Of a stretch of DNA of 21,117 nucleotides, positions 1 to 21,117 are shown piece by piece. The notes beneath the pieces were generated by a model that saw nothing but the letters and a program-made list of their open reading frames with translations, did not search any database and was not told the origin of the DNA. The stretch lies in the IMG/VR virus record IMGVR_UViG_3300005573_001064. The stretch is one strand, 5' to 3'. A program made the translations under genes and the position numbers. This DNA comes from an uncultured virus (IMG/VR IMGVR_UViG_3300005573_001064). Its lineage: Duplodnaviria > Heunggongvirae > Uroviricota > Caudoviricetes. The stretch's first letter is position 1, and each line of letters starts with the position of its first letter.

Positions 1-1
1 A

Positions 2-223
2 GGTCCACGTATCGTCGAATCCTTTTATCTGAGAGGCTGCACCTCTACCGTCGGGTTCCCTGAATATGATGTTGTATACCCTGTTACTATTAAATGGAGG
101 GTCCAAATATATCAGGTCCACGCTCTCATCCTTGATGTATCTCTCCCCGTTCAGGTCTCTGCCCCTCAGTATATCGAGGCAGTCTCCATAATACAGAACT
201 CCATCACGTGCATTTTCGGTCAT
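2..223 (-). CDS. N4/N6 DNA methyltransferase, N-terminal part (runs off the left edge of the window)
   Basis: Not in the ORF track. Manual translation gives MTENARDGVLYYGDCLDILRG...IKDESVDLIYLDPPFNSNRVYN...GFDDTWT, with the beta-class GDCLD and SVDLIYLDPPF (motif IV) signatures. A GGTGAT SD lies upstream of the ATG at 223. Confidence 0.9.
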   Translation of the reverse strand, partial: MTENARDGVLYYGDCLDILRGRDLNGERYIKDESVDLIYLDPPFNSNRVYNIIFREPDGRGAASQIKGFDDTWT

Positions 224-228
224 CTTAA

Positions 229-303
229 TCACCATCTTCTCTTTATGCTTACTGCCATCCCGACAGGTATCTCATCGACCATCTCAATCACCTTTTGGGC
301 CAA
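229..303 (-). CDS. possible 24-aa micro-ORF (MAQKVIEMVDEIPVGMAVSIKRRW)
   Basis: TTG start preceded by GGAGG. It fills the gap between two genes and its stop overlaps the SD of the methylase. Too short to verify. Confidence 0.25.
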   Translation of the reverse strand: MAQKVIEMVDEIPVGMAVSIKRRW

Positions 304-325
304 TGACAGCCCTCCGATTGAACCT

Positions 326-493
326 TTATCCTGTTTTCTCCTCTATTTTAATTACATTCTGTTTATTGATTTTTACTGTGCCATCCATTCTTTTTACGAT
401 AATCCAGAGGCCATTTTCTTCGACTAATCCTCTGATGGTTCTCACTCCTCCCCCTTCATTGTAAGTAACTGTAGACTCATTACTTCTTTCCAT
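326..493 (-). CDS. 55-aa small beta-rich protein, possibly Sm/LSm-like fold
   Basis: Not in the ORF track. Translates as MERSNESTVTYNEGGGVRTIRGLVEENGLWIIVKRMDGTVKINKQNVIKIEEKTG, starting just after the stop of 499..816 with a GGAG/GAGG-rich upstream sequence. The pattern resembles Sm1 (V...G..I.G.V) and Sm2 (V.I....V..IE). Confidence 0.6.
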   Translation of the reverse strand: MERSNESTVTYNEGGGVRTIRGLVEENGLWIIVKRMDGTVKINKQNVIKIEEKTG

Positions 494-498
494 CACCC

Positions 499-816
499 TC
501 ACTCCTTTTCCAAAAGTTTTTCGATTTTCTCCAGAGTAAGCCCTTTCTTTTTAACAAACCATTTCCAATGATTCTTTGGTTTTGTACTATATCCTGCATA
601 GGGTAGATGAGCGTCGGATGGTTTAGGGCAATGCACATAACCCCAATCCTCAAGATTTCTGAGTATTTTATTTATTCTTGCATCAATATCTGGTTTATTA
701 TATTTCCAAGCAACCCTCTCTTTTATCCTGTCGTCCGAAATTAATGCAATATATGACATAGGTCTTACAGATAATATCTTATATATATAAAGATATAGGG
801 CTGGCGGTAATATCAT
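499..816 (-). CDS. hypothetical protein, possible winged-helix DNA-binding protein
   Basis: GGGTGAT SD. RINKILRNLEDWGYV resembles a wHTH recognition helix plus wing. Confidence 0.6.
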   Translation of the reverse strand: MILPPALYLYIYKILSVRPMSYIALISDDRIKERVAWKYNKPDIDARINKILRNLEDWGYVHCPKPSDAHLPYAGYSTKPKNHWKWFVKKKGLTLEKIEKLLEKE

Positions 817-821
817 TTATA

Positions 822-1043
822 TCACCCCTTTTTGAAGTCTGCTCGTTTCACTAATTCATGCAAGGAATCAGACAACAGCGGTAAACTGCATTGCCCATAT
901 TTAATGGACCATAATCTGCATTCTTTTTCAACACATTGATAATTTATTATGGGACAAAACCAACCAGGTTTATTTTCCTTGATTATTTTCGTCTTTAAAG
1001 TCCCCCCATTATTTTCCATCTCTGAAGCCCCCCAATCATTCAT
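822..1043 (-). CDS. small Cys-rich (putative Zn-binding) viral protein
   Basis: CPIINYQCVEKECRLW...QC motif; start overlaps the end of the upstream methylase. Confidence 0.6.
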   Translation of the reverse strand: MNDWGASEMENNGGTLKTKIIKENKPGWFCPIINYQCVEKECRLWSIKYGQCSLPLLSDSLHELVKRADFKKG

Positions 1044-1971
1044 CCTTGAAGTATTTTAAGAACATCCTATATTCGATTTGGTCATCCAGTGCTTGCTCAT
1101 TCCAGCCTGTTTTTTTCATAATATCCTGAACAAATTCTCTACGATGGGATGTTGTATTATGATGCTCAATTAATTTCTTTTTACTTTCAAACTGTTTACC
1201 GCAAGTGCATTGGAACATATCTGTATCCTCATTCTTATAGTAATATCCTTTTTCGATACATATACAGTTTCTATGTAATTCCTTTGCGATTCTCATCGTC
1301 GTTGCCGTTCCAGCAAAAGGGTCTAGAACCCAATCCCCTTCATCAGATGACGCCAATAAACATCGTCTTACTTGTTCATAGTTTTTCTGTGTTGGGTGTT
1401 TCCCAACATTCATGCGGGTATCTACAGGAATAATCCAATAGTTGTGCATCTGTTTGCCTCTTGGAGAATCTGGAGGGCCATGATATTTTTTCATTCTGTG
1501 GTATGCAAAATAATATTTTTCATAAGGTCTTGCCCAAATCATTTCCTCTGTAGCAGCAGCAAATCGCACGCCTTTTAAATTTGGTACAGCATTCGGCTTT
1601 ATTATGACAATATTATTGATATGACTGTAGCCCAATTTCTCCATTGCCATTCTTATTGTCCATAGGTTGAAATTCCAGAAGCCACAAATCCAAATTGTTC
1701 CATCTTTAGCGATTAGTGGTTTCACCAGCTTAAGCCAACGATAATTGAAATCATAAACTTTCCGCCAATCTGCTTCATCATCCCAACTTCCTTTAAACAA
1801 TCTGATGCCTTTTCGCTTCATTAGACCTTCAGGTCTGGCGAGAATCCCTTTGCCACTGCTAACAAAATAAGGTGGGTCTGCAAATACAGTTCGAAATTTA
1901 TGTTTCCATTTTTCTTGTTTATCTTTCAGTATTTCAAAAGTATTCCCAAAATATATATGCAGTTTCAACAT
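1036..1971 (-). CDS. beta-class N6-adenine DNA methyltransferase (DpnA/M2.DpnII-like) with a C2H2 zinc-finger insertion
   Basis: Catalytic DPPY near the N-terminus, KPN.VPNL.G.RF...TE.MIWA, GKQM..W, HPTQK and the SAM-binding VLDPFAGTATT motif. GGAGG SD. Confidence 0.9.
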   Translation of the reverse strand: MLKLHIYFGNTFEILKDKQEKWKHKFRTVFADPPYFVSSGKGILARPEGLMKRKGIRLFKGSWDDEADWRKVYDFNYRWLKLVKPLIAKDGTIWICGFWNFNLWTIRMAMEKLGYSHINNIVIIKPNAVPNLKGVRFAAATEEMIWARPYEKYYFAYHRMKKYHGPPDSPRGKQMHNYWIIPVDTRMNVGKHPTQKNYEQVRRCLLASSDEGDWVLDPFAGTATTMRIAKELHRNCICIEKGYYYKNEDTDMFQCTCGKQFESKKKLIEHHNTTSHRREFVQDIMKKTGWNEQALDDQIEYRMFLKYFKDE

Positions 1972-1985
1972 TATTTCTGCCCTCC

Positions 1986-2201
1986 CTATTTCTTTTCTTC
2001 GGGCGGGATATACTCAATTCTTGCTGCTGCACATTTCGTGCATTCCTTTCTCCCTAGAGGTACTACTTCGCCACACTGTCTGCATTTGGGGAGGGTTAAG
2101 AACTTCTCCATTTGCTTCAGAATCTCTACATGGTTTATACAGAATTTTTCTCCTTCCATGGATATTCTGTCGCATCCTGGCCAATTGCATTTTTCAGTCA
2201 T
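1986..2201 (-). CDS. small double zinc-finger protein
   Basis: CNWPGC...FCINH and CRQC...CTKC motifs; packed in the operon. Confidence 0.7.
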   Translation of the reverse strand: MTEKCNWPGCDRISMEGEKFCINHVEILKQMEKFLTLPKCRQCGEVVPLGRKECTKCAAARIEYIPPEEKK

Positions 2202-2205
2202 CGTA

Positions 2206-2736
2206 TTACCCCTGTCGCATTATTGATTGTTCCAATGGGCATAACCCAAATGATTTGATGCAATTCTTACAGCTTCCATATCGTTTTTTCAATTCACAAT
2301 TCTTTCGTATCAGCCGATGCTCTTCTTTTATGATGTTTTTAGCATTGGGTTGTTGTTTGAGTGAAAGAGTTCCACCCAGCCTTCGTATCCGAAGTTTAAC
2401 TCCACGCTCAAGTTCGAATGGGCTGAGGCCCTTTTCAAGGCTTCTTCGGATATTCATTCTTGCTTTCTGACGGAATCTTCTTTCTTTCTCTTGTTGTGCG
2501 TGGAAATCTCGCCATTTAACTGCCTCATTTTCATAACCTTTACGATATCCAGTAGATTTTATTTTATCGAGGATTCTCTGTTCATATATGGGTTCCTCCC
2601 ATTCATTTTTGCATTCACTGTTTTCGCAAATGAAGACCACTAAATAGTATGGCACATCAGATTGTGGCTCTTCTTTTACATAGAATTTTGCCTTTGTCTG
2701 ACCACATTTTGGGCATACTCTGAAACAGTGTTCCAT
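2206..2736 (-). CDS. zinc-ribbon basic protein
   Basis: CPKC...CENSEC N-terminal ribbon, an Arg/Lys-rich helix and a C-terminal C..C....C cluster. GAGG SD. Confidence 0.7.
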   Translation of the reverse strand: MEHCFRVCPKCGQTKAKFYVKEEPQSDVPYYLVVFICENSECKNEWEEPIYEQRILDKIKSTGYRKGYENEAVKWRDFHAQQEKERRFRQKARMNIRRSLEKGLSPFELERGVKLRIRRLGGTLSLKQQPNAKNIIKEEHRLIRKNCELKKRYGSCKNCIKSFGLCPLEQSIMRQG

Positions 2737-2850
2737 GTTTATTCCTCACAGTCGTAGTACTCTACAGCTCAATATCATGGCGTTACACACAGGACAGCTC
2801 GGCCTACGAGCTCCTCGGTGAATAGCTGCCTTCGTCTCAATCAATAAATC

Positions 2851-3321
2851 TCAGAAGAATCCTTTGGCCTTGTGCTTCTTGGATTTCTCTGAATGTTTTA
2901 TCGTGCTGTCCGCCTTACTCTCTTTTGTGCCCTTCAGTTTTTTAGATGGATGCCTTATCTCAAATTCCATCTGAATTATTTTTGATTTCTTCTTTTTGGG
3001 TTTGGCATGGTGTATCTTCTTTATAGGCGGGACTCGCTCATCCATCCGCTCATCCTTTTCTGTTTGATGCTTGGATGAGTCAGTTGCTTTGGATGATGAG
3101 CCAGTTGGTTTCTCCTTCCGAGGAAAAGGAGATGTACAGCCCTTTTCTTTATCGAACATGCATCTGACGATACCCTTCTTGGGTATGAATTGAAAATGGT
3201 TCGTCTTTCTGCATCCAATGTTCGATTTTAGGCATCCGCTTGGTTTCAAGCTGTATTGCCTAAATTCGGCAAGTCGTTCCTCAGATATGCTCCTCTTACC
3301 CTTTGCCTTTTCCGTTTCCAT
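2851..3321 (-). CDS. Lys-rich hypothetical protein with a Cys/His cluster
   Basis: GGAGG SD, in the operon; CLKSNIGC..NH...C......GC followed by a low-complexity basic tail. Confidence 0.6.
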   Translation of the reverse strand: METEKAKGKRSISEERLAEFRQYSLKPSGCLKSNIGCRKTNHFQFIPKKGIVRCMFDKEKGCTSPFPRKEKPTGSSSKATDSSKHQTEKDERMDERVPPIKKIHHAKPKKKKSKIIQMEFEIRHPSKKLKGTKESKADSTIKHSEKSKKHKAKGFF

Positions 3322-3332
3322 GTTCAGACCTC

Positions 3333-4169
3333 CTAGTCGAGAAATCTCCTTCTATCAGACTTTTTCTTTTTTATTTCTGAAATTTTAGATTTGGGGGGAA
3401 ATCCGAGCCGTGCTTTTAACCATAAAACCTGAAATACTGATGCTCCTTTAGGAATATCTGTTCGCCCAAATAAAGGTCGTCCTCTCAATTTTACTGGAGT
3501 AAAGAAGAATTTGTTTCCTGTCCTTCCGAGGCATAGAACAACATCGAATCTGTATGCGTTATGTTTCTCCCCTTCGGGTTTTAGACCTACGCTAGAATAT
3601 AGATTTCTTAAGTCCTTATCCTTTTCAAATTCATATAGTTCGCCTGCAGATGATGTTGCTACTATGTTACAATTTATTCCTCTGGTAACTACATCCATGA
3701 AATCTGTATTATGTAGTTTTTTGATGATAGACCAGTCTTTCCATCCGTCTAATCGAGCCTGTTCGTCCTTTTTAGACTGAATCAGCCTTCGACGGAGTTC
3801 AATATAAAAATCGCCAGTGGCCTTCGTGAAAACTTGTTTGATATAATATGATTGAGCCATATCCCACAGTTGACCGAGATGTTCGAGTAGAAGAAAATCT
3901 TTACTTTTAATTCTTTTACGGATATGCCTGAAAATTTTCCGAACATCTTTCCAACTTCTGGCGAGGAAATAATGAGTCCTTTTTCTCACATCATCTGAAA
4001 ATTCTTGTATGACTCTTTTCATTCCAGCATCGGGGTCAATTACCCAAAGTTCAGATTCTGGATGGTCTCGCAAAAGTGCCAAGACATTCCAAGTTTTTCC
4101 CACACCAGGTTCTCCGTAGATGAGAACACGGTCACGAATACTGCTAAAGTCTACCTCTTCGACTACCAT
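3333..4169 (-). CDS. AAA_24/Sak4-like (RecA-fold) P-loop ATPase
   Basis: Walker A VLIYGEPGVGKT, VIDPDAG, a degenerate Walker B (LLLEH), W...KK.H and EGEKHNAYRFDVVL, as seen in viral Sak4/RadB-like ATPases. Confidence 0.8.
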   Translation of the reverse strand: MVVEEVDFSSIRDRVLIYGEPGVGKTWNVLALLRDHPESELWVIDPDAGMKRVIQEFSDDVRKRTHYFLARSWKDVRKIFRHIRKRIKSKDFLLLEHLGQLWDMAQSYYIKQVFTKATGDFYIELRRRLIQSKKDEQARLDGWKDWSIIKKLHNTDFMDVVTRGINCNIVATSSAGELYEFEKDKDLRNLYSSVGLKPEGEKHNAYRFDVVLCLGRTGNKFFFTPVKLRGRPLFGRTDIPKGASVFQVLWLKARLGFPPKSKISEIKKKKSDRRRFLD

Positions 4170-4215
4170 AATTTATCCGTCTCCTGTTTCCTTCTCCCAT
4201 GTTTATTGAAAAAAA

Positions 4216-5346
4216 TTATAGTGCAATGACTCTGTCGCCATTCACCTTAATCTTCTTTTCCTTTTCCCAAATTTCAAGACAGTTGCATATTTCATCTGGG
4301 GAAACTCCCTTCTTCTTTGCGAATCTTTTCAGAGATTTCTTTGTTGCTTTCCCATCTTTTATTAGTTTCAGGAGTTGCTTTTGTCCGGCCTTTGAAAGAG
4401 TTTTAGTGGTTTTCTTTTCAGATTCGTCTATTTCTTTTTCGATAGCGTCCATTTGGGCGTTAAATTCTTTATCTGCTTCGGCAAAGACTTTATCATAAGG
4501 AGTTATAAATCCATAATTTTCACCCACTGAAATGTAGGGATTGCGTAATTTCTTTTTATTTATTTCATTGGAGCCTAATCCGAATATAAGCAGCTTTAAA
4601 GAGCCGAGCCCCTCACGCAATTTCGTGAGCATTTTTTCTTGATCAGAAATTTTCTTGAAATGGTCTATAAATTTGATATATTTGACTCCATAAAGATCTG
4701 CTAAAATTTCAGGATTTCTTATAGTCATTGTAACCCTTGATTCTGGCCTATCTAAATCTGATATAATAAGACGAACATTACAAATTCTATTTCCTTCAGG
4801 GTCTTGGTCGAATAGGGGTTTGGGAGAAGACAGCTTGTTATCTCCTTCCCAGTCCACTGTTCGGACATTATTTACCTGACCTGCGATGCAATAAAAGCCT
4901 TTATCAGTAATGGCACTCGGAGGTTTTACGAAGTTGCGCAAGTCAAGAGATGTTAAAGTCCCCTCTTTATGGGTGATATATTCAAGAGTCTCAGATAAAT
5001 TGATAAGGTTTCTTATTCTGGTGGCCTTCATCTTTACAGGAGAAAATCTCTTTGGTTTTATCTGTAATGGCTTCTCGAAGAATATCCGCTTTACATCTGA
5101 TTCGGTTAGAATATAAGCCATATGATTGCCCCTTTTTGTGGTGATATAATCCAACCAGAATCCTTCAATCCATTCCGAACCAATTTTTTCCCTGGAGTGC
5201 ATCTGAATGATATGGTTCAATGCCTCTCGTGTGCTCAGACATTGGCCAGACTTCTTAAGTTTGGCCACTTCCTTGTCCACATCAGAAACCAATTCCTTTG
5301 CCCTATCATATAGTTCTGCTACATTTCTGGTGTCATCGTTTTCCAA
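4216..5346 (-). CDS. putative OB-fold ssDNA-binding (RPA-like) protein with a C-terminal winged helix
   Basis: TTG start with GGAGG SD. IAGQVNNVR...NVRLIISD...VTMTI is an OB-like strand pattern, and the C-terminal LLKLIK...VSPDEICNCLEIWEKEKKIKV is wHTH-like. It sits next to the Sak4-like ATPase, a common viral pairing. Confidence 0.55.
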   Translation of the reverse strand: MENDDTRNVAELYDRAKELVSDVDKEVAKLKKSGQCLSTREALNHIIQMHSREKIGSEWIEGFWLDYITTKRGNHMAYILTESDVKRIFFEKPLQIKPKRFSPVKMKATRIRNLINLSETLEYITHKEGTLTSLDLRNFVKPPSAITDKGFYCIAGQVNNVRTVDWEGDNKLSSPKPLFDQDPEGNRICNVRLIISDLDRPESRVTMTIRNPEILADLYGVKYIKFIDHFKKISDQEKMLTKLREGLGSLKLLIFGLGSNEINKKKLRNPYISVGENYGFITPYDKVFAEADKEFNAQMDAIEKEIDESEKKTTKTLSKAGQKQLLKLIKDGKATKKSLKRFAKKKGVSPDEICNCLEIWEKEKKIKVNGDRVIAL

Positions 5347-5392
5347 ACTTATCCCTCCATTTAGATATCTGTGATAATAAAAAGGTCTTAAT

Positions 5393-5560
5393 CTATTTGT
5401 TTAAAAGACGGCTGAGTTCTTCCTTGGCGATTAGCCACTGATTATTTGTGGATAATTTGACAGCTTTAAGTTTGCCTTTAGAAATCCATCTTCGGATAGT
5501 TCTTTCTGAAAATCCAGTGGCCTTCGCTAATTCGGAAACTTTGATAAAATCCGTGGTCAT
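5393..5560 (-). CDS. Xis/MerR-like (HTH_17) DNA-binding protein
   Basis: MTTDFIKVSELAKATGFSERTIRRWISKGKLKAVKL...WLI is the excisionase-family pattern. The start is moved to ATG 5560 because the longer 5629 frame overlaps the promoter. Confidence 0.85.
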   Translation of the reverse strand: MTTDFIKVSELAKATGFSERTIRRWISKGKLKAVKLSTNNQWLIAKEELSRLLNK

Positions 5561-5597
5561 GAAAAATCCGCCGATAATGGCTAATGCACCTATGCCA

Positions 5598-5605
5598 TAT
5601 ATAAA
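5598..5605 (-). promoter_or_regulatory. archaeal TATA box for the leftward early operon
   Basis: TTTATATA on the minus strand ~38 nt upstream of ATG 5560. A short inverted repeat CTCCT-N7-AGGAG lies at 5610-5626. Confidence 0.55.
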
Positions 5606-5687
5606 TATTCTCCTCAAAATTAGGAGCATAGACAGAATAAGTCGGATTTACAAATTATGAATTTTTTAACACATTCTGGTATCCATA

Positions 5688-5743
5688 GGACACCTCGGAC
5701 ACTATGTGCCACCTTGTGCCACCTTGTGCCACCTGGGACACTC
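5688..5743. repeat. phased ~10-bp direct repeat array (operator or iteron-like)
   Basis: TGTGCCACCT occurs exactly three times (5705-5734), flanked by degenerate GGACACCT, GGACACTA and GGACACTC units. Confidence 0.85.
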
Positions 5744-5854
5744 TTTTCTGAAGGTGTAACAATATACTATATATAGGGCATGTTTGTATATATATGATGG
5801 ATTAAGAGAAGGATTGCCGGAAAGCATTATGGCAATCCTCCAAAGGTGATTCCC

Positions 5855-6316
5855 ATGAAGTTTATCATAAATGGAACTGATATGAAGAAGAAGAAAGTTG
5901 GAGGGAACAAGTATGGTTATCTGTATCTTCCTAAAGAGTGGATAGGAAGTATGGTAACTGTAATCAAACATGAAACCAATGAGGTTTCCAATCCTCAGAA
6001 ATCAAAAAAATTTCAAAAAATGAAGCTGTTTGCTATCAAAAAATTGGAGCGGGAGGGATATGAAATTTCTGATACATCTATAAATATCGAAGGCAGAATT
6101 AAACATCCTCTTCTGATAGGCACCAAAGGAAGTCGTATGGTCGTTGTTTCTGCATCTCCTAATAAAATAATTAAATCAGGGGAGATAGATAAGGATTTGT
6201 CCTCTGCAGCAAACGTCGTTTATATGGTAATAAATGACGATGCTAGATTTTCAGATAAGGCTATGTCAAAGATTAAAAAACTTGCGAATGTTAAGGTCTG
6301 GAGGTGCCCTCGATGA
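5855..6316 (+). CDS. AbrB-like (DUF2080-type) DNA-binding domain fused to a PD-(D/E)xK-like domain
   Basis: GGTGAT SD before ATG 5855. N-terminal KKKVGGNKYGYLYLPKEWIGSMVTVI; C-terminal FAIKKLEREGYEI...HPLLIGTKGSRMVVVSA. Confidence 0.65.
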   Translation: MKFIINGTDMKKKKVGGNKYGYLYLPKEWIGSMVTVIKHETNEVSNPQKSKKFQKMKLFAIKKLEREGYEISDTSINIEGRIKHPLLIGTKGSRMVVVSASPNKIIKSGEIDKDLSSAANVVYMVINDDARFSDKAMSKIKKLANVKVWRCPR

Positions 6317-6720
6317 ACTGGATTAAGCAGATGAAAGCTGAGAATCGTGAACTTAAAAGGCAACTCAGAGAGTTAAAGAAGGAACAGCTCTCGGTTAAGG
6401 AATCGAAGGAATACACAGAACTTCATCATAAATATAAAAATTTGCTGAAGGCAAATAAGGAATATGAAGGGATAATTGAACGCTTTTCTGAAGAGAATAA
6501 TATGCTTCGTGAGGAGTCATTATACGCTCAAAGAACTCTGGGGGACGCCATTGAGAAAGAGAAAAAGAAAATCAGAAGGATGCTTAAAATTATTAAAATA
6601 CTGAATAAATGGTTGGGCGAGATGCCTAATGCTGTATTGGAGAAGTTTAAAGATTCTGACGACTACCCAGTGTTTATTGAATTTTATGAACGTCATGTTC
6701 TGAAGAAGGAGGAGGTTTGA
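6313..6720 (+). CDS. coiled-coil hypothetical protein
   Basis: GGAGGTG SD, ATGA overlap with the previous stop, heptad-rich Glu/Lys sequence. Confidence 0.75.
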   Translation: MNWIKQMKAENRELKRQLRELKKEQLSVKESKEYTELHHKYKNLLKANKEYEGIIERFSEENNMLREESLYAQRTLGDAIEKEKKKIRRMLKIIKILNKWLGEMPNAVLEKFKDSDDYPVFIEFYERHVLKKEEV

Positions 6721-8288
6721 AGATGAAGAAGGAAGAAGAGATGGGATTACCTGAAGACCCTGAGTATCAAGAACCATCTGAAGAAAGTGGGCTTTATGGT
6801 AAACTACAATCTGAAGAAAAGAAAGCGACCAAAAAGTATAAGCACATTTCCAGGAAAGAACTCAGGAATATTGTCTATGGGTATTTTAATGAAGGATATC
6901 TGAAGAAGCCCCGCCATATTTGGAAAAAGCTGAAGGGCAAATATAAGGTTGATGGAGAAAAAATAGAACTGGGTGATATTTTGGCCCTTAAGAAGACATA
7001 CCAGGATGAAGAACCAGAGGTGTTTGAAAAAGAGGAGACCGTTCCAGCCTATACAACGCCAACCGATAAGGAAAAGGAGATGCTTTGGCAGCTGTATGAT
7101 GATGCTAAAAAGAAGGGCGATGAAAAACTTATGCAAAGGATTCAGGATAGAATCCTTGGCAGAGAACCGAAAGAAAAGACATGGGAAGAGAGACTTTTAG
7201 AAACTGCATTGAGAAATTTGGAAGGTGGGGGTAGGAATAGCCTAGACGAGTTTCAAATGAAGATGCAGCAATCTATGCTGAATTTCATGGATTTCCAGAA
7301 TAAAGCCATGGAACAAATCGCTAAATCAAGAGGTAGTGGGCTATCTGGAGACCCGAATGTTGCCTTGGCACAGGTTGTTACCCCAACTCTTGAAAAGGGG
7401 TTTGAAGAAATTAATCAAACAGTGCGAGAAGTCGGTGGGCTTAAGCCGAAAAAGAAATTGACCCCAGAGGATGAACAAAAAGTCCAAGCTGCACAGAAGG
7501 TGCTTGAGCAATTCGATAAAATAAATAAACAATTTATTAGATGCAGTGAATGTGGTTATGTAATTCCGAGGATTGCTGCCCAATGCCCACGCTGCGGTTC
7601 TATTTTCGAGCCATCAGATGAGGAGCGTGCATTAGCAGAAGCAGAACAGAAAAAAAAGGGGAAACCGTCCGTTGAACCCTTAACACCTGTAGAATTGGAA
7701 AAAATCGCTAGAGGGGAGCAAGTTAGAAAAAATGCTCAGAAGGTGGAAATTGATATGTCCAAACCTAAAAGTAAATTCCCAGAAGGGATGGAATGGCTGG
7801 AAGGATATTTCAATCCTGAAGATGGGACACTGTATCGGCTAAAATATAAGATTGAATGCGGTCATGATGCCAAGATGTCAATATCAGGTGTATGGTCATG
7901 GCTTGACCCTGCGAAGGACGAACCAAAGAAACTCCTGTTTGCAGCTACAAAGGGGATAGATTATCTTCTTGAGGCTGCCAAGCCATATATTGACCAATTT
8001 GAACAGAAGGAACTTTATGAATTTTTCAACACACCTGAGGCCAAGGCTTGGATGATTACTGCATTTAACCAAGTAAAGGAATTGGCCAAGGCCGATAATA
8101 TTGTCTTGACAGAGGATGATATAAAGAAGTTCGAGGATAAAATTAAGCCTTATTTGAAAAATATGGGACTGTGTGGTTTATGCGGGGCTTCCCTTCCATT
8201 TTCTGAGTTGGATGCCCATTTCAAAGAATGCCAGAAAGAACAGCTGAGAAAAATCGAGAATGAAGTTAAAAAGGCCAGTAAAGGATAG
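6717..8288 (+). CDS. large helical protein with a central zinc ribbon and a C-terminal C2HC zinc finger
   Basis: 523-aa ORF with GGAGG SD (the start may be ATG 6723). Contains CSECG...CPRCG and CGLC-x11-H-x3-C. Confidence 0.85.
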   Translation: MKMKKEEEMGLPEDPEYQEPSEESGLYGKLQSEEKKATKKYKHISRKELRNIVYGYFNEGYLKKPRHIWKKLKGKYKVDGEKIELGDILALKKTYQDEEPEVFEKEETVPAYTTPTDKEKEMLWQLYDDAKKKGDEKLMQRIQDRILGREPKEKTWEERLLETALRNLEGGGRNSLDEFQMKMQQSMLNFMDFQNKAMEQIAKSRGSGLSGDPNVALAQVVTPTLEKGFEEINQTVREVGGLKPKKKLTPEDEQKVQAAQKVLEQFDKINKQFIRCSECGYVIPRIAAQCPRCGSIFEPSDEERALAEAEQKKKGKPSVEPLTPVELEKIARGEQVRKNAQKVEIDMSKPKSKFPEGMEWLEGYFNPEDGTLYRLKYKIECGHDAKMSISGVWSWLDPAKDEPKKLLFAATKGIDYLLEAAKPYIDQFEQKELYEFFNTPEAKAWMITAFNQVKELAKADNIVLTEDDIKKFEDKIKPYLKNMGLCGLCGASLPFSELDAHFKECQKEQLRKIENEVKKASKG

Positions 8289-8318
8289 TGAAGGAATTTC
8301 AGTAGATAGGTGATTTCT

Positions 8319-8531
8319 GTGCCGAGAAAGAACAAATTCAAGACAGTCTCTGACGAAACCTGGAAAGTGTCCGAGGAAGAAAGCAGACGGGCCTTCAAGG
8401 GAAAACCACCGAAGGTGGACTACTGGATAACCTTTAGGATGCCCTGGATGACAAAGGAAGGCTGGGAGAACTATATAAGGCGTCTGAACAAGGTCGAGTA
8501 CAGGGACGGTCGTATAAAAAGACAAAGGTGA
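8319..8531 (+). CDS. small basic hypothetical protein
   Basis: GGTGAT SD before GTG 8319; stop overlaps the next start. Confidence 0.6.
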   Translation: MPRKNKFKTVSDETWKVSEEESRRAFKGKPPKVDYWITFRMPWMTKEGWENYIRRLNKVEYRDGRIKRQR

Positions 8532-8959
8532 TGCAGATGGAAATGTTTGAAATCAAACAAAGAGCACCTGTAGATAGAAAAGCGTTTTCAACAGTGACCT
8601 TGATAAAGATGGCAGTAGGATTTATTATCTTTTGGCAATGCCTGATGATGATATTGTGGGTTTCATTTCCATCTTTAGACTGGGTTTTATTGCGTTTTTC
8701 TTTGTCGAATGCTGATGCGATAACAATTTTTGCTTTAATATTATCCTTTTATGGTTACTGGAGATTCGAGAAATCCTCAGAGAGCGAAGATATGATTTTC
8801 CTACAACAATTTGTATTAACCTTGAAGGAGGCAGGATTGACTCCACAGATGATTAAAATAATAGTGAAGGGCATGTATGGTAAGAGGATTGAACGAATCA
8901 AGGAACGGCTTGAAAGCGGGAAATGTACTGAGGAAGAAATAATGGAGGCACTGAAATGA
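8531..8959 (+). CDS. membrane protein with two transmembrane helices
   Basis: Hydrophobic segments MAVGFIIFWQCLMMILWVSF and AITIFALILSFYGYW, followed by a charged tail. Confidence 0.75.
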   Translation: MQMEMFEIKQRAPVDRKAFSTVTLIKMAVGFIIFWQCLMMILWVSFPSLDWVLLRFSLSNADAITIFALILSFYGYWRFEKSSESEDMIFLQQFVLTLKEAGLTPQMIKIIVKGMYGKRIERIKERLESGKCTEEEIMEALK

Positions 8960-9342
8960 ATGATGCAGGGTTTGGCGGGAAAGGTGTGAATAAAATAATA
9001 CTGATAGAATGTTCATGTGGCACTCTAAATACTGATGATCATTTTACCTGCATTAAATGCGGAAACCAGATGGATAAATGTGAAAGGACAACATGGATTA
9101 AGGTTCCAGATGAGGTTTCACCACAAGATAAGAAAGAACTGTTGATATTTCTTCATAAAAAATTATTGTCGTGCAATAAAGTTGCAAGAGCAATATACAG
9201 AAAGGTTCTTACGGAAAGCATAGATTTTCTTGACGAATTGCCAGAAGAGGCTAAAAAGTATTCGGTTCAAGCGTATGTAGATTTCCTGAGAGAAGCGAAA
9301 AAGAAGAGACAAATAGAACGACTGGGGGTTGAACAAGAATGA
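8956..9342 (+). CDS. zinc-ribbon protein
   Basis: CSCG...CIKCG motif; ATGA overlaps at both ends. Confidence 0.7.
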   Translation: MNDAGFGGKGVNKIILIECSCGTLNTDDHFTCIKCGNQMDKCERTTWIKVPDEVSPQDKKELLIFLHKKLLSCNKVARAIYRKVLTESIDFLDELPEEAKKYSVQAYVDFLREAKKKRQIERLGVEQE

Positions 9343-9755
9343 AGGTCTGTAAGAGATGTGGGAAGCCATTGAATCAATGCTTTTGTTATACTGATGTTGG
9401 TTTGGATGCGATTTTAGAGCAGTGGAAGAAAGAAAAAGCCAAAGGGAATGTTGGGGAAAGGGTTACAGAAGAGGATATAAGGGAACAATTAAAACAAAAA
9501 CCACCCAGGACAAAGAGTGACCTTGAACATTTGCTTGATTTTATGGGCCTTGATGAGAATGCTCGAAGGCAAATAGTGGCAAAGGCCAAAAAGTCTTTGC
9601 TGAAGTCGGCTAAAAGAACTGCACATGACCTGATAGATGAACTAATACCTAATGCAGAAGATTTGGTTATTGAAGCCGATTACGAAGTAGAATGTCCAGT
9701 ATGTGGTAAAATGGTTAAAGATTTGGAAAACCACGAGTGCCGTCCAAAGTCGTGA
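9339..9755 (+). CDS. protein with N- and C-terminal zinc-binding motifs
   Basis: CKRCG...CFC and CPVCG...HEC; last gene before a T/A-rich convergent gap. Confidence 0.7.
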   Translation: MKVCKRCGKPLNQCFCYTDVGLDAILEQWKKEKAKGNVGERVTEEDIREQLKQKPPRTKSDLEHLLDFMGLDENARRQIVAKAKKSLLKSAKRTAHDLIDELIPNAEDLVIEADYEVECPVCGKMVKDLENHECRPKS

Positions 9756-9874
9756 TGTTGTACATCACTCATACCATTTTAGGGGAACGGTTTAGTGTAT
9801 TGCTGTGTAGTCATTTTTGAGGATATTTTTAAAAAATAAATTTCAGTGATGTGAGAGGTTTTTAAAAATTCTAT

Positions 9875-10177
9875 TCACGCCTGTTTATGTGTTCTCCTTC
9901 TGTTGATTCGTTTTGTAATTGCTTTAACTCTATCAAAATCTTTCTTTGCTTGAATTAATTTCTTTTTCAGTTCTAGTCTTACCATTGATTCGAGATAATC
10001 ATCTGGTAAATTTTCAATCAGATTGGAAAGTAGTTGGGCGATAGGGATGCCCAGTTCTATCCGTGCTTTGGCGAGAATATCATATGCCTTGGGACTAATT
10101 CCCACAGCCATGTAAGTCTTCTCTCTACCCTTCTTGTTTTTCTCCGCATTCTTTTTGTTTTCCTGGTAATTTTTCAT
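9875..10177 (-). CDS. ribbon-helix-helix (CopG-like) transcription regulator
   Basis: GGAGG SD before ATG 10177. TYMAVGISPKAYDILAKARIELGIPIAQLLSNLIE fits the RHH strand-helix-G-helix pattern. Confidence 0.7.
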   Translation of the reverse strand: MKNYQENKKNAEKNKKGREKTYMAVGISPKAYDILAKARIELGIPIAQLLSNLIENLPDDYLESMVRLELKKKLIQAKKDFDRVKAITKRINRRRTHKQA

Positions 10178-10248
10178 GTCTTGACCTCCTATTTTCACCG
10201 ATTTTCCAAATCGGTTTTTAACTCATTTTAACCTATTAAATTGGGTTC

Positions 10249-10256
10249 TATATAAA
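10249..10256 (-). promoter_or_regulatory. TATA box for the RHH gene
   Basis: TTTATATA on the minus strand upstream of the RHH start. Confidence 0.45.
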
Positions 10257-10342
10257 TCTTTCTCTAGGGGTATCAGCGAAATCCCTATATAACTCATATG
10301 AATTCTACAGGAAATTTCTTCGCTTAAAATGGGTTTAATAGC

Positions 10343-10362
10343 AGAAAAGAAAGGTTTAAATA
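10343..10362 (+). promoter_or_regulatory. BRE-TATA promoter for the structured leader and virion operon
   Basis: Purine-rich GAAAAGAAAGG followed by TTTAAATA (10355-10362), predicting a start near 10385-10390. Confidence 0.55.
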
Positions 10363-10392
10363 GTAGTGGCGGGATATATATATGAGAGGATG

Positions 10393-10677
10393 TACCGTAA
10401 CATGAAAAATAGTTAGTATAGTGCTAGTATAGTTAGTATAGTATATGTAAGCAATCCTGTAACTAACGGAGACCACATCGGTAGATGCTGATTGTGGTCA
10501 AGGGCGGGATTGTGAAAAGCTGAAAAGTTGAAAAGTATTCCCCAAGGCTTTCGCCAAGGGGATAGAGGGGCTGGGGGTGGCCCCATGGAGGTTAAGCATA
10601 TGAAACCTTCAGAATTCCTTCGGGAAACATCCTGCGGTGGGTAGTTCATATAGACAGATAAGACACCTGCTACGGTA
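10393..10677 (+). ncRNA. structured non-coding RNA or long 5' leader of unknown family
   Basis: At least seven helices found by eye, many with G-U pairs that work only on the + strand. Includes a cUUCGg loop (10615-10626) and complementary ends TACCGTA/TACGGTA. Confidence 0.65.
10414..10442. repeat. TAGTATAGT x3 direct repeat
   Basis: Exact copies start at 10414, 10425 and 10434. Confidence 0.8.
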
Positions 10678-10704
10678 ACTTAAAAACCAGGAGGGAGATA
10701 CAAG

Positions 10705-11898
10705 GTGAGGGTACACATAATTAACCCCTCAGGCGAACCGGAGTCAGAGTCTTCCCTCAGCAATCCCGAAAATATACGGAGGGCCTCTCTTCTGAAGTGG
10801 GCCAAGCGTCAAGGGCTCAATTCTCAACAGGCCGAGGATTTTGTGGACTATTATGAAAATCCGAGGGGATGGTTTGGGGAACCAGAAAGAGCCAGAACAA
10901 GCCATCTAATGGAGTGGGCCAGACGCAAGAATTTGGAGGTTGATGAGAAGGAACTGACGATGGCTATCGAAAACGCCTGGTTTGGTGAATCAGGAGGTCG
11001 TAGAATGGGTGCTCTGAAGAAATGGGCAAAGCGACATGGATTGAGTGATGCAGATGCGGAAGAATTTGCAGAGTATGTTGAGAATGCCTGGTACGGTGAC
11101 CCTGAGAGCCACCGCAAGGCAGCCATAAAAGGCTGGAGATTGAGGCGGACAGAGGAAAACCCAATATTCCCCATTCTGCCGAAACTCGGTGTCCCAGCGG
11201 AGTACCAGGAAGCCCTAGGCATATCTGAGGTTAGGAAAGATTGGCCTCACGCTGGTGGAATATTGCTGGGATTGGCGGACACATCATTCTACAGTGGCAT
11301 TTCCGAGATGGCCACGGGAAACGAATGGTGGGGGACCGTAATCGGTGCAGGATTGGGCCTAGGCACTTCAGAGGTTATCCGAAGGTGGTATCCTGCTGAA
11401 GATTGGAGGGATGGTCTGGCGAGGGGCCAGAGGATAGGCACTCTGGGTATTACTCTTTTCCGTATTGTGGCAGGCGGAATCAGGGCGATGACCAAGCCTG
11501 CGGAGGCCACGGCATCAGGGCCTATGGGAAGCGGACTTGACGATGTAATTGAAAAGATAAAGCAGGGTAAGATTATAGAAGCCGTCAAGATACCCATGAT
11601 GACAGGTCTCCGTTATGATGACATCGGCTCGATGGGTAAGTTCCTTAACCTGTCGTGGGATGCGCCTCATATGCCTCGGTTGATGTTCTGGAGGAGGAAA
11701 GAAGCCACCCCAACCCCAACTGGACAGGAGTATCACCCGTCGCAGATGGGCCAAGAGGAGTATCCTGCAATAACCCAGCAGGATGTAGCCAAACAGACAA
11801 GGCAGGTGGCAATCAGCGCCCAAGACACATACAAGGGCAAGCCCTATGAGACTAGGGACTTTGCAATCAGTGCCGGCGAAGGGCTAGGTGTATCATAG
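10705..11898 (+). CDS. putative virion core/membrane protein with N-terminal ~37-aa basic repeats and a Gly-rich hydrophobic region
   Basis: GGAGG SD. Repeated EN[PA]..W[FY]G[ED]...W[AR].R units, then GTVIGAGLGLG and IGTLGITLFRIVAGG segments. First gene of the structural block. Confidence 0.65.
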   Translation: MRVHIINPSGEPESESSLSNPENIRRASLLKWAKRQGLNSQQAEDFVDYYENPRGWFGEPERARTSHLMEWARRKNLEVDEKELTMAIENAWFGESGGRRMGALKKWAKRHGLSDADAEEFAEYVENAWYGDPESHRKAAIKGWRLRRTEENPIFPILPKLGVPAEYQEALGISEVRKDWPHAGGILLGLADTSFYSGISEMATGNEWWGTVIGAGLGLGTSEVIRRWYPAEDWRDGLARGQRIGTLGITLFRIVAGGIRAMTKPAEATASGPMGSGLDDVIEKIKQGKIIEAVKIPMMTGLRYDDIGSMGKFLNLSWDAPHMPRLMFWRRKEATPTPTGQEYHPSQMGQEEYPAITQQDVAKQTRQVAISAQDTYKGKPYETRDFAISAGEGLGVS

Positions 11899-11983
11899 AA
11901 TTCATTTTCCGCTAGTATATAGTGAAGAGTGGTGATTTTTAGTGTATTTCAGTAACAAAGTGAGAAGGTAAGGTGAAAAAAAC

Positions 11984-12724
11984 ATGGCAGGAGATACACA
12001 GGCTTTGCAGGTTGCCCCTGGGGTTGAAATCGAGTTGGTGAACTTCACCCCTGAGGAGAACAAGAGGTTCGACCTCGACTACCCCAAGGTAACCGCAGTA
12101 TATGACCAGAACAGTGTGAGAGCAGACCAGAAGCACATAATTGCTGACTGGTTTGATGAGACCATAGAGACCTATCGTCTGCTGGCACAGGCGTGCAAGC
12201 ACGACATTCAGCCATCGGCTGGAATGTTCCAAGGCCAGAGGGCAACAACGGGCTTTGGCTTCAGGATGATTAGGCCTGATGACATTGTGCCGACGGCACA
12301 GGGCAGGACCTTCGATGCTACTGTCGCAGGTCTTACGGCCAACAGCTGGTACGGCCTATACCACAACGGTGCAATCGGCGCTGCATACAACGCCACGGCG
12401 CTGTACCTCCGAAAGGAACTAGGTATCGGCATGGTTGGAACGCAGGAGATGGGGGCCGACTCCATCATAGAGGAAACCCAGTTTGAAATCAATGGGAAGC
12501 CCTTGCCTGTGTTCAACTGTGAGAGGCAGTTTGTTGGTTCTGGGTGGAGGGTGTTCAGGTTCCCACAGGTTGAATACTTCAAGCCCGCCATCCAATACAG
12601 GTCTCAGGCGAAGTTCGCAGCGGCGGACGGTGCTACGAAGCATGTCCCTGTTGGACTTACCTTTGTGACCTCGGACTACGACAGGAACACAACGCCGACG
12701 CAGCCAAGCACGACGGCCCCGTAG
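11984..12724 (+). CDS. putative major capsid protein (probably single jelly-roll)
   Basis: AGGTGA SD and C/G-ending codons suggesting high expression. An N-terminal helical part, an FQG...GFGFRMIRP motif, then alternating beta strands. Located at the head of the structural block. The fold is inferred, not computed. Confidence 0.55.
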   Translation: MAGDTQALQVAPGVEIELVNFTPEENKRFDLDYPKVTAVYDQNSVRADQKHIIADWFDETIETYRLLAQACKHDIQPSAGMFQGQRATTGFGFRMIRPDDIVPTAQGRTFDATVAGLTANSWYGLYHNGAIGAAYNATALYLRKELGIGMVGTQEMGADSIIEETQFEINGKPLPVFNCERQFVGSGWRVFRFPQVEYFKPAIQYRSQAKFAAADGATKHVPVGLTFVTSDYDRNTTPTQPSTTAP

Positions 12725-12752
12725 GATAGCTGATGGAATAGGGGGATAAAAA

Positions 12753-13268
12753 ATGGCATCTAATGTGCATGTTAAAGATGTGCCACGACTGGTTCAAAGA
12801 ACCTTGCCTGATGCTGCCCCTTTCAACAGCTATCCCGTCATACTCGCAATAACGGACGGGGTGTTGACTGCTGGGTCCACTACAATGACAACTGCTGGTG
12901 GTGGTATAGCAGCAAATCATGCTGGAAGCCGACTCATCATATCAACTGGGCCAAACCGAGGTGTCTATACTATCTCTTCTGTGACCGATGGGAATACCAT
13001 GGACCTGAATGCGGCTGCTAGAGTTTCCCAGACTGGCGTAGTGTGTGTCTGCGGAGGCATCTATCATACAGCAGGAGGGTTCAAGATTCGCAGTTTTCTA
13101 GCAGATATAGGTACAAAGTTTCATGTGTATATGGTGGCTCAGTTCAGGGGGACGGCAATTCTACAGGTCCTAGATGAATCAACAAATGCTGAAGCAGCTA
13201 CAACCACCAACCTCAAGACGAAAGTGATGGCTGGAACAGCAGTAGTGTCCCAACCATGGGGTAAGTAG
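12753..13268 (+). CDS. putative minor virion protein (Gly/Ala/Thr-rich beta protein)
   Basis: LIISTGPNRGVYTISSVTDGNTMDL is a beta pattern typical of virion proteins; follows the MCP candidate before a terminator. Confidence 0.65.
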   Translation: MASNVHVKDVPRLVQRTLPDAAPFNSYPVILAITDGVLTAGSTTMTTAGGGIAANHAGSRLIISTGPNRGVYTISSVTDGNTMDLNAAARVSQTGVVCVCGGIYHTAGGFKIRSFLADIGTKFHVYMVAQFRGTAILQVLDESTNAEAATTTNLKTKVMAGTAVVSQPWGK

Positions 13269-13284
13269 GCAAGTCTTGAACTTC

Positions 13285-13320
13285 TGTCTTTTTTTCTTTT
13301 TTATTTTTTAGTTTATTTTA
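13285..13320 (+). terminator. archaeal oligo-T terminator
   Basis: Several T4-T8 runs directly after the stop at 13268. Confidence 0.65.
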
Positions 13321-13342
13321 TATATTTCAGGAGGTTAATCAC

Positions 13343-13537
13343 ATGATAGTACACATTCGTGAAGGGGAGGACATTCCTAAAGATGCTAAAATAATTATGG
13401 CAATTCCTGGTAAGGGTGTCTATGTTGATATTTCTGATGAGATTAAATATCAACCTGTAGTGGATGCTGCTAAAAAGCAGGATGAGTTAGTGGAGGGTGA
13501 GAAAGAAAACAGTAAGAAGGGCAAAAAGCGAAGGTAG
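13343..13537 (+). CDS. small protein with a basic C-terminal tail
   Basis: Strong GGAGGT SD; ends KKGKKRR. Confidence 0.7.
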   Translation: MIVHIREGEDIPKDAKIIMAIPGKGVYVDISDEIKYQPVVDAAKKQDELVEGEKENSKKGKKRR

Positions 13538-13670
13538 GAGTATCAAATTTCAATAGGTCAAATCTGTAGTATTAAGGTGTATAAAAAGTGTTAGAGTATA
13601 CAGAAATATTATAATTCTAATCATGGCATGGGCTTCGGCCCTCCAGGATAGACAGATAGGAGGTCTGTAA

Positions 13671-14378
13671 ATGGTTCAGAGTTTCATGAATGCTCTGTTG
13701 GAAAGAAAACATAATGTCGGGATGCAATTTGCGAGCGGCTGGGTATTTGGGCAAGTAGTCAATTATGAAGATGTCCCAGTTCCTTTTGATAGGTATAGCC
13801 CAGTTCCAGCAAATAGTGGGTTGGCTACCATAGCTGGTACCACCAACTATTGGTTTGAATGGGTTAATGCCCAGAATCAAGTCATTTTGCGTGAAAGGGA
13901 CATGGATAAGATTCTTCAGGCATTTGTTGGAATCTATCCAGCAAATTTGCGCTTGTTCAAACAGTTCCCTGCCCCTATCATAAGGGGCAATCTGTATGAA
14001 ATTAAAGTCCCCGCTGTTTTGACTGCCCAATCTGGAGGTTTCATCAGGGGCGATTGGAGTCCCTATGAAAATCCGACCACCTTGACAGAAATGCTTATAC
14101 CTCCAGAACTTCATATTCAGTGGGGCGTTTATAATGACGAGGGGTTCGCTGTAACGCCAAGGTTTATGATTTTCATAAGGCGTTTGCAGATTAAATATTA
14201 TAGACCGAATAATACGTCAGGGAAGAAGGCAATAGAGGCAATTATTGAAGGGAAAATGCCTGCTAAACTCTGGTCGCCTGGCCTTGAACCGTATGAATAT
14301 GATGTAATGGATAGGATTGGTGTAGAAACCTACGATTGGACACCAGCTGTTACCATGAATGCGGAGGAGGAAGGATAA
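13671..14378 (+). CDS. putative second capsid or penton protein
   Basis: GGAGGT SD. Beta-rich, with GFIRGDWSPYENPT..EMLIPP...WGVYN. Followed by its own terminator. Confidence 0.5.
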   Translation: MVQSFMNALLERKHNVGMQFASGWVFGQVVNYEDVPVPFDRYSPVPANSGLATIAGTTNYWFEWVNAQNQVILRERDMDKILQAFVGIYPANLRLFKQFPAPIIRGNLYEIKVPAVLTAQSGGFIRGDWSPYENPTTLTEMLIPPELHIQWGVYNDEGFAVTPRFMIFIRRLQIKYYRPNNTSGKKAIEAIIEGKMPAKLWSPGLEPYEYDVMDRIGVETYDWTPAVTMNAEEEG

Positions 14379-14380
14379 AT

Positions 14381-14404
14381 CCTTCCTCTGTTTTCTCTTT
14401 TTTA
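14381..14404 (+). terminator. pyrimidine/oligo-T terminator
   Basis: CCTTCCTCTGTTTTCTCTTTTTT directly after the stop at 14378. Confidence 0.5.
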
Positions 14405-14422
14405 AGTTAAGGAGGAAGAATA

Positions 14423-14803
14423 ATGGCTGTAAATCGAGGTCATTTGAGACAAATATCCAGGAATGCATATGGCGCTGCTGGTGTGGCACCTAACTATAAT
14501 GTAATAGGTCCAGCAGTTCCTGCAAATAAAATAAGGACCATATATTTTATTAAGGCACAACAGTCGGGGGGAGCAGCCCCAATAACTATTATATTAACTA
14601 GGGATGGGGCTACAGGGGCAGATATATTGGATACATTGTGTATCCCAGGAATTGGTGCTGCTCAAACAGGTAAGCCCTTTAAAACTCTTGGACAAGATAT
14701 TGAAATGCCAGTATATACTTTAAGAGAGGGTGAATCTATCGGAGCACAGATTGCTGCAGGTACAGCATCGCTTCTTTATACCTATTATGATGAGGAGGGA
14801 TAA
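14423..14803 (+). CDS. small jelly-roll-like virion protein, paralog A
   Basis: GGAGG SD. VPANKIRTIYFI...PVYTLREGESI...YYDE; aligns with 14805..15236. Confidence 0.7.
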   Translation: MAVNRGHLRQISRNAYGAAGVAPNYNVIGPAVPANKIRTIYFIKAQQSGGAAPITIILTRDGATGADILDTLCIPGIGAAQTGKPFKTLGQDIEMPVYTLREGESIGAQIAAGTASLLYTYYDEEG

Positions 14804-14804
14804 A

Positions 14805-15236
14805 ATGACAATGCAGTCGGGAGGTTCACCGTCTCCTGGTGACCCAATAGGAGTCGGGGCCGTAAATGTGAGGCATCTGAGACATATATCCGTAAATTAC
14901 TATGCGACGGCAACTGGCGGTAATGTGGCGGTAGGCCCTGTTGTTCCAGCAGGTAAACGGCGAATGGTGTTCTATGTTAAAATTTGGCATGACAGTCCTG
15001 ATGCACAAGTATTGTCCCTTTTCCGAGATGGGGCTGTAGGTGCGGTTCCATTGGATGATGTTTCTCTGCCAGGAAGCGGGGCTGGTGGTTTTTCAGGAAT
15101 TGGAGACCAGATGTGGGATTATTCTTTGAATATAGAATCGCCAGTGTATATACTGGAACCTGGAGAACAACTTGGTATGGGGGTTCCCGTTGATGTTAAT
15201 GGCTATATATTGATAAACTGCTATGATGAACCGTGA
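14805..15236 (+). CDS. small jelly-roll-like virion protein, paralog B
   Basis: Start moved to ATG 14805 (GAGGAGG SD). VPAGKRRMVFYV...PVYILEPGEQL...CYDE. Confidence 0.7.
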   Translation: MTMQSGGSPSPGDPIGVGAVNVRHLRHISVNYYATATGGNVAVGPVVPAGKRRMVFYVKIWHDSPDAQVLSLFRDGAVGAVPLDDVSLPGSGAGGFSGIGDQMWDYSLNIESPVYILEPGEQLGMGVPVDVNGYILINCYDEP

Positions 15237-15247
15237 GGGGATGAGAG

Positions 15248-15727
15248 ATGCCTGTTCAATTCGTAATCAATCCAAGACCAGATAAACGTGAAATCAAGCG
15301 ATACAAGGTAAAACAGGCCAGTTCACAAACGGGAGGACTTTGGACACAAATTTACCAGAGGACACATCCCTTTGTGCAGGGAATAGAGGTAAGGAATTTA
15401 AGCACTGGAAATATGTTATATATATCGCAAGAAGAAATGCCTACTGCTGATAATTTTGACCCTATTCAGCCTTTAGCATCGTTCTCTGAAGAGATGGACC
15501 CTCCATATTTGTATGCGAACACAGATATGCCAGTAAGTCATGATATTGAGGTTCTTGTGATAGTAAAGTATTTCAGTATTGAATATGTTAAAAGGATGTA
15601 CATGGGGATATATGAGCCGATGATTTCAAATCCGAAACAGAATGTAACTTTATACGATTATTTTTATGGAACGGATAAGGTTTTTCCCAAGATTGAATCT
15701 CCAGAAAAGAAACATAGAAAGGAGTGA
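15248..15727 (+). CDS. putative virion protein with a beta-sandwich N-terminal domain
   Basis: GIEVRNLSTGNMLYIS...PIQPLASF...LYA pattern; in the structural operon. Confidence 0.6.
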   Translation: MPVQFVINPRPDKREIKRYKVKQASSQTGGLWTQIYQRTHPFVQGIEVRNLSTGNMLYISQEEMPTADNFDPIQPLASFSEEMDPPYLYANTDMPVSHDIEVLVIVKYFSIEYVKRMYMGIYEPMISNPKQNVTLYDYFYGTDKVFPKIESPEKKHRKE

Positions 15728-15732
15728 CCTAA

Positions 15733-17325
15733 ATGGCCCGAAGGCAACAGGATAAAATTGACCAGCAACTCCAAATAATTTCTCCAGATGTCTATGACAT
15801 AACACTTACTCCAGCTTCTGGCGGGGCATTCCTCGGAAGTGGGGATGAATTGTATGACCAGAATACTACAACGGAATTGACTTATAATGGTGTTGCATAT
15901 CCAGCAACAATATTGACACAATTCAATAAACCCACATTGGTCGGAAGAGTGTCTGTAAGAGGAGGAACTAACCCTATTAGGGGGATGACAGTTTCTGTAG
16001 TAGGAGTAAATGGGGCCTTGACAAATGTCCTTGTTTTAGCACCAGGCACATCTCAAGCTGGGGCAGATAGTGGAAACTTCACCCCAATAATGGCATCCGG
16101 CTTGCTGGTGACTCTTAATGATGTTGCTGGAAGGGCAACCTCGATATCGGGAATTTCAGTGCTCAAGGTTGTAGAAACTAAAACAACTGTTACAACTATT
16201 ACAGCCGAAGTAGATAATACACCTGACAAGCCACTTTTCGTTCAGGACCAAGGACAAGTGGCCATAGAGGAAATTTCTCCATCAGATAGTGAGTTAATCA
16301 ATGCCGTATCGGGGAATCTCGCAGAGTTGTTTGATAAGGATATCGCCACAGAGGTTCAGTGGGCAGGTGATGTAGGCGATGGGTTGTTGGTGACATTTAA
16401 ATCTCCATTGCTGATAGCGAGGATAGGGTTGCACGGAGGTACGCTAGGATTACCTAATACAATAGAAGTAATAGTAACTGATATAGATGGGAATCCACAT
16501 ATGGTATGCAGCTGGGGTGGAGAAGCGCCGGATTTAGTTCCTGGTAAGGACAGCGGGAACTTCAAGGTCGTAGAAGAGGGGCCAGGTTCTTCCCCGATAT
16601 TGGCTAAATCAGTGACGATAATTGACAATGTGGGGATAGGAAGAGACTGGACAATAAGTGAGGTCATCATTTACAAAGTTATTGAAACTAAATCATTCGT
16701 GTATAATGAGGAAACAGAGCCTATTTTTGTCCAAGAGCAGGGCCGGAATGCCCAGCTGACCGAGTTCTACGGGCAGAAAGTCAGCTACGACCCGTTCGTT
16801 GATGGGGGCGGAAACCGATATTATCTCCTGTTGAGGAGACCGTTGGAGGTCGATGCTGACAACGACCCATCTGCTAATAACGATTCCACAGTCGCATCGG
16901 TGACAAGCGATACAATCGATTCCGAGAGGATTGCTGCTTACTTCTATGTCCCAATGGACGATATTCGTACGATAAGGAATCATGCACTGGCCATGGCGAC
17001 CGTGGAATGCGGGAGTAATATGCGGTGCACGACCCTGAGATACAGGCTTTACATGGCTGAGATATTGACGGGGGCATTGACTCCCATAACAGCGGAGAAA
17101 TCGGTCACACTCAACATAGACGGGCCTACATCCAGAGCGGTGAGGGCGATACTTCAAGACCTTACTTTGTATGCAATACCTGAAGATTATGTACTGGTAC
17201 TGCTTATACGAGTATTCGGCAGGCAGGTATCGTCGTCATCGACACCTGCGTATATCACTCTATGGCACCGCAGGGGATTGGGCGATGTGAAGTTCGAGAC
17301 TGAGGTGATAACACAGGTCGGCTGA
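15733..17325 (+). CDS. putative spike/turret protein with two tandem ~165-aa discoidin/galactose-binding-like repeats
   Basis: Repeat 1 ELYDQNTTTE...FNKPTLV.R...GG...DSGNF...KVVETK...PLFVQDQG matches repeat 2 ELFDKDIATE...FKSPLLI.R...GG...DSGNF...KVIETK...PIFVQEQG. Confidence 0.7.
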   Translation: MARRQQDKIDQQLQIISPDVYDITLTPASGGAFLGSGDELYDQNTTTELTYNGVAYPATILTQFNKPTLVGRVSVRGGTNPIRGMTVSVVGVNGALTNVLVLAPGTSQAGADSGNFTPIMASGLLVTLNDVAGRATSISGISVLKVVETKTTVTTITAEVDNTPDKPLFVQDQGQVAIEEISPSDSELINAVSGNLAELFDKDIATEVQWAGDVGDGLLVTFKSPLLIARIGLHGGTLGLPNTIEVIVTDIDGNPHMVCSWGGEAPDLVPGKDSGNFKVVEEGPGSSPILAKSVTIIDNVGIGRDWTISEVIIYKVIETKSFVYNEETEPIFVQEQGRNAQLTEFYGQKVSYDPFVDGGGNRYYLLLRRPLEVDADNDPSANNDSTVASVTSDTIDSERIAAYFYVPMDDIRTIRNHALAMATVECGSNMRCTTLRYRLYMAEILTGALTPITAEKSVTLNIDGPTSRAVRAILQDLTLYAIPEDYVLVLLIRVFGRQVSSSSTPAYITLWHRRGLGDVKFETEVITQVG

Positions 17326-17334
17326 GGTGTTTAG

Positions 17335-17721
17335 ATGACATTCAGGAACGGTGAAATCGTCTGCGATGCCCCTGGCAAGAAGAATGGGGAATCGTGCGGG
17401 AACGTGGCGATGCGCTATGGGCAGGACATGGACTACAAGCCTGTGGACCTGTGCGACAGGTGCTCGGTCCTATGGTATATCGCTGTCTGTGCCCATAAAA
17501 TGCCCATGCCCAAGATGAAGTGCAGCACATGCGGTAAGGAGATTGTGCTGTCCTGCTCTGAGTATTCCAAGACGATGGAGTTACTGGACAATAGAAATAA
17601 AAAGAGGGACAAGAACCCCATATACATATGTTCGTCGTGCAGAAAGCCCATCCCACTGGCATGGGCGACACTATCGAATGGTAAGGTATTATTCAACTGG
17701 AAGGAGGAGGCGAAAGCATGA
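17335..17721 (+). CDS. Cys-rich multi-zinc-binding protein
   Basis: GAGGTG SD; CDRC, CSTC, CSSC and further Cys residues. Confidence 0.7.
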   Translation: MTFRNGEIVCDAPGKKNGESCGNVAMRYGQDMDYKPVDLCDRCSVLWYIAVCAHKMPMPKMKCSTCGKEIVLSCSEYSKTMELLDNRNKKRDKNPIYICSSCRKPIPLAWATLSNGKVLFNWKEEAKA

Positions 17722-18281
17722 GTTCGAGCATATCGGCCCCTGAGAGTTATGTGAAAGAGGCATTCAGGTTCTGCTGGGACACCCTGGGTAACTTCCTGAG
17801 AGTGAGCGAGGTATTCCCAGCGGCATACGACCAGGCGCAGGACGCATACAAGAACGAGACCGTGTTCTATACCATCAGGTCGGACAAGGATTCGCACTTC
17901 ACTGGAGCCATTGTTGTGAATGCTAAGGAGGACGAGAACCTCACCGGCCTCGCATCAAATAAAACCAGAATAAAGCGTGTGAAGGTTCAGGCCGATGTGA
18001 ACCATGGGATGAACATCATCGTATGGAAGAAAGATACATTCGATGAAACGGACCTCGACCTGGACAGCTTCTGCGGTGTAACTGAGTTCCTTTCTACCGA
18101 TAACTTCCGCATCGGTGGAGCGAACCAGTACTACTATGACAGTGGCGCTCTGGACATCCCATACGAGGATTTGGATGGAACATTCGAACTTCATGTCTCA
18201 GTGATGATAACTGCAACAGACAAAGTGGCTGGGGCAACTGACGAAATAATCGTCGAGGTCGAGTACGAGCCAGCGGCATAG
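17718..18281 (+). CDS. putative virion protein, acidic beta-sandwich
   Basis: GGAGG SD, ATGA overlap, beta-strand pattern ending IIVEVEYEP. Confidence 0.7.
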   Translation: MSSSISAPESYVKEAFRFCWDTLGNFLRVSEVFPAAYDQAQDAYKNETVFYTIRSDKDSHFTGAIVVNAKEDENLTGLASNKTRIKRVKVQADVNHGMNIIVWKKDTFDETDLDLDSFCGVTEFLSTDNFRIGGANQYYYDSGALDIPYEDLDGTFELHVSVMITATDKVAGATDEIIVEVEYEPAA

Positions 18282-18294
18282 ATTCGGTGATGAC

Positions 18295-18792
18295 ATGGGA
18301 GATGGATATAACGACACCGGCTCATCCGGTAAGTGGAAAAAAGATGTTTACATAACAGAAGACCATATCCATCCATATGGCGGTGAGGTATGGGTACCTG
18401 TGCCATGTAATACGGCAGTGTCCCCGACCACTGGTGCTACCGCTGATACATTCGGTTCGTGGGTTCAGTTGATGGCATCCACTCCTTCCAATCAGTTTAT
18501 AGACTTTCATCGAGCAGTATTGGTAAATCCGCTTGTAAATCCGATGCCTGGGGATGGGGTATATCATGTGGAGATAGGTGTCGGGGCATCGGGTGCCGAG
18601 GTCAGGATATCCGAGTTCAGATTCTATATTGATACAGTGTCGGGTAATAACCTGCCGAGGCATCCATTAGAGATAATGTCGCCGAGGATAGCCCCAGGCA
18701 GTAGGGTGGCAGTCAGGGTTAAGCGTAGTGTCGCAGGAGCAGCGGCAGTTGATTTACAATTTGGGTATCATGCATATCCAGTAGGGCTATGA
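18295..18792 (+). CDS. putative virion protein, jelly-roll-like
   Basis: GGTGA SD. FGSWVQL...YHVEIGVGASGAEVRI...IAPGSRVAVRV is typical of viral structural beta-sandwiches. Confidence 0.7.
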   Translation: MGDGYNDTGSSGKWKKDVYITEDHIHPYGGEVWVPVPCNTAVSPTTGATADTFGSWVQLMASTPSNQFIDFHRAVLVNPLVNPMPGDGVYHVEIGVGASGAEVRISEFRFYIDTVSGNNLPRHPLEIMSPRIAPGSRVAVRVKRSVAGAAAVDLQFGYHAYPVGL

Positions 18793-18813
18793 TAGGCAGT
18801 TGAGGTGTTAGAC

Positions 18814-19311
18814 ATGCTGAATCTTCCACCAAATGACTACGGTTCGAGACGACCACAAACAGCGGCTGTCAGTATACCAGCTCAGTTCATCCCAATCGCT
18901 AGTGGTAACGGAGCGACAGAGAACAACTATCAGATTATCAAAGGTTCGACAACGTTCTATGTTACGATATTCTCAGTCGCCACAACAGGTAATACAGTAC
19001 GAACCTGGCCTTCTATCTTCCGTCCGAATTCCAAGCATCTGTATATGTGGGCCTTCGCCCGTGATTCAGCGTGGAACCCAACGAATTGTAAATGGCTCGT
19101 GACTGGAGGCTCGAATGGTAATCCAATAACCAATCATTCTAACTACTCGGAGGCATTTACGTGCCAGGTCAACACAACAGTGACAAAAGTGGAAATACCT
19201 AACGCACTGAACGGCTTTGTCGAAGGGGACTCGATAAGCATAGAGTTCGTAGCAGGTGAAATTTATGGCGGGAATGTCATTTACATTCTCGGCTTTTCAA
19301 TGGAGGACTGA
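18814..19311 (+). CDS. putative virion protein
   Basis: GAGGTG SD before ATG 18814; Asn/Thr-rich beta sequence with VEGDSISIEF. Confidence 0.65.
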   Translation: MLNLPPNDYGSRRPQTAAVSIPAQFIPIASGNGATENNYQIIKGSTTFYVTIFSVATTGNTVRTWPSIFRPNSKHLYMWAFARDSAWNPTNCKWLVTGGSNGNPITNHSNYSEAFTCQVNTTVTKVEIPNALNGFVEGDSISIEFVAGEIYGGNVIYILGFSMED

Positions 19312-19316
19312 TAGCG

Positions 19317-19649
19317 ATGGTGATGAGTAAGAGGGTGTGGGAAGCCAGGCAGGAGAGCATGATGCCGGTGGGTGCGCTTGAGGTCATACCCACGACCGAC
19401 AGGTGGCACACGAAGTCGGGTAAGTGGAACGCTGCCGGCATCAGAATCAGGACTGCTATTATGGAGTATCTCGATAAGCAGGAGTGCGATGCGACCTATT
19501 CGGACATAAAGAATCATCTATGTAAGGTTCTACCAGACGACTGCGTTGAGAAGGACGACGAGGGTAACATTGTCTGGCAGATGAATAACACTGATGTAAA
19601 AGGATTGGTGGCTACGCTGGTGGCCGAAGACAAAGTGGTGGACAACTGA
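19317..19649 (+). CDS. hypothetical protein, possible winged helix
   Basis: GGAGG SD; IRTAIMEYL...ATYSDIKNHL...DVKGLVATLVAEDKV. Confidence 0.6.
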   Translation: MVMSKRVWEARQESMMPVGALEVIPTTDRWHTKSGKWNAAGIRIRTAIMEYLDKQECDATYSDIKNHLCKVLPDDCVEKDDEGNIVWQMNNTDVKGLVATLVAEDKVVDN

Positions 19650-19650
19650 T

Positions 19651-20292
19651 ATGAAGCGAGCAATCTATTACGATGACTGTCGGGATGCGGTCCGACTTGC
19701 GAGAGAGTGGACACGCATATATGGGTCGGATAATCTGTCAGTAGAATATCAAACGGACATAGGGAAATTCGCATATACCATCACACGCACAGCGGGGGCC
19801 ACTCTTCATCAATGGCTTTGGATGGCATCTCAATCTATGGTATGTTTCGATGCTTATTATATGTTCAAGAAGAATATGGCAGCCCCAAATGAAGATAAAT
19901 CTTCTTTTGGGGTAATGTTTAATAGTATAGATTTTAATAATTATAGTTATGTCTTTAAAACGGATTCCCTATATTTTGAGAGGCGGATTGCAGGAGTTCC
20001 TTATTATAAATACTGGAGTTTGGATTTGACTAATAATATTTGGTATGCTGTTAGAGTGAGAAAGAATCTTAAGGATGTCCGAGCTAAAATATGGCAATAT
20101 GGCACAGTGGAACCCGACTGGCAATATACACAAACTTTCCCAGCCCCAACGGGTTCGAATGAAAATCCAGTAAACTTCCAACCGAGAGGTGGAAGTAAAT
20201 TTGGTATTGCTACATACCTATGTGCTGTTGGTGACTGGGCCAAGATATCTGATATTCGCATCACACCGATACCGAGGACGGGGGGACCATGA
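19651..20292 (+). CDS. putative concanavalin/lectin-like receptor-binding protein
   Basis: Aromatic-rich. NNIWYAVRVR...VRAKIW..GTVEP.WQ...GKFGI...ISDIRI resembles a ConA-like beta-sandwich. Confidence 0.6.
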   Translation: MKRAIYYDDCRDAVRLAREWTRIYGSDNLSVEYQTDIGKFAYTITRTAGATLHQWLWMASQSMVCFDAYYMFKKNMAAPNEDKSSFGVMFNSIDFNNYSYVFKTDSLYFERRIAGVPYYKYWSLDLTNNIWYAVRVRKNLKDVRAKIWQYGTVEPDWQYTQTFPAPTGSNENPVNFQPRGGSKFGIATYLCAVGDWAKISDIRITPIPRTGGP

Positions 20293-21017
20293 GCATCCCA
20301 CTGACGAGGAGCCGATACAAGGGCGAGTTCGTGGTGAAGGACATCACCAACAACAGGCAGTATCTCGCAGACCTGCTGTTCAGTTGGGATGTTGGTGATA
20401 ATTTGAGTGCATGGTCACTTGCTGGAAACACCTTACCAACAGTTGCGTCAAATGGATGGATGGATTTTTATGATAACACAGCAGGAAGAGGATACTCGGC
20501 AGCAAGAACTACGTCAATTCGTGCTGGACAAGGCGAGATGCCCATAGCCTTATCTTGTAAAATAAGAAGAATGCCGGATGACAGTAGTACAGATGGTATG
20601 AAGTTTTGTGCAGGACTTACTGGATATGATGTTGTTTGGGGTTCATTCAATATCGGATTTTCTATTAGAGATATACAGAACCTACAAATAACTTATCAGG
20701 CTATTCCTTGGGTCGGGAGCGTAGATAGATTCAGATATAACTTCCCTGTACCAGCCGACGGAACAGAGCACATAGTTCAGTTATTTAGAGATACTGAAAA
20801 AATAGGCGTAATTTTTGATGGGGTTTTACTATCTCCTCCATCATTTATATTGAATGTTGAAACTGGGAATAGTGCAATGTCCTATACTCCTCATCATTAT
20901 TACTGTTTATCTTACAAATATCCTTACTTCTGGTGCCGACATAACGCAGGCGAAGTGACCCATTTCCAAGTCAGGGATATAAAATTTGGTCGTCTTGTCG
21001 GGGTCGGTGATGTGTAG
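20289..21017 (+). CDS. putative concanavalin/LamG-like receptor-binding protein
   Basis: ATGA overlap; DGTEHIVQLFRD...IGVIFDGVL...FQVRDIKF is a LamG-like pattern. Confidence 0.6.
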   Translation: MSIPLTRSRYKGEFVVKDITNNRQYLADLLFSWDVGDNLSAWSLAGNTLPTVASNGWMDFYDNTAGRGYSAARTTSIRAGQGEMPIALSCKIRRMPDDSSTDGMKFCAGLTGYDVVWGSFNIGFSIRDIQNLQITYQAIPWVGSVDRFRYNFPVPADGTEHIVQLFRDTEKIGVIFDGVLLSPPSFILNVETGNSAMSYTPHHYYCLSYKYPYFWCRHNAGEVTHFQVRDIKFGRLVGVGDV

Positions 21018-21106
21018 TGGCAGGCAATAAATTCAAGTGGAACTCGTATGACGACGAGAATCTCGTCTGTGCCTACGACTTCGGTACCCTCACCGCGGGC
21101 TCTTAG
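21017..21106 (+). pseudogene. short ORF resembling the start of a LamG-type gene, ending after 29 aa
   Basis: GGTGAT SD, and the GTG start overlaps the prior stop. Translates as MAGNKFKWNSYDDENLVCAYDFGTLTAGS*, where LVCAYDF resembles the LV.YY.F opener of LamG domains. Confidence 0.35.
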
Positions 21107-21117
21107 CGCAAGTGAAA

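Follow-up and report, generated by a model that had tools for sequence, protein, structure and literature searches.

In archaea, IS1341-type tnpB genes have sense-overlapping transcripts (sotRNAs) at their 3' end, and such non-coding RNAs from a tnpB 3' end are one likeness for the locus described here. Another is the guide RNA of TnpB itself. In the account of Karvelis et al. (2021, PMC8612924), the RNA bound by TnpB, the reRNA, is about 150 nt long and matches the 3' end of tnpB together with the right end of the transposon; its final ~16 nt derive from the flank and work as the guide. Meers et al. (PMC10055086) describe protein-less elements, the PATEs, which often encode omega-RNAs needing the TnpBs of other elements in trans. 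A further system is presented in PMC10705468: TldR proteins are domesticated TnpBs with guide RNAs, and they act as transcription factors.

The DNA analysed here, hereafter the window, is a stretch of 21,117 nucleotides from an uncultured virus of the Caudoviricetes (IMG/VR record IMGVR_UViG_3300005573_001064). An initial annotation had described positions 10393-10677 as an undescribed viral non-coding RNA or a regulatory leader. Our analysis indicates, with good confidence, that 10446-10633 is an internally deleted IS200/IS605-type tnpB pseudogene which has kept its omega-RNA (reRNA) scaffold. What appeared to be a new viral RNA class is a known kind of RNA: a TnpB guide-RNA scaffold left by gene decay.

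The resemblance to the RNA described by Karvelis et al. (PMC8612924) has three parts: the scaffold comes from the tnpB 3' end and the right end, on the tnpB strand; its conserved stems overlap the last codons of the gene; and the sequence past the putative right-end boundary varies by copy. Unlike in that system, the tnpB ORF is here destroyed, neither a left end nor a TAM was found in the window, binding, processing and guide use are putative for this scaffold, and its type is absent from Rfam 15. The locus is like those of TldR, as PMC10705468 presents them, in that a TnpB-type scaffold adjoins a promoter, putative in our case, and a host-type gene; unlike them, it has no nuclease-dead protein gene of the kind retained there, and gave no target match within the window.

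Genomic setting

The element sits between divergent genes, in the longest stretch of the window that carries no gene (10199-10704). On one side is a minus-strand ORF of 107 aa (9875-10198), ribbon-helix-helix-like by eye, for which a Pfam search gave no match. On the other is a plus-strand ORF of 397 aa starting with GTG at 10705 and preceded by a Shine-Dalgarno-like GGAGG at 10690-10694 (10690-11898 with this site).

The genes downstream had been taken for a virion operon, a label that the searches did not support: Pfam, PHROGs, NCBIfam and the PDB gave no virion identity, and the operon proved unannotatable. Family names could be attached to only four of the 33 ORFs in the window (a DNA methylase, a Sak4-like ATPase, an HTH_17 protein and weak zinc ribbons). 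Sixteen ORFs downstream of 10705 returned no Pfam match, the 15 scanned against NCBIfam returned none either, and PHROGs gave just two weak matches for the downstream ORFs, both for the 397-aa protein. PDB sequence searches with the family profile of the 397-aa protein (A1) and with a 530-aa protein were empty. For the 397-aa and 246-aa proteins, AlphaFold gave models with pLDDT of 42 and 31, too poor for a structure search, and in the ESM Atlas the 397-aa protein scored 0.78 at best, which was of no help.

Only three homologues of this protein were found in a set of 5.8 billion, with identities of 99, 44 and 42%. The N-terminal half of the protein is made of four W-A-[KR]-R-x-G-L ... E-N-x-W-[FY]-G-[DE]-P-E repeats, weakly similar to the GWFGDPEGH repeats of unrelated bacterial genes (L002-L004), and its C-terminal half is hydrophobic and glycine-rich. 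No relatives of the gene were found in searches of viral and genome contigs; a search of metagenome contigs produced one true locus, L001, and three unrelated genes with GWFGDPE repeats. The 530-aa protein had no match in viral contigs, and phages gave no match either to the 530-aa and 376-aa proteins by tblastn or to positions 10350-10720 by blastn.

Two DNA runs labelled hot springs metagenome (X1 and X2) contain the window sequence; among the runs listed for it, none was of RNA. The presence of TATA-like boxes, together with a hairpin-less T-rich stretch after 13268, is a hint of a possible archaeal host. In that stretch (13269-13342), the stop codon of the ORF at 12753-13268 is followed by T runs without a G+C-rich hairpin, and these by a TTTTATATA box, with the next start codon 20 nt downstream of it; judged by its letters, the arrangement looks more like archaeal-style than bacterial termination and initiation.

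Predicted fold of the element

Every helix listed in the initial annotation has the right coordinates and letters, and together they give a structure of 56 pairs, nine of them G-U, with two inner pairs set one base off. The plus strand of 10393-10677 folds with a minimum free energy of -95.2 kcal/mol, compared with -74.2 +/- 4.7 for shuffled sequences (z -4.47), and none of 200 shuffles was as good; the minus strand reaches -72.4 (z -2.95). Folding beyond shuffled controls is thus confirmed, and so is the RNA-type structure of the plus strand, the only strand matched by the covariance model described below.

In a plus-strand scan of 84 out of 146 windows of 285 nt (positions 1-12250), the candidate came first with z -4.65, its frame having been chosen to suit the closing helix and the other frames being arbitrary. 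The runner-up was a coding window (z -4.11), over a background with a mean of -0.46 and a standard deviation of 1.34. A scan of 202 windows of 150 nt gave only -2.55 and -1.29 for those in the element, and values down to -4.68 for coding windows elsewhere. Predicted folds at temperatures up to 80 C retain the closing helix, the GCAATCCTGT/GCGGGATTGT helix with its inner hairpin, and the hairpins at 10536-10564 and 10567-10584.

The element was said not to match tRNA, SRP, RNase P, C/D box or known ribozyme cores, and an Rfam search at gathering scores returned nothing, the best E-value in 10150-10800 being 0.64; ARAGORN found no tRNA. Phi29-type pRNA, retrons, IS110 bridge RNA, IscB omega-RNA, H/ACA and C/D RNAs and a lambda-type late leader were dropped as candidates on one of three grounds: a partner gene absent according to Pfam, no Rfam match, or no terminator.

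Two pieces of a tnpB gene

The relationship to tnpB is seen in an IMG/VR contig, L143, whose 459-aa ORF (725-2104) is a TnpB according to Pfam (OrfB_IS605, 2.3e-23; Cas12f1-like_TNB, 5.5e-10). The contig was found with the H1 hairpin pattern, composed of the letters on which the window and the second copy described below agree; one of its four matches in viral contigs was real. Other DNA patterns were uninformative: GAAAAG x3 had 100 matches, all chance stretches; H3 had 24, which were terminator-like hairpins; H4 had one viral and 12 high-GC bacterial matches, attributable to chance; and the 5' motif had none.

Two pieces of the window correspond to this gene. Fragment 1 (10446-10522, plus strand), recognised by blastn, tblastn and alignment A4, lies after the LDLGV motif: 10446-10517 aligns with L143 1471-1543, just past the motif, with 81% identity over 75 nt, and tblastn pairs IVVKGGIVKS with IVVNGGVVKS. 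Its frame is broken by the loss of 1 nt in a hairpin loop, and it contains two of the structures first noticed in the element, the helix 10451-10460/10504-10513 and the hairpin 10471-10499. The second piece (10530-10633, plus strand) is the tnpB 3' end with the right end and forms the scaffold; it comprises the last 23 codons, with the stop at 10601-10603. Positions 10532-10600 align with the last 23 codons of the L143 gene (2030-2098) at 77% by blastn, and tblastn pairs KVFPKAFAKGIEGLGVAPWRLSI with KAFPNAFTDGIEGIGVCPRRLSVA, each followed by the stop, at the TnpB C-terminus (65% identity, E 3.5e-5), this being the only homologous piece with a strong protein-level E-value and just 23 aa long. 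The C-terminal motif, of the type GIEGxGVxPxRLS, is also present in the TnpBs of an Altiarchaeum virus, Bacillus phage G, Helicobacter phages and a crAss-like phage; in one comparison it was common to the TnpBs of three other viruses.

Between the two pieces, the GAAAAG x3 stretch (10513-10536, plus strand, period 8) had been interpreted as a linker. It is actually the scar of an internal tnpB deletion of ~480 nt, as the spacing of the homologous pieces demonstrates: 487 nt in L143 and 479 nt in the second copy (run X1). No intact tnpB is thus present in cis: two fragments remain, with a 1-nt frameshift, ~480 nt deleted and the N-terminal two thirds gone. Positions 10150-10450 have no similarity to tnpB loci, a weak test for a left end as the left ends of this clade are undefined, and the Y1 transposase (TnpA) is absent among the 33 window ORFs according to Pfam and PHROGs. 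In L143, a 102-aa ORF (2077-2385) begins within the last tnpB codons and spans the presumed omega-RNA region.

Sequence comparison also places the helix of fragment 1 (10451-10513, plus strand) in L143 (1477-1540) and in the loci L147, L148 and L149. It is a 10-bp helix in which the codons of G-x-N-N-L-V-T pair with those of G-G-V-V-K and enclose a variable hairpin. Five of six tnpB sequences keep it, intact ORFs included, and 86.7% of its cells are paired, compared with 79.0% in shuffles (1 of 500 reaches the observed value) and 32-57% when partners are slid. It could be a conserved RNA or single-stranded DNA structure, or a codon-composition effect; a second conserved helix inside the tnpB ORFs of this clade may merit a proper survey.

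The scaffold and its covariation

The second piece carries four plus-strand hairpins: H3 (10536-10564) and H4 (10567-10584), both covarying, followed by H5 (10586-10611) and H6 (10615-10626). A covariance model built from the 3' ends of L143, L147 and L148 alone, with the window excluded, has one significant match in the window, at 10531-10612 on the plus strand (69.6 bits, E 6.3e-15), where all 15 pairs are standard; the next-best match has an E-value of 1.4. Across six TnpB 3' ends, RNAalifold detects compensatory changes in 10 of the 15 pairs of H3 and H4, G-U pairs included. In these two hairpins 86.7% of cells are paired; shuffles give 68.5%, none of 500 attaining the observed value, and sliding the partners gives 39-57%. 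Codon or composition effects could contribute to this signal, the covarying region being also coding in intact genes. The core hairpins of the element are real conserved helices. For the other two the comparison was made by eye: L143 keeps the 5' arm of H5, with the 3' arm beyond an inserted hairpin, and has GUUC-UGAA-GAAC as the counterpart of H6.

No Rfam 15 family was found for the 3' ends of five intact tnpB loci, so the blank result for the window is explained by a scaffold clade that has no family there. For the same reason, the RNA-level assignment draws on our own alignments of three to six sequences. Homology and the covariance model agree that the core of the supposed undescribed RNA is a guide-RNA scaffold overlapping the 3' end of tnpB.

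At position 10577, run X2 has A in place of G in the GGGG loop of H4; the change is helix-neutral and, in the tnpB frame, turns GGG into GAG (Gly to Glu).

A second copy and a mosaic variant

In run X1, positions 10530-10633 form a separate unitig of 104 nt, with a depth of 24.4x compared with 11.2x and 12.3x for the flanks. The same unitig is also joined to other flanks, which reveals a second copy in another context in the same two metagenomes. The two copies are at a depth ratio of about 1:1 (11.2/12.3 versus 12.3/12.2 in X1, 7.73 versus 7.6 in X2). By hand reading, the second copy has DLNAAYNIIRKVFPKAF in the tnpB frame and, 479 nt upstream, TVGTNIGKKPIVV in the same frame, and its three visible flanking pieces are all in frame. 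The upstream part is a diverged version of 10460-10522, at that greater distance. The scaffold is identical in the two copies at 104 of 104 positions and fragment 1 has ~10 differences in ~64 columns (hand count), a contrast which makes uniform decay unlikely and fits selection or recent gene conversion.

Window and second copy are identical through 10633 and diverge from 10634, and similarity to L143 also stops near 10633; we therefore infer the right-end boundary at 10633/10634. The flank past this boundary, in the putative guide position (10634-10665, plus strand), is part of a cassette, 10615-10665, that is replaced in L001. With up to three mismatches allowed, the first 16-mer of the flank (10634-10649) matches nowhere else in the window.

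The metagenome contig L001 corresponds to positions 8246-12903 of the window. It matches the element through 10614, has another cassette in place of 10615-10665 and small changes at 10678-10681, and differs elsewhere by 10 clustered substitutions (9359-9548) and four scattered ones. Its cassette keeps the closing helix and extends it by G-C pairs, has an enlarged TTCC/GGAA hairpin, and contains an additional copy of the 28-nt motif beginning at 10381. The clustered substitutions occupy 190 nt of the ORF at 9339-9755 in genomes otherwise ~99.9% identical; to judge from the two sequences, this cluster and the cassette look like patchwise recombination between co-existing variants. A joint of 10408 to 10682 in run X2 is the L001-type variant and does not prove an empty site.

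Promoter-like box, repeats and loops

A TATA-like box had been noted upstream of the 5' end, and TTTAAATA is present at 10356-10363 (plus strand), after a purine-rich run; five of the 25 TTWWATA heptamers of the window fall in 10234-10362. The box is a possible promoter, with a predicted start at ~10385-10390 and transcription that would read through the whole element. No run of at least five T lies between the element and the 397-aa gene, so a transcript from this box would run into that gene.

The direct repeat TACNGTAAC flanks the element on the plus strand: the first 7 nt of the left copy (10393-10401) pair with 10671-10677, and the right copy (10671-10679) provides the 3' arm of this closing helix. 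The pattern has two occurrences in the window, compared with 0.18 expected, and one of 100 shuffles gave at least two. Tandem Repeats Finder reports an A+T-rich tandem repeat of ATAGT and ATAGTTAGT units at 10409-10445 (plus strand), with little predicted structure and no detectable homology to tnpB loci. Neither the closing helix with its TACNGTAAC repeat, nor the A+T-rich repeat, nor the 3' cassette is accounted for by derivation from tnpB.

A kissing loop had also been proposed. Its letters, ATATGA and TCATAT, are present; the pairing itself is at chance level, as the duplex of the loop with the 3' segment (-4.8 kcal/mol) is equalled by 877 of 2000 shuffles of the segment. In L001, the best partner of the loop is a different site, equalled by 259 of 2000 shuffles.

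The sequence ATAGACAGATA occurs twice, at 10650-10660 and 13648-13658, and in both places it precedes a Shine-Dalgarno site and follows, at a distance of ~20 nt, a C-UUCG-G hairpin (10615-10626 and 13631-13642). Two or more matches were obtained in 8 of 100 shuffles. Sequence and hairpin may be a shared leader module.

A probable decayed gene with a surviving scaffold

In intact elements of this type, the tnpB 3' end and the right end are transcribed as an omega-RNA scaffold bound by TnpB, and ~16 nt of flanking DNA after the scaffold serve as the guide. The window retains two survivors of such an element: a frameshifted piece of ~75 nt, which directly followed the first RuvC motif, and the last 23 codons with the transposon right end. 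The ~480 nt between them and the whole 5' two thirds of the gene have been lost. H3-H6 represent the scaffold, and resemble a designed RNA because of that origin. Read from the 10356 box into the 397-aa gene, the element would find itself in the leader of that gene. Outside the scaffold, the supposed RNA consists of another fragment of the gene, the scar of the deletion, the A+T-rich repeat and a 3' cassette that is mosaic.

As to present function, we lean towards a decaying relic and not a regulator of the downstream genes, a preference held with limited confidence. That the scaffold might still be usable in trans by a TnpB seems to us rather unlikely. The hot-spring virus population has a broken copy and an in-frame second copy with identical scaffolds, and offers a natural test case for the use of orphan omega-RNAs in trans.

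A functional version of this idea is that the element is a working, protein-less, PATE-like omega-RNA gene, whose scaffold would be loaded in trans by the TnpB of the second copy with a guide starting at 10634. We regard it as a minority possibility. The scaffold is identical to that of the second copy while the adjoining coding fragment has diverged and become frameshifted; such identity is also explicable by recent recombination, the locus being mosaic. The near 1:1 depth of both copies in two runs, the TATA-like box upstream and the fact that the surviving pieces are exactly the two with conserved helices speak for a maintained gene, and the locus resembles the PATEs of Meers et al. (PMC10055086) as a short protein-less element with a scaffold and a tnpB gene elsewhere. 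PATEs, as that paper presents them, stay mobile with both ends, unlike this locus with no recognisable left end, and the frameshifted ORF piece looks like deletion decay, not a streamlined mobile element. Moreover, the scaffold of L001 is altered from 10615, within H6, the scaffold of this clade may have its 5' limit in the deleted part, and neither a TAM nor a further target of the guide-position 16-mer was found in the window.

A bolder possibility, which we consider improbable, is a promoter-driven guide-RNA gene assembled from the two structured tnpB pieces, the hairpin domain within the ORF and the 3' scaffold; the virus's own TnpB would load its RNA in trans and so gain a second guide. 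If this were true, the second guide could drive homing against variants of the locus or act on the adjacent operon, and the conserved hairpin within the tnpB ORF would belong to the working RNA, a role that had gone unnoticed.

The original proposal, an undescribed non-coding RNA or regulatory leader with the 10393/10677 helix as its closure and a loop-loop contact for tuning, now appears very improbable. The z of -4.5 for the whole element, first of 84 windows, is in its favour, but the best helices derive from tnpB. L001 retains the closing helix, lengthened by G-C pairs; against this, the 3' third is freely swapped between near-identical genomes and the kissing loop is at chance level. With no T-run before the 397-aa gene the element would be part of its mRNA, but the upstream region could be compared in one relative of that gene, L001.

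A site that works as DNA (a replication origin, a packaging signal or an operator cluster, for instance), with only incidental hairpins, has still less to recommend it. The A+T-rich tandem repeat, the flanking TACNGTAAC repeats and the position between divergent genes would suit such a site, but the fold is strand-asymmetric, the covariation includes G-U pairs with a model matching the plus strand only, and the cumulative GC skew turns near 5400-5700, away from the element. Least credible is a small protein gene, on the minus strand (78-aa ORF, 10413-10649) or the plus strand (42 codons, 10516-10641): both frames are open, the former also in L001 (74 aa), but neither has a Pfam match, the 78-aa ORF has no homologue among proteins of 42-137 aa, L001 form included, the 42-aa frame has no longer relative and, in 1.84 billion representatives, only chance matches, which fall in a repetitive SIPDGFRQGTEP protein family, and by hand reading the second copy has stop codons in the minus-strand frame at both edges of the core.

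Another feature of the window

A perfect tandem repeat of three 10-nt units, TGTGCCACCT, occupies 5705-5734, in the gap between divergent minus- and plus-strand gene blocks. It adjoins TATA-like runs and a GGATTGCC/GGCAATCC hairpin, and the cumulative GC skew has its minimum there. From its sequence, the repeat is likely an operator or iteron site.
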